57,414 nucleotides of DNA from an uncultured Clostridia bacterium (GCA_947624865.1 CANQMH010000001.1:1-57414), one strand, 5' to 3'; shown: positions 1-57,414, counted from the first letter of the stretch. Translations and numbers: made by a program. Notes: generated by a model from the letters alone, not told the origin.

Positions 1-28
1 AAAATCGTCAAATAGAAAGTCAAAAAAA

Positions 29-60
29 CGCGAAAGTCCGATTAAATGCGGATTTTCGCG
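29..60. repeat. Imperfect inverted repeat (cgcgaaagtccg-N8-cggattttcgcg), possible end of an element or terminator outside the window
   Basis: 12-bp arms with 1 mismatch (G-U compatible); preceded by short gtcaaa direct repeats. Confidence 0.45.
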
Positions 61-145
61 GTGTAAAAACAGAATTAATATAATTAAAGAAAAATCATAG
101 CGATTTATAAGTTTATTTGTTACATATACTTTTATTATGTGATAT

Positions 146-174
146 ATTATAACATTGTTTCGTATAAAAATCAA
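146..174 (-). promoter_or_regulatory. SigA-type promoter pointing out of the left window edge
   Basis: Minus strand TTGATT-17 nt-TATAAT with TG extended -10. Confidence 0.5.
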
Positions 175-178
175 GCAA

Positions 179-219
179 AAAAAGCAATTAACTGAGAATT
201 TATCTGTTAATTGCTTTTT
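179..219. terminator. Intrinsic terminator downstream of yebC (bidirectional-looking)
   Basis: aaaaagcaattaac...gttaattgcttttt stem with A/T tracts on both sides. Confidence 0.7.
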
Positions 220-259
220 GATAATAGTTCTGATTATTTTTTATTGAATTTTTTTATAA

Positions 260-994
260 TTAATCCATTTCCCAGTTATGCCATACATTCTGAATATCAT
301 CGTTATCCTCAAACATATCAAGCATTTTCTGCATTTTTACAGCAGTTTCTTCATCCTCAAGTTTAGTGTATGTGCTCGGTACCATTTCAAGTTCAGCCGA
401 AACAAATGTATAACCGAGTTTTTCAAGGTCATCTCTCACACCGCCGAAATCTTCTGGCTCTGTGTAGATTGTAAATACATCGTCATCAGCTTCAAAATCA
501 GAAGCACCGCATTCAAGAGCGTCGCTCATAACGGTATCCTCGTCCTTTTCAAGCTCTTCACGCTCAATTACAAGCACTCCCTTTTGAGAGAACATAAAGC
601 TTACACAGCCCTGTGTACCCATATTTCCGCCGAATTTGTCAAAGTAATGTCTTACTTCTCCCGCAGTTCTGTTGCGGTTGTCTGTAAGAGCCTCTACTAT
701 TACGGCAACGCCGTTGGGACCGTATCCCTCATATGTAACAGCCTCATAGTTGGTTGAATCATTGTCATTTGCAGCCTTTTTTATTATGCGTTCAATATTA
801 TCATTAGGTACATTTGCAGCCTTTGCTTTGGCAATGCAGTCTTTTAATTTTGAATTAACTGTCGGGTCTGCGCTGCCGCCCTCTTTAATTGCAACAATAA
901 GCTCTCTGCCGATTTTAGTAAATACTTTTGCCCTTGCAGCGTCGTTTTTGCCTTTTTTCTGCTTAATTGTACTCCATTTGTTATGTCCTGACAT
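260..994 (-). CDS. yebC: YebC/PmpR family protein
   Basis: MSGHNKW..IK..KG..DA.RAK.FTK; YEGYGP.GVA; TDNRNRT motifs. Confidence 0.95.
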
Positions 995-1059
995 AAAAAT
1001 TCATTCCTTTTTAATAAAGTAAATTTATATTTTTAAGTATATCATATGAAAATACAAAA

Positions 1060-1083
1060 AGTTATTACAGTTTTGTAATAACT
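1060..1083. promoter_or_regulatory. Perfect inverted repeat between divergent yebC and yicC, candidate operator
   Basis: agttattaca-gttt-tgtaataact (10-bp arms), directly upstream of the yicC -35. Confidence 0.45.
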
Positions 1084-1086
1084 CCA

Positions 1087-1115
1087 TTGCCAAACCATAT
1101 TAATAGTGATATAAT
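1087..1115 (+). promoter_or_regulatory. SigA promoter of the yicC operon
   Basis: TTGCCA-17 nt-TATAAT with TG extended -10. Confidence 0.65.
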
Positions 1116-1166
1116 TACCTATATATGTAAAAGTGCGCAAATGAATTTATGAAAGGATAGAATGTT

Positions 1167-2051
1167 ATGATAAAGTCTATGACGGGCTTCGGACGTTGTG
1201 AAACCGAAATTAACGGCAGAGAGATCACCGTTGAAATAAAAAGCGTAAATCACCGTTATTTTGAATTTTCTTGCCGTACACCACGCGGATACAATTTCCT
1301 TGATGACAAACTCAAAAGTTATGTAAATTCAAAAGTATCACGCGGAAAAATCGATATGTTTGTCAATATCGGAGTATCGGAAGATACTCCTTCCGAAGTA
1401 ACGGTGAACCATCAGCTTGTGTCAGGTTATCTTAACGCTATGAAGGAAATCAGCGATACCTACGGAGTTTCAAATGATATATCCGTTGTTTCGCTTTCAC
1501 GTTTTCCCGATGTTTTCACGGTTCATAAGGCTGCTGAGGACGAAGAACAGATTACCGCAGATGTTTTGTCTGCGGCAGAGAGCGCGTTAAACTCCTTTAT
1601 TTCTATGAGAGAAGCAGAAGGAGAAAAAATGAAATCGGATATTTTAAGCCGCGCTCAGATTATTCTGGCAATAGTAGAAGAGATTGAGGTACGTTCTCCT
1701 CAGACTGTTGAAGAATACGAAAAGCGTCTGCTTGAAAAAATAAAGCAAACACTTGATAATAACGAAATAAATATTGATGAACAAAGAGTTCTTACAGAGG
1801 TCGCAATTTTTGCAGATAAGGTTGCTGTTGCGGAAGAAACGGTAAGGCTTAGAAGCCATTTTGAACAGCTAAAAAAATTTCTTGAATATGATGAACCTGT
1901 AGGAAGAAAAATTGACTTTATCATTCAGGAGATGAACCGTGAGGCAAATACGATCGGCTCTAAGGTGCAGGACGCTGTTCTTGCTCATAAGGTTGTAGAT
2001 ATAAAAAGTGAAATAGAAAAAATACGAGAGCAGATACAGAACATAGAATAA
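1167..2051 (+). CDS. yicC: YicC/YloC family endoribonuclease
   Basis: MIKSMTGFGR, SVNHRY, GRKIDFIIQEMNREANTIGSK, EKIREQIQNIE. Confidence 0.95.
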   Translation: MIKSMTGFGRCETEINGREITVEIKSVNHRYFEFSCRTPRGYNFLDDKLKSYVNSKVSRGKIDMFVNIGVSEDTPSEVTVNHQLVSGYLNAMKEISDTYGVSNDISVVSLSRFPDVFTVHKAAEDEEQITADVLSAAESALNSFISMREAEGEKMKSDILSRAQIILAIVEEIEVRSPQTVEEYEKRLLEKIKQTLDNNEINIDEQRVLTEVAIFADKVAVAEETVRLRSHFEQLKKFLEYDEPVGRKIDFIIQEMNREANTIGSKVQDAVLAHKVVDIKSEIEKIREQIQNIE

Positions 2052-2060
2052 GGTGAGATT

Positions 2061-2318
2061 ATGAAGCTTGTAAACATAGGATTCGGCAATCTGATAAACT
2101 TAAATAAGCTCACAGCCGTAGTCGCGCCTGATTCGGCTCCTGTAAAAAGAATTGTGCAGGTAGCTAAATCAAACGGAATGTTAATTGACGCAACCTGTGG
2201 GCGCAAGTGCAAGGCAGTTATCATTACAGAAAATAACCACGTTGTACTTTCTGCAATTTCCTGTGAAGCAATACAGAACAGAAGCGATGAAAGCGAGGAA
2301 CAGCGTGATGAACAATAA
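2061..2318 (+). CDS. remA: RemA/DUF370 family regulator
   Basis: LVNIGFGN, PDSAPVKR, LIDATCGRK; canonical position between yloC and gmk. Confidence 0.9.
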   Translation: MKLVNIGFGNLINLNKLTAVVAPDSAPVKRIVQVAKSNGMLIDATCGRKCKAVIITENNHVVLSAISCEAIQNRSDESEEQRDEQ

Positions 2319-2886
2319 AAAACGCGGAGTGCTTGTGCTGTATTCCGGTTCTTCCGGAGTAGGAAAAGGCACTATATTATCTGAACTTTTAAAGCGTGAC
2401 TCGAGCATCAGAATTTCGGTGTCAAATACGACGCGCAGTCCCAGAAAGGGCGAAATTGACGGCGTACACTATCACTTCGTTACCAGAGAGCAGTTTGAAA
2501 AGCTTATTTCACAAGACGGTTTCCTTGAGTATGCCGAATATTGTGAAAATTACTACGGTACTCCGAAAAAGCCTGTTGAGGATATGCTTGATCGGGGCTA
2601 TAATGTTTTTCTTGAAATCGAGGTTCAGGGAGGACTTCAGATTATGGAAAAATATCCTGATGTGTTAAGTATTTTCATACTTCCTCCGTCAATGGATGTT
2701 CTTGAAAAAAGACTCAGGCGCAGAGGTACAGAGGACGAAGAAACCATTCAAAAGAGACTTGACGAGGCAAAGCGTGAAATCAGCTTTAAGGATAAATACA
2801 AATATAATGTAGTCAACGGCGAGCTTGAAACCGCCGTAGAAGAAATACTTGAAATACTTCATAAAGAAGTTTCAAATAATAATTAA
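2308..2886 (+). CDS. gmk: Guanylate kinase
   Basis: SGSSGVGKGT P-loop, TTRSPRKGE.DGVHYHF, NYYGT; start moved to ATG 2308. Confidence 0.95.
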   Translation: MNNKKRGVLVLYSGSSGVGKGTILSELLKRDSSIRISVSNTTRSPRKGEIDGVHYHFVTREQFEKLISQDGFLEYAEYCENYYGTPKKPVEDMLDRGYNVFLEIEVQGGLQIMEKYPDVLSIFILPPSMDVLEKRLRRRGTEDEETIQKRLDEAKREISFKDKYKYNVVNGELETAVEEILEILHKEVSNNN

Positions 2887-2911
2887 GCAAATATTTTAAG
2901 GAGAGATATAT

Positions 2912-3118
2912 ATGCACAGAGTAGATGTAGATGAATTATTCGAAGGAAAACAGAGCAAATATGCTCTTGTAGTAGGTGTTTCAAAAAGAGCAAGACAGAT
3001 TACTAAGTCATTTGAGGACGAGGGAATTGTAACCAATGAAAAGCCGGTACTTCTTGCAATTGATGAAATTAAAAACCATCAGATAAATCTTATTGAACCC
3101 GACGAAGATGAACTCTGA
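2912..3118 (+). CDS. rpoZ: RNA polymerase omega subunit
   Basis: SKYALVVGVSKRARQI, KPV.LA..EI; RBS gagga; follows gmk. Confidence 0.9.
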   Translation: MHRVDVDELFEGKQSKYALVVGVSKRARQITKSFEDEGIVTNEKPVLLAIDEIKNHQINLIEPDEDEL

Positions 3119-5549
3119 TTTAGTCGCAAAAATTGCGGTTGAAAATGCGGTATATTTGTTTGACAAGCCGTTTGACTATGCAGTTCCGCAGAATTTGTCC
3201 GAGCGCTGTAAAAAGGGCGTCAGAGTGCTGGTGCCGTTTGGCAGAGGAAACAAAAAACGTCAGGGAATTGTTACAGACATCATATATTCACAGACAGAAG
3301 GCTTAAAAACAATTCTGAGTGTCCTTGACAGCGAGCCTGTTTTATCGGATGAAATGCTTAAAACTGCACAGTTTATGAAAGAGCATTATTTTTGTACACT
3401 GTACGAAGCGTTTAAAACCATGCTTCCGGCAGGAATTAATTACAGACTGAAAACCGTTTACGGCGCAAGAGATATTTCACCTGATGATAATATCAGTCTT
3501 GATTTTGAGGAACAGAGAATATTTGATTATCTTTTTTCAAAGCGCAGGTCTGTAAAGTCGGATACGATTCTTGATGCGTTCGGACTTTCCGATACACGAA
3601 TTCTTGATGAAATGGTATCGAAAGGCGTGCTGTATAAGTCCGACGAGGCTTTCCGCAGAGTTTCGGACGCGGTTATGAAGATGGCTGCGGTTTTGCCGAG
3701 TGCTGACTTATCGTCAGTAAAGCTTACCCCAAAGCAGAAAAACATTGTAGAGCTTATCGAAATGACAGGGGGAACATCTGTAAAGGAGATATGCTATTTT
3801 ACAGGAGTTTCTTCTTCCGTAATTGACGCGCTTTATAAAAAGGGAGTTATATACTTTTATGACGAAGAAGTATTCAGAATTGATAAACGAGGCGCAGAAT
3901 CAAATCTACCCGAAATAGTTTTGACAGATGAACAGATTAATGCCTGCAATTCGCTTTATGCCGAATACAAAGATTCAAAACCTCACATAAGCCTGCTCTA
4001 CGGCGTAACGGGGTCTGGCAAGACAAGCGTTTTTTTAAAACTGATTGAGAAAGTAATTGATGATGATAAGGGCATAATTGTAATGGTACCCGAAATTTCT
4101 CTTACTCCTCAGTTTGTATCTCTTTTTTCAAAGAGGTTTGGTGATAAAGTAGCCGTTTTTCACAGCGCGCTTTCTATAGGGGAAAGACTTGATGAGTACA
4201 AGAGGGTTAAAAAGGGAATTGCAAAAATTGTAATCGGTACCCGAAGCGCGGTTTTTGCTCCGTTTGAAAATCTCGGACTTATAATTATGGACGAGGAGCA
4301 GGAGTACAGCTACAAATCAGAAAGCTCGCCGAGGTACCATGCGCGCGAAATTGCAAAGTTCAGATGCGCGCAGAACAATGCTCTTCTTGTTTTAAGCTCG
4401 GCAACTCCGAGCGTTGAAACCTATTATTATGCAAAAAACGGCCGTTATTCTCTCAACATTCTTACAAAGCGTTACGGCACAGCTACCTTGCCGAAAGTCG
4501 TAACTGCCGATATGAATGTTGAAATGCAAAACGGCAATACAACAGGATTTTCAGATGTGCTTCTTGAAAATCTTAAATACAACTTTGAACATGGAAAACA
4601 GTCAATTTTACTGCTGAACAGAAGGGGACACAATACATTTGTCTCCTGCCGCTTTTGCGGTGAATCCGTGACCTGTCCCAACTGTTCAATATCGCTTACC
4701 TATCACAGTGCAAACAACAGGCTGATGTGTCATTACTGCGGATATTCCGTTCCCTATACCGACGAATGTCCTACCTGTCACAGCAAGTCGCTGCGTTTTG
4801 GTGGTATCGGAACTCAAAAAGCCGAAAGGGATATTTCCGATATTTTTCCGAATGCAAGAATTTTGCGTATGGATACCGACGCTGCTTCTTCCAAGTCGTC
4901 ATATGAAAAGATGATTTCTGCATTCGCAAACGGCGAATATGATATTCTTGTAGGAACGCAGATGGTGGCAAAGGGACTGGATTTTCCAAATGTAACATTG
5001 GTAGGTGTTCTTAACACAGACCATATGCTGTATGCAGATGATTACCGAAGCTATGAACGCTCGTTCTCGCTTCTCACACAGGTAGTGGGACGAAGCGGAA
5101 GGGGTAACTCAAAGGGAATGGCTGTCATTCAGTCATACACACCCGACAACCTTATAATATCTATGGCGGCAAATCAGGATTATGATACTTTTTACAACAC
5201 TGAAATACAAGTGCGTAAGTCTATGCTTTATCCGCCGTTTGCCGATATTTGCTTAATAGGCTTTGTGGGTGAAAATCAAACCCTTACTTTAAAGGCGGCA
5301 AAGGCTTTTTTGAAGTCCTTTATAAGCCTTTCCAAAAGCGACTATCCGACAATTCCTCTGCGAGTTCTCGGACCATCGCCTGCGCTTGTGATAAAGGTGA
5401 GCAATAAATTTAGGTATAAACTGTTAATAAAATGTAAAAACAATCGTGAATTCAGAAAGCTTTTATCAGCGATTCTGACAGAATTTGGGAAAAATAAGGA
5501 ATACAGCAGTGTTACAGCGTACGCAGATATGAATGCGCTGATATGCTGA
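3108..5549 (+). CDS. priA: Primosomal protein N' (replication restart helicase)
   Basis: LLYGVTGSGKT, VPEISLTPQ, DEEQE, Cys-rich zinc fingers, GTQMVAKGLDFP. Confidence 0.95.
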   Translation: MNSDLVAKIAVENAVYLFDKPFDYAVPQNLSERCKKGVRVLVPFGRGNKKRQGIVTDIIYSQTEGLKTILSVLDSEPVLSDEMLKTAQFMKEHYFCTLYEAFKTMLPAGINYRLKTVYGARDISPDDNISLDFEEQRIFDYLFSKRRSVKSDTILDAFGLSDTRILDEMVSKGVLYKSDEAFRRVSDAVMKMAAVLPSADLSSVKLTPKQKNIVELIEMTGGTSVKEICYFTGVSSSVIDALYKKGVIYFYDEEVFRIDKRGAESNLPEIVLTDEQINACNSLYAEYKDSKPHISLLYGVTGSGKTSVFLKLIEKVIDDDKGIIVMVPEISLTPQFVSLFSKRFGDKVAVFHSALSIGERLDEYKRVKKGIAKIVIGTRSAVFAPFENLGLIIMDEEQEYSYKSESSPRYHAREIAKFRCAQNNALLVLSSATPSVETYYYAKNGRYSLNILTKRYGTATLPKVVTADMNVEMQNGNTTGFSDVLLENLKYNFEHGKQSILLLNRRGHNTFVSCRFCGESVTCPNCSISLTYHSANNRLMCHYCGYSVPYTDECPTCHSKSLRFGGIGTQKAERDISDIFPNARILRMDTDAASSKSSYEKMISAFANGEYDILVGTQMVAKGLDFPNVTLVGVLNTDHMLYADDYRSYERSFSLLTQVVGRSGRGNSKGMAVIQSYTPDNLIISMAANQDYDTFYNTEIQVRKSMLYPPFADICLIGFVGENQTLTLKAAKAFLKSFISLSKSDYPTIPLRVLGPSPALVIKVSNKFRYKLLIKCKNNREFRKLLSAILTEFGKNKEYSSVTAYADMNALIC

Positions 5550-5567
5550 TAAATGAAAGGAATAACT

Positions 5568-6044
5568 ATGGCAATCAGACAAATTGTTAAAGAGGGCGAC
5601 GATATCCTCAAGAAAAAATGCAGAACTGTAGAAAAATTTGATGATCGGCTGGCAACTCTGATTGACGATATGACAGAAACTCTGCACCTTTCAAAGGGCG
5701 TAGGACTTGCCGCACCTCAGGTCGGAGTACTAAGACGAGTAGTTGTGATTGACGTTGGTGAAGGTGTAATTGAACTTGTAAATCCCAGGATTATCGCCTA
5801 CAGCGGCGAGCAGGAAACCCTTGAGGGCTGTCTTTCCTGTCCGGGTGAATGGGGAATTACACGCAGACCCGATTATGTAAAAGTTAAAGCCCAGGACAGA
5901 TTCGGAAAGGAATTTACCATTGACGGCAGGGAACTTCTGGCAAAGGCGTTTTGTCATGAGATTGACCACCTTGACGGTATTATTTTTAAAGAGGTTGCAA
6001 TCAGAATGCTTACGCCTGAAGAAATCAAGGAAATGGATTTATAA
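5568..6044 (+). CDS. def: Peptide deformylase
   Basis: GVGLAAPQVG, EGCLS, HEIDHLDG. Confidence 0.95.
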   Translation: MAIRQIVKEGDDILKKKCRTVEKFDDRLATLIDDMTETLHLSKGVGLAAPQVGVLRRVVVIDVGEGVIELVNPRIIAYSGEQETLEGCLSCPGEWGITRRPDYVKVKAQDRFGKEFTIDGRELLAKAFCHEIDHLDGIIFKEVAIRMLTPEEIKEMDL

Positions 6045-6105
6045 TTTTTATTTTCGATCCTCGTTTAATCAGACAAAGTATAATATAGAAAGCCTGTGAA
6101 TCAAT

Positions 6106-7023
6106 ATGAACATTATATATATGGGCACTCCCGATTTTGCCGTACCGGCGCTTAAACAGCTTGCGTTTTCGAGTCATACAGTATCGGCGGTGTTTACTCA
6201 GCCCGATAGACCCAAAGGCAGAAAGATGATTATGACTCCGCCTGATGTAAAGGTGTGCGCTCAGGAACTCGGAATACCCGTGTATCAGCCTGATTCAATG
6301 AAAAGCAAAGAGGCGCTTGAAATTATAAATAAGTATAATCCTGATGTGATTGTTGTTGCGGCTTACGGAAAAATTCTTCCGCAGGCTGTGCTTGACGCTC
6401 CGAAATACGGCTGTGTCAATATTCACGGCTCTCTTTTGCCAAAATACAGAGGAGCGTCTCCGATTCAGCAGGCAGTCCTCAACGGCGACAAAATAACAGG
6501 AATTACAACAATGCTTATGGATGCAGGACTCGACACGGGAGATGTTCTTATGACCTCCAAAACCGAAATAGGCGAGAATGAAACGTCGGGCGAGATTTTT
6601 GACCGCCTTGCGTTGCTTGGCGGAGAGCTTATTTTGGAAACGCTTTCCGCTCTTGAAAACGGAACGGCAGTTCCAAAAAAGCAGGATGAAAGTCTTGCTA
6701 CGCATACCGCAAAAATAGACAAATCATATTGCCCGATTGATTTTTCAAAGCCTGCCACTGAGGTTCACAATAAGGTCAGAGGATTAAATCCATGGCCCGT
6801 AGCAACTTCAAAAATTGGCGGAAAAAGCGTAAAAATTTATACAACAAGGTTATGTAATAAAACCGGAACAAGCGGAACAATAATAAGTATAAAGCCTCTG
6901 ATCATTGCCTGCGGCGAGGGTTCGGTAGAAATTACCGAAATTCAGCCAGAGGGCAGGAAGAGAATGTCCGCCGATGCATTTACGGCAGGACATCAGATAA
7001 AGATAGGGGAAACTGTAGGATAG
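6106..7023 (+). CDS. fmt: Methionyl-tRNA formyltransferase
   Basis: MGTPDFAV, VNIHGSLLPKYRGASPI, LDTGD. Confidence 0.95.
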   Translation: MNIIYMGTPDFAVPALKQLAFSSHTVSAVFTQPDRPKGRKMIMTPPDVKVCAQELGIPVYQPDSMKSKEALEIINKYNPDVIVVAAYGKILPQAVLDAPKYGCVNIHGSLLPKYRGASPIQQAVLNGDKITGITTMLMDAGLDTGDVLMTSKTEIGENETSGEIFDRLALLGGELILETLSALENGTAVPKKQDESLATHTAKIDKSYCPIDFSKPATEVHNKVRGLNPWPVATSKIGGKSVKIYTTRLCNKTGTSGTIISIKPLIIACGEGSVEITEIQPEGRKRMSADAFTAGHQIKIGETVG

Positions 7024-7038
7024 AAAGGTGTGTGAAAT

Positions 7039-7740
7039 ATGCCGTATTTTTATGGATTTGACTGGACTTATATGGCTTTTATTCTGCCATGTATCGTAAT
7101 ATCTCTGATATGTCAGATAAATGTAAAATCAACTTTTTCAAAATACTCAAAGATAAGAAATACTCGCAATTTAACGGGTGCTCAGGCGGCTGAATATGTA
7201 CTCAGACAAAACGGAGTATCGGGCGTGAGCATTGAACACGTTTCGGGGAGTCTTACCGACCACTTTGATCCGCGCACAAACGTAATAAGGTTGTCCGATT
7301 CTGTTTATAACAACACATCTGTTGCCGCTGTCGGAGTAGCCGCACACGAGGCAGGTCACGCCGTACAGCACGCTCAAAACTATTTGCCGAACAAAATAAG
7401 GTCAGCAATTCTGCCTATGGCAAGACTTGGTTCTCAGCTTAGCTGGATATTAATTTTAATCGGTCTTTTATTCACTGCCAGAGCAGGATATATAATCCTT
7501 TATATAGGTATTGCACTGTTTTCTCTTTCGGTGCTTTTTACCGTTGCGACTCTGCCTGTTGAGTTCAATGCCTCAAAACGTGCTCTTGAATGTATCAGAG
7601 ATACAGATTTGCTCTACGGCGAAGAATATACAGGCGCAAAGCGAACCTTGCAGGCGGCTGCAATGACCTATGTTGCGTCTGCGCTTACTGCGGTAATGCA
7701 GCTTTTACGATTAATTTTAATTGCAAGAAGAAGAAACTAA
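7039..7740 (+). CDS. Membrane zinc metallopeptidase (YugP/Zn_peptidase_2 family)
   Basis: LTDHFDP, AAHEAGHA (HExxH), TLPVEFNASKRA, AAAMTYVA. Confidence 0.9.
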   Translation: MPYFYGFDWTYMAFILPCIVISLICQINVKSTFSKYSKIRNTRNLTGAQAAEYVLRQNGVSGVSIEHVSGSLTDHFDPRTNVIRLSDSVYNNTSVAAVGVAAHEAGHAVQHAQNYLPNKIRSAILPMARLGSQLSWILILIGLLFTARAGYIILYIGIALFSLSVLFTVATLPVEFNASKRALECIRDTDLLYGEEYTGAKRTLQAAAMTYVASALTAVMQLLRLILIARRRN

Positions 7741-7761
7741 CCTGATTTACGGAGAGATGTA

Positions 7762-9099
7762 ATGTCAAGTCCACGAAACACAGCCTTTAATGTGCTTTTA
7801 AAAATTGAACAGGATAACGCGTATTCAAATATTGCGCTTAACAATGCCATAAAGGAAAATAAATTCAGCAGTCTTGACAGCTCTTTTGTATCGGCTCTTG
7901 TTTACGGTGTTATTGAGCGTAAAATTACTCTTGATTATATTATCAGACAATACTCTAAAATTCCTTTAAAGAAAATAGAACTTAAAACAAAAATTATACT
8001 CCGTCTAGGAATTTTACAGCTGATTTTTATGGATAAAATCCCTGAAAGCGCGGCGGTAAATGAAAGCGTTAATCTTGCAAAAAAGCATAGGCTTCAAAAA
8101 TCATCAGGCTTTATCAATGGAATACTTAGAAGCATTACAAGGGCAGAAGTAAAGTATGTTTTGCCTGATAAAAGCGATATAGTGCGGTACTTTTCAGTAA
8201 AGTATTCAGCGCCGCAGGAGCTTATAAAATTATGGATTAATTCCTACGGAGAATTAAATGCCGAAAAGCTTCTTGTAAATCTAAATGGCAGACCAAAAAT
8301 ATGCGCAAGGGTAAACACTCTTAAAACAGATAAAAAGATTCTCTGTGCAGAACTTTTAAAGCAAAATGTAAAAATACAGGAAGTACCGTTTCTTGAAAAT
8401 GCTGTTATCCTTGAGAATACAGGCTCGGTTGAGCGTCTAAAAGCATTTAAAGAAGGCAAGTTTCATATTCAGGATTTATCTTCTCAGTTATGTGTGGATC
8501 TTCTTTTTCCGAAACCGAGGGATATTATGCTCGACATCTGTTCTGCACCCGGAGGAAAAACCTTTACAGCCGCACAGTATATGAATGACAGGGGAAAGAT
8601 CTTTGCCTGCGATTTATATGACCATAAGCTGAAACTGATTAAAGACGGCTCAAAACGTCTTGGCATAAACTCTGTTGTCACCTTAAAGCGCGACGGCGCT
8701 TCGTCAGATATATCGCTTCCAACGGCGGATAAAATTCTTTGCGACGTTCCTTGCAGCGGACTTGGCATACTTTCACGAAAGCCCGAAATACGGTATAAAG
8801 ATGATTTGATTTCAGATGAATTGCCCCAAATTCAATATGAAATTCTCTGCAAAAGCGCAGAATATCTCGCAAATGGCGGAAGACTTGTTTACTCAACCTG
8901 CACGCTCAATCCTGCTGAAAATAACGAAAATGCACGACGGTTTCTTGAAGAACATACCGATTTCTACGGCATAAAGATAAAACTTCCTGTCGGAATATGC
9001 CGTGCTTTTGATGAAAACGATTACGAGCTTACATTAATGCCTCATACAGCAGGCACAGACGGCTTTTACATTGCTGTATTCGGAAAGAGGGCATTATGA
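7762..9099 (+). CDS. rsmB: 16S rRNA m5C967 methyltransferase RsmB/Sun
   Basis: NusB-like N-terminus; DICSAPGGKT, DVPCSGLG, LVYSTCT. Confidence 0.95.
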   Translation: MSSPRNTAFNVLLKIEQDNAYSNIALNNAIKENKFSSLDSSFVSALVYGVIERKITLDYIIRQYSKIPLKKIELKTKIILRLGILQLIFMDKIPESAAVNESVNLAKKHRLQKSSGFINGILRSITRAEVKYVLPDKSDIVRYFSVKYSAPQELIKLWINSYGELNAEKLLVNLNGRPKICARVNTLKTDKKILCAELLKQNVKIQEVPFLENAVILENTGSVERLKAFKEGKFHIQDLSSQLCVDLLFPKPRDIMLDICSAPGGKTFTAAQYMNDRGKIFACDLYDHKLKLIKDGSKRLGINSVVTLKRDGASSDISLPTADKILCDVPCSGLGILSRKPEIRYKDDLISDELPQIQYEILCKSAEYLANGGRLVYSTCTLNPAENNENARRFLEEHTDFYGIKIKLPVGICRAFDENDYELTLMPHTAGTDGFYIAVFGKRAL

Positions 9100-10142
9100 T
9101 GAATTTACTTACAGATATAAAATCAATGACTCTTTCCGAGCTTGAAGAGTATGTAACACAAAACGGGTTTCAGAAATTCAGGGCAAAACAGATTTATTCT
9201 TGGCTTGCAAAAAGCGTAACATATTTTGACGAAATGAAGAACCTGCCGTCAGACCTAAAAAGCTTTTTAAAAACAAGTTGTTACATTTCTGTTGCAAATA
9301 TTGAAAAAAAACTTGTTTCAAGGTATGATAAAACAGTAAAGTATCTTTTTTCCTTTAATGACGGAGAATGTGTTGAAGCAGTAGTGATGAGCTATAAACA
9401 CGGATATTCAATCTGCATATCTACACAGGTAGGATGCAAAATGGGCTGTACATTCTGCGCAACGGGAAAGAGTGGTTTTTTTCGCAGCCTTACTGCATCT
9501 GAAATGCTTGCACAGATTGAAGCGGCGCAAAATGACCTTAAAATAAAAATATCGAATGTTGTGCTGATGGGAATGGGCGAACCGCTTGATAATTTTGACA
9601 ATGTGGTAAAGTTCCTTTATCTTGTATCGTCGGATGACGGACTTAACATAGGTATGAGGCACATAACACTATCAACCTGCGGAATAGTACCTAAAATTTA
9701 CGAGCTTGCAAAGCTTCATCTCGGAATAACGCTTTCAATTTCTCTGCACGCGCCAAACGATGAAATCAGGCAGAAAACTATGCCGGTTGCTAATAAATAT
9801 TCTATAGAAGAATTATTACAGTCTTGCAGAGATTATTTTAAGACTACAGGCAGACGTGTTACCTTTGAATATTCAATGATAAGCGGGGTTAATGACAGCG
9901 ACGAAAATGCCAGAGAGCTTGCAGACCGCCTGAGCGGTATGAACTGCCATGTAAATCTTATTCCCGTAAATACAGTTGAAGGTACGGGATACATAAAAAG
10001 CAATATAAAAAGACAGCAGTCTTTTATAGATATACTTGCCGCAAAGAATATTACGGCAACAGTAAGACGGACGCTCGGCAGCGATATAAATGCTTCGTGC
10101 GGTCAGCTTAAACGAAAACATCTTAATGAAGGAGGTAAATAA
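9096..10142 (+). CDS. rlmN: 23S rRNA A2503/tRNA A37 C2-methyltransferase RlmN
   Basis: CISTQVGCKMGCTFC radical-SAM motif, MGMGEPL, ISLHA, DINASCGQL. Confidence 0.95.
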   Translation: MMNLLTDIKSMTLSELEEYVTQNGFQKFRAKQIYSWLAKSVTYFDEMKNLPSDLKSFLKTSCYISVANIEKKLVSRYDKTVKYLFSFNDGECVEAVVMSYKHGYSICISTQVGCKMGCTFCATGKSGFFRSLTASEMLAQIEAAQNDLKIKISNVVLMGMGEPLDNFDNVVKFLYLVSSDDGLNIGMRHITLSTCGIVPKIYELAKLHLGITLSISLHAPNDEIRQKTMPVANKYSIEELLQSCRDYFKTTGRRVTFEYSMISGVNDSDENARELADRLSGMNCHVNLIPVNTVEGTGYIKSNIKRQQSFIDILAAKNITATVRRTLGSDINASCGQLKRKHLNEGGK

Positions 10143-10143
10143 C

Positions 10144-10869
10144 TTGGAAGTATTCAGCAAAAGTGATATTGGACTTGTCCGCACTCAAAATCAGGATGAT
10201 TGCCGCTTCGGAGTTATTTCTCCCAGCTGTGTATGGGCGGTAGTATGCGACGGTATGGGAGGTGCAAACGGCGGAAATATTGCAAGTGCAGCTGCAGTTG
10301 ATTATATAAGCACCAAAATTACCGATTTATATAAAGAAGATATGACTAAAGAGCAGATTGGCGAGCTTATGGCAGAAATAGTTGTCAATGCAAATATGAA
10401 AGTTTTTGAGCTTTCAACAACCGACCCTGAGCTTGCAGGAATGGGAACTACCTGTGAATTTGTATTTGTCAAGGATACCACAGTTCACGTTGTACATGTC
10501 GGTGACAGCCGTACATACGCAATACGAGGCGGCAAAATAAAACAGTTAACCGAAGACCATTCTGTAGTACAGGAAATGGTGCGCAGAGGTGAGCTGACAT
10601 ATGAAGAGGCACAAAATCATCCAAACAAAAACTTCATAACAAGAGCGCTCGGAATCAAGCCGTCAGTCAGGCTTGATTATATAGAAGCTAATTTTATTTA
10701 CGGCGATATTCTTCTTATTTGTACCGACGGACTTTCAAACTGCGTTTCAACAGGAGATATGGTAAAAATATGCCATGAAAACCGCGGCGAAGGACTTATA
10801 ACAAAGCTTGTTGACTGTGCAAAGGACGGCGGAGGAACCGATAACATAACAGCAACGGTTATTTATTAA
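10144..10869 (+). CDS. stp: PP2C-type Ser/Thr phosphatase (Stp1/PrpC)
   Basis: SDIGLVR..NQD, VCDGMGG, GMGTT, HVGDSR, CTDGL, GGTDNIT; TTG start after ggaggt. Confidence 0.93.
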   Translation: MEVFSKSDIGLVRTQNQDDCRFGVISPSCVWAVVCDGMGGANGGNIASAAAVDYISTKITDLYKEDMTKEQIGELMAEIVVNANMKVFELSTTDPELAGMGTTCEFVFVKDTTVHVVHVGDSRTYAIRGGKIKQLTEDHSVVQEMVRRGELTYEEAQNHPNKNFITRALGIKPSVRLDYIEANFIYGDILLICTDGLSNCVSTGDMVKICHENRGEGLITKLVDCAKDGGGTDNITATVIY

Positions 10870-10878
10870 CAGACGGGA

Positions 10879-13002
10879 GTGACTCTTTTGGATAAATATA
10901 TAGGCAAAAGACTTGACGGTCGTTATGAAATTCACGAGCTTATCGGTGTTGGCGGTATGGCAAGTGTTTATCGCTGTACCGACACAATTGATGACCGAGA
11001 GGTTGCAATAAAAATATTAAAGGATGAATATCTTAATAACGAGGAGTTTATCCGCAGATTTAAAAATGAATCAAAAGCTATTGCAATGCTTTCGCACCCT
11101 AATATTGTAAAGGTTTATGATGTAAGCTTTGGTGATATGATTCAGTACATTGTAATTGAATATATTGACGGCATTACGCTTAAAGAGTATATTGACCAGC
11201 AGGGTATTATTGAATGGAAAGACGCGCTTCATCTTACAACTCAGGTACTCAAAGCACTTCAGCACGCTCATGAATGCGGCATTGTTCACCGAGACATAAA
11301 ACCGCAGAATATAATGCTGCTTCAGGACGGTACAATAAAAGTTACCGATTTTGGTATTGCAAGATTTTCTGACAAGTCAACTCGCACAATGACTGATCAG
11401 GCAATCGGTTCTGTACATTATATTGCCCCCGAACAGGCAAGAGGAGATACAACAGACGGAAAAACAGACATTTACTCCGTGGGAGTAATGCTTTATGAAA
11501 TGCTTACAGGCAAGCTTCCGTTTGACGGTGACAGTGCGGTGTCTGTTGCACTTATGCAGCTTCAGTCAACTCCTAAGCGTCTTAGAGAAATCAATCCCGG
11601 AATACCGATAGGTCTTGAACAAATTACAATGAAGGCAATGCAGAAGACACCGTCGGAACGCTATACTTCTGCGGCAGAAATGCTAAGTGATATTGAACGT
11701 TTTCGTCTTAATCCGTCAATTGTGTTTGATTACGGTTCATCATTTGTCGATAATCAGCCTACAAAATTTGTTGGTTCTCTCAAGGATGCAAAAAAATCGG
11801 AAACAAAGCAGTTAATTAAAAATGAAACATCTTCCGATAATGAGGAAAATAACGATGATGACAGCGATAATTATATAAAAGAGCACAAGCCGTCATATTA
11901 TGCCGTTAAGGGTATTTTGATTGCGGCGGTGGCAGTATGTGCATTGTTCTTTTTGCTTGCAATATTCAGAGGCTGCAATTCAGCGCAGGCAAAGGATGTT
12001 CAGGTTCCTGACTTTATAGGAAAGACTCTTGTTGAAGCAAAAGAGAATAACCCCAATAATTTTGTTTTTGAGATAAAAAGCAAATACGACGAATCAAAAG
12101 AAATGGGAGTTATCCTTAATCAGGATCCCGCTCCCGATTCAATGAAAGTAAAAACAGGCTCAACAATTACTCTCACTGTAAACGGCACCGATACAGAGGT
12201 TTCTGTTCCGTTTGTAACAAATTACAGCGAAAAGGAAGCTATGCAGGCATTAAGAGATAAAAATCTTATGCCGGAAGTGGTTTATGTTGAAAACACAAAA
12301 ACACCCAAGGGATACACAATAGAAACTTTCCCTAAAGCCGGCGTTAAGTCAACAATTGGCTCAACCGTCTATATTTATATTGCCAACGGCGCAAGAACCG
12401 AGCAGGTTACTTTACCGTCGGTAACAGGTCTTATGTTATCAGAGGCTAAAACTCAGCTTGAATCACTTGAACTTACGGTAGAAGTGCAGTATGACGATGA
12501 AAGCAAAGAACCTAAGGACACCGTTTTGGGAATGTCACCACTCCAGTACGGAAAGATTGACAAAGGAACTGTTGTAACGCTTAGTGTAAGTTCGGGCGAG
12601 GGAGATAAGAATACAGTAAATGTATTTGTTGATTTGCCGTCAAATACAAAAAATTCGGTAGAAATGACAGTAATTGTTGACGGTGTTGTCGACACAAAGT
12701 ATTCAAAAACACTTGTCCCGATGTATAATAAAACCTGTACGCTGGAATTTACGGGTTCAGGTACTTCAACGGTTGTTGTACAGCTTGACGGTCAGGTTTA
12801 CCGTGAATATACCATTGACTTTTCAACATCAACCGTTAATACAACAAAAACATATGAATATGTTGTTCCAACAACAGCCCCGACGCAAGAGCCTGAACCA
12901 GAACCAACATATCAGACGGATCCTGAACCTGAACCAACATATCAGACTGATCCCGAACCGCCCACAGACGGAGAGATAACAAACGGAATTGAAGAAAGAT
13001 GA
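10879..13002 (+). CDS. pknB: PASTA-domain Ser/Thr kinase (Stk1/PknB/PrkC)
   Basis: GVGGMASVY, VAIK, HRDIKPQN, DFG, APE; TM helix; three PASTA-like repeats; start may be GTG 10879 or TTG 10888. Confidence 0.95.
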   Translation: MTLLDKYIGKRLDGRYEIHELIGVGGMASVYRCTDTIDDREVAIKILKDEYLNNEEFIRRFKNESKAIAMLSHPNIVKVYDVSFGDMIQYIVIEYIDGITLKEYIDQQGIIEWKDALHLTTQVLKALQHAHECGIVHRDIKPQNIMLLQDGTIKVTDFGIARFSDKSTRTMTDQAIGSVHYIAPEQARGDTTDGKTDIYSVGVMLYEMLTGKLPFDGDSAVSVALMQLQSTPKRLREINPGIPIGLEQITMKAMQKTPSERYTSAAEMLSDIERFRLNPSIVFDYGSSFVDNQPTKFVGSLKDAKKSETKQLIKNETSSDNEENNDDDSDNYIKEHKPSYYAVKGILIAAVAVCALFFLLAIFRGCNSAQAKDVQVPDFIGKTLVEAKENNPNNFVFEIKSKYDESKEMGVILNQDPAPDSMKVKTGSTITLTVNGTDTEVSVPFVTNYSEKEAMQALRDKNLMPEVVYVENTKTPKGYTIETFPKAGVKSTIGSTVYIYIANGARTEQVTLPSVTGLMLSEAKTQLESLELTVEVQYDDESKEPKDTVLGMSPLQYGKIDKGTVVTLSVSSGEGDKNTVNVFVDLPSNTKNSVEMTVIVDGVVDTKYSKTLVPMYNKTCTLEFTGSGTSTVVVQLDGQVYREYTIDFSTSTVNTTKTYEYVVPTTAPTQEPEPEPTYQTDPEPEPTYQTDPEPPTDGEITNGIEER
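12892..12960 (+). repeat. 30-bp tandem repeat (about 2.3 copies) encoding PEPEPTYQTD in the PknB tail
   Basis: cctgaaccagaaccaacatatcagacggat / cctgaacctgaaccaacatatcagactgat / cccgaaccg. Confidence 0.9.
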
Positions 13003-13886
13003 ATACTCTACAGGGGATTTTAATGAAATCAATAGGCGGATTTTACTATGTCCGCTGCAATAATACTGATTATGAATGTAAAGCAAGAGGAAGCTTTCGC
13101 AAAAGCGGAAGCTCTCCTGTTGTCGGCGACAGAGTAACTATAAGCGTACCCGATGAAGGCTATGCGGCAATTGAAGAGATTTTGCCGCGCAAAAACAAAC
13201 TCAAACGTCCTGCGCTCGCCAACATAGACGCACTTGTAATTGTTTGCTCCACAGTTGATCCTGCACCGAATTTTACTGTCATTGATAAAATGACTGCGGC
13301 CGCTGTGAATAACGATATGACGCCGGTGATTGCGGTATCAAAAAACGATCTGCAAAACGGCGATGAAATTGCCGAAATTTACAGAAAATCAGGAATAGAT
13401 GTATTTCAATGTTCACATCAGGACGCCTGCGGCGCAGAGAAACTTAAAAACTTTCTGCGCAGTAAGGTGTCAGCATTTACGGGAAACAGCGGAGTCGGCA
13501 AATCAACCTTGCTAAATATGCTTTTTCCGAACCTCGAACTTGAAACCGGCAATATAAGTCAGAAACTCGGCCGCGGAAGACATACCACAAGAGTTGTTGA
13601 GCTTTTTGAGATTGACGGATGCTTTGTTGCAGATACGCCGGGATTTTCAACTGTTGATTTGCAGAGATATGAAATGATTGACAAATCCCAGTTACAGTAT
13701 TGTTTCCCTGAGTTTGAAAAGTATCTTGGAAAATGTCAGTTTACTTCCTGTGCTCATATATGTGAAAAGGGATGCAGGATATTAGATGCTGTAAAGGACG
13801 GAGAAATTCAGCCTACCCGACATCGCAGTTACGTGACAATGTACAACGAGGTAAAGGATATAAAATCATGGCAGATTAAGGAGTAA
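12999..13886 (+). CDS. rsgA: Ribosome small subunit-dependent GTPase RsgA
   Basis: PVVGDRV, GNSGVGKS, GRHTT, DTPGF, CQF..C.H..E.GC. Confidence 0.95.
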   Translation: MNTLQGILMKSIGGFYYVRCNNTDYECKARGSFRKSGSSPVVGDRVTISVPDEGYAAIEEILPRKNKLKRPALANIDALVIVCSTVDPAPNFTVIDKMTAAAVNNDMTPVIAVSKNDLQNGDEIAEIYRKSGIDVFQCSHQDACGAEKLKNFLRSKVSAFTGNSGVGKSTLLNMLFPNLELETGNISQKLGRGRHTTRVVELFEIDGCFVADTPGFSTVDLQRYEMIDKSQLQYCFPEFEKYLGKCQFTSCAHICEKGCRILDAVKDGEIQPTRHRSYVTMYNEVKDIKSWQIKE

Positions 13887-13889
13887 ATA

Positions 13890-14525
13890 ATGCGCTGTGT
13901 AATTATTGCAGGTTCACCCGATACAAATATCAGCTTTATAAAACGCACCGTTAAAGAAAGTGATTTTGTTATTTGTGCAGACAGAGGATATTCTTTTGCA
14001 AAAGATGCAGGCATAATGCCTGATGTTGTTGTGGGTGACTTTGATTCCTGTAATGAAGAATTACAGACAGAATGCGAGGTTGTGCGCCTTAATCCCAAAA
14101 AAGATGATACAGACACCATTCATTCAATTGATATTGCCTTTGACCGCGGATACAGCGATATTGTGCTTTTAGGTGCACTCGGCGGCAGACTTGACCATAC
14201 TTATGCCTGTATTTGCGCGCTTGAGCATATACATTTAAAAGGGGGCAAAGGAGTTTTGCTTTCTGAGAATGAATATGTAGAGTTTCTGTCTGTTGGAGAG
14301 CATATCTACAGCGGATACTGCGGAAAAACATTTTCTCTGTTCCCGTTTGGATGCGAAAAGGTTTGTGTTTCGTATGTCGGAGCGGAGTATCCGCTTGACA
14401 AAGGCTGTCTTAACAGCAGTTTTCCAATGGGCGTGTCAAATATATTTAATCAGAATGAATGTAAAATAAGAATTTATAACGGAAATGCAATAATTATAAT
14501 TAATTTGTCAGAAACTTTGAATTAA
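13890..14525 (+). CDS. thiN: Thiamine pyrophosphokinase
   Basis: CADRG, VGDFDS, KDDTDT, GALGGRLDH, GVSN. Confidence 0.93.
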   Translation: MRCVIIAGSPDTNISFIKRTVKESDFVICADRGYSFAKDAGIMPDVVVGDFDSCNEELQTECEVVRLNPKKDDTDTIHSIDIAFDRGYSDIVLLGALGGRLDHTYACICALEHIHLKGGKGVLLSENEYVEFLSVGEHIYSGYCGKTFSLFPFGCEKVCVSYVGAEYPLDKGCLNSSFPMGVSNIFNQNECKIRIYNGNAIIIINLSETLN

Positions 14526-14606
14526 AAAATATTTTATTTTTAATATTCTTTTATAAAAGCAAAAAGAATGTATATTGTGTATAATAATCTATATATAACT
14601 TTATAT

Positions 14607-14682
14607 GGGGGTATAGCTCAGCTGGGAGAGTGTTTGACTGGCAGTCAAAAGGTCACGGGTTCGAGCCCCGTTATCTCCACCA
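14607..14682 (+). tRNA. tRNA-Ala(GGC)
   Basis: 76-nt cloverleaf GGGGGTA...TATCTCCACCA, G3:U70 pair, anticodon loop CT-GGC-AG, TTCGA T-loop, encoded CCA. Confidence 0.95.
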
Positions 14683-14761
14683 AGAATTTAAAAAAGCGTA
14701 TTTTCTAAAATATTGCAGTTTTTCTATAACAAAACTGTAATTAAAATGACACTCTTAAATC

Positions 14762-14791
14762 TTGAAAAGAATAATAGCATTGTGTTATAAT
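14762..14791 (+). promoter_or_regulatory. SigA promoter for the pseudokinase gene
   Basis: TTGAAA-18 nt-TATAAT with TG extended -10. Confidence 0.55.
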
Positions 14792-14843
14792 TCTTTTCAG
14801 ACAATAATGTTTTCTGAAAATTATTTTGGAGTTGAAAAATTGT

Positions 14844-16478
14844 ATGTCATTGTGTATGGGTTGTATGCAGGAAATCGGCAATAACAAGATTTGTCCTGCG
14901 TGCGGTTTTAATAATTCTGATAAACAGAGTTCACCGTTTTTGCCTTACGGAACAGTTCTTTCAAACAGATATATTATAGGAGCCGGTATAGATACAAACG
15001 GTGAAAGTACACGCTACATCAGCTTTGACAAGCAGACCGGCGATGTTGTAATAGTATGTGAGTTTTTGCCTATAGGACTTTTCAGCCGTGAAGAAGGTAC
15101 GTGCGAAGTAAAAATTAACTATGAAAACCGCCTTTCATATAACAAACTCAAAGATGGATTTATAAATTATTACCGCATACTCTCAGAACTCAGAGAGCTT
15201 TCGGCTCTGATGAACATACACAATATATTTGAAGAGAACAACACCGTTTATGTTGTTGAAGAAAACGAAGACCTTATTCCGTTTGAAGAGTATGTTGAAA
15301 GAAGCGGAGGCAGCCTTGAATGGGACATTGCGCGCCCTCTGTTTATGCCTGTTATTTCCGCACTTGAGGCAATGCATAAACGCGGAATAGGACACTATGC
15401 AATTGCGCCCAAGAATATGTATATTACATCTTCGGGAAAAATAAAAATATCGGCTTTTGCAACTGAAAACGAGCGCAAACGCGGAACTGCGCTGAAATCT
15501 CAGTTGTTTTCAGGCGCGGCTGCTCCAGAGCAATATGATAACAATTTTCCGCTTGATGATATAACAGATATTTACTGCTTCTGCGCTACGCTGTTTTTTG
15601 CACTTACAGGTCATCTTCCCAAAAGTGCGCCAGAGCGCCGCAAGGACAGCAGACTTCTTATGAGTACGACAACCGTAAAAAGACTTCCGCCTCACGTCGT
15701 TTCGGCTCTTGCAAACGGCTTGCAGGTCGATCGTGAAAACAGAATTACCGATTTTGACGAGCTTCGTTCACAGCTTTCGGTTGCTCATACAGCAAAAGCA
15801 ATTCAGGATGAAATATCCAGAACGGCAAGTATGAATATTGCCAGAGGAGAACGCAGCAGAAAAGGCAAGAACGGAATGTCAAACACGTCAATACTTATAA
15901 TTGCTTCTGCAATTACCGTGCTTGTTCTTGGCATAGCAGGAGTATTCTGGCTTATGCAGAATCCGCTTGCAGGAATGTTCGGCAGCAATACTTCAGGTAC
16001 GGAGACATCAACTCAGAGTACTGAATGGACAGGAGCCACAATTCCCAACTATGTCGGAATGAAGTATGACGATGTGCTTAAAGGCAGTCAGGCTGATTCG
16101 ACTATTACTGTCTATAGAAATTATACAGATGAATACAGCGATGAATTTGCTGAAGGAACTGTTATGTTACAAAATCCCCCGGCAGGTTCAAAGATAACTC
16201 AGGAGGACAGCATAGTAGTAAGTATTACTGTCAGCAAGGGTTCGCAAATGAGAGAGCTTCCAAAAGTTGAAGGATTAAAGCTTGATGAAGCGGCTTCCGA
16301 TATTGCATCTCAGGGACTTCTTGCAACGGCTGAATACCAATATAGTAACACGGTTGCGGAAAACAGAGTTATCGGATACAAAAACCATCAGGTCGGAGAT
16401 ACGCTTGAATACGGTACAAACGTTACTATAATAGTCAGCAAAGGAAAAGAACCTAAGCCTACAACTAACAGTAATTAA
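14844..16478 (+). CDS. Zinc-ribbon + Ser/Thr kinase-like (pseudokinase) + TM + PASTA protein
   Basis: N-terminal CMGC...CPAC; kinase-fold motifs (NNTVYVV, APEQY, TDIY) but VAIK->VIVC, HRD->HYA, DFG->SAF; TM helix then two PASTA-like repeats. Confidence 0.85.
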   Translation: MSLCMGCMQEIGNNKICPACGFNNSDKQSSPFLPYGTVLSNRYIIGAGIDTNGESTRYISFDKQTGDVVIVCEFLPIGLFSREEGTCEVKINYENRLSYNKLKDGFINYYRILSELRELSALMNIHNIFEENNTVYVVEENEDLIPFEEYVERSGGSLEWDIARPLFMPVISALEAMHKRGIGHYAIAPKNMYITSSGKIKISAFATENERKRGTALKSQLFSGAAAPEQYDNNFPLDDITDIYCFCATLFFALTGHLPKSAPERRKDSRLLMSTTTVKRLPPHVVSALANGLQVDRENRITDFDELRSQLSVAHTAKAIQDEISRTASMNIARGERSRKGKNGMSNTSILIIASAITVLVLGIAGVFWLMQNPLAGMFGSNTSGTETSTQSTEWTGATIPNYVGMKYDDVLKGSQADSTITVYRNYTDEYSDEFAEGTVMLQNPPAGSKITQEDSIVVSITVSKGSQMRELPKVEGLKLDEAASDIASQGLLATAEYQYSNTVAENRVIGYKNHQVGDTLEYGTNVTIIVSKGKEPKPTTNSN

Positions 16479-16490
16479 TAATAAAATTTG

Positions 16491-16530
16491 AGCCTCTGTT
16501 AAGTTATAAACTTAAACAGAGGCTTTGTTT
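16491..16530. terminator. Hairpin between convergent pseudokinase and XRE genes
   Basis: agcctctgtt...aacagaggct stem overlapping the XRE stop codon. Confidence 0.65.
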
Positions 16531-17186
16531 TGCGCGATATTTTTAATATTTCGCTCGGAATATTGAATAAGATTAAACAGCGAGGACGCTCCCTTATCAA
16601 AATATGTGGAAATAACGTCAGGGGAAAGAGGAAGAGAAAGCTCGTTGTTTTCTATCAGAGCGTCAATCATTTCAAGGTCAACAAGCATAGAAGCGGAAGT
16701 AAGATTTTTGTACCTGTTCCTGTCAACCGAAAACATAGTCTGAGAGTTGTTTTCCTCAGCACAGTAAATCGTTCTGAAAATCTGATATTGCGCGCACATA
16801 AGATAATTACTTACTGAGTTAGTCAGCTTTTTGTTTCCTATCTGGGCAAGCAAATCAAAAATAACAGTTGTTGTATTCATAAGAAGTTTTTTGTTAATCT
16901 GATTAATCATATGTCCTTTTAAATGTCTGATTTCATCACTTTCAGGAAGGTCGTCAGATGTAATAGAGGCAAGTCTGCGCTGAACGGTTCTGCCAAGTAG
17001 ATAATCGCACGAAACCTCATAATATTCAGCCATTTTAACAAGAAAATCAAGTCCGCATTCGCGAATCCCCTTTTCGTAGTGCGACAGCAGTGCCTGAGAA
17101 ATTTCCAAATCAGCCGCAACCTGTTTTTGGCTTAGTCCACGCTCTTTTCTTAAAAATGTAATAATTCTCGGAAAATCGTTATCCAA
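16512..17186 (-). CDS. XRE-family helix-turn-helix transcriptional regulator
   Basis: LRKERGLSQKQVAADLEISQALLSHYEKG..., SCDYLLGR; TTG start after gaggtg RBS. Confidence 0.85.
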   Translation of the reverse strand: MDNDFPRIITFLRKERGLSQKQVAADLEISQALLSHYEKGIRECGLDFLVKMAEYYEVSCDYLLGRTVQRRLASITSDDLPESDEIRHLKGHMINQINKKLLMNTTTVIFDLLAQIGNKKLTNSVSNYLMCAQYQIFRTIYCAEENNSQTMFSVDRNRYKNLTSASMLVDLEMIDALIENNELSLPLSPDVISTYFDKGASSLFNLIQYSERNIKNIAQNKASV

Positions 17187-17345
17187 AACTTGACACCTCA
17201 ATTTCTTAGATAGTATAATATTACCGCATACGGCACGCCTATCAGAATAACTTGTGCTGTCGGCATATAAGCTGCTTCGGCAACAAATATTACATTAAGT
17301 ATAATATATTTATTACCATTTGTAAATAAAAAAACGGAGAATTTT

Positions 17346-17972
17346 ATGAAATCATACGTAATTCACTTTATACGTCACGGTTCAATTGACGAAACACTTT
17401 CAGGAAAATATATCGGAACAACTGACGTTTCATTGTCCGATAAGGGAAGAATGGACTTAAAAAAGCTTGATTATGAATACAGATATCCCGGCACACAGGT
17501 AGTATTTACAAGTCCACTCAAGCGCTGTACGGAAACCTGCAAAATACTTTATCCCGAACAAAATCCTCTTTCAATTCCTGCTTTATCCGAATGTAATTTC
17601 GGAGAGTGGGAAGGTAAAACCGCAGATGAATTGAAGTCTGACCCCGATTTTGAAAAATGGCTTGCAGGCGACAGTTCTGTAAAACCGCCAAGGGGAGAGA
17701 GCAACGCTGACTTTACCAGACGTATTTGCAGAATGTTTGAAAGTATCGTTGAGGGTTTGATGAAAACAGGAACAACAGAAAGCGTTATTGTAACGCACGG
17801 CGGTGTAATTATGACGCTTCTTGCAGTTTACGGACTTCCGCAGGCAAAACCTTTTGAATGGACTATGGATAACGGTTTCGGATATTCGCTTAGAATAACT
17901 CCTATGCTGTGGCAGCGTGATAAGGTATGTGAGGTGTTTGCCACGTTGCCCTATGAAAAAGGAAATAAATGA
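17346..17972 (+). CDS. Histidine phosphatase superfamily protein (CobC/PGAM-like)
   Basis: IRHG, SPLKRC.ET, E.NFGEWEG, PP.GES, VTHGGVI. Confidence 0.9.
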   Translation: MKSYVIHFIRHGSIDETLSGKYIGTTDVSLSDKGRMDLKKLDYEYRYPGTQVVFTSPLKRCTETCKILYPEQNPLSIPALSECNFGEWEGKTADELKSDPDFEKWLAGDSSVKPPRGESNADFTRRICRMFESIVEGLMKTGTTESVIVTHGGVIMTLLAVYGLPQAKPFEWTMDNGFGYSLRITPMLWQRDKVCEVFATLPYEKGNK

Positions 17973-18065
17973 CTTTTTTGTTAAATTGTAGCATATTTTA
18001 CAATTTTTCACACGTTAATGTGCAATAATATCTGTGTAAATATAATTATATAAGGAGATTATCAT

Positions 18066-19136
18066 ATGGCAGACTATAAAATTACATTGCTCAAGGGCGA
18101 CGGAATAGGCCCTGAAATTGTTAATCAGGCAGTAAAGGTTCTTGACAAAGCAGGAGAAAAGTTCGGTTTCTCGGTTGAATATGACGAGGCTTTGCTCGGC
18201 GGATGCGCTATTGACGCAACAGGAGTTCCGCTTCCTGATGAAACAGTTGCAAAGTGTGAGGCGTCCGACAGCGTTTTGCTCGGAGCAGTAGGCGGACCAA
18301 AATGGGATACATTGCCCGGAAATATTCGTCCTGAAGCAGGACTTCTCGGAATCAGAGGAGCGCTCGGTCTTTTTGCAAATCTTCGCCCGTCCGTAATCTT
18401 TGGACCTTTAAAGAGTGCGTCTCCGATTAAGGATGAAATCATAGGCGGAAACCTTGATATAATGATTGTAAGAGAGCTTACAGGCGGCATTTACTTCGGT
18501 GAGCGCGGAAGAAAAGAGGTTGACGGGCAGCCGGCAGCTTGGGATACGGAAATGTACACCGTAGCAGAGATTGAAAGAATTGCCCGCGTGGCATTTGATC
18601 TCGCGATGAAGAGAAACAAAAAACTCACCAGTGTTGACAAGGCAAACGTACTTGAGTCCTCACGCCTTTGGAGAGAAACCGTAATAAAGGTGTCAAAGGA
18701 TTATCCTGAAGTTGAGCTCAATCATCTTTATGTTGACAACTGTGCAATGCAGCTTGTAAGAAATCCCGGTCAGTTTGATGTAATTGTTACTTCAAACATC
18801 TTCGGCGACATTTTGTCGGATGAAGCTTCTATGATTGCCGGTTCAATCGGAATGTTAGCTTCGGCAAGTCTGGCAGGAGAAAAGTTCGGTCTTTATGAGC
18901 CGATTCACGGCTCTGCACCCGATATTGCAGGACTTGGCATTGCAAATCCTCTTGCAACTATTCTTTCTGTTGCAATGATGCTCCGCTATTCTCTCAATCA
19001 GGGTGAAGCGGCAGACGCAATTGAAGCTGCAGTTGCTAAAGTGCTTGAAACATACCGCACTCCTGATATATATGAAGACGGAATGACAAAGGTTAGCTGT
19101 GAAGAAATGGGCGACCTTGTCTGCAAAGCACTTTAA
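18066..19136 (+). CDS. leuB: 3-isopropylmalate dehydrogenase
   Basis: [62 protein letters not shown]. Confidence 0.96.
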
Positions 19137-19149
19137 TCAGGTGATTCAA

Positions 19150-19875
19150 ATGCAGTTTTATGATATGCACTCTCACATATTGCCTGAATTTGATGACGGG
19201 GCAAAATCAGTTGATGAAAGCATTTCAATGCTCGATTGCTTAAAAAAGCAAAACGTTACAAATGTTTGTTTCACGCCTCATTTCTATACAAATGAAATGA
19301 GCGCAGTGGATTTTGTTGAAAAGCGCAGAGAGGCTTATGAAAAGTTTCTGCCGCATAAGCCTGATGATATGAACATTGTTCTCGGAACAGAGGTATATGT
19401 AACAAAATTTCTGTTCAGCAATGATGATTTATCAGAACTGACCTATGGAAAATCAAAGTATATTCTCACCGAGTACAGCTATGGTTCTTCTTTTTCGGAT
19501 AAAACTATGAATTATTTTTATATGCTTATAGAAAACCACGAATTAATTCCTGTTTTACCGCACGTTGAGCGCTATTCAGCCCTGATGAATGACCCGTCGC
19601 TAATTCGTGAATTACAGGATATGGGCGTTATAATTCAGACAAATGCCTGCAATTATGTAAAAAAATCTTCAGTTTTTAAAAGAAGAAAGCTTTTGAAGCT
19701 GATTAACGAAGGTTGCATAGATATACTCGGAACAGATGCACATTCATTTACTCACAATACGCCTGAGGCTTATTCTCAGGCGGTGGAATGTATTAAAAGT
19801 AAATGCGGAAGCCATGTATTAAAAAGAATGATGGATACTGCTGCAAAAATATTTAACAGTGCCGCCCAGCAATAA
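19150..19875 (+). CDS. CpsB/CapC/YwqE-type PHP protein-tyrosine phosphatase
   Basis: DMHSHILP..DDGA, FTPH, HVERY, GTDAH. Confidence 0.88.
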   Translation: MQFYDMHSHILPEFDDGAKSVDESISMLDCLKKQNVTNVCFTPHFYTNEMSAVDFVEKRREAYEKFLPHKPDDMNIVLGTEVYVTKFLFSNDDLSELTYGKSKYILTEYSYGSSFSDKTMNYFYMLIENHELIPVLPHVERYSALMNDPSLIRELQDMGVIIQTNACNYVKKSSVFKRRKLLKLINEGCIDILGTDAHSFTHNTPEAYSQAVECIKSKCGSHVLKRMMDTAAKIFNSAAQQ

Positions 19876-19903
19876 GACCTGCCTGAAAGGCAGGTCATTT
19901 TTT
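19876..19903 (+). terminator. Intrinsic terminator
   Basis: gacctgcct-gaa-aggcaggtc followed by a T tract. Confidence 0.85.
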
Positions 19904-19963
19904 ACAGATAGCACATATATAAACGTAACTTCATCATATATTTGTGAATGAGGTGTTTTATAT

Positions 19964-20458
19964 ATGTTTATTTCATCAGATTTGCAAATATTTCAATGGC
20001 TAATCAAAGCTAAACCAAGCGCGTATGCCGCTATTAAGGGTTCGGAGGATTATCCGCAAATTAACGGAATGATAAAGTTTTATCAGACAAATATGGGAGT
20101 GTATGTTGTAACGTCTGTTGTAGGACTGCCTGATGATAATTCGATTTGCGGAAGCAGGATTTTTGCAATTCATATTCACAATGGAACAGGATGTTCTGGA
20201 GATGAAACAGACCCGTTTAAAGATGCAGGAACTCATTTCAATCCTAACGATTGTCCTCATCCGTATCATGCAGGCGATATGCCGCCTCTGTTTTCAGCCA
20301 ATCACATAGCGTGGAACGCATTTCTGACAGATAATTTTACAGTAGATGATGTTACAGATTTGCCGATTATAATTCACTCCGGGGTTGATGATTTTACGAC
20401 CCAGCCTTCGGGAAATTCAGGAAGCAAAATTGCCTGCGGAATAATAAGAAAAATCTGA
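19964..20458 (+). CDS. sodC: Cu/Zn superoxide dismutase family protein (no signal peptide)
   Basis: HIH, GTHFNP, HPYHAGD, IIIH, GNSG.KIACG ligand motifs. Confidence 0.85.
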   Translation: MFISSDLQIFQWLIKAKPSAYAAIKGSEDYPQINGMIKFYQTNMGVYVVTSVVGLPDDNSICGSRIFAIHIHNGTGCSGDETDPFKDAGTHFNPNDCPHPYHAGDMPPLFSANHIAWNAFLTDNFTVDDVTDLPIIIHSGVDDFTTQPSGNSGSKIACGIIRKI

Positions 20459-20467
20459 AAAACAAAC

Positions 20468-20500
20468 AATAAGCGCCGAAGTGTTTCGGCGTTTATTTAT
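20468..20500. terminator. Bidirectional terminator between convergent sodC and NUDIX genes
   Basis: aataagcgccgaa-gtgt-ttcggcgtttatt. Confidence 0.75.
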
Positions 20501-20539
20501 TATAATGAATTTGTTTAATTGTGGAGAAAATAAGATTGT

Positions 20540-21028
20540 TTATATAAAATGATCCAGAAAAAAGTCCAGAAAACGCTGTGCAGACCCGTCGGGCATTATG
20601 TTTTCTTTTGCTTCATTAAAGCTGAACCACTCAGCTTTGTCAATTTCATTGTTAATTCCCGACAAGTCTTCGCTTTTTGCAACACAGCTAAAATTGAGCA
20701 TAAGCGTATTTGTAGGCTCGAAATACTCGCTATTGTTATACTTTATATTATATACATCTATTCCTGTTTCTTCCTTTACTTCTCTTTTAACGGCGTCTTC
20801 TGCGTTTTCTCCCTTATTGATGTATCCTGCAACAAGAACATTTCGCTTCTTACCATATTGCTGTATCAGTAAGATTTTATTCTTATCGGGATTCATAACC
20901 ACCATACTGCAAGCAGCAGAAAAAACAGGGAACCTGAACTCGCCGCACTTTGAACAGTAGGGAATGAGCCCGTCGTTTTTATGCTCTTTTTTAATAAGTT
21001 TATTTCCGCACTTACAGCAATAACTCAT
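20540..21028 (-). CDS. NUDIX hydrolase, NudC-like with zinc ribbon
   Basis: CCKCG...CSKC, AGYINKGENAEDAVKREVKEETG Nudix box. Confidence 0.88.
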   Translation of the reverse strand: MSYCCKCGNKLIKKEHKNDGLIPYCSKCGEFRFPVFSAACSMVVMNPDKNKILLIQQYGKKRNVLVAGYINKGENAEDAVKREVKEETGIDVYNIKYNNSEYFEPTNTLMLNFSCVAKSEDLSGINNEIDKAEWFSFNEAKENIMPDGSAQRFLDFFLDHFI

Positions 21029-21263
21029 TATATCACCTCGAATTTTATATTTTATTGATTTTTAAAACTTATAAATATATACGTGTGAATGTGTATATCT
21101 GATATTGAGATTAACTTCAGAATTTGTTTTAATTAGCCTTATTAATGTTATTATAAGCTTTGTACTTATGATTTATTTACAATCAATAATTCCGTTGTCA
21201 ACTGATTTTCATCTTATATGAGAAAATATTATCAGATTATTTGTAAAATAAACGGAAAAAATG

Positions 21264-21292
21264 TTGAATATTTCACATGAATATGTTAAAAT
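21264..21292 (+). promoter_or_regulatory. SigA-type promoter upstream of the giant LRR gene (leader about 230 nt)
   Basis: TTGAAT-17 nt-TAAAAT with TG extended -10. Confidence 0.5.
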
Positions 21293-21529
21293 ACAACTAA
21301 TTAATTTATTTTATTTTTGTAAAATTATACATATTATAAATAAACTCAAATCAAAGCGGTATTCTGACGGGAATTGCCGAACACTTTACATATTATTATA
21401 CATTTCCGGAAGACGAAGCTTTTTATATAATATTATTAGGAAACACCGCACAATTATCAGGTAATTGTACTGTGTAATATACTTGATTCATTGTACGGAA
21501 CTTCCTAAATTTTTAAACAGGAGGAAATT

Positions 21530-24500
21530 ATGAAACATTTTTTAAAATTTGTCTCAGTATTGTTGGTCGTTATGACAATTACAGGCGCCTGTCAAGCCGG
21601 ACTGTCTGCGTTTGCAGCCACCGTGAAGTCTGACGCTGCTGCGGCATCTTATGACGCAGAAACAGCAGTTTCGGGAGCGTCAACATTGGTAAACGGCACT
21701 TGCGGAGAGAATCTTAATTGGGAGCTTGACCTGACCACCGGTGTGCTCACAATCAGCGGAACAGGTACAATGTATGCGTATTACTCTACTCCTTGGTATG
21801 ATCACAGAAGTTACATAAAAACCGCAACAATTAAAGATGGTGTAACTTCAATCTGCTGGAATGCTTTTTCTGATTGCACAAGCCTTGCGAGTGTAAAACT
21901 CTCTAATTCATTAACTTTAATCGGCGATCAAGCTTTTGAAGAATGCACAAGCCTTACAAGTATAGAAATCCCCGGCTCAGTAACTGAAATCGGCGAAAGA
22001 GCTTTTTATAATTGCACAAGCCTTGCGGGTGTAAAACTCTCTAATTCATTAACTTCAATTGACGATTGGGCTTTTGCTTCGTGCGAAAGCCTTACAAGTA
22101 TAGAAATCCCCGACTCAGTAACTTCAATCGGCGATTATGCTTTTGCTTGGTGCGAAAGCCTTGAGAGTGTAAAACTCTCTAATTCATTAACTTCAATCGG
22201 TACTATTGCTTTTTATGAATGTACAAGCCTTGCAAGTATAGAAATCCCTAACTCGGTAACTTCAATCGGCAATGAGGCTTTTCTGGCTTGCACAAGCCTT
22301 GAGAGTGTAAAACTCTCTAATTCATTAACTTCAATCGGCAATAGAGCTTTTTCCGGTACAAGCCTTGCAAGTATAGAAATCCCCGACTCGGTAACTTCAA
22401 TCGGCTGGAATGCTTTTTATTACTGTACAAGCCTTGCGAGTGTGAAACTCTCTAATTCATTAACTTCAATCGGCGATCAAGCTTTTGAAGAATGCACAAG
22501 CCTTGCAAGTATAGAAATCCCCGGCTCAGTAACTGAAATCGGCGAAAGAGCTTTTTATAATTGCACAAGCCTTGCGAATGTAAAACTCTCTAATTCATTA
22601 ACTTCAATCGGCTATTATGCTTTTTATGGCTGCACAAGCCTTGAGAGTGTAAAACTCTCTAATTCATTAACTTCAATTGACGATTGGGCTTTTGCTTCGT
22701 GCGAAAGCCTTACAAGTATAGAAATCCCCGGCTCAGTAACTGAAATCGGCAATAGTGCTTTTAGTAATTGTACAAATCTTGCGAGTATAGAAATCCCCGA
22801 CTCTGTAACTGAAATCAGCGGGAGTGCTTTTTATAACTGTGGTCAACTTGTTATTTACGGATATATTCCTTCATATGCATATACTTACGCTATGGAACAC
22901 AATTTTCCATTTATTCTTTTGTTTACAAAATATTCCGGAAAAATAGAAGTAAATGTTGATTATGACGGTTCAGACCGTCTTCTTGTAAAAATCTCTAATG
23001 AAGATAACGAGTCTCTCTTAAGAGCCGTTAAAGACGGAAACGCAGTATTCTCCGGCATAAATTCGGAGAGAACATATACTGTTGAGCTTCTTACAAAAAG
23101 CGGCAGACTTATAGACAAAAAGAGTAATGTAAAGCTTGCCGCTGATACTGCGTCTGTCAGCTTTAATAACGTTAATCTTTACGACTACACAGCTTCGGTA
23201 GTAGATGAAAACGGCGATAAAGTTAATGATTATACAATAGAGTGGTTTGTAAATTCATCATCAGACCCGGAGTCAAAATCCGACACTGTAACAGACCTTA
23301 AAGCAGGAGACAATGTAAAATGTGCGGTTACAATCGGTGACGAGCTTAAAAAGATTTATGAAGTTCCCGAAGCAGTCACCACCACAGTACAGGCTTCTGA
23401 CAAAAAGATTGTAATTAAGCTTAAAAAAGCAGAAACAAAGAATACAAAAATTATTGTTAAAGACATTAACGGCAATCCGTTGCCAAAGGCTGATGTCAGC
23501 ATAATTCAAAAGGTAAATCAAAAGCTTAATACTGCTGTCACCTACACCGCAGACGAAAACGGTGAAATTACAGTATCACTCAGAACGCTTGAAACAGGAA
23601 TTAAGGTTTTCAAAGAATCATATTTCAGTGCTTCCTGGTCCGGAGTTCCTGACGGCAAAGACATTACCATTGTGCTTGAATCCGCTGTTGGTGCGTCGTT
23701 TGTTCCAGTTATAAAAAGTAATTACATAAATGGTATTACGCACAGCAATGTAACAACCGATTCACTCACGTTCAGTATAAAAAACCTGACAAACGGAAAA
23801 TATATTGAAAACTTTTCCTATGAAAACGGAACAATAAAAATTCCTAATGAGTATATTTCAAAAAATGACAAGCTTTTGTTTACAGCAGTTGATTCAAACG
23901 GAGTTTTTTGTGACACAAGCGCGACGGTAACATATACAGGCAGTTCTGTCCAATTTGATTTAACTTTTACCGAAAAAGGCATTATCAAATTTTCGTTTAA
24001 TTCTTCTAACGAAAAGAATATGGCGTTGATATTCAATGCCAACGGAGATTACGTTTCAGCTGTTGATTTAAATAATTCTTCATTAAGCTCAAATCTTGAC
24101 GCAGGAAATTATAAGGCTGTAATTATGGGTTACTGCAAATCTCTGTACATAGTAAGCTCATACAGCGACCTTCTGTCTTTCGGCTTGAAAAAGAATTCTG
24201 ATTTTATTGAAAAAGATGTATCTGTTGCAGATGCTGAAATTACGGAAATTTCAAATGTAACGATACCTAAATTCAGCGAAGAAAATCTGTTCTTTATTGA
24301 TACAGACAAATCATACATTTCAATTTCACCCTCAAATTCCGTTCCGGGTAATTATCTGATTGTTTCTGTCAAATATTCGGTACTTGATAGATACAAAAAA
24401 ACTGCAGTTCCCGATTGCGTAACCATTACCCTGCCGGAAGGAATTAAAATGGCCTCAGATTCTTCTTTAATAGTAGATAATGTTTATAACTCAGACTATA

Positions 24501-27500
24501 CATATGAAAATAACGTTATTACAGTTCCGGTAGCAAATAATGAAACGGTTATAATGTTTTCAGTTTCAACTGAAGCATATTCCGGACAAAATGACATTAG
24601 TGCAAATATCACATTTTTAAAGAATAATAAACAAATTGTTCAGCCCATAGGTACTGCGCTCTTTAAATTTGATGAAAATTTCATTGTTCCTGATCTTGTA
24701 GGCGATGCTGATTTCCCTGTTTCGGGTAAGGTAAGTCCACTGTCAGATGTTGAAGTTTATGCGGACGATATTTTAGTTGGTTCAACCAAATCAAACAACT
24801 TTGGATCATTTTCATACAATGTACATCTTGAAAACACGTATAACCACACACACCACAGCATTTATTTCGTAATAAAAAACGGCAGCGGAGTCTTCTATAA
24901 GTCGAAAACCTACGCGGTTGAATACGACATTAATTCTGTTTCTGTATTAAGCCTTTATATGAGTCCCAACGGTATGTACGGCGGTTCTGTTAAGTTATAC
25001 AGCAGCGACGGCAATTACTCTTCTCAGTATTACTACTATCCCGGAAAGTATGACGACCTTACATATACCGTTGAGTTTTCGGGAAATGTTGACGTGCTGA
25101 ATAATGTAAGGATTATTTCAACTGCTTCAAATGGTCAGGAAATAATTATTCCGCTTGATCGTGTTGGCAGTACAAAGACATTTGCCGGAACATATCATTA
25201 CTCTTCAAGTACAATACCCGTTTCGCTGAGTGTGGGCTATGATTATTTTGGTGAAGTATTCTTTGACTCGGACAATGCAAGAGCAAATGAAGAAAAAAAC
25301 AAATCGGCAGTTGCAGACTGTGAAAATGCCGCACAGGAGCTTGAAGATTATTTAAAAACAGCCTCTAAAGAGGAATTAAATGAAATTGCTGACTGTGTTA
25401 ATCAGGTAATAAACAATTCTGAATATAAATATTTAATGGAGGAAGTCAACAAAAATTACACCTTGCTTGAACAAACTGACAATTCAGTATCAATTAAGGA
25501 TAATAAAAACAATGTCATTTATTGCTCAAAAGACTGGACAGATACTTCAAAAAATGCAAATGACCTGTTAGCTGAGGGTTATACCAAGGTTGATACATAT
25601 AACGAAAATGACCGGATTTATTCGCTTGTCACTGACTCATGCAGTATTATTGCAGACTTATCAGATGGGTCTTTCTCATCACAGGAAGTTATACCTGTTG
25701 AACAAACTATAAATTTACCGAATTTAATTAACAACTTTAACAAATCAAATGTATTAGGTTCAGCCGGCAATAAAATAGAGTCACGTGCTTCGTTAAATCA
25801 AAATGTTGTTGATTTCTTAAAAAATACGTATAACGTTATAGGAAAATATGCAGATTTATTATTATCTTTAACTGAAGAATTACATAATTTTGGTCCTGTA
25901 GGTAAGGCAGCGTGTAAATTATTTGGCGGCATATTAAATGCATTTTCATTAAACAGCTTGTATGATCAATTGAGTTATTATATAGATGCTTGCTCTAAGC
26001 TGGATAATTTAAAGTACTCCTACGAATCTTTATTGGAGCTATCAAATAAATGTAACTTTAGTGCCCAAGATATGATAACTTTATCAGACTTGGGTAACAC
26101 AATAAACGATATACAAAACAATATTAATCTATATCTTTCTGCGTTAGAAGCAACTGCTGTTTCAACTTTAGTTGGTTTGACGTCATTTGTATATTCTTTA
26201 GTGGATATCGAAATTTTCTCAAAAGTAGCAAGCATAACCTTAAGTGTATTAAGTTTTCTTACAAGTGTAGGTCTTGATATGGCTTTTGAGAATTTAACAA
26301 ATTATATTGATAATGATTATAATTTGGGATATCAAATACTCTCATATTTTAAAAGAGAATTAGCAAAATCCGGTTGTGTTACTGATATATATGACAATTT
26401 AATAGACCAATCGAAACTAAAATTACCCAATATTAATGTGAACGGTATTATGGATCCGTCAGGTTATGTATGCGAGGCTGTTTCAAGCAACAGGCTTGAA
26501 GGTGTTACCGCAACAATTTATTACAGTCCTAACGCCGACGGAAGCGACGCCGTTATCTGGAATGCAGAAGATTATAATCAGAAAAATCCTCTTTTAACAA
26601 ACTCTATGGGACAATATGAATGGTATGTGCCTGAGGGTTATTGGCAGGTTAAGTACGAAAAAGACGGATATCAAACACAGTACAGCGACTGGCTGCCTGT
26701 TCCTCCGCCTCAAATGGATATAAACGTTGCAATGGTTTCATTGGATGCTCCGACGGTTAAAAACGTTATGGTTTATCCCGATTCAATTGATATTACATTC
26801 AGTCAGTATATGAACCGACATTCTGTTACCTCGCAAAACGTAAAAGTTACTCAGAACGGCAAAACAATCAGCGGTACAATTACTCCGCTTGACAAGGAAG
26901 CTTCTTTTAATGACGCTGATACCTTCTATGCTTCAAAATTCAGATTTGTACCTTCTGACGGAGCTGCTCTGAGCGGTACAATTAATGTAAGCATTGCCGA
27001 CGCTGTAAACTATGCCGGCAGCCAAATGGATGATACATTCACAAATAATTACACCGTACAGCACCGCGTAACATCCATTGAGGCAGACAATACGGTTACT
27101 GTAAATTACGGACAGCCTGTAACTCTTAATATCAAGCTCCTTCCGGGTGAGGCAGCCGCTAACAAAACCGTAAACATCAGTACCGACAACAGTACATTAA
27201 TTTCCGTTGATAAAACAAGTGTTGTAACCGATGAAAACGGTATGGCACAAGTAACCGTAAGCGTGTTGCTTCCGGGCGCAGCAAATATTACTTATCAGGT
27301 CGACGGAACAGACGTTACTGCAACTACAAAGATAATCTGCACAAATATTGTCGAGTCTGAAGAAAAGGAGCAGCTTGAAAAAGTACAGGCGTCTGTAGCA
27401 AGTGGTTCAGTCGTTGAAGCAGGAACACAAATAACGCTGACCTGTTCAAACCCTGACGCTCAAATTTATTATACGCTCGACTCTTCCTGTCCGTGCCAGT

Positions 27501-27835
27501 TGGATAATCCGGCACGAACATTATACACAGGACCTATTACTGTTAATGAGGACACGGTAATTGTAGCGTATGCAGTATTGGACGGATATGAGGACAGCAA
27601 TACAAACCTCTTTATATATACGGTGAAAAAACCTATACTGCTTGACGTTAACTGTGACGGAGTCGTCAGTGTACTTGATGCAACTGAAATTCAGAAGTAT
27701 CTTGTAAGTATGGTAAAATTTAATGAAATACAAAAGTCTGTTGCTGATGCCAACGGAGATGGAGTAATCAGCGTATTGGATGCTACTGAAATACAAAAAT
27801 ATCTCGTAGGTCTTTCATCTATTTTAAGCAATTAA
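21530..27835 (+). CDS. 2101-aa secreted BspA/TpLRR (LRR_5) protein with Ig-like stalk, internal helical module, CHB_HEX_C-like domain and C-terminal dockerin
   Basis: Signal peptide (..GLSAFA); GTCG..L.W....G.LTISGTG cap; 15 LRR units (IgxxAFxxC.SL..I.IP); beta-rich stalk; IYYTLD..P...YTGPI; duplicated D.N.DG..S.LDATEIQKYL; RBS aggagga. Confidence 0.9.
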   Translation: MKHFLKFVSVLLVVMTITGACQAGLSAFAATVKSDAAAASYDAETAVSGASTLVNGTCGENLNWELDLTTGVLTISGTGTMYAYYSTPWYDHRSYIKTATIKDGVTSICWNAFSDCTSLASVKLSNSLTLIGDQAFEECTSLTSIEIPGSVTEIGERAFYNCTSLAGVKLSNSLTSIDDWAFASCESLTSIEIPDSVTSIGDYAFAWCESLESVKLSNSLTSIGTIAFYECTSLASIEIPNSVTSIGNEAFLACTSLESVKLSNSLTSIGNRAFSGTSLASIEIPDSVTSIGWNAFYYCTSLASVKLSNSLTSIGDQAFEECTSLASIEIPGSVTEIGERAFYNCTSLANVKLSNSLTSIGYYAFYGCTSLESVKLSNSLTSIDDWAFASCESLTSIEIPGSVTEIGNSAFSNCTNLASIEIPDSVTEISGSAFYNCGQLVIYGYIPSYAYTYAMEHNFPFILLFTKYSGKIEVNVDYDGSDRLLVKISNEDNESLLRAVKDGNAVFSGINSERTYTVELLTKSGRLIDKKSNVKLAADTASVSFNNVNLYDYTASVVDENGDKVNDYTIEWFVNSSSDPESKSDTVTDLKAGDNVKCAVTIGDELKKIYEVPEAVTTTVQASDKKIVIKLKKAETKNTKIIVKDINGNPLPKADVSIIQKVNQKLNTAVTYTADENGEITVSLRTLETGIKVFKESYFSASWSGVPDGKDITIVLESAVGASFVPVIKSNYINGITHSNVTTDSLTFSIKNLTNGKYIENFSYENGTIKIPNEYISKNDKLLFTAVDSNGVFCDTSATVTYTGSSVQFDLTFTEKGIIKFSFNSSNEKNMALIFNANGDYVSAVDLNNSSLSSNLDAGNYKAVIMGYCKSLYIVSSYSDLLSFGLKKNSDFIEKDVSVADAEITEISNVTIPKFSEENLFFIDTDKSYISISPSNSVPGNYLIVSVKYSVLDRYKKTAVPDCVTITLPEGIKMASDSSLIVDNVYNSDYTYENNVITVPVANNETVIMFSVSTEAYSGQNDISANITFLKNNKQIVQPIGTALFKFDENFIVPDLVGDADFPVSGKVSPLSDVEVYADDILVGSTKSNNFGSFSYNVHLENTYNHTHHSIYFVIKNGSGVFYKSKTYAVEYDINSVSVLSLYMSPNGMYGGSVKLYSSDGNYSSQYYYYPGKYDDLTYTVEFSGNVDVLNNVRIISTASNGQEIIIPLDRVGSTKTFAGTYHYSSSTIPVSLSVGYDYFGEVFFDSDNARANEEKNKSAVADCENAAQELEDYLKTASKEELNEIADCVNQVINNSEYKYLMEEVNKNYTLLEQTDNSVSIKDNKNNVIYCSKDWTDTSKNANDLLAEGYTKVDTYNENDRIYSLVTDSCSIIADLSDGSFSSQEVIPVEQTINLPNLINNFNKSNVLGSAGNKIESRASLNQNVVDFLKNTYNVIGKYADLLLSLTEELHNFGPVGKAACKLFGGILNAFSLNSLYDQLSYYIDACSKLDNLKYSYESLLELSNKCNFSAQDMITLSDLGNTINDIQNNINLYLSALEATAVSTLVGLTSFVYSLVDIEIFSKVASITLSVLSFLTSVGLDMAFENLTNYIDNDYNLGYQILSYFKRELAKSGCVTDIYDNLIDQSKLKLPNINVNGIMDPSGYVCEAVSSNRLEGVTATIYYSPNADGSDAVIWNAEDYNQKNPLLTNSMGQYEWYVPEGYWQVKYEKDGYQTQYSDWLPVPPPQMDINVAMVSLDAPTVKNVMVYPDSIDITFSQYMNRHSVTSQNVKVTQNGKTISGTITPLDKEASFNDADTFYASKFRFVPSDGAALSGTINVSIADAVNYAGSQMDDTFTNNYTVQHRVTSIEADNTVTVNYGQPVTLNIKLLPGEAAANKTVNISTDNSTLISVDKTSVVTDENGMAQVTVSVLLPGAANITYQVDGTDVTATTKIICTNIVESEEKEQLEKVQASVASGSVVEAGTQITLTCSNPDAQIYYTLDSSCPCQLDNPARTLYTGPITVNEDTVIVAYAVLDGYEDSNTNLFIYTVKKPILLDVNCDGVVSVLDATEIQKYLVSMVKFNEIQKSVADANGDGVISVLDATEIQKYLVGLSSILSN
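21842..22849 (+). repeat. Tandem array of 15 LRR-coding units (69 bp; unit 8 is 66 bp)
   Basis: Unit starts 21842, 21911, 21980, 22049, 22118, 22187, 22256, 22325, 22391, 22460, 22529, 22598, 22667, 22736, 22805; two frameworks (SVKLSNS / SIEIPxS) that mostly alternate. Confidence 0.95.
27644..27806 (+). other. Dockerin domain (duplicated Ca-binding loop-helix)
   Basis: DVNCDGVVSVLDATEIQKYL ... DANGDGVISVLDATEIQKYL. Confidence 0.9.
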
Positions 27836-28004
27836 ACAACTTTTCAATATAATAGCTTAATTTTAGCAAAAAATGCTGTTTTGAGAATCAATTTAGTTGT
27901 ATTGTATTTTTAGACTGATATTTACTCTATAATTTTGCGGTACGATAGCCTGTTATTAAACTGTAATATTTAAGATTTGGCATAATATTAATCATCAAAA
28001 CACG

Positions 28005-28040
28005 ACTGCGGCAGAGAATTAATCCTCTGCCGCAGTTTTT
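28005..28040 (+). terminator. Strong intrinsic terminator
   Basis: actgcggcagag-N8-ctctgccgcagt + TTTT. Confidence 0.85.
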
Positions 28041-28119
28041 ATAAAAAAATAGGAAAATTTTACGCGAAAAAGCAGTAAATTTTGTTTCAAATCTTATTTT
28101 AGCAATATAAAAAATAACT

Positions 28120-28213
28120 AAATAATGATCCAAAAATAATGACCAAAAAATTTTTTACAAAAAAAATAAGCCCCGAAAACGGTTTATTCAAGCCATTTTC
28201 GAGACCTTAATGC
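28120..28213. mobile_element. Possible attachment-site remnant of an integrative element at the tRNA-Leu 3' end
   Basis: Direct repeats aaataatgatccaaaa / aaataatgaccaaaa, then imperfect IR cgaaaacggttt-attc-aagccattttcg close to the tRNA CCA; no integrase seen. Confidence 0.4.
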
Positions 28214-28298
28214 TGGTGCGAGTGACGGGACTTGAACCCGTACGTCGTAAAACACACGCCCCTCAAACGTGCCTGTCTGCCTATTCCAGCACACTCGC
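28214..28298 (-). tRNA. tRNA-Leu(GAG)
   Basis: Reverse complement GCGAGTG...CACTCGCACCA, anticodon loop TT-GAG-GG, long variable arm, TTCAAGT T-loop, 85 nt. Confidence 0.95.
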
Positions 28299-28340
28299 AA
28301 ATTTTCAATTTTTGTTTAGTTTCTCAACTCAACGAGTGAT

Positions 28341-28369
28341 ATTATACCATAGCATATTTAAGTTGTCAA
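28341..28369 (-). promoter_or_regulatory. Consensus SigA promoter of tRNA-Leu
   Basis: Minus strand TTGACA-17 nt-TATAAT with TG extended -10. Confidence 0.85.
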
Positions 28370-28478
28370 TATCAATTTTAGCTTTTTAATAATTTTTTAT
28401 ATTTCTATATGCAAAAAAATCACTGATTATTTTATTATATATCATATATAATAAGTTCAAAATATTTCCGCAGAAGTA

Positions 28479-28505
28479 ACATACGGTATGTTGCACGCAT
28501 ACTCT
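28479..28505 (+). promoter_or_regulatory. SigK-like (mother-cell) promoter upstream of the DUF2935 gene
   Basis: ACA-16 nt-CATACTCT matches the AC(A)-16-CATAnnnT pattern. Confidence 0.4.
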
Positions 28506-28549
28506 GTATAGAGTATGTATGATTTACTTATATTGTTACGGAGGGAAAT

Positions 28550-29443
28550 ATGAACACGGATAATTATACTGCAAAATCCTTGGAGCTTCATTTGTTTTTC
28601 GGCAGAATAATGAAAGAACATTCTCTGTTTCTAAGGGCTGGTTTTACTCCGGCAAATCCTTCATTTTCAGAGAGGGCAGAGTTTTTCAAAAGAGAATTTG
28701 AAAAATTACTTTCTCAGGCGGTATCTCTCAGCAACGGAAAAGTGAGCGAAGATGTTTTGTGTTCGGGTGAAGTAGTAACCGAGTTTACGGCTTTGGCAGA
28801 AAGGCAGACTGAACGTTTTACGGGCATTTCAATAAATAAATCAATAACCGAAAGGGAATTGCATTTACAAGTAGGCTGTCCTAAAGGCAGAAGTAATCCA
28901 AATTTATACCGACAGGTTAAAATGTTAAATCAAAGGGCATTAAAACTTCTTGACGGATTAATTTCATTTAAGGAAACTGTTTTGAGAAATGTTTTGCAAT
29001 GCGATATGTTTACAGCGAATTATCCTTTGCTGATAGAGCACATAATAAGAGAGGCAAAGCTGTATTGTGAATATGTTCTTGCACTTGAAAATGAGGGAGA
29101 TTTGCCCTGCCGCTCAATGAAAGAAATCGAGTGTTTCTGGAATCGCATAATGATGGAGCATGCTTTGTTTATACGCGGTCTGCTTGACCCGACAGAAACC
29201 GAACTGTTTAATTCTGCTGACGGATTTGCCAAAGATTATTCTGTTCTGCTGGAATCATGTAATAACGCTCATAGCAGAACGCTAAATATTTCTTCTCTTG
29301 AAGAAACCGAAAAATTCAGAAATTTCAAAGCTGCGGGTACCAAGGGAATAGAGGACTGCAAGATTCGTTCAATTATTTTACCTCTGCTTGCAGACCATGT
29401 TTTGCGTGAGGCAAACCATTATATACGATTGCTGAAATATTAA
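28550..29443 (+). CDS. DUF2935 domain-containing protein (tandem domains)
   Basis: FFGRIMKEHSLF / FWNRIMMEHALF and PLLIEHIIREA / PLLADHVLREANHY internal duplication. Confidence 0.8.
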   Translation: MNTDNYTAKSLELHLFFGRIMKEHSLFLRAGFTPANPSFSERAEFFKREFEKLLSQAVSLSNGKVSEDVLCSGEVVTEFTALAERQTERFTGISINKSITERELHLQVGCPKGRSNPNLYRQVKMLNQRALKLLDGLISFKETVLRNVLQCDMFTANYPLLIEHIIREAKLYCEYVLALENEGDLPCRSMKEIECFWNRIMMEHALFIRGLLDPTETELFNSADGFAKDYSVLLESCNNAHSRTLNISSLEETEKFRNFKAAGTKGIEDCKIRSIILPLLADHVLREANHYIRLLKY

Positions 29444-29497
29444 TTACAATAGATTTTATTATATTTAACTTCAACTGAATAATATACAAATCTTCTG

Positions 29498-29525
29498 AGC
29501 TGTGCATAAATGCGCAGCTTTTTTC
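29498..29525 (+). terminator. Intrinsic terminator
   Basis: agctgtgca-taaa-tgcgcagct + T tract. Confidence 0.7.
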
Positions 29526-29603
29526 TTTATTTTGGAAAAATACTTTTATAAATTAATGAATTATGATATACTATAAAATGAATATATATTGGAGTTGATA
29601 TAA

Positions 29604-30869
29604 TTGAATTTCATAAACAGGGATGAAATTGCTGACGGCGTCTTTTTCAGCAGTATTAAGGACAGTCGTTTTAAAACTATGAAAATAAGTGCAAATATAA
29701 TAGTTCCGTTGTCAGAGGAAACTGCTTCCGCAAACGCTCTTTTATGCGGAGTGCTCTCACGCTCGTGCAAAACCTATCCTGATTTTACACAGTTGAGCAA
29801 AAAACTCAGTTCGCTTTACGGAGCGGATCTTGACACAACAATTCGTAAGGCAGGAGATTGTCAGCTGCTAAGTATATCTGCTTCGGGACTTGATGACAGA
29901 TATGTGTTTTCAGGAGAAAGCATTGCCCGCGAACTTTCACTTTTGCTGTGCAGCGTAATCTTTGAGCCTAATCTCTGTGGCAACGCATTTATAGAAAGCG
30001 AGGTTGAGCAGGAACGCAGACAGCTTCTCGATTTAATTGATTCTGAATTTAATGACAAGCGTATTTATGCAAACGGACAGCTTATCAAATATATGTGTGC
30101 CGACGAGGTTTTCGGTATGAAACGCTACGGCACTGCCGATAAAATAAAAGAAATTACACCTGCCTCATTGTATAAAACGTGGCAAAATATTTTGAAAACT
30201 GCAACCTTTGAGATTATGTACATTGGCGACAGCTCTTCTGAAAAAGCAAAAGAAGTGTTTGGCAATGCTTTTTCAAATGTTGAGCGTACTCCGTCAGAAA
30301 TAAAAACTGAGTTTGTCCGCAGTGCAGAAGATGTCAAGCATATTACTGAGGAAATGAAGCTTTCTCAGTCAAAGCTTGTTATGGGTTTTAGAACAGGTGT
30401 GGCAATTCCGGACAAAGAAGTAAATGCAACGCGTCTGATGTGTGCAATTCTCGGAGGAACAGCCAATTCAAAGCTTTTCTGCAATGTTCGTGAAAAGCAG
30501 AGTCTTTGCTATTACTGTGCGTCACGATATGACAGGCAAAAGGGTATTCTCACAGTTGACAGCGGCGTTGAGGGTGAAAATATTGAAAAAGCAGAAGAAG
30601 GGATATTAAAAGAAATTGAAGATATGAAAAACGGAGTAATAACCGATTTTGAAATAGAAGCAACAAAAATGGCGGTTGTTAATTCATTCTACACGACGAA
30701 TGATACTGTCAGCGGAATAGAAACATGGTATGCAAGCCAGCTTTTTGACGGCTCGTTTAAAACGATAGAAGAGCTTTCTGCGGAAATAAATGCAGTAAGC
30801 AGGGAAGAAATAATTAAGGCGGCGCAAAAGCTTACTCTTGACACGGTATATATATTAAAAAATAAGTAA
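29604..30869 (+). CDS. M16 peptidase-like protein, non-catalytic subunit (YmfF/YfmF-like)
   Basis: RFKT, LYGA, SKLF.NVREK.SLCYY; no HxxEH; paired with the ymfH-like gene. Confidence 0.85.
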   Translation: MNFINRDEIADGVFFSSIKDSRFKTMKISANIIVPLSEETASANALLCGVLSRSCKTYPDFTQLSKKLSSLYGADLDTTIRKAGDCQLLSISASGLDDRYVFSGESIARELSLLLCSVIFEPNLCGNAFIESEVEQERRQLLDLIDSEFNDKRIYANGQLIKYMCADEVFGMKRYGTADKIKEITPASLYKTWQNILKTATFEIMYIGDSSSEKAKEVFGNAFSNVERTPSEIKTEFVRSAEDVKHITEEMKLSQSKLVMGFRTGVAIPDKEVNATRLMCAILGGTANSKLFCNVREKQSLCYYCASRYDRQKGILTVDSGVEGENIEKAEEGILKEIEDMKNGVITDFEIEATKMAVVNSFYTTNDTVSGIETWYASQLFDGSFKTIEELSAEINAVSREEIIKAAQKLTLDTVYILKNK

Positions 30870-30880
30870 GAGGTAGTTAA

Positions 30881-32161
30881 ATGAATATAACAGAAATCAA
30901 ATCGGAATTAATCGGCGACAGTTATTTTAAAATCAATCATCCGTCGGGACTTACAATATATGTTTATCCCAAAGAGGGCTATAAATCGTCATATGCGATT
31001 TTCGGAACAAAATACGGAAGTATTAACACCTGCTTTTCTGTTGACGAAGGCGAAAAAATTACCGTACCGGACGGCATTGCACATTATCTTGAGCATAAAC
31101 TGTTCGAGAGTGAGGACGGCGACGCCTTTGTGCGTTACGCAAAGACAGGCGCGAATGCAAACGCTTATACAAGCTTTGAAAAAACCTGCTATCTTTTTTC
31201 ATGTACGGACAAGTTTGACGAAAGCCTTGAAATTCTTCTTGACTTTGTTCAGGACCCGTATTTTACAGCTCAGACTGTTGCAAAGGAACAGGGGATAATA
31301 GGGCAGGAAATCAAGATGTATGATGACTCTCCCGATTGGCGCGTAATGTTCAATATGCTTGGGGGAATGTATAAAAATCATCCTGTAAAAATTGACATAG
31401 CAGGAACAGTTGAAAGCATTGCGCAAATCACAGCCGAAAAGCTGTATGAAATCTACAACGTATTCTACAATCTGAATAATATGGTGCTCTGTGTTTCAGG
31501 AAACGTAACAGTAGAACAGGTGATTAAAACCGCGGATAAGATGCTTAAAACAAGTGAAAAACACAACATCAAAAATTATTTTGAGGACGAGTCTTATGAA
31601 ATCTGCGAGCCTTATGTTGAACAGAACTTTCCCGTTTCAATGCCATTGTTCAATCTTGGATTTAAGGAAAAGGCAGATGAAATTCTGAACGCAGAAAAAC
31701 TTGCTCAAACTGATATTCTGCTTTCAATGATTGCGTCACAGACAAGTACGCTGTACCGCAGTCTTATGGACGCAAACCTCATTAACAACACGTTTTCCTA
31801 TGAACTGTTTGAGGGACCCGGTTATTGCTCGGTGATATTCGGCGGAGAATCCCGCGCACCGAAACAGGCGACTGAAATGATAAAGCAGTATATTTGCAAA
31901 ATCAAAGCAGACGGACTTGAAAGAAGTGACTTTGAAATTGCACAAAAGGCAGTTTACGGCGATATAGTTTCGTCACTCAATTCCGTAAGCTCAATTTCCA
32001 ATACAATTGCAGATTACCATTTCTGCGGAAACGAGCTGTTTTCTTATATTGAAGCTGTATCAAAGACCACATTTAATGATGTAAGCAAAAGATTAAGCGA
32101 AATGCTTGATGTAAACAACTGCACTCTTTCTGTTGTAAAGCAGGCTGAAAACGAGGTTTAA
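30881..32161 (+). CDS. M16 family zinc peptidase (YmfH/YfmH-like)
   Basis: PDGIAHYLEHKLFE (HxxEH), ANAYTS, KEQGIIGQEI.MY.D. Confidence 0.9.
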   Translation: MNITEIKSELIGDSYFKINHPSGLTIYVYPKEGYKSSYAIFGTKYGSINTCFSVDEGEKITVPDGIAHYLEHKLFESEDGDAFVRYAKTGANANAYTSFEKTCYLFSCTDKFDESLEILLDFVQDPYFTAQTVAKEQGIIGQEIKMYDDSPDWRVMFNMLGGMYKNHPVKIDIAGTVESIAQITAEKLYEIYNVFYNLNNMVLCVSGNVTVEQVIKTADKMLKTSEKHNIKNYFEDESYEICEPYVEQNFPVSMPLFNLGFKEKADEILNAEKLAQTDILLSMIASQTSTLYRSLMDANLINNTFSYELFEGPGYCSVIFGGESRAPKQATEMIKQYICKIKADGLERSDFEIAQKAVYGDIVSSLNSVSSISNTIADYHFCGNELFSYIEAVSKTTFNDVSKRLSEMLDVNNCTLSVVKQAENEV

Positions 32162-32162
32162 T

Positions 32163-33029
32163 ATGAATTATAATGTCAGCTTTCCTGGCTTGGGTCTTGA
32201 ATTTTCAATCAGTCCCATAGCATTTTCAATCGGAACATACCATATATACTGGTACGGAATAATAATAGCCGCAGGCCTGATGCTTGCAGTTTTGTATGCT
32301 TACAAAAGCGCACCGCGTTACAATGTTAACGGCAACAAGCTGATAAACTGCGTGCTTGTCGGAATAGTAACGGGAATAATCGGCGCAAGACTATATTTTT
32401 GCATTTTTCAATGGGACAGTTACTACAGCAAACATCCCATTGAAATCCTCTACATAAATAACGGAGGACTTGCAATTTACGGGGGCATAATAGGAGCTCT
32501 GCTCGGAGGACTTGTTGTGGCAAAAATTCAGAAAATGAAGATTCTGCCGATTCTTGATATAGCAATGATGGGATTTTTGCTCGGACAGGGAATAGGCAGA
32601 TGGGGCAATTTTATGAATCAGGAGGCATACGGAACACCCACTGATTTGCCTTGGAGAATGGTAAGCGAGGGAACGCATAATATAGCTGTTCATCCGTGCT
32701 TTTTATATGAGTCGCTTTGGTGCCTGCTGGGATTTGTACTGCTTCATTTTTACGGAAAGTACAGGCAGAAGTATTCGGGACAAATCTTCTTTATGTATCT
32801 TGTGTGGTACGGATTTGAGAGAATGTTGGTTGAGGGACTGAGAACCGACAGCCTTTATCTTTTCGAAACAGGAATTCGTGTTTCACAGCTGCTCTCATTT
32901 GCAATTTTTGTAACAGGAATAGTATTATTAATTATAAACAGAAAAAAGGAGGATCCTTTCTATGCAGATTATAGACGGAAAAAAGGTATCGGCACTGGTA
33001 AAGGAAGAAGTAAAAAAGCAAACGCTTGA
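32163..33029 (+). CDS. lgt: Prolipoprotein diacylglyceryl transferase
   Basis: WYG, GARLY, GGLAIYG, GRWGNF.NQE.YG, HP.FLYES. Confidence 0.95.
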   Translation: MNYNVSFPGLGLEFSISPIAFSIGTYHIYWYGIIIAAGLMLAVLYAYKSAPRYNVNGNKLINCVLVGIVTGIIGARLYFCIFQWDSYYSKHPIEILYINNGGLAIYGGIIGALLGGLVVAKIQKMKILPILDIAMMGFLLGQGIGRWGNFMNQEAYGTPTDLPWRMVSEGTHNIAVHPCFLYESLWCLLGFVLLHFYGKYRQKYSGQIFFMYLVWYGFERMLVEGLRTDSLYLFETGIRVSQLLSFAIFVTGIVLLIINRKKEDPFYADYRRKKGIGTGKGRSKKANA

Positions 33030-33813
33030 ATTAAAAGAGCAGTACGGAATAACTCCGGGACTTGCTGTTGTAATAGTCGGCGACGACCCGGCTTCCCGAG
33101 TTTATGTAAACAATAAGAAAAAGGCTTGCGAGCTTGTCGGATTCAAGTCAGAGGAATTCTCTCTGCCTGCTGAAACAACACAGGAGGAGCTTTTAAATCT
33201 TGTTAAAACTTTAAATGAGAAAAAGGACATTAATGGTATTCTTGTTCAGCTGCCTCTGCCTGAACATCTTGATGATAAGGCAGTAATAGAGGCTATTAAT
33301 CCGCTCAAGGATGTTGATGCTTTTCACGCAGTAAATGTAGGCAAAATAATGCTCGGCGAATATGATTTCATGCCCTGCACACCGGCAGGCGTAATGGAAA
33401 TGCTTCACTCATACAATATTCCAGTAAACGGCAAAAACTGCGTTGTAATCGGACGCAGCAACATTGTCGGCAAGCCTATGGCGATGCTTCTGCTTCACGA
33501 AAACGGAACAGTAACAATTTGTCACAGCTGTACTCAGAATCTTGCAGAGATTTGCTCAAAGGCAGACATCCTTGTGGCGGCAGTCGGAAAACCGAAATTT
33601 GTAACTGCCGATATGGTCAAAGAGGGTGCAGTAGTAATCGACGTGGGTATGGACAGAGATGAAAACGGAAAGCTTTGCGGTGACGTTGACTTTGAAAATG
33701 TTAAGGATAAGTGCTCCTACATAACACCTGTTCCCGGCGGCGTAGGACCTATGACTGTTGCAACTCTTATGAAAAATACTCTCAAGGCTGCGAAGATACA
33801 AAATAACCTGTAA
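32962..33813 (+). CDS. folD: Methylenetetrahydrofolate dehydrogenase/cyclohydrolase
   Basis: VGDDPAS.VY, GILVQLPLP, KDVD, PCTP, GRSNIVGKP, TPVPGGVGPMT. Confidence 0.96.
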   Translation: MQIIDGKKVSALVKEEVKKQTLELKEQYGITPGLAVVIVGDDPASRVYVNNKKKACELVGFKSEEFSLPAETTQEELLNLVKTLNEKKDINGILVQLPLPEHLDDKAVIEAINPLKDVDAFHAVNVGKIMLGEYDFMPCTPAGVMEMLHSYNIPVNGKNCVVIGRSNIVGKPMAMLLLHENGTVTICHSCTQNLAEICSKADILVAAVGKPKFVTADMVKEGAVVIDVGMDRDENGKLCGDVDFENVKDKCSYITPVPGGVGPMTVATLMKNTLKAAKIQNNL

Positions 33814-33831
33814 ATTTTTGTAACAAAACCG

Positions 33832-33860
33832 TTGACAACACAATTGCTTTGTGTTATAGT
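33832..33860 (+). promoter_or_regulatory. SigA promoter of the rplU operon
   Basis: TTGACA-17 nt-TATAGT with TG extended -10. Confidence 0.75.
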
Positions 33861-33863
33861 ATA

Positions 33864-33925
33864 TAAGCCGCATATTGTGGGTTATAAGTGACTTGTTCCA
33901 CCTGCAGATAGCGAGCCCAATGAAA
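33864..33925 (+). ncRNA. Putative L21 ribosomal-protein leader
   Basis: GC-richer structured 5' UTR (gccgca...tgggtt...gcgagccca) between promoter and rplU; position matches the known L21 leader; no covariance model run. Confidence 0.4.
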
Positions 33926-33939
33926 AGGATGGTACAAAA

Positions 33940-34248
33940 ATGTACGCAGTTATTCAGACAGGCGGCAAGCAGTACAAGGTAACAAATGACGAAGTTATCT
34001 TTATTGAGAAGCTTAACGCCGAAGCTCAGGACACAGTAACATTTGACGTTGTAGCCGTTGGCACAGACGACGGCATCAAGGTCGGCACACCTTTTGTAGA
34101 GGGTGCAAAGGTTACAGGTGAAGTATTAAAGAACGGTAAAGGCAAAAAAATCAGAGTTGCTACTTACAAGCCTAAAAAGGGTGAGAAGAGAGCAAAGGGT
34201 CACAGACAGCCTTACACACAGGTTAAGATTACTTCAATCGAAGCCTAA
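33940..34248 (+). CDS. rplU: 50S ribosomal protein L21
   Basis: [21 protein letters not shown]. Confidence 0.97.
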
Positions 34249-34250
34249 GT

Positions 34251-34568
34251 ATGATTACGGTAACTTTTATTTGTTCGGATAATTTAATTTGCGGTTTCAA
34301 TGTCAGCGGACATTCTGGTTATGCCGACGAAGGTTCTGACATAGTTTGCGCAGCGGTAAGCTCCGCAGTGCTTATGACGGCAAATTCAATTACCGAAATT
34401 CAGCATTTAAAAGCAGAAGTTACCTGTGATGACGGACTTCTTGACTTAAAGCTGTCATCAGACGAAGCCGAAAAAGCCGCAGTTATTCTTAACGGATTAA
34501 GGCTTCACTTAACTGCTCTTTCAGAGCAATATAAAAAGTATATAATAGTTAAATTTTCGGAGGTGTAA
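34251..34568 (+). CDS. prp: Ribosomal-processing cysteine protease Prp
   Basis: [17 protein letters not shown]; between rplU and rpmA. Confidence 0.93.
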
Positions 34569-34572
34569 GGTA

Positions 34573-34857
34573 ATGCTTAAAATAAACATTCAGTTATTCG
34601 CTCATAAAAAAGGTATGGGTTCTACAAAGAACGGCCGTGACAGTGAATCAAAACGTCTTGGCGTTAAGCGTGCAGACGGACAGAAGGTTCTTGCAGGCAA
34701 TATTCTTGTAAAGCAGAGAGGCACACATATTCATCCTGGTGAAAATGTAGGCAAAGGTTCTGACGATACGCTGTTTGCAAAGGTTGACGGCGTTCTCAGA
34801 TTCGAGCGTGTCGGCAAAAACAGAAAGCGTGCAAGCGTTTATCCTGTTGAGCAGTAA
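34573..34857 (+). CDS. rpmA: 50S ribosomal protein L27 with Prp-cleaved N-terminal extension
   Basis: [24 protein letters not shown]. Confidence 0.97.
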
Positions 34858-34871
34858 TTTATAGTAAACTG

Positions 34872-34901
34872 AGGGCGGATTTTACTCCGCCCTTATTTTT
34901 T
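34872..34901 (+). terminator. Intrinsic terminator
   Basis: agggcgga-N6-tccgccct + T tract. Confidence 0.8.
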
Positions 34902-35003
34902 AATCGGTAAAAAATATACGACCGTTTATCAATAATATTAATGATGAAAACGGGAATATTACAGAATGTGCAGAAAGTATGTCATATATTATAAGGTGTT
35001 AAT

Positions 35004-36275
35004 ATGTTTGTAGATACGGCTAAAATCAAGATAAAAGCAGGTGACGGAGGCGACGGAGCGGTTTCCTTTCACCGTGAAAAATATGTAGCGGCAGGAGGTC
35101 CCGACGGCGGTGACGGAGGACGAGGCGGAAACGTGGTTTTTGTTGCAGACTCAAATCTTTCAACTCTCGCCGATTTCAGATATAAAAGAAAATATTTTGC
35201 AGCAAAGGGCGAAAACGGACGCGGAGGTCGCTGTAAAGGCAAAAATGCCGAAGATTTAATAATCCGCGTTCCTATAGGTACTCTTGTCAAAGAGGAGAGC
35301 ACAGGACGAATTCTTGCAGATGTTTCAACAAAAGAGCCTTGCATTGTAGCCAAAGGCGGAAAAGGCGGATGGGGAAATCCTCATTTTGCGACTCCCGTAC
35401 GTCAGGTACCCCGATTTGCAAAACCAGGTCTGCCTGGTGAGGAGTTCGATGTTGTTCTCGAACTCAAATTGCTTGCAGATGTAGGTCTTGTGGGTTTTCC
35501 AAATGTAGGAAAAAGTACCCTTGTGTCTGTTGTATCGCAGGCAAAGCCTGAAATAGCAAACTATCACTTTACAACAATAACACCTGTTCTCGGAGTCGTA
35601 TCAATGGGAGAGGGTTCTTCGTTCGTAATGGCGGATATTCCCGGCCTTATTGAGGGCGCATGGCAGGGAACGGGACTTGGTCATCAGTTTTTAAGACATG
35701 TGGAACGCTGTCGTATGCTGGTGCATATTGTTGATGTATCGGGCAGTGAAGGCAGAAATCCTGTTAAGGATTTTGAAACAATAAATGCAGAGCTTACAAA
35801 GTTTAATCCCGAGCTTGCACAGTGTCCTATGGTCGTTGCGGGCAACAAGTGTGATATGGCGACAGATGAGCAGATAGAGGAGTTTAAACAGTATGTTGAA
35901 AGCAAGGGTTATGAATTTTTCCCGATTATGGCGGCAATTCGCTATGATGTTGACCCATTGCTGAAAAAGATACAGGAAATGCTTTCAAAACTTCCTCCGA
36001 TTACCCGCTATGAGGCAGAACCGGCGCCTGTTGTAAATGTAGAAGATTTTGATGACCATTCTGTTACGATCAAAAATGTCAACGGCATTTTCACTGTTGA
36101 GGCTGATTGGCTGTTACAGGTGATGAAAGGCATTAATTTTGACGACTATGAAAGCCTTAACTACTTTCAGAAAGTGCTTATCAACAGCGGTGTAATAGAA
36201 GCTCTGCGTCAAAAGGGCTGTACAGACGGAGATACGGTTTCGATTTATGATGTTGAATTTGATTTTATGGATTAA
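35004..36275 (+). CDS. obgE: GTPase ObgE/CgtA
   Basis: Gly-rich Obg fold, GLVGFPNVGKST, YHFTT, DIPGLIEGA, NKCD, OCT tail. Confidence 0.97.
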   Translation: MFVDTAKIKIKAGDGGDGAVSFHREKYVAAGGPDGGDGGRGGNVVFVADSNLSTLADFRYKRKYFAAKGENGRGGRCKGKNAEDLIIRVPIGTLVKEESTGRILADVSTKEPCIVAKGGKGGWGNPHFATPVRQVPRFAKPGLPGEEFDVVLELKLLADVGLVGFPNVGKSTLVSVVSQAKPEIANYHFTTITPVLGVVSMGEGSSFVMADIPGLIEGAWQGTGLGHQFLRHVERCRMLVHIVDVSGSEGRNPVKDFETINAELTKFNPELAQCPMVVAGNKCDMATDEQIEEFKQYVESKGYEFFPIMAAIRYDVDPLLKKIQEMLSKLPPITRYEAEPAPVVNVEDFDDHSVTIKNVNGIFTVEADWLLQVMKGINFDDYESLNYFQKVLINSGVIEALRQKGCTDGDTVSIYDVEFDFMD

Positions 36276-36306
36276 TACTATTTTAAAATAATACGGAGTG
36301 CGATTT

Positions 36307-36705
36307 ATGGAAAACACAGCGCCTGTGCATAATAAAACAGATGAATATTCACCGCTTACATTGGCATTTGTAGGCGACGGAGTTTATGATTTGCTGGTAA
36401 GAGAATACCTTGTCCGCAGAGCAAATCAGCCTGTCGGAGAGCTTAATAAAATCAAGGTTTCGCTTGTAAACTGCAAGAGTCAGGCTTTATTTGCAAAACA
36501 GATAATGCCGAGCCTTACGGAAAAAGAAGCGGCAATTTACAGGCGCGGCAGGAACGCCGCACCTAAATGTACTCCAAAAAACGGCTCGGTTGCCGACTAT
36601 CACAGTGCAACAGGTCTTGAATGTTTATTCGGATATCTTCATTTAAACGGTGAAACCGACAGATTAAACGAACTTTTCAATTTAATCTTACATAATGCAT
36701 TTTAA
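36307..36705 (+). CDS. mrnC: Mini-ribonuclease III
   Basis: LAFVGDGVY, RRGRN, Y..ATGLECLFGYL. Confidence 0.9.
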   Translation: MENTAPVHNKTDEYSPLTLAFVGDGVYDLLVREYLVRRANQPVGELNKIKVSLVNCKSQALFAKQIMPSLTEKEAAIYRRGRNAAPKCTPKNGSVADYHSATGLECLFGYLHLNGETDRLNELFNLILHNAF

Positions 36706-36722
36706 AATTGGATAGTGATTAA

Positions 36723-37619
36723 ATGAAAAGTTCAAAATTTAAATTTACCAAACCGACATTAGCATCAGTACGTTCAACTGCTTTCGATTACTTTGTAATT
36801 GCAGGCGGTTCGGTAATATATGCTTTGTCGGTTGTTATTTTTACGTCGCCGAATAATATTGCTCCGGGAGGACTCACGGGAATTTCGACAATGCTCAATT
36901 ATATGTTTTCCGTGCCGATTGGTGCTTTTATTTTTATATTGAATATTCCGCTGTTTGTTTGGGGAGCAATAGAAAACGGATTTAATTTTCTTACAAAGAC
37001 GATTATCGGAACAGCGTTTATATCTGTTGCAATAGATGCGTTATCGCCTGTTTTGCCTGCCTATACGGGAGATACAATCCTTGCTTCTATATTCGGAGGA
37101 ATTCTGAACGGAGCAGGACTTGGATTTATATTTTACCGCGGAGGCTCTACCGGCGGAACAGACATAATAGCTTTGAACATTCACAAGCGTATGCCTCATA
37201 TTTCAACAGGAAATATAATACTGCTTGCCGACATAGTAATACTCATAATGGTATTTTTTGTTTACAACAGCCTTGAAAGTGTTCTTTATGCAGTTATCAC
37301 TATTTTTGTAAGCATAAAAGTAATAGATACAATTTCCTACGGCACGTCCAGAGGAAACGGCAAACTGATGTTTATAATAACAAACAATTATCAAGAGATA
37401 AGCAATGGGATAATGAAAGACCTTGAAAGGGGAGTTACCCTGCTTGACGGCGAAGGAGCATACAGCGGCGAAAAGAAACGCATCATAATGTGTGCGGTTC
37501 GTCCTCAGCAGGTCTTTAGGATAACTTCAGCTGTGAAGAAAATTGACCGCAATGCATTTATTATTGTTACTACAGCAGGAACAATAAGAGGAGAGGGCTT
37601 TGCACGAAAAGATGAGTAA
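36723..37619 (+). CDS. YitT family membrane protein
   Basis: PGGLTG, LNIPLF, GSTGGTDI, RGVT...GEGAYS, C-terminal DUF2179 (..GEGF). Confidence 0.9.
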   Translation: MKSSKFKFTKPTLASVRSTAFDYFVIAGGSVIYALSVVIFTSPNNIAPGGLTGISTMLNYMFSVPIGAFIFILNIPLFVWGAIENGFNFLTKTIIGTAFISVAIDALSPVLPAYTGDTILASIFGGILNGAGLGFIFYRGGSTGGTDIIALNIHKRMPHISTGNIILLADIVILIMVFFVYNSLESVLYAVITIFVSIKVIDTISYGTSRGNGKLMFIITNNYQEISNGIMKDLERGVTLLDGEGAYSGEKKRIIMCAVRPQQVFRITSAVKKIDRNAFIIVTTAGTIRGEGFARKDE

Positions 37620-37630
37620 TTAATATATAG

Positions 37631-37662
37631 ATAAAAGGCTGTTCATATGAACAGCCTTTTAT
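37631..37662. terminator. Perfect 32-bp palindrome, probable terminator
   Basis: ataaaaggctgttcat|atgaacagccttttat. Confidence 0.75.
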
Positions 37663-37836
37663 AATGCTATAATATAATGGCTATTTACTTTATTTTAGCT
37701 TATAATTTGTCGAATTATAAAAATATGTATAAAAATACTAAAAAACTATTTAAAATAGAAGAAAATAATGTTATAATATATTCTAACACAAATTTTGCAA
37801 AATAATATCTCAAAAAAGTGAAAGACGGTGATTAAT

Positions 37837-39837
37837 ATGTTAAAAAGAATAATGGCTGGACTTTTGTCTGCGCTTATTATTACAGGTGCGGCAGGTGCCT
37901 TTTCAGGCTGTTCGCAGAACACGCAGACGGCTTCTGTTGACTTCAAAACAGCCGAAAAGGTTGAGGACGGCGCAATTTTGCAGGCATTTTGCTGGGATTT
38001 CAATACCATTAAAGAATCAATGGCAGATATTGCGGCGGCCGGATTTACAGCTGTTCAGACCTCTCCGATTAACGAATGTCTTGAGGGTGAAGGCGGCGGA
38101 ATGGAGCTTTACGGCAACGGAAAGTGGTATTATCACTATCAGCCTACCGATTTTAAAATAGGTAATTATCAGCTTGGAACGCGTGACGAGTTCAAGGCTA
38201 TGTGTGAGGAAGCCGATAAATACGGTATCAAAGTAATTGTTGACATAATTGCAAACCATACCACTCCCGAAACTGATGCTGTAAGTGAGGACTTGATTAA
38301 GGCAGGCGGCGGAAGTCTTGAAACACTCTATCACAAAAACAATGATAAAGACATTACCGATTACAGTGAAAGACTCGCCTGTACAACATACAAAATGGGC
38401 GGACTTCCTGACATCAATACCGAAAGAACATCTTTTCAGGATTATTTTCTTAAATATGTAAACGACTGCATAGCCTGTGGAGCGGACGGTTTCCGATACG
38501 ATACCGCAAAGCACATAGGACTGCCAGACGATCCGAAAGAGGACGACGGATTTACAAATAATTTCTGGGAACGCGTTACTAGCGAAATTGACAACGCCGA
38601 TCAAATGTTTATATACGGTGAAGTTTTGCAGGGAAATAATGACAGATTAGCAGATTATATCAAGGCAATAGGCAGAACAACATCAAGCACCTACGGAAGC
38701 AAAATCCGCTCTGCTCTCATTAACAATATGATAGATACCAGCGCAGTAACAGATTACTGGCTCGGAGACGCACCGCTTAATATGGTAACGTGGGTTGAAT
38801 CACATGATAATTACATCAATGACGGTACTTGGTATGAGCTTACAGATGAGCAGATACTTCTCGGCTGGGCAATAATAACTGCACGCAAGGACGGAACACC
38901 GCTGTTCTTTGACCGCCCGTACAATGCTACAATGGATAATGAATGGGGCATGAACAGAATCGGAACTCAGGGAAGCGATATGTATAAAGACAAAAAAGTA
39001 TCTGCCGTAAACTTCTTCCGTACAGCTATGAAAGGCGAAGAAGAAAATCTTGTTAATCCAAATCTTGATTCAACGGCACTTGTTATTGAACGCGGTAAAA
39101 AGGGAATAGTAATTGTAAATACAACAGATGAGCTTAAGGTCGATTTTGAAACTAATCTGGCTGACGGAACATATGTTGACCGTGTTGACAATAAAACAGA
39201 ATATATTGTTAAGGACGGCAAAATCACTTGCGAAACTCCTATTGCCGAAAATTCCGTTGTAGTGCTTTATAACGAGGATTACACCAAGTATGCTGATTGT
39301 GCAGAGGTTGGCGTAGCAGAAGATACGCAGTTTGCATTTGAGGGATACTCTGTTGATGTTACGCTTACGCTTAAAAATGCGAAAGAGGCAACTTATTCCT
39401 TAAACGGCGGAAAAGCTGTTTCATTTGAGGACGGCGATAAAATCACAGTAAAAACAGACGGTGATAATGACGTTTCTGTACTTGAGCTCAGAGCTTCAAA
39501 TGAGCAGGGCATAAAGACATATGAAAGAGTTGAATTTACGCACAAGAATACCTATGCAGTTGCCAAAGGGACAAAGGTTTATTTTGAAAAGCCTGACACT
39601 GACGAATGGGCAGATGAAATATATGCATATGTATATGACGATAACGTAAATGAAAATGATGCATGGCCCGGACTTCCAATGACAAAGGAATCAGACGGAA
39701 GATACAGTTATACTTTTGACAAGGACTGGAATACGCCTTACATTATTTTCAATGACGGATACGCTTCTGACAGCGTTCAGTATCCCGAAGGGCAGGGACT
39801 TGAAGTTGTACCTGACAAAACTTATACTGTAGAATAA
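37837..39837 (+). CDS. Lipoprotein alpha-amylase (GH13, AmyE/GH13_28-like) with C-terminal CBM26-like starch-binding domain
   Basis: Lipobox FSGC; WYYHYQP, GFRYDTAKH, YGEVLQ, WVESHDN catalytic motifs; YAYVY...WPG.PM...IIFNDG. Confidence 0.88.
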   Translation: MLKRIMAGLLSALIITGAAGAFSGCSQNTQTASVDFKTAEKVEDGAILQAFCWDFNTIKESMADIAAAGFTAVQTSPINECLEGEGGGMELYGNGKWYYHYQPTDFKIGNYQLGTRDEFKAMCEEADKYGIKVIVDIIANHTTPETDAVSEDLIKAGGGSLETLYHKNNDKDITDYSERLACTTYKMGGLPDINTERTSFQDYFLKYVNDCIACGADGFRYDTAKHIGLPDDPKEDDGFTNNFWERVTSEIDNADQMFIYGEVLQGNNDRLADYIKAIGRTTSSTYGSKIRSALINNMIDTSAVTDYWLGDAPLNMVTWVESHDNYINDGTWYELTDEQILLGWAIITARKDGTPLFFDRPYNATMDNEWGMNRIGTQGSDMYKDKKVSAVNFFRTAMKGEEENLVNPNLDSTALVIERGKKGIVIVNTTDELKVDFETNLADGTYVDRVDNKTEYIVKDGKITCETPIAENSVVVLYNEDYTKYADCAEVGVAEDTQFAFEGYSVDVTLTLKNAKEATYSLNGGKAVSFEDGDKITVKTDGDNDVSVLELRASNEQGIKTYERVEFTHKNTYAVAKGTKVYFEKPDTDEWADEIYAYVYDDNVNENDAWPGLPMTKESDGRYSYTFDKDWNTPYIIFNDGYASDSVQYPEGQGLEVVPDKTYTVE

Positions 39838-39854
39838 TTAATGGAGGCCTCATA

Positions 39855-40676
39855 ATGAGTGATTTAAAAAATGTAAAAATGGAGGGCAGCAAAGTTCCTG
39901 CCGAAAAAATTAAAAATCCTGAACTCGTATCTGCAATTGAAAAAATGCAGCAGGACGGAAGCAAGGAAAATATCGACGCTATGATAAATCAAGTAGTTGA
40001 GGCAAAATTTATTTTGCCGGCAAACGTTACTCCTACTACACGAGCCCGCACGAATAATGGACAGACAATAATGGAGCAGTCAACTCAGGTGCAGTTCAGA
40101 CTTCTTGAAAACCAGAATAAAGAAAAGTTTTTCGGGGTGTTCACAGATACCGACGAGCTTTTCAAATGGAACGGCACTCAATCGGCTAATAAGGTTGTAA
40201 CCGATTTTGACAGCCTTGCTCAGATGGTAATGGATCCTAAAGCGGGCGTGCTTGGATTTGTAATCAATCCTTTCGGCAAAAGCGTGACTTTCCCTAAGCC
40301 TATGGTAATATCCATTAAACAACAGAGGGATTATGTCAGAATGAACAACAATAAAATTGAACCGGGCACACAGGTTCAGCTCGGCGAACCAAAGGAATAT
40401 CCGATTGACCTTATGGCGGCTCTGATAAATCACTTCAGCACCGAAGAAACCGTAAATGCGGCATATCTCAGAATGATGGAACAGAACGGTCAGAAAAGTT
40501 ATCTTATAGTTGTTGACTTCTACGGAAATATGGAAGAGACTTTTGAAGCAATAGATAAGGTCGCAAAGCCGTTTTTAGATGATGAAATCCAGCTTTCAAT
40601 GATGCCGTATTCAATGGAATTCGGCAAAACTGCCGTAAAAGGCGTTGAACCGTTTTATAAGAAACAGGAGCAGTAA
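39855..40676 (+). CDS. SseB-family protein (SseB N + SseB C domains)
   Basis: F..FTD..EL.KW, G.VINPFG, LGEP.EYP, V.AAYL..M, SYL.VVD, PFY. Confidence 0.75.
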   Translation: MSDLKNVKMEGSKVPAEKIKNPELVSAIEKMQQDGSKENIDAMINQVVEAKFILPANVTPTTRARTNNGQTIMEQSTQVQFRLLENQNKEKFFGVFTDTDELFKWNGTQSANKVVTDFDSLAQMVMDPKAGVLGFVINPFGKSVTFPKPMVISIKQQRDYVRMNNNKIEPGTQVQLGEPKEYPIDLMAALINHFSTEETVNAAYLRMMEQNGQKSYLIVVDFYGNMEETFEAIDKVAKPFLDDEIQLSMMPYSMEFGKTAVKGVEPFYKKQEQ

Positions 40677-40682
40677 ATGAAC

Positions 40683-40709
40683 GGGCTGTACGATAAAATC
40701 GTACAGCCC
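40683..40709. terminator. Hairpin between convergent sseB and hisF
   Basis: gggctgtacgat-aaa-atcgtacagccc (12-bp stem). Confidence 0.75.
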
Positions 40710-40733
40710 TTAACTTTATAGGAATATTAGAAA

Positions 40734-41489
40734 TTACAACCTTACAGGAATATTATTTTCATCAAGATATTTTTTTAACTGGGGTATGGGGATTTCTCCG
40801 AAGTGAAACAGTGAAGCCGCCAAAACTGCGTCAGCCTTGCCTGCTGTAAATGCGTCGTAAAAATGCTCAAGCGCACCTGCGCCGCCGCTTGCAATTACAG
40901 GAATATTAACTCTTTCTGATACTGCTCTTGTAAGAGCAATGTCGTATCCTTTTTTCTGTCCGTCCTCGTCCATACTCGTGAGAAGAATTTCACCTGCACC
41001 GAGTTTTTCACACTTAACCGCCCATTCAACAGCGTCAAGACCTACAGGAGTTCTGCCTCCGTTTACATAAACCTCCCAGCTGTTTGCGTTCCTTTTAGCG
41101 TCAATTGCCGCAACAACGCATTGGCTTCCGAATTTATAAGCCGCCTCGCTTATAAGTTCGGGGCGGTGCACAGCCGCAGAGTTAACCGAAACCTTATCTG
41201 CACCTGCTCTCAGCAGTGCGTTAAAATCATCAACGCTTCTTATACCTCCACCTACTGTGAAAGGAATAAAAATAGAATTTGCCACCTTTTCAACCATATC
41301 GATTGTTATATTTCTTGAGTCGCTTGACGCTGTAATGTCAAGGAAAACAAGCTCGTCTGCACCTTGCTTGTCGTACTGCTTTGCACATTCAACGGGGTCG
41401 CCTGCGTCAACAAGATTTACAAAGCTCATTCCTTTTACAACTCTGCCGTTTTTGACATCAAGACACGGAATAATTCTTTTTGCGTACAT
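40734..41489 (-). CDS. hisF: Imidazole glycerol phosphate synthase cyclase subunit
   Basis: [50 protein letters not shown]. Confidence 0.97.
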
Positions 41490-41492
41490 TCT

Positions 41493-42116
41493 TTAAACCT
41501 CCTCAGCCTTGACTATATCAGCAAAGTTTTTAAGTATTTTAAGTCCCGTTTCACCGCTTTTTTCGGGATGAAACTGTGTTGCGAAAATATTTTCCTTTTC
41601 AACAGCGGCGTCAATTGTTACACCGTATTCGGTTTGTGCTGATACAATTGACTTATCTGCCGCATTAAGAAAATATGAATGAACAAAATATACATATGGA
41701 TTTTCGCTTATTCCTTTAAATAGGCGGCTGTTTTCTTTTATTTTAAGACTGTTCCAGCCGATGTGAGGAATTTTCAGCCCCTCACCCGACGGAATTTTTG
41801 AAATTACACCGTCAAAAATACCCAATCCTCTTACATTCGGGCTTTCTTCACTTTTTGGGAAAAGTAGCTGTAATCCCAGACAAATTCCGAGAAAAGGCTT
41901 TCCGCTCTCCGTGTATTTAATAACAGTATCTTTAATACCGTAGGACGTCATTGTATCCATTGTATCTCCGAATGAACCTACGCCCGGCAGAACTGCACCG
42001 TCTGCTTTGAGTATTGTTTCTGTTTCTCTTGTAATAACAGCGTCACAGCCAATATATTTTAGCGCTTTGTAAACGCTTCTTATATTGCCTGCACCGTAGT
42101 CAACTATCGCAATCAT
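41493..42116 (-). CDS. hisH: Imidazole glycerol phosphate synthase glutaminase subunit
   Basis: DYGAGN, LPGVG, GICLGLQ, PHIGWN, YFVHSY, QFHPEKSG. Confidence 0.96.
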   Translation of the reverse strand: MIAIVDYGAGNIRSVYKALKYIGCDAVITRETETILKADGAVLPGVGSFGDTMDTMTSYGIKDTVIKYTESGKPFLGICLGLQLLFPKSEESPNVRGLGIFDGVISKIPSGEGLKIPHIGWNSLKIKENSRLFKGISENPYVYFVHSYFLNAADKSIVSAQTEYGVTIDAAVEKENIFATQFHPEKSGETGLKILKNFADIVKAEEV

Positions 42117-42281
42117 TAAATTCAGCTCCATAAAACGATCATTTTGTTTTAATACCAGTTTTATAATCGGGGTTTATTATTCATATATTGTAATTCTATC
42201 ATATGCACTTAATGTTTGCAACAATAAGCGGCACTCATTTCATAATTTTGTGAAAATTCATTAAAATTACTTTATCGGTTA

Positions 42282-42310
42282 TTGAATTATGCAAGTTGAT
42301 GTGATAAAAT
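42282..42310 (+). promoter_or_regulatory. SigA promoter of the rpiR operon
   Basis: TTGAAT-17 nt-TAAAAT with TG; an IR tttcataa-tt-ttgtgaaa lies upstream at 42238-42255. Confidence 0.5.
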
Positions 42311-42351
42311 GAATTTACATACAGCAGTATAAAATAAGGAGTATCATAAAA

Positions 42352-43245
42352 ATGATTACACATCTTCTTACAAGAATAGACTTGATGATGAATTCCTTTT
42401 CAAAAGGTCAGAAAAGGATTGCTTTATATATAGAGGAACATTATGACAAGGCGGCATTTATGACCGCCTCTAAACTTGGAGAAACAGTAGGAGTTTCCGA
42501 AAGTACGGTTGTTCGTTTTGCAACAGAGCTTGGTTACGACGGTTATCCTAAGCTTCAGAAGGCTATGCAGGAAATGATAAGAAATAAACTTACGTCTGTT
42601 CAGCGAATTGAAGTTACATCAAGCCGTATCGGAAATGAGAATGTTCTTGACAGCGTATTAAGTCAGGATATTGAAAAAATCCGCAGAACAATTGAAGAAA
42701 CATCTCATGAGGATTTTAACAGGGCGGTTGATAAAATTTGCAGTGCCGAGCGCATCTATATTTTCGGTGTTCGCTCAACTGCTCCGATAGCAAATTTTCT
42801 TGCATATTATTTTGAACTGATTTTTGACAATGTAAGAGTTATAAACACAACCAGCACTACGACAACTTATGAACATATATTCAGAATTACCGACAAAGAC
42901 GTAATGATTGGAATATCATTTCCGCGTTACAGTTCAATGGCAGTTGAAGCAATGGATTTTGCACGTTCAAGGGGAGCGCACGCTGTTGCAATAACCGACA
43001 GTATGGCGTCGCCTCTGGTTCAGTCGTCTGACTCAATTTTAATTGCCAGAAGCGATATGGCGTCAATTGTAGATTCTCTTGTTGCGCCTCTCAGCCTTAT
43101 TAATGCGCTGATAGTTGCAACTGTTTTGAAGAAAAAGGACGAAGTGTCAGAGAATTTCCGTCAGCTTGAACGCATATGGAACCGCGACGGAGTTTATGCA
43201 AATCACGATGACAACACAGAGAAAAACAACGAAGATGACAAATAA
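42352..43245 (+). CDS. MurR/RpiR family transcriptional regulator
   Basis: SKGQKRIA.YI, VSESTVVRFA..LGY.GY HTH; SIS domain ISFPRYS, AITDS..SP. Confidence 0.92.
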   Translation: MITHLLTRIDLMMNSFSKGQKRIALYIEEHYDKAAFMTASKLGETVGVSESTVVRFATELGYDGYPKLQKAMQEMIRNKLTSVQRIEVTSSRIGNENVLDSVLSQDIEKIRRTIEETSHEDFNRAVDKICSAERIYIFGVRSTAPIANFLAYYFELIFDNVRVINTTSTTTTYEHIFRITDKDVMIGISFPRYSSMAVEAMDFARSRGAHAVAITDSMASPLVQSSDSILIARSDMASIVDSLVAPLSLINALIVATVLKKKDEVSENFRQLERIWNRDGVYANHDDNTEKNNEDDK

Positions 43246-44473
43246 AAAGGTTGTTGTAATAGGCGCAGGTGCGGCAGGACTCGTCGCCGCAGGCTTTGCC
43301 GCTGAGTGCGGAGCGTCAGTGACGGTTATTGAAAAAAATAAGCGTGTCGGCAGAAAAATAATGATTACCGGCAAGGGAAGATGTAACATCACAAATAATT
43401 GTGATGTTCAGACATACATTCAAAATGTACCTGTAAACGGACGGTTTCTTTATTCTGCGATCAACAGCTTTACTCCTCGGGATACAATTGATTTTTTTCA
43501 ATCTCTCGGTCTAAGTCTTAAAACCGAACGCGGGAACAGGGTTTTTCCGGTTTCCGACAAGGCTGTTGACGTTGTAGATGCTTTGCATGGGTTTATCATT
43601 GAAAAAGGCTGTAACCTTGTGTGCGATGAAGCGCTTTCACTTATAATTGAAAACGGTGCGGTTATCGGAGTAAAATGTAAAAACTTAAAATATTTTGCGG
43701 ACAGCGTGATTGTATGCTGCGGAGGAAAAAGTTATCCGCTGACTGGTTCAACCGGTGACGGATATATTTTTGCAAGGCAGGCAGGACATACCGTAACCGA
43801 ACTCAAACCGTCTCTTGTGCCGCTTGAAAGCGATAATCCCGAATGTAGATCAATGCAGGGACTTTCACTTAAAAATGTTTCGCTGAAAATAATTAAAAAT
43901 AATTCAGGAAAAACCGTTTACAGCGATTTCGGAGAAATGCTTTTTACTCATTTCGGTATGAGCGGACCGATGATTTTATCTGCAAGCTCGCACATTCGTG
44001 ACATTACAAAGGAAAAATATACTGCTGAAATTGATTTGAAACCTGCACTTAGTTTTGAACAACTCGACAAACGTCTTCAAATTGATTTTAAAGAGAATTC
44101 CAATAAAGATGTTTCAAATTCATTTTCAAGGCTTTTGCCGAGAAAAATCATAATTCCTGTTCTTAAGCGCTGGGGAGTGCCATTTGATAAGAAATGCAAT
44201 TCCATTACAAAAGAAGAACGCAGAAAGCTATGTGAAATTTTAAAATCTTTTACCGTTGGAATTACAGGTTTTCGCCCTATAGAAGAGGCTATAATCACAT
44301 CAGGCGGCGTAAAAACAAGTGAAATCAATCCCAAAACAATGGAAAGCAAGTTGGTTTCGGGATTGTTTTTTGCAGGCGAAGTAATAGACTGTGATGCTTA
44401 TACAGGCGGATTCAATCTTCAAATTGCGTGGAGTACGGGAAAGCTTGCGGGTATTTCCAGTTCGTATATATAG
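43235..44473 (+). CDS. HI0933/BaiN-family FAD-dependent oxidoreductase
   Basis: IGAGAAG, GRK..ITGKGRCN.TN, GSTGDG, LFTHFG.SGP, TGGFNLQ.A.STG. Confidence 0.92.
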   Translation: MTNKKVVVIGAGAAGLVAAGFAAECGASVTVIEKNKRVGRKIMITGKGRCNITNNCDVQTYIQNVPVNGRFLYSAINSFTPRDTIDFFQSLGLSLKTERGNRVFPVSDKAVDVVDALHGFIIEKGCNLVCDEALSLIIENGAVIGVKCKNLKYFADSVIVCCGGKSYPLTGSTGDGYIFARQAGHTVTELKPSLVPLESDNPECRSMQGLSLKNVSLKIIKNNSGKTVYSDFGEMLFTHFGMSGPMILSASSHIRDITKEKYTAEIDLKPALSFEQLDKRLQIDFKENSNKDVSNSFSRLLPRKIIIPVLKRWGVPFDKKCNSITKEERRKLCEILKSFTVGITGFRPIEEAIITSGGVKTSEINPKTMESKLVSGLFFAGEVIDCDAYTGGFNLQIAWSTGKLAGISSSYI

Positions 44474-44557
44474 CTTAGCCTATTAAAAACAATGTGTTTA
44501 CAGAAGTGTTAATTGACAATAATTAATTTGTAATCCAAAACTGAAAGGATGAAATAA

Positions 44558-45226
44558 ATGTCTGTTGCAGTAGCGCTCGACGGACCTGCCGGTGCAGGCA
44601 AATCGACAATTGCAAAAAGGGCGGCAAAGGCTCTTGACTTTATATATGTTGACACAGGTGCGCTTTACCGCACCATAGGACTTGCTGCGTCAAGAAATAA
44701 TATTGAGCCGATACCGTCTGCCGAGGTTGATGATCTTCTTTCAAATATAACCGTTGACCTTACATTTAATGAAAACGGCGAGCAAATCGTTCTGCTTGAC
44801 GGAGAGGATGTTTCGGGATTGATCCGTACTCCCAAAGCTTCAATGATGGCATCCAAAATATCAGCAGTACCCTCTGTAAGAGCATATCTTCTTGATTTAC
44901 AGAGAAATATTGCAAAAAGTCATAATATAATTATGGACGGGCGGGACATCGGAACGGTAGTGCTTCCCGATGCAAAAGTTAAAATTTTTCTTACAGCTTC
45001 TCCCGAAGCACGCGCTCAACGCCGTTTTAAAGAGCTTTGCCAAAAGGGAATGGATGTAAAATACGAAGACATTTTAAGTGATGTCATAACTCGTGATTAT
45101 AACGATTCCCACCGCGAAACAGCTCCGCTCAAGCCTGCCGACGGCTGTGTTATGGTTGATACAACCGAACTTGATTTTGAACAGTCGGTTGAAAAAATAC
45201 TATCCGTAATAAAGGAGAATATCTGA
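44558..45226 (+). CDS. cmk: Cytidylate kinase
   Basis: DGPAGAGKST, DTGALYR, MDGRDIGTVV. Confidence 0.96.
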   Translation: MSVAVALDGPAGAGKSTIAKRAAKALDFIYVDTGALYRTIGLAASRNNIEPIPSAEVDDLLSNITVDLTFNENGEQIVLLDGEDVSGLIRTPKASMMASKISAVPSVRAYLLDLQRNIAKSHNIIMDGRDIGTVVLPDAKVKIFLTASPEARAQRRFKELCQKGMDVKYEDILSDVITRDYNDSHRETAPLKPADGCVMVDTTELDFEQSVEKILSVIKENI

Positions 45227-45858
45227 TGGGACAGTCAAAGGTTCTTTATGCGATCGGCAGAGTAGTTTGCACTCCGATTTTTAAATTGTTTTACAGATAT
45301 AAGCCTATTAATAATCACACCATTCCGCAGGAGGGCGGATTTATAGTAGCTTGTAATCATCTTTCTTTTTCTGACCCTGTTTTGCTCGGATTATGCCAGA
45401 AGCGCCGTCTTTATTTTATGGCTAAATCAGAGCTTTTTAAAAATAAATTTTTTGGTGCGTTAATCCGTGCTTTGGGAGCATTTCCTGTTGAAAGAGGAAC
45501 AGGAGATAACAAAGCTATAAAAACAGGGGAGGATTTAATAAAAGACGGAGAAATAATGACAATTTTTCTTGAAGGCGGACGAACAAAAACAGGCGAGCTT
45601 ATGCGACCGCGAAGCGGATGTGCGCTTGTTGCCCAGCAGATGCAGGTGCCTGTTATTCCTGCCTGCATAACAATTGTCGGAAACCCGAAATATACATTTT
45701 CAAAAAGAGTAATCCATTTCGGCGAACCGCTTACTCCCGAACAGCTCGGCCTTACCATTGACGGAGGCAGGCGGGAGTTGAAAGAAGCGTCAAACAGAAT
45801 AATGGCAGAAATAAAGAAGATGAGGGAGCAGGATTTGCGTGAGTATAAGAAAAGCTGA
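45226..45858 (+). CDS. plsC: 1-acyl-sn-glycerol-3-phosphate acyltransferase
   Basis: NHLSFSDP (HxxxxD), FMAKSELF, GAFPV.R, FLEG.R. Confidence 0.9.
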   Translation: MGQSKVLYAIGRVVCTPIFKLFYRYKPINNHTIPQEGGFIVACNHLSFSDPVLLGLCQKRRLYFMAKSELFKNKFFGALIRALGAFPVERGTGDNKAIKTGEDLIKDGEIMTIFLEGGRTKTGELMRPRSGCALVAQQMQVPVIPACITIVGNPKYTFSKRVIHFGEPLTPEQLGLTIDGGRRELKEASNRIMAEIKKMREQDLREYKKS

Positions 45859-47911
45859 GTCAGCAGGATTTTGCTTTGGAGTAAACCGCGCTATTAAAAT
45901 GGTAGAAGAGCTTCTTGACAGTAATTACAAGGTATATACGCTCGGTCCGATAATCCATAATATGGAAGTGGTTCGTGAACTTGAGGAAAGAGGCTGTCGT
46001 TCGGTTGATTGCATTGACAGCCTGAAATCAGGAGAAACCCTTGTAATTCGTTCTCACGGAGTACCGCAGTCGGTTATTGACGAAATTGAAAGCAAAGGTA
46101 TTGAATATAAAGACGCCACTTGTCCGTTTGTGAAAAAGATTCATAAAATAGTTGCGTCGGCAAATCCTGAAAATGAAATAGTTCTTATAGCAGGCAACAG
46201 CGAGCATCCTGAGGTACAGGGCATAATAGGTCATTGCACAGCTCATTGTTATACTTTTAACAATGAACGAGAGCTTGATGAAATATTGCCAATTATTCTA
46301 AATACGAAAAATAAACAGCCAATAATTGTTGCGCAGACCACCTTTGACACAAACGAATGGAAAAAATGTATAAAAAAGATAAAAAAACTATGTACAAATC
46401 AAAAAATATTTGATACAATATGTAATGCTACGTCAGTTAGGCAGAATGAGGCCGATATAATAGCGGCGCGTTCGGATTTTATGGTTGTAATCGGGGACAG
46501 ACACAGTTCCAATACGGGGAAGCTTTTTGATATTTGCAAAAAGCAGTGTCCGAACACAGTTTTAATTGAAACTGCGAACGAGCTTGATTATAAACAGGTT
46601 CAGTCAGCCGAAAACATAGGCGTAACTGCTGGTGCTTCTACACCTGCAAGGATAATAAAGGAGGTACTGGATACAATGAGTGAAATTAAATCCGGTGAAA
46701 CAAATTTTGAAGAATCTTTTGAGGAGTTACTTGAAGAATCCCTCAAAAACTTAAATACAAATGAGAGGGTAATGGGTACAGTGCTCAGCATTGCGCCAAA
46801 CGAAGTACAGGTTGACGTTGGCAGAAAGCAAACTGGATTTATTCCGCTTTCTGAGCTTTCAAGCGACCCGAATGCAAAGCCTGAAGACATTGTCAAGGTA
46901 GGCGACAAAATCGAGCTTCTTATTATGAAGACAAACGACCAGGAAGGCACGATTATGCTCTCAAAGCGCAGAGTTGACGCTCAGAAGGGCTGGGAGACGC
47001 TTCAGGAAAAGGCAGATTCTCAGGAAATACTCTCAAGCAAGGTTACTGAAGCTGTAAAAGGCGGAGTAATCGTAGTATATAACGGAGTAAGAATTTTCAT
47101 ACCTGCATCACAGGCAACAGCTACACGTGATGAAAGCCTTGAAAACCTTGTAGGACAGGAAGTGGACTTCAGACTTATTGAAGTTTCACAGCACGGCAGA
47201 CGCAGAAGAGCAATCGGCTCTATCCGCAGTGTACTTAAAGAGCAGAGAGCAGCTCAGCGTGAAGAATTCTGGAAGAACTGCGAAATCGGCAAGCGTTACA
47301 AAGGCGTTGTAAAATCCCTTACAAGCTACGGTGCTTTTGTTGACCTCGGCGGCGTATTCGGAATGATTCATATTTCAGAGCTTTCATGGACTCACATAAA
47401 GCATCCTAATGAGGTTGTAAATGTAGGCGATACAGTCGATGTTTATATTAAGGATATTAACGAGGAAACAAAGAAAATTTCTCTCGGCTTTAAGAATGCA
47501 GAGGATAATCCTTGGGAAATTCTTAAAAACAAATATCCTGAGGGAACAGTTGTCAATGCTACTATTGTAGGACTTACTACATTCGGCGCTTTTGCAAACA
47601 TCATTCCCGGAATTGACGGTCTTATACACATTTCTCAGATAGCCAACAAGAGAATTGACAAGCCCGCAGATGTTCTTAAAGTAGGCGAAACTGTTGAAGC
47701 AAAGATTACAGCAATCGATTTTGACAAAAAGCGTGTAAGTCTTTCAATGCGTGCTTTGCTTCCTGAAGAAGAGCAGGCTCCTGCACCAAAGGCTGAAAAA
47801 GCGGATGCAGCTGCTGAATCAGTTGAAGAAGAAGCTAAAGAAGCAACTGAAACCGCTGAGGCAGTAACTGAAACTGCTGAAATTGCTGAAGCAGCTGCTG
47901 ACAATGAATAA
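45839..47911 (+). CDS. ispH: Bifunctional IspH (HMBPP reductase) / 30S ribosomal protein S1 fusion
   Basis: AGFCFGV.RA, DATCPFV, TICNAT..RQ, SSNT, TAGASTP followed by four S1 repeats (YGAFVDLGG, GLIHISQI). Confidence 0.95.
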   Translation: MSIRKAESAGFCFGVNRAIKMVEELLDSNYKVYTLGPIIHNMEVVRELEERGCRSVDCIDSLKSGETLVIRSHGVPQSVIDEIESKGIEYKDATCPFVKKIHKIVASANPENEIVLIAGNSEHPEVQGIIGHCTAHCYTFNNERELDEILPIILNTKNKQPIIVAQTTFDTNEWKKCIKKIKKLCTNQKIFDTICNATSVRQNEADIIAARSDFMVVIGDRHSSNTGKLFDICKKQCPNTVLIETANELDYKQVQSAENIGVTAGASTPARIIKEVLDTMSEIKSGETNFEESFEELLEESLKNLNTNERVMGTVLSIAPNEVQVDVGRKQTGFIPLSELSSDPNAKPEDIVKVGDKIELLIMKTNDQEGTIMLSKRRVDAQKGWETLQEKADSQEILSSKVTEAVKGGVIVVYNGVRIFIPASQATATRDESLENLVGQEVDFRLIEVSQHGRRRRAIGSIRSVLKEQRAAQREEFWKNCEIGKRYKGVVKSLTSYGAFVDLGGVFGMIHISELSWTHIKHPNEVVNVGDTVDVYIKDINEETKKISLGFKNAEDNPWEILKNKYPEGTVVNATIVGLTTFGAFANIIPGIDGLIHISQIANKRIDKPADVLKVGETVEAKITAIDFDKKRVSLSMRALLPEEEQAPAPKAEKADAAAESVEEEAKEATETAEAVTETAEIAEAAADNE

Positions 47912-47922
47912 TTTTTAATATT

Positions 47923-47953
47923 AAGGGTACCTTAACAGGTGCCCTTGTTTTTT
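47923..47953 (+). terminator. Intrinsic terminator
   Basis: aagggtacct-taac-aggtgccctt + T tract. Confidence 0.8.
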
Positions 47954-47969
47954 AAGCGGAGGAATTATT

Positions 47970-48545
47970 ATGACACCACAGGAAGAATTTATATCAATAT
48001 ATAATGAGCATATAACACGCAATGGTGCAGACGAACTTCTTGAATGGCTCAAGCGCACCGACTTTTTCACAGCTCCTGCAAGCTCAAAATATCATTGTGC
48101 ATGTGAAAACGGACTGGTAATGCACTCAGTAAGCGTGTTTAACACTATGATGGAAAAGCACTTTGACGAAGAAACCGATAATTTAGAGAGCTTTGCTATC
48201 TGCGGATTGCTTCATGACTTGTGCAAGGCGCAGTTTTACAAGGTGTCATCACGAAATGTAAAAAACGAGTTTACGGGACAATGGGAAAAAGTTCCTTACT
48301 ATGCAATTGATGACCAGTTCCCATATGGTCATGGTGAAAAATCAGTTTTCCTTATAGAACGCAAGATGCACCTTAAAATAGATGAAGCAATGGCTATACG
48401 CTGGCATATGGGTGAATTCGGTGATAAAAACAGCAATACAATCAGTCAGGCGTATGATCGTTATCCTCTTGCTGTAAAGCTTCACCTTGCAGACCTTGAA
48501 TCAACATATCTGCGTGAAAAGGGAACCTCACAGGTCAATAAATAA
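47970..48545 (+). CDS. HD-domain phosphohydrolase
   Basis: DFFTAPAS..YH, GL..HS, LLHDLCK, GHGEKS, AIRWHM, LH.AD. Confidence 0.88.
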   Translation: MTPQEEFISIYNEHITRNGADELLEWLKRTDFFTAPASSKYHCACENGLVMHSVSVFNTMMEKHFDEETDNLESFAICGLLHDLCKAQFYKVSSRNVKNEFTGQWEKVPYYAIDDQFPYGHGEKSVFLIERKMHLKIDEAMAIRWHMGEFGDKNSNTISQAYDRYPLAVKLHLADLESTYLREKGTSQVNK

Positions 48546-48577
48546 GCTGTCTTGTATTTATTTGATGTTTTACATAA

Positions 48578-50647
<2,070 letters not shown>

Positions 50648-50674
50648 TATAATGATTTAATAAAAGTAAAAAGA

Positions 50675-50712
50675 GACCTCAGCGGATTATTTTTCGCTGA
50701 GGTCATATTTTT
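50675..50712 (+). terminator. Intrinsic terminator after ligA
   Basis: gacctcagcg-N10-cgctgaggtc + T-rich tail. Confidence 0.75.
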
Positions 50713-50732
50713 ATGCTTGTCAACATAGTAAT
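50702..50732 (+). promoter_or_regulatory. SigE-type promoter of the spoIIIA operon
   Basis: GTCATA-16 nt-CATAGTA; spoIIIA is SigE-dependent in Bacillus and Clostridium. Confidence 0.55.
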
Positions 50733-50761
50733 TACTGTAAAACATACAGGAGGAATTTAAA

Positions 50762-51712
50762 ATGACAAGTATGAATGATGAAGGACGTTTTAAACAGGCA
50801 GTCAGCTGCCTGAGTCCGCCGATTTACAAAAGGCTCATCAATTTGGCAGACCGTTTAAGCGCTTCTGCTCAGGAAATACGACTAAGAGTAAACAGACCGC
50901 TTGCGGTCGTCTGTCCTGATGTTACTTATTATGTTACTGTACAGGGCGGTTTGACAAGTGTTCCGATAAAAGATTCTATGCTGAATGTAACCAGAGCCGA
51001 TATTGCCGATACCTTTCATAATATCTGCAATTATTCAGTCTATGCAAGGCAAAAAGAAATAATAAACGGTTTTGTAACTATTCGCGGAGGACACAGAGCA
51101 GGCATTTGCGGCACTGCGGTAGTGAATAACGGAATGATCACAAATATCCGGGATATAACCTCAATTAACGTGCGAATTGCAAGAGAGCATAAAGGCTGTG
51201 CAAAAAAACTTATTGAAAGGCTCGGTGAAATTAATAAAGGCGTTCTTATATGCGGTGCGCCGTGTTCGGGAAAAACAACGGTTTTACGTGATTTGGCAAG
51301 AATTATTTCAACGGAAGCAGGCAAGAATGTTTCGCTTATTGATGAGAGGGGAGAGCTTGCAGGAATGTCGTCGGGTGTATTTCAGAATGACATTGGAATG
51401 TGCGACGTATATGACTCCTATAAAAAGAGCGAAGCTATGATGCAGGCAATTCGCAGTATGGCGCCCGACATAATAATTTGTGACGAGATAGGCTCTTGTG
51501 AGGATATAGAAGCAATAGAACATTCGGTAAACTGCGGTGTGACTATAATTGCGACTGTTCACTCATCAAGCGAATATGAGCTTAAACGCAGGGAGAACAT
51601 TCGCAGCATTGTAAAAACCGGTGCATTTTCAAAGATAGTATTTCTGTCAAATAAAAATTCGCCCGGACAAATAGTAAAAATATCCGAAGCAGGTGATGTT
51701 TTTGGTATTTAA
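50762..51712 (+). CDS. spoIIIAA: Stage III sporulation protein AA (ATPase)
   Basis: EIRLR, GFVTI.GGHRAG.CG, N.RIARE, GAPCSGKTT, DERGELA, RSMAP...DEIG. Confidence 0.95.
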   Translation: MTSMNDEGRFKQAVSCLSPPIYKRLINLADRLSASAQEIRLRVNRPLAVVCPDVTYYVTVQGGLTSVPIKDSMLNVTRADIADTFHNICNYSVYARQKEIINGFVTIRGGHRAGICGTAVVNNGMITNIRDITSINVRIAREHKGCAKKLIERLGEINKGVLICGAPCSGKTTVLRDLARIISTEAGKNVSLIDERGELAGMSSGVFQNDIGMCDVYDSYKKSEAMMQAIRSMAPDIIICDEIGSCEDIEAIEHSVNCGVTIIATVHSSSEYELKRRENIRSIVKTGAFSKIVFLSNKNSPGQIVKISEAGDVFGI

Positions 51713-52202
51713 AATAGTCGGCGGAGGACTTTTGATATGCGCCTGTTTTGCTTATGGTTGCTGTATGTCAAAAAATCTTTATATGAGGATGAATTTTATT
51801 AAAAGCTTTATTGTTTTCCTGTCGGCTCTATCAACCAATATAAGGTATAATTCAGCTGATATTTTTACGCTAGTGTCTATTTCTGCAAGATCAGAGGAGC
51901 TGTCGGCTTTAAAAATTAAAGATGACATTCCAAACTGTCCATTTGGCGTAATATGGGAAGAAAGAATAAAATCAATTCCCAAATGTTACTCACTTACAAA
52001 AGAGGATAAAGAGCTTTTAACCGAATTCGGTTCACAGCTTGGAAAAACCGACATTGACGGACAACTCAAACATATAGAGCTTTATAAAGCTGTTTTTAAA
52101 AAACAGCTGGCAAACTCGGAGGAAGCAATAATAAAAAAATCTAAGCTATACAAAACAATGGGCTTTTTTGTCGGAACGGCAGCAGCTCTGTTGATGATAT
52201 AA
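51696..52202 (+). CDS. spoIIIAB: Stage III sporulation protein AB
   Basis: K..G..L, FG..LG.TD..GQ, KLY..MG; operon order; exact start uncertain. Confidence 0.88.
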   Translation: MFLVFKIVGGGLLICACFAYGCCMSKNLYMRMNFIKSFIVFLSALSTNIRYNSADIFTLVSISARSEELSALKIKDDIPNCPFGVIWEERIKSIPKCYSLTKEDKELLTEFGSQLGKTDIDGQLKHIELYKAVFKKQLANSEEAIIKKSKLYKTMGFFVGTAAALLMI

Positions 52203-52211
52203 GAGGTAGAA

Positions 52212-52406
52212 ATGGACGTTGAGCTTATTTTTAAAATAGCCGCTGTGGGAATTATAGTGGCGGTGCTTACACAACTGCTCATAAGAAGCGGACGAGAGGA
52301 ACAGGCAATGCTTACCTCGCTTGCAGGGCTGATAGTGGTGCTGACGCTTATCATAACTCAGATAAGCTCGCTGTTCACAACAATAAAACGGTTGTTTGGA
52401 TTTTAA
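52212..52406 (+). CDS. spoIIIAC: Stage III sporulation protein AC
   Basis: MDVELIFKIAAVGI.VAVL..LL..SGREEQA. Confidence 0.95.
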   Translation: MDVELIFKIAAVGIIVAVLTQLLIRSGREEQAMLTSLAGLIVVLTLIITQISSLFTTIKRLFGF

Positions 52407-52408
52407 AA

Positions 52409-52798
52409 ATGAATGTAATTTCAATTTGTGTTCTGGCTGTTGTTGCTGTAATAATAATTGTCACCCTGCGTCCAAAAAACGGCGAAATAGCGATTATGCT
52501 CGGAATATCCTGTTCGGTAATAATTCTGCTGTCGGTGCTTTCACAAGTGTCGGAAGTGGTGAGTACGGTAAACCAGATAATTGCCGTATCCGACATAAGT
52601 ACAAGCTACATAGTTATATTGCTCAAAGTAATAGGAATATGCCTTATAACCGAATTTGCAGTAAACACCTGTAAGGACGCAGGTAGTCAGTCGCTTGCCA
52701 ATAATGTTTCACTTGCAGGAAAATTAATGGTGACAATTACCTCTCTGCCGCTGTACAGTGACATTCTAAACACTGTGCTTTCTCTTGTAAAGACGTAG
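52409..52798 (+). CDS. spoIIIAD: Stage III sporulation protein AD
   Basis: LLKVIGI...TEF....CKDAG..SLA..V.LAGK. Confidence 0.93.
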   Translation: MNVISICVLAVVAVIIIVTLRPKNGEIAIMLGISCSVIILLSVLSQVSEVVSTVNQIIAVSDISTSYIVILLKVIGICLITEFAVNTCKDAGSQSLANNVSLAGKLMVTITSLPLYSDILNTVLSLVKT

Positions 52799-52865
52799 TG
52801 ATAATTTACGATTGCTTTATATATATAAATCATAAATTATCATAAAGAAGTTAAGAGGTGAAGAA

Positions 52866-53984
52866 GTGAAAAAAATATTGGCTGTTATAATCATTGCCGT
52901 CACTCTGATTTGTTCATCGGTTTTTACAGCAAACGCACAAGACAGCGGATTAAGTTATGATTTATCCGGAATATACAACAGTCTTTCAGACGAAGTAAAG
53001 CAAAGCCTTGAAAGAATGGGAACTGACAGCGCAGATTTTAATAAGCTTTCACAGCTTTCATTTTCATCAATAATTAACGAAATAGCCAATATGGCGGGTG
53101 AAAATATCTCATCTCCGCTTAAAGGACTCATTACAATCATCGCGCTTTTGCTTATATGTTCAATTCTTTCAGCCTACAAAAATACTCTTAGCTCTGATGT
53201 TTCTACTGCAATAAACATTGTTTCAACGCTTTGTGTAACCTGTTCTGTTGCTATGCCTGCAATAGCTGTCATAAACAGCACCTCGTCGGTCATAGAAATT
53301 TCCTCTAACCTGATGATGGCATACATTCCCGTTATGGTAGTAATAATGGCTTCATCGGGACATCCCGTAAGCGGAGGTTCGTATTATTCAATGATGCTTG
53401 CGGCAGGAGAGGGAGTGGGACAGCTTTCTTCAAAAATAATTATTCCTCTTCTGAATATGTTTTTGGGACTTAGCGTAACGTCAACTGTGTCACCCGACAT
53501 AAACCTGAGCGGATTTACAAACATAATTTCAAAAGTAATAAAGTGGCTTTTAGGTTTTGGTATGACAATTTTTACGGCTGTTCTGACTTTTAAACAGCTT
53601 ATAACAACGTCGCTTGATGATGTATCAACGCGTGCCGTTAGGTTTACTCTCAATTCATTTATCCCGATTGTAGGCTCAGCTTTGTCGGACGCATATAAAA
53701 CAGTACAGGGAAGTATAAGCCTGTTAAAATCGGGAGTAGGAGTATTTGTCATAATCTCAATAGCAGTTGTGTTTCTGCCTGTAATACTGCAAAGTCTTAT
53801 GTGGATAATAACACTTTGGCTTGGCAAATCAACAGCGGACGTATTAAATCTTAGTCAAACCTCAAAGCTGCTTGAAAGCGTGACCACCGTGTTTTCAACA
53901 CTTCTTGCAATTGTTTTGTGTATAATGTCAATTTACATAATTTCAACTGCAATAGTTCTTATAATAGGCGGTGGCGGAAGTTGA
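52866..53984 (+). CDS. spoIIIAE: Stage III sporulation protein AE
   Basis: Polytopic membrane protein with FIPIVG.ALSDA...V.GS..LLK..VG. Confidence 0.9.
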   Translation: MKKILAVIIIAVTLICSSVFTANAQDSGLSYDLSGIYNSLSDEVKQSLERMGTDSADFNKLSQLSFSSIINEIANMAGENISSPLKGLITIIALLLICSILSAYKNTLSSDVSTAINIVSTLCVTCSVAMPAIAVINSTSSVIEISSNLMMAYIPVMVVIMASSGHPVSGGSYYSMMLAAGEGVGQLSSKIIIPLLNMFLGLSVTSTVSPDINLSGFTNIISKVIKWLLGFGMTIFTAVLTFKQLITTSLDDVSTRAVRFTLNSFIPIVGSALSDAYKTVQGSISLLKSGVGVFVIISIAVVFLPVILQSLMWIITLWLGKSTADVLNLSQTSKLLESVTTVFSTLLAIVLCIMSIYIISTAIVLIIGGGGS

Positions 53985-54454
53985 ACGGGATTTTTACTGT
54001 AATTACCGCCATATGTGCGACAACTCTTATCTGTACGCTTGTATCCAATTTTGTCAGTGACGGAAGTACCAAAAAGATAATCAACCTTGTGCTTGGCGCG
54101 TTTATAATTTGTTCGCTCATTGTACCCGTAAAAAATGCTTTAACACAGTTTGATGTCAATATTTCCGAATACGAAACGGCAGATGACTTGACGGCAACAG
54201 ATGATGAGCTGTACAACAAAGAGATTTTAAACAGCACAAAAGAAAATTTAGAGAAATCTCTGACAGATATTCTTCTGCAAAACTCAATAAAAATAAATGA
54301 CGGAAAAATAATTCTTGCGCTTACCGATGAAAACAGCATAATCATATCATCTATAAGCATATATATAAGCAAAGAATACATGCAGTACACCGATTTAATC
54401 AGCGAAATAGTTTTGCAGAACTTTGGAGTAATGCCAAACATAATGACGGAGTAA
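53981..54454 (+). CDS. spoIIIAF: Stage III sporulation protein AF
   Basis: Two N-terminal TM helices (..KKII.LVLG....I.P) plus soluble domain; operon order; TTG start. Confidence 0.75.
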   Translation: MNGIFTVITAICATTLICTLVSNFVSDGSTKKIINLVLGAFIICSLIVPVKNALTQFDVNISEYETADDLTATDDELYNKEILNSTKENLEKSLTDILLQNSIKINDGKIILALTDENSIIISSISIYISKEYMQYTDLISEIVLQNFGVMPNIMTE

Positions 54455-54457
54455 AAT

Positions 54458-54910
54458 ATGGAAGAAAGCAAAAGTATGGGAAAAATGAAAAAGCTGCTGG
54501 ATAATGATAAAATCCGCAGACTGATAGTTATATCCGGCATAGTGGGCATAGCGTTAATTTTTCTTTCATCCTACATAGATTTCGGCGCGCTGACAAATCA
54601 AAATAAGGAAGAAGAGTTTTCGGTGACAACCTACAGCACAGAAATTGAAAGCGACCTTCAGACTGTGATTTCACAAATTGAAGGTGCAGGAGAAACCAAA
54701 GTGCTGCTTACAATGGAAAACAGCGTAGAATATGTTTACCTTAATGACAGCACAACAAAAACAAAGGAAATCGAACCTCTCATCAGAGGAGTGCTCGTTG
54801 TATGTGAAGGCGGTGACGATCCTGTTGTAGTCGAGCGGATAACCGACGCGGTGACAAAAGCTCTTGACATTTCAACAGCAAAAGTATGTATTACAAAATT
54901 ATCAGAATAA
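54458..54910 (+). CDS. spoIIIAG: Stage III sporulation protein AG
   Basis: I.GAG...V.LT, P.IRGVLVVCEGGD...V...I..AV..AL.I...KV. Confidence 0.92.
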   Translation: MEESKSMGKMKKLLDNDKIRRLIVISGIVGIALIFLSSYIDFGALTNQNKEEEFSVTTYSTEIESDLQTVISQIEGAGETKVLLTMENSVEYVYLNDSTTKTKEIEPLIRGVLVVCEGGDDPVVVERITDAVTKALDISTAKVCITKLSE

Positions 54911-54924
54911 AGGTCGGTAGTATT

Positions 54925-55470
54925 ATGAAATTTCAAAAAAAGTATATAGTTCTTGCAGCTCTTGTTCTTGCACTCGGCACAGCGGTTTACATAAACTGGC
55001 AGTTTGCAGGCGCACATCCCGATACGACTTCAAAGGAGCTTGGAGCGGCTTCATATGTTAATGCAACTGTTTCAGAATCAACAACAGATGAAGCGGTAGA
55101 AACCGCTGCTCTGTCAAAGGAACAGAAAAACTATTTTGCAACCGAGCGGACAAAGCGTCAGACAACTCAGGATAAGGTCATAGACGACGCAAATAAAATA
55201 TTAAACATAGAGGGCGCAAGCGATGAGGAAAAAAGCGAAGCCCAGAAAAGCGTTGAAACTATGCTTAAAAACTTCACCATTCAGGACAGCATAGAAAGCA
55301 TAGTAAAAGCTAAAGGTTTTTCTGAATGTCTTTGTTACATAAGCGACGTCGGAGTTACAATAATAGTGCCGGACTCAGAACTGAACGATACCTCAGCGCT
55401 TGTAATTGATGACGCCGTAATATCTCATTACGAAGTTGATTATGATGATATATCAATAGTTGGAGCATAA
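54925..55470 (+). CDS. spoIIIAH: Stage III sporulation protein AH
   Basis: LVL.LG.AVYINW, YFA..R..R, IES.VKAKGF. Confidence 0.9.
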   Translation: MKFQKKYIVLAALVLALGTAVYINWQFAGAHPDTTSKELGAASYVNATVSESTTDEAVETAALSKEQKNYFATERTKRQTTQDKVIDDANKILNIEGASDEEKSEAQKSVETMLKNFTIQDSIESIVKAKGFSECLCYISDVGVTIIVPDSELNDTSALVIDDAVISHYEVDYDDISIVGA

Positions 55471-55530
55471 ATAGGGTTATAGAATGCTATATTTTGTATA
55501 ATCAAATAAAAATGATTGTGTGATATTGCA

Positions 55531-55559
55531 TTTACATTTTATTTCTGCTGTGATATAAT
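55531..55559 (+). promoter_or_regulatory. SigA promoter of nusB
   Basis: TTTACA-17 nt-TATAAT with TG extended -10. Confidence 0.7.
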
Positions 55560-55593
55560 TACTCTGTAATTATAAATTAAAGTTGGTATTATT

Positions 55594-56034
55594 ATGAGCA
55601 ATGATTTAAACAGCAGTCAGATTAAGCTTACACGAAGCGAGGCAAGAGAACAGGCATTTATGCTTTTGTTCTCGAAATCTTTTGATGACGAACCGCTTGA
55701 AACAACACTTGAGGACAATGCCGAGATGTTTGAGGGCGGAATATGCGGTTATGCACAGTCTGTTGTCAGTGCGATTGAGGACAAAAAGGACGAACTTGAC
55801 ACGGAAATCTCTAAATATTTAAAAAAGGGATGGTCGGTTTCAAGAATTTCAAAGCCTTCTCTTGCTATACTTCGTCTTGCTCTTTATGAAATAAAATATG
55901 TTGACAGCGTACCCGAAAGTGTTTCGGTTAATGAAGCCGTAGAGCTTGCAAAGAAATATACGATTGACGAAAGCAAGTTTGTAAACGGAATACTCGGCTC
56001 ATATCTGCGCAATAACTCAGAGGAAGCAAAATGA
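55594..56034 (+). CDS. nusB: Transcription antitermination factor NusB
   Basis: R..ARE.AF..LF, W...RI, ILRLA.YE, NEAVELAKKY, FVNGIL. Confidence 0.95.
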   Translation: MSNDLNSSQIKLTRSEAREQAFMLLFSKSFDDEPLETTLEDNAEMFEGGICGYAQSVVSAIEDKKDELDTEISKYLKKGWSVSRISKPSLAILRLALYEIKYVDSVPESVSVNEAVELAKKYTIDESKFVNGILGSYLRNNSEEAK

Positions 56035-56975
56035 GCCTGTTTCTCGGAATTGATACATCTAACTATACTACGTCAACAGCGCTTTATGACAGTGAAACAG
56101 GTAATATGATACAGCAGAAAAAGCTTCTGCCCGTAAAACAGGGACAGCTTGGACTGCGACAAAGCGACGCAGTATTTCATCATACAGCACAGCTTCATTC
56201 TCTGTTTTCAAAACTTGTTGAAAATATTGATACAACACAGATTGACGCAATCGGTGTTTCTATAAAGCCGCGCCCTGTTGACGGCTCATATATGCCGTGT
56301 TTTACAGTAGGAGAGAACACGGCAAAAATTTTATCTTCAGCTCTGAAAATACCGCTTTTTACATTTTCTCATCAGGAAGGACATATTGCGGCGGCACTCT
56401 ATTCTTCAAAACGTGATGATTTGTTTATGCAAAGATTTATAGCGTTTCATGTCAGCGGAGGAACAACCGAATCCGTAATTGCAGACGGATACAATGACGG
56501 ATTTTCTCTTGAACCGGCGTCAAAATCTCTTGATTTGCACGCAGGACAGGCTGTTGACCGCGTTGGGCTTATGCTCGGTCTTAATTTTCCCTGCGGTTCG
56601 GAGCTTGAAAAACTCGCGCTCAAAAATACAGCAATCATTACTGTTCATCCTACACTGAAAGGATGCGACTGTTGTTTGAGCGGAGTTGAAAACCTTTGTA
56701 AAAAGCTGATTAGTGAAAATAAGCCTAAGGAATATATTGCGGCATATTGTCTGAAATATATTGAAAAATCCCTTTCAATGATGACCGACAGACTTTTTGA
56801 AAAATTCGGCAGACTGCCTGTACTGTATGCCGGCGGCGTTATGTCAAATTCAATTATAAAAAATTCTTTTACAGAAAAATACAATGCTGTGTTTGCAGAG
56901 CCTTGTTATTCAACAGACAATGCGGCAGGCATAGCCTATCTTGCATACAGGAAGTTTAAAAATGTACACACCTGA
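56031..56975 (+). CDS. TsaD/Kae1-like ASKHA protein (M22-like paralogue)
   Basis: LGIDTSNYTTS, SHQEGH (HxxxH), SGGTT, AGQ..DR.G, GGV.SN, DNA.G. Confidence 0.8.
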   Translation: MSLFLGIDTSNYTTSTALYDSETGNMIQQKKLLPVKQGQLGLRQSDAVFHHTAQLHSLFSKLVENIDTTQIDAIGVSIKPRPVDGSYMPCFTVGENTAKILSSALKIPLFTFSHQEGHIAAALYSSKRDDLFMQRFIAFHVSGGTTESVIADGYNDGFSLEPASKSLDLHAGQAVDRVGLMLGLNFPCGSELEKLALKNTAIITVHPTLKGCDCCLSGVENLCKKLISENKPKEYIAAYCLKYIEKSLSMMTDRLFEKFGRLPVLYAGGVMSNSIIKNSFTEKYNAVFAEPCYSTDNAAGIAYLAYRKFKNVHT

Positions 56976-57414
56976 TTTTACCGCGCCAAAAGTTATCAGC
57001 GTATCTCAGCTTAATTTTTACATCAAGTCGCTGATAGAAAATGACCCAAAACTTAATATTGTATTTATTACAGGCGAAATATCAAATTTGACCGACCATT
57101 ACAGAAGCGGTCATATATATCTTTCTCTTAAAGATGAAAAGTCTGTAATACGTGCCGTTATGTTTGCAGGAAATGCGCGAAATCTGCGTTTTAAGCCTGC
57201 CGACGGTATGAAAGTCATATGCAGAGGACGCGTTGCTCTCTATGAACCGAACGGTCAGTATCAGCTTTATATTGAAGATATGCAGCCTGACGGAATAGGT
57301 GCGCTTACTTTGGCGTATGAACAGCTTAAAAAGACGCTTTCTGAAAAAGGTATTTTTGACAGTGAACGCAAAAAAACGCTTCCTAAGTTTCCTAAAACCG
57401 TCGGCGTTGTAACA
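56962..57414 (+). CDS. xseA: Exodeoxyribonuclease VII large subunit (5' part, truncated by window end)
   Basis: Manual translation MYTPDFTAPKVISVSQLNFYIK...GEISN..HY.SGH.Y.SLKD...G.YQLY...G.GAL. Confidence 0.93.
   Translation, partial: MYTPDFTAPKVISVSQLNFYIKSLIENDPKLNIVFITGEISNLTDHYRSGHIYLSLKDEKSVIRAVMFAGNARNLRFKPADGMKVICRGRVALYEPNGQYQLYIEDMQPDGIGALTLAYEQLKKTLSEKGIFDSERKKTLPKFPKTVGVVT

What the first reader, a model, noticed from the sequence alone, without database searches (positions are those of the whole stretch)
21842..22849. LRR array with a near-frozen DNA framework and four hypervariable, aromatic-rich codons per unit: candidate bacterial variable-receptor system
Seen: all 15 units use the identical codons GCT-TTT for Ala-Phe, and the frameworks (acttcaatcggc, aagcctt, aaactctctaattca, gtatagaaatccc) are near-identical even at synonymous sites. 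The two codons on each side of GCT-TTT change almost completely: WN/SD, DQ/EE, ER/YN, DW/AS, DY/AW, TI/YE, NE/LA, NR/SG, WN/YY, DQ/EE, ER/YN, YY/YG, DW/AS, NS/SN, GS/YN. These positions are rich in Tyr, Trp, Asn and Asp, like a paratope. The xIxI beta-strand positions, which vary in classical LRR receptors such as lamprey VLRs, are nearly constant here (K or E according to framework type), so the variable stripe would lie on another face. Inference: homogenised framework plus focal hypervariability points to concerted evolution with strong diversifying selection or an active cassette-shuffling mechanism.
Basis: partly seen in the sequence, partly recalled or inferred. Interest (0 to 1): 0.8.

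Follow-up and report, generated by a model that had tools for sequence, protein, structure and literature searches.

The report
Fast-shuffling LRR tip on surface protein
A gut bacterium related to Ruminococcus bromii has a giant surface-type protein whose 15 leucine-rich repeats share almost the same DNA except at four codons each, and those codons and the repeat number differ sharply between close relatives, likely because ordinary recombination plus selection keeps remodelling a predicted binding face, a known strategy rather than a new diversification machine.

Summary
Fifteen BspA/TpLRR-type (Pfam LRR_5) units sit near the N-terminus of a 2101-aa dockerin-bearing protein in a Ruminococcus bromii relative. 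Ala-Phe is GCT TTT in 15 of 15 units, and codons 7, 8, 11 and 12 are hypervariable.

A sister genome's allele is 97.5% identical downstream of the array but has 11 units and shares 0 of 11 variable tetrads. A third allele, seen as contig pieces, puts 27 of 32 listed array differences in those four codons. Units recombine (PHI-like test, 0 of 5000 permutations).

No donor cassettes or reverse transcriptase were found in either the window's genome (both tests) or the sister genome (donors only). The Ala-Phe codons are array-specific, not a universal motif.

The pattern is common: 35 of 91 related arrays are homogenised and vary at the same positions. It matches the published Flavobacterium psychrophilum LRR locus and works like fungal HET-E repeats. 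This scan noted the same pattern before on other DNA.

Verdict: concerted evolution plus diversifying selection on a probable binding face, an extreme new member of a known kind. Ligand unknown. A local mutational or patch-swap contribution is not excluded.

The parts
21530..27835 (+). 2101-aa secreted-type surface protein carrying the array: LRR_5, Big_1, CHB_HEX_C_1/Fn3_assoc, C-terminal Dockerin_1
21530..21616 (+). probable signal peptide (basic start, hydrophobic core, AFA end); judged by eye, no predictor run
   Evidence: sequence; inference
21686..21838 (+). N-terminal cap of the solenoid; its loop (about 21767-21829, aa 80-100) also differs between alleles
   Evidence: model; allele B; three non-synonymous base changes in run X3
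21839..22870 (+). array of 15 BspA/TpLRR units of 69 bp (one of 66 bp; the last merges into the cap); two frameworks; hypervariable codons 7, 8, 11, 12 around GCT TTT
25784..26371 (+). predicted long-helix bundle (aa about 1419-1614) with a moderately hydrophobic stretch; sequence-divergent among family members; fold unassigned
26453..26764 (+). conserved 'DPSG...PVPPPQ' beta domain shared by a large family of giant surface proteins (end approximate)
27146..27604 (+). Big_1 and CHB_HEX_C_1/Fn3_assoc stalk domains
27644..27805 (+). Dockerin type I, probable anchor to cohesin scaffoldins
   Evidence: two cohesin matches over cut-off in the genome

Best explanation
The array is a BspA/TpLRR-type solenoid at the N-terminal end of a dockerin-bearing protein that is likely tethered to the cell surface; its units are likely copied, deleted and swapped by ordinary recombination between 69-bp repeats, while diversifying selection likely drives change at four predicted-exposed codons per unit that would form a binding stripe. 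Steps: (1) Shown: LRR_5 family and fold, dockerin, homogenised frameworks, mosaic units, and different unit number and tetrads between alleles. (2) Inferred: unequal crossing-over, slippage and gene conversion within the array, plus exchange of alleles between strains, do the homogenising and reshuffling; no dedicated enzyme is needed. (3) Inferred: amino-acid change at positions 7, 8, 11, 12 and the N-cap loop is favoured. (4) Inferred, untested: these residues stack into one face that binds a variable partner in the gut (another microbe's surface or a host glycoprotein), with display through cohesin-dockerin binding as in R. bromii.
For: Family and fold: PF13306 E 3.7e-148; AF2 model pLDDT 87.9 matches 4fs7 at Z 38.2, rmsd 2.8 A over 365 residues. 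Allele B (P0002, L021, genome G137): 11 units against 15; 71 of 2835 nt and 49 of 1665 aa differ downstream; 0 of 11 tetrads shared; p-distance 0.56 at variable codons against 0.12 in the framework. Run X3 gives a third allele with 27 of 32 listed array differences in the four codons. Controls: weakly homogenised arrays keep most tetrads between alleles (L031/L032 21 of 24 at 98% DNA identity; L056/L059 13 of 16; L065/L066 19 of 20), against 0 of 10 here by the same parser. Recombination among units: 117 of 276 framework site pairs incompatible, 20% near against 53% far, 0 of 5000 permutations as extreme; block duplication of units 2-4 as 10, 11, 13. Selection: JC-corrected dN at variable codons is 7.7-13.4 times framework dS; 10 of 13 unit pairs with at most 2 of 57 framework differences differ at 4-9 of 12 variable bases; codons at each variable position form near single-step networks (43 steps joining 44 codons at four positions). 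Synonymous divergence at those positions, given the same amino acid, is no higher than in the framework across 35 arrays. Anchor: 2 cohesin matches over cut-off and 34 dockerin matches in the genome; a R. bromii LRR-protein dockerin binds cohesins (PMC4611034, passages).
Against: Inside the variable codons synonymous change is also raised: pS 0.44-0.45 by Nei-Gojobori, and 5.4 synonymous spanning-tree steps (range 3-7.5) in 21 internal units. A crude simulation fits this best with a nonsynonymous advantage of 1-3 and only marginally with 6-10, so selection on point mutations alone may not give the whole 8-13-fold excess. In this gene low-framework-distance pairs show 0 or 4-9 variable differences and no 1-3 (13 pairs), although intermediates exist across other arrays. 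Solvent exposure and surface continuity were not computed because no coordinates were returned. No ligand, expression or within-population data. Only two full alleles.
Confidence: 0.7

Rival explanations
1. Same recombination mechanism, but the driver is escape rather than binding: the tip is a phage receptor or antibody target and any change is favoured.
For: PMC10392669 (section 6 read) reports that F. psychrophilum LRR proteins may serve as phage receptors and that clones changed their LRR loci after phage challenge (citing Castillo 2015, which I could not open). The protein is predicted to be surface-exposed.
Against: Change is confined to four positions plus the cap loop; other outward-type positions (4, 14, 17, 18, 20, 23) vary far less. 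Tyr+Trp make up 26% of variable residues, more like a binding face than a random epitope.
Confidence: 0.2
2. A codon-focused process (very short patch conversion between units or strains, or local error-prone repair) rewrites the two 6-nt dyads; selection only filters the result.
For: Variable distance is nearly saturated even at 0-2 framework differences (mean 4.8 of 12 over 134 pairs in 35 arrays). Synonymous steps in variable codons are raised. Identical dyads pair with partners differing at up to 6 of 6 bases. The Ala third position between the dyads is among the least variable four-fold sites (0.09, range 0.03-0.31).
Against: No four-gamete cycle between left and right dyads in 0 of 35 arrays. 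No donor copies. No shared DNA motif: Ala-Phe is GCG TTT 13 of 13 in L033, GCA TTT 12 of 12 in L042, GCT TTC 23 of 23 in L076, GCG TTC 22 of 22 in L063. No recombinase family among the 11 other window genes scanned.
Confidence: 0.1
3. Diversity-generating retroelement or vlsE-like silent-cassette system.
For: Asn/Asp/Tyr codons (AAT, GAT, TAT) are hubs at the variable positions. The assembly has 116 contigs, so a donor could be unassembled.
Against: No RVT_1 match in a genome scored 99.84% complete. 40 of 104 variable codons end in A or G, which adenine mutagenesis of AAY codons cannot give (established DGR mechanism). Framework adenines at synonymous sites stay fixed (TCA in 20 of 24 units, ACA in 19 of 24). 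No template or cassette found.
Confidence: 0.03
4. Neutral tolerance: recent repeat expansion with relaxed constraint at exposed positions, no positive selection.
For: [quoted passage not shown]
Against: Relaxed constraint cannot exceed the synonymous rate, yet dN at these codons is 7.7-13.4 times framework dS, and 0 of 11 tetrads survive between alleles 2.5% apart.
Confidence: 0.05

Closest known systems
Flavobacterium psychrophilum tandem cell-surface LRR locus (Altae-Tran et al. 2020, PMC10392669; section 6 and passages read)
   Same: Secreted, surface-anchored LRR proteins of about 22-residue units with several hypervariable positions modelled on one face; strains differ in repeat number and sequence; recombination without mobile-element genes.
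   Different: There: up to 19 tandem genes with gene fragments between them and a type 9 anchor. Here: one gene, no fragments or paralogues sharing the framework, dockerin anchor, 1600 further residues. I did not see its sequence logo, so identity of the variable positions was not checked.
BspA / TpLRR class (Pfam PF13306 LRR_5; solved 4fs7, 4gt6, 4h09, 4cp6 PcpA, 6mlx)
   Same: 23-residue consensus and fold; positions 7, 8, 11, 12 are the most variable across 91 arrays.
   Different: This array is among the most homogenised (four-fold divergence 0.09, joint third to fourth lowest of 91) and turned over every tetrad between alleles; it uses an unusual second framework (VKLSNSL).
Podospora HET-D/HET-E WD40 repeats (Paoletti et al. 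2007, PMC1805685; abstract and section list read)
   Same: Concerted evolution of repeat units, variable repeat number, four codons per repeat under diversifying selection on the interaction surface.
   Different: Fungal, intracellular, WD40 fold, repeats exchanged among 10 loci; here bacterial, extracellular, single locus, selection not tested by a site model.
Dockerin-bearing LRR proteins of Ruminococcus bromii and R. flavefaciens (Ze et al. 2015, PMC4611034; passages read)
   Same: LRR plus dockerin; the R. bromii LRR-protein dockerin binds cohesins including the cell-wall scaffoldin Sca2.
   Different: No repeat hypervariability is mentioned in the passages seen; binding of this protein's dockerin is untested.
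Lamprey/hagfish variable lymphocyte receptors (recalled, not read)
   Same: LRR solenoid with a variable face and a variable cap loop.
   Different: VLRs are assembled somatically from flanking cassettes and vary on the beta-strand face; no cassettes or assembly enzyme were found here, and the model fits classical LRRs poorly (LGR4/LGR5, Toll and SHOC2 chains rmsd about 14-18 A).

Membership tests
BspA/TpLRR (LRR_5) | Profile match above Pfam cut-off | tested here: met
   486 bits against cut-off 27.7
BspA/TpLRR (LRR_5) | TpLRR-class solenoid fold | tested here: met
   4fs7 Z 38.2, rmsd 2.8 A, 365 aligned; 6mlx rmsd 2.9 A; predicted model
BspA/TpLRR (LRR_5) | Flipped curvature with the non-xIxI face concave | tested here: inconclusive
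   Recalled from Takkouche et al. 2023, not held (only its title seen).
F. psychrophilum-type recombining LRR locus | Hypervariable positions in a fixed scaffold with strain differences in repeat number and sequence | tested here: met
F. psychrophilum-type recombining LRR locus | Tandem multi-gene locus with LRR gene fragments | tested here: not met
   single gene; no framework copies elsewhere in G000
HET-E-like concerted evolution plus diversifying selection (mechanism) | Repeat homogenisation and recombination among units | tested here: met
   framework pS 0.11-0.13; PHI-like 0 of 5000
HET-E-like concerted evolution plus diversifying selection (mechanism) | omega > 1 at specific codons | tested here: inconclusive
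   dN(variable)/dS(framework) 7.7-13.4, but pN/pS within those codons only about 1.3-1.5; simulation fits 1-6; no site model run
Diversity-generating retroelement | Reverse transcriptase in the genome | tested here: not met
   0 RVT_1 matches; draft of 116 contigs
Diversity-generating retroelement | Template repeat and adenine-specific variation | tested here: not met
   no template; 40 of 104 variable codons end in A/G; framework adenines fixed
Silent-cassette gene conversion (vlsE/pilE/VLR type) | Donor cassettes sharing the framework | tested here: not met
   none in G000; in G137 only 71% over 89 nt and 82% over 38 nt besides the orthologue; both are drafts
Cohesin-dockerin surface display (amylosome type) | Dockerin on the protein and cohesins in the genome | tested here: met
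Cohesin-dockerin surface display (amylosome type) | Binding of this dockerin to a wall-anchored scaffoldin | not tested
   no complex prediction or assay run

The most novel reading that the evidence does not exclude
Homogenised BspA arrays, widespread in gut bacteria, form a population-level antibody-like repertoire in which the two 6-nt dyads beside Ala-Phe are rewritten by a dedicated short-patch process faster than point mutation allows. In this family the variable tip aims a surface-tethered, sequence-divergent helical cargo that may insert into membranes, making it a retargetable contact weapon or adhesin of Ruminococcus.
Probability: 0.12. Interest if true: 0.8.

Novelty: new member of a known kind. 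Interest (0 to 1): 0.4.

Why it matters
It is a clean, extreme bacterial case of concerted evolution with focal diversification: a complete turnover of variable tetrads between alleles 2.5% apart, in a gut commensal lineage rather than a pathogen. The survey suggests that about a third of the BspA arrays retrieved are in this fast-turnover state while others are stable, and that within-array synonymous homogeneity flags which surface proteins are in an arms race. That gives a testable handle on what BspA proteins of gut Firmicutes bind, and a natural four-position binder scaffold. It does not reveal a new diversification enzyme.

Tried and rejected
Donor cassettes: blastn at word size 7 of the array against G000 hit only the array itself. 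Framework motif probes gave 0 hits for three patterns and 3 and 7 scattered one-mismatch hits for two short ones; 0 of 15 18-nt cores occur elsewhere; 12-nt half-cores occur at about background frequency (45% of 300 random 12-mers). The other LRR_5 genes of G000 (22 matches on 8 contigs) do not share the DNA framework. DGR rejected. A universal GCT TTT recombination motif rejected. Left/right dyad reassortment not demonstrated: no four-gamete cycle in 35 arrays; distance correlation 0.02, p 0.3, which saturation also explains. The framework pattern had 0 matches in metagenome contigs and 1 in genome contigs; no blastn match in 50,697 phage records. Within-sample variation: in X3 a piece at depth 17.3 and a joint at depth 9.2 add up to about single-copy depth (24.6), a possible bubble, but the joint has a 24-letter side and contigs cannot settle it; not used as evidence. 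P0003 has the same array as P0002 and may not be independent. Runs X7-X12 have small or no shares and were not used for habitat; X7 pieces in the array were mostly under 90% alike. Middle helical region: no Foldseek match at E<=0.001; best VIA Z 11.2 to generic three-helix bundles, within the background for helical models; pTM 0.54; the Atlas gave no result; a pore-forming reading is neither supported nor excluded. Synteny probe with the neighbouring NUDIX gene found 0 of 30 other genus genomes at E<=1e-30, uninformative. Promoter scan: 5 sites against 5.0 expected. Papers not held: Takkouche 2023 and Castillo 2015. Six literature searches listed no paper on repeat hypervariability in Ruminococcus BspA arrays; only the listings were seen and subscription journals are mostly absent. 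Supplements of PMC10392669 were not opened and may show which positions vary there.

Full report
The feature. The repeat lies in ORF 21530-27835(+), 2101 aa. Pfam gives LRR_5 (486 bits), Big_1, CHB_HEX_C_1/Fn3_assoc and a C-terminal Dockerin_1. The window's ObgE falls in a 90% cluster with proteins named Ruminococcus bromii, so the organism is likely a R. bromii relative; the best-holding runs are on record as rabbit gut metagenome. The genome has 1.9 Mb in 116 contigs, scored 99.84% complete.

Observation. There are 15 units from 21839. Nucleotide p-distance among 14 units is 0.62 at codons 7, 8, 11, 12 and 0.12 at the other codons 1-16. Twelve tetrads are distinct; units 2/10, 3/11 and 4/13 are recent duplicates. 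Unit 8 lacks its Cys codon. The longest exact internal repeats are 84 and 71 nt, and run X1's contigs confirm four stretches with 0, 0, 0 and 3 differences. X1 may be the source sample and no piece spans the array.

Alleles. P0002 (locus L021, genome G137; the same array appears as L024 in same-genus genome G135) is the orthologue. Core DNA downstream is 95-96% identical. The gene after the array differs at 71 of 2835 nt and 49 of 1665 aa. Its array has 11 units on the same two frameworks, and 0 of 11 tetrads match any of the window's 15; the N-cap loop also differs. Run X3 holds a third allele (21 differences in 799 nt downstream). It has unit 1 as in the window, a changed cap loop, and pieces reading EY/EN, KR/EG, DY/QY, DW/AS, NS/KN and GS/YG; 27 of the 32 listed array differences fall in the four codons. 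Short pieces are laid at their best-fitting unit, so their order is unknown and framework differences are minimised by placement. X3 shares 12 of 18 listed downstream differences with allele B while matching the window at the 5' end, suggesting exchange between alleles (inference; the table was cut).

Control. Among ten allele pairs parsed the same way, tetrads retained were 21/24, 4/11, 13/16, 19/20, 5/9, 13/15, 15/23, 6/9 and 7/19, against 0/10 for this gene. The lower values include a pair at 93% identity and two homogenised pairs. This gene shows the most complete turnover.

Mechanism. Framework sites show recombination: 117 of 276 pairs incompatible, fewer among near sites, 0 of 5000 permutations as extreme. 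dN at the four codons is 7.7-13.4 times framework dS. Ten of 13 unit pairs with at most 2 of 57 framework differences differ at 4-9 of 12 variable bases; the other three are the duplicates. Against a pure selection reading, pS inside the variable codons is 0.44-0.45, and a crude simulation fits their 5.4 synonymous steps best at a nonsynonymous advantage of 1-3, marginally 6-10. This can come from older variable cores being moved between frameworks, from counting artefacts at saturated codons, or from local mutagenesis; I could not separate these. Dyad reassortment across the Ala-Phe spacer was not demonstrated (0 of 35 arrays with a four-gamete cycle).

No dedicated machinery. No second copy of the frameworks or of any 18-nt core in G000; none beyond the orthologue in G137; no RVT_1; 40 of 104 variable codons end in A or G and framework adenines are fixed, which excludes DGR mutagenesis. 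The Ala-Phe codons are fixed within arrays but differ between them, so GCT TTT is a product of homogenisation, not a recognition site. Both genomes are drafts.

Generality. 120 of 121 genus genomes match the array protein at E<=1e-20. From loci L001-L131, 91 distinct arrays with at least six exact 23-aa units were measured; shorter or irregular arrays were left out, some are alleles of one gene, both alleles of this gene are included, and retrieval by similarity favours consensus-like arrays. Thirty-five of 91 have four-fold synonymous divergence below 0.3; in them nucleotide divergence is 0.50, 0.52, 0.56 and 0.40 at positions 7, 8, 11, 12 and at most 0.27 elsewhere (positions 5, 9, 10, 13 were constrained by the parser). 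The window's array (0.09) is among the four most homogenised.

Structure. The AF2 model (pLDDT 87.9) shows three short strands per coil, at positions 4-5, 10-11 and 18-20. The variable residues flank the Ala-Phe strand, away from the xIxI strand, and repeat in register, so they would stack in rows (inference). It matches 4fs7 at Z 38.2 and rmsd 2.8 A; classical LRRs such as LGR4/5, Toll and SHOC2 fit at about 14-18 A. I recall that TpLRR-class proteins curve the opposite way, which would make this face concave and remove the apparent contrast with VLRs; the paper was not held. Exposure was not computed.

Function. The genome has 2 cohesin matches over cut-off and 34 dockerin matches, and a R. 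bromii LRR-protein dockerin binds cohesins (PMC4611034, passages), so surface display is likely. The carrier belongs to a large family (765 hits among 7983 candidates) sharing a DPSG domain preceded by a divergent helical region; 53 of 121 examined have a 19-residue hydropathy above 1.6 there. Its fold is unassigned. No ligand is known.

Comparison. The closest bacterial precedent is the F. psychrophilum LRR locus (PMC10392669, section 6 read): hypervariable positions on one face, strain differences, recombination without mobile genes; it differs in being a multi-gene locus with fragments. The mechanistic twin is Podospora HET-D/E (PMC1805685, abstract). Earlier notes of this scan describe the same pattern in another gut bacterium and in phage fibres; I did not test them, and my reading was recorded before seeing them.

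Verdict. Real, striking and allele-variable, but a new member of a known kind: concerted evolution with focal diversification of a BspA solenoid, with no dedicated cassette system found. Interest 0.4.

Noticed in passing
window 25784-26764 (aa about 1419-1745); P0004-P0122: A large family of giant surface proteins shares a conserved DPSG...PVPPPQ domain preceded by a sequence-divergent helical region, often with Gly/Ala-rich hydrophobic stretches and a Cys shortly before DPSG. Anchors vary (dockerin, SLH, CW_binding_2, T9SS C-terminal domain); one member carries RHS repeats (P0040). Possibly a polymorphic cargo; fold unassigned.
   Followed up: partly
window 21767-21829: The N-cap loop is rich in Tyr in the window allele, replaced in allele B, and has three non-synonymous base changes in X3: a fifth variable element.
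   Followed up: partly
window 28214-28298 (-): tRNA-Leu(GAG) just downstream of the gene; the sister genome's contig ends nearby. Possible integration boundary, untested.
   Followed up: no
G000:C43:1-9492: A 4.8-kb tandem duplication at 98% identity holding two LRR_5 + dockerin genes (921 and 922 aa open frames); real duplication or strain-mixture assembly.
   Followed up: no
L033 (G119:C15), L042 (G112:C84), L055, L076, L063: Other strongly homogenised BspA arrays (four-fold divergence 0.03-0.22), each with its own fixed Ala-Phe codon pair; good candidates for allele surveys.
   Followed up: partly
L070-L110 cluster (22 loci): One locus recurring in many gut contigs has two LRR ORFs: one keeps most tetrads between samples, the other varies in its first units only, suggesting polarised turnover.
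   Followed up: no
window 12892-12959: 30-bp tandem repeat encoding a Pro/Glu-rich linker near the end of a 707-aa ORF.
   Followed up: no
window 19964-20458: Cu/Zn superoxide dismutase-family gene near the LRR gene in a probable strict anaerobe.
   Followed up: no
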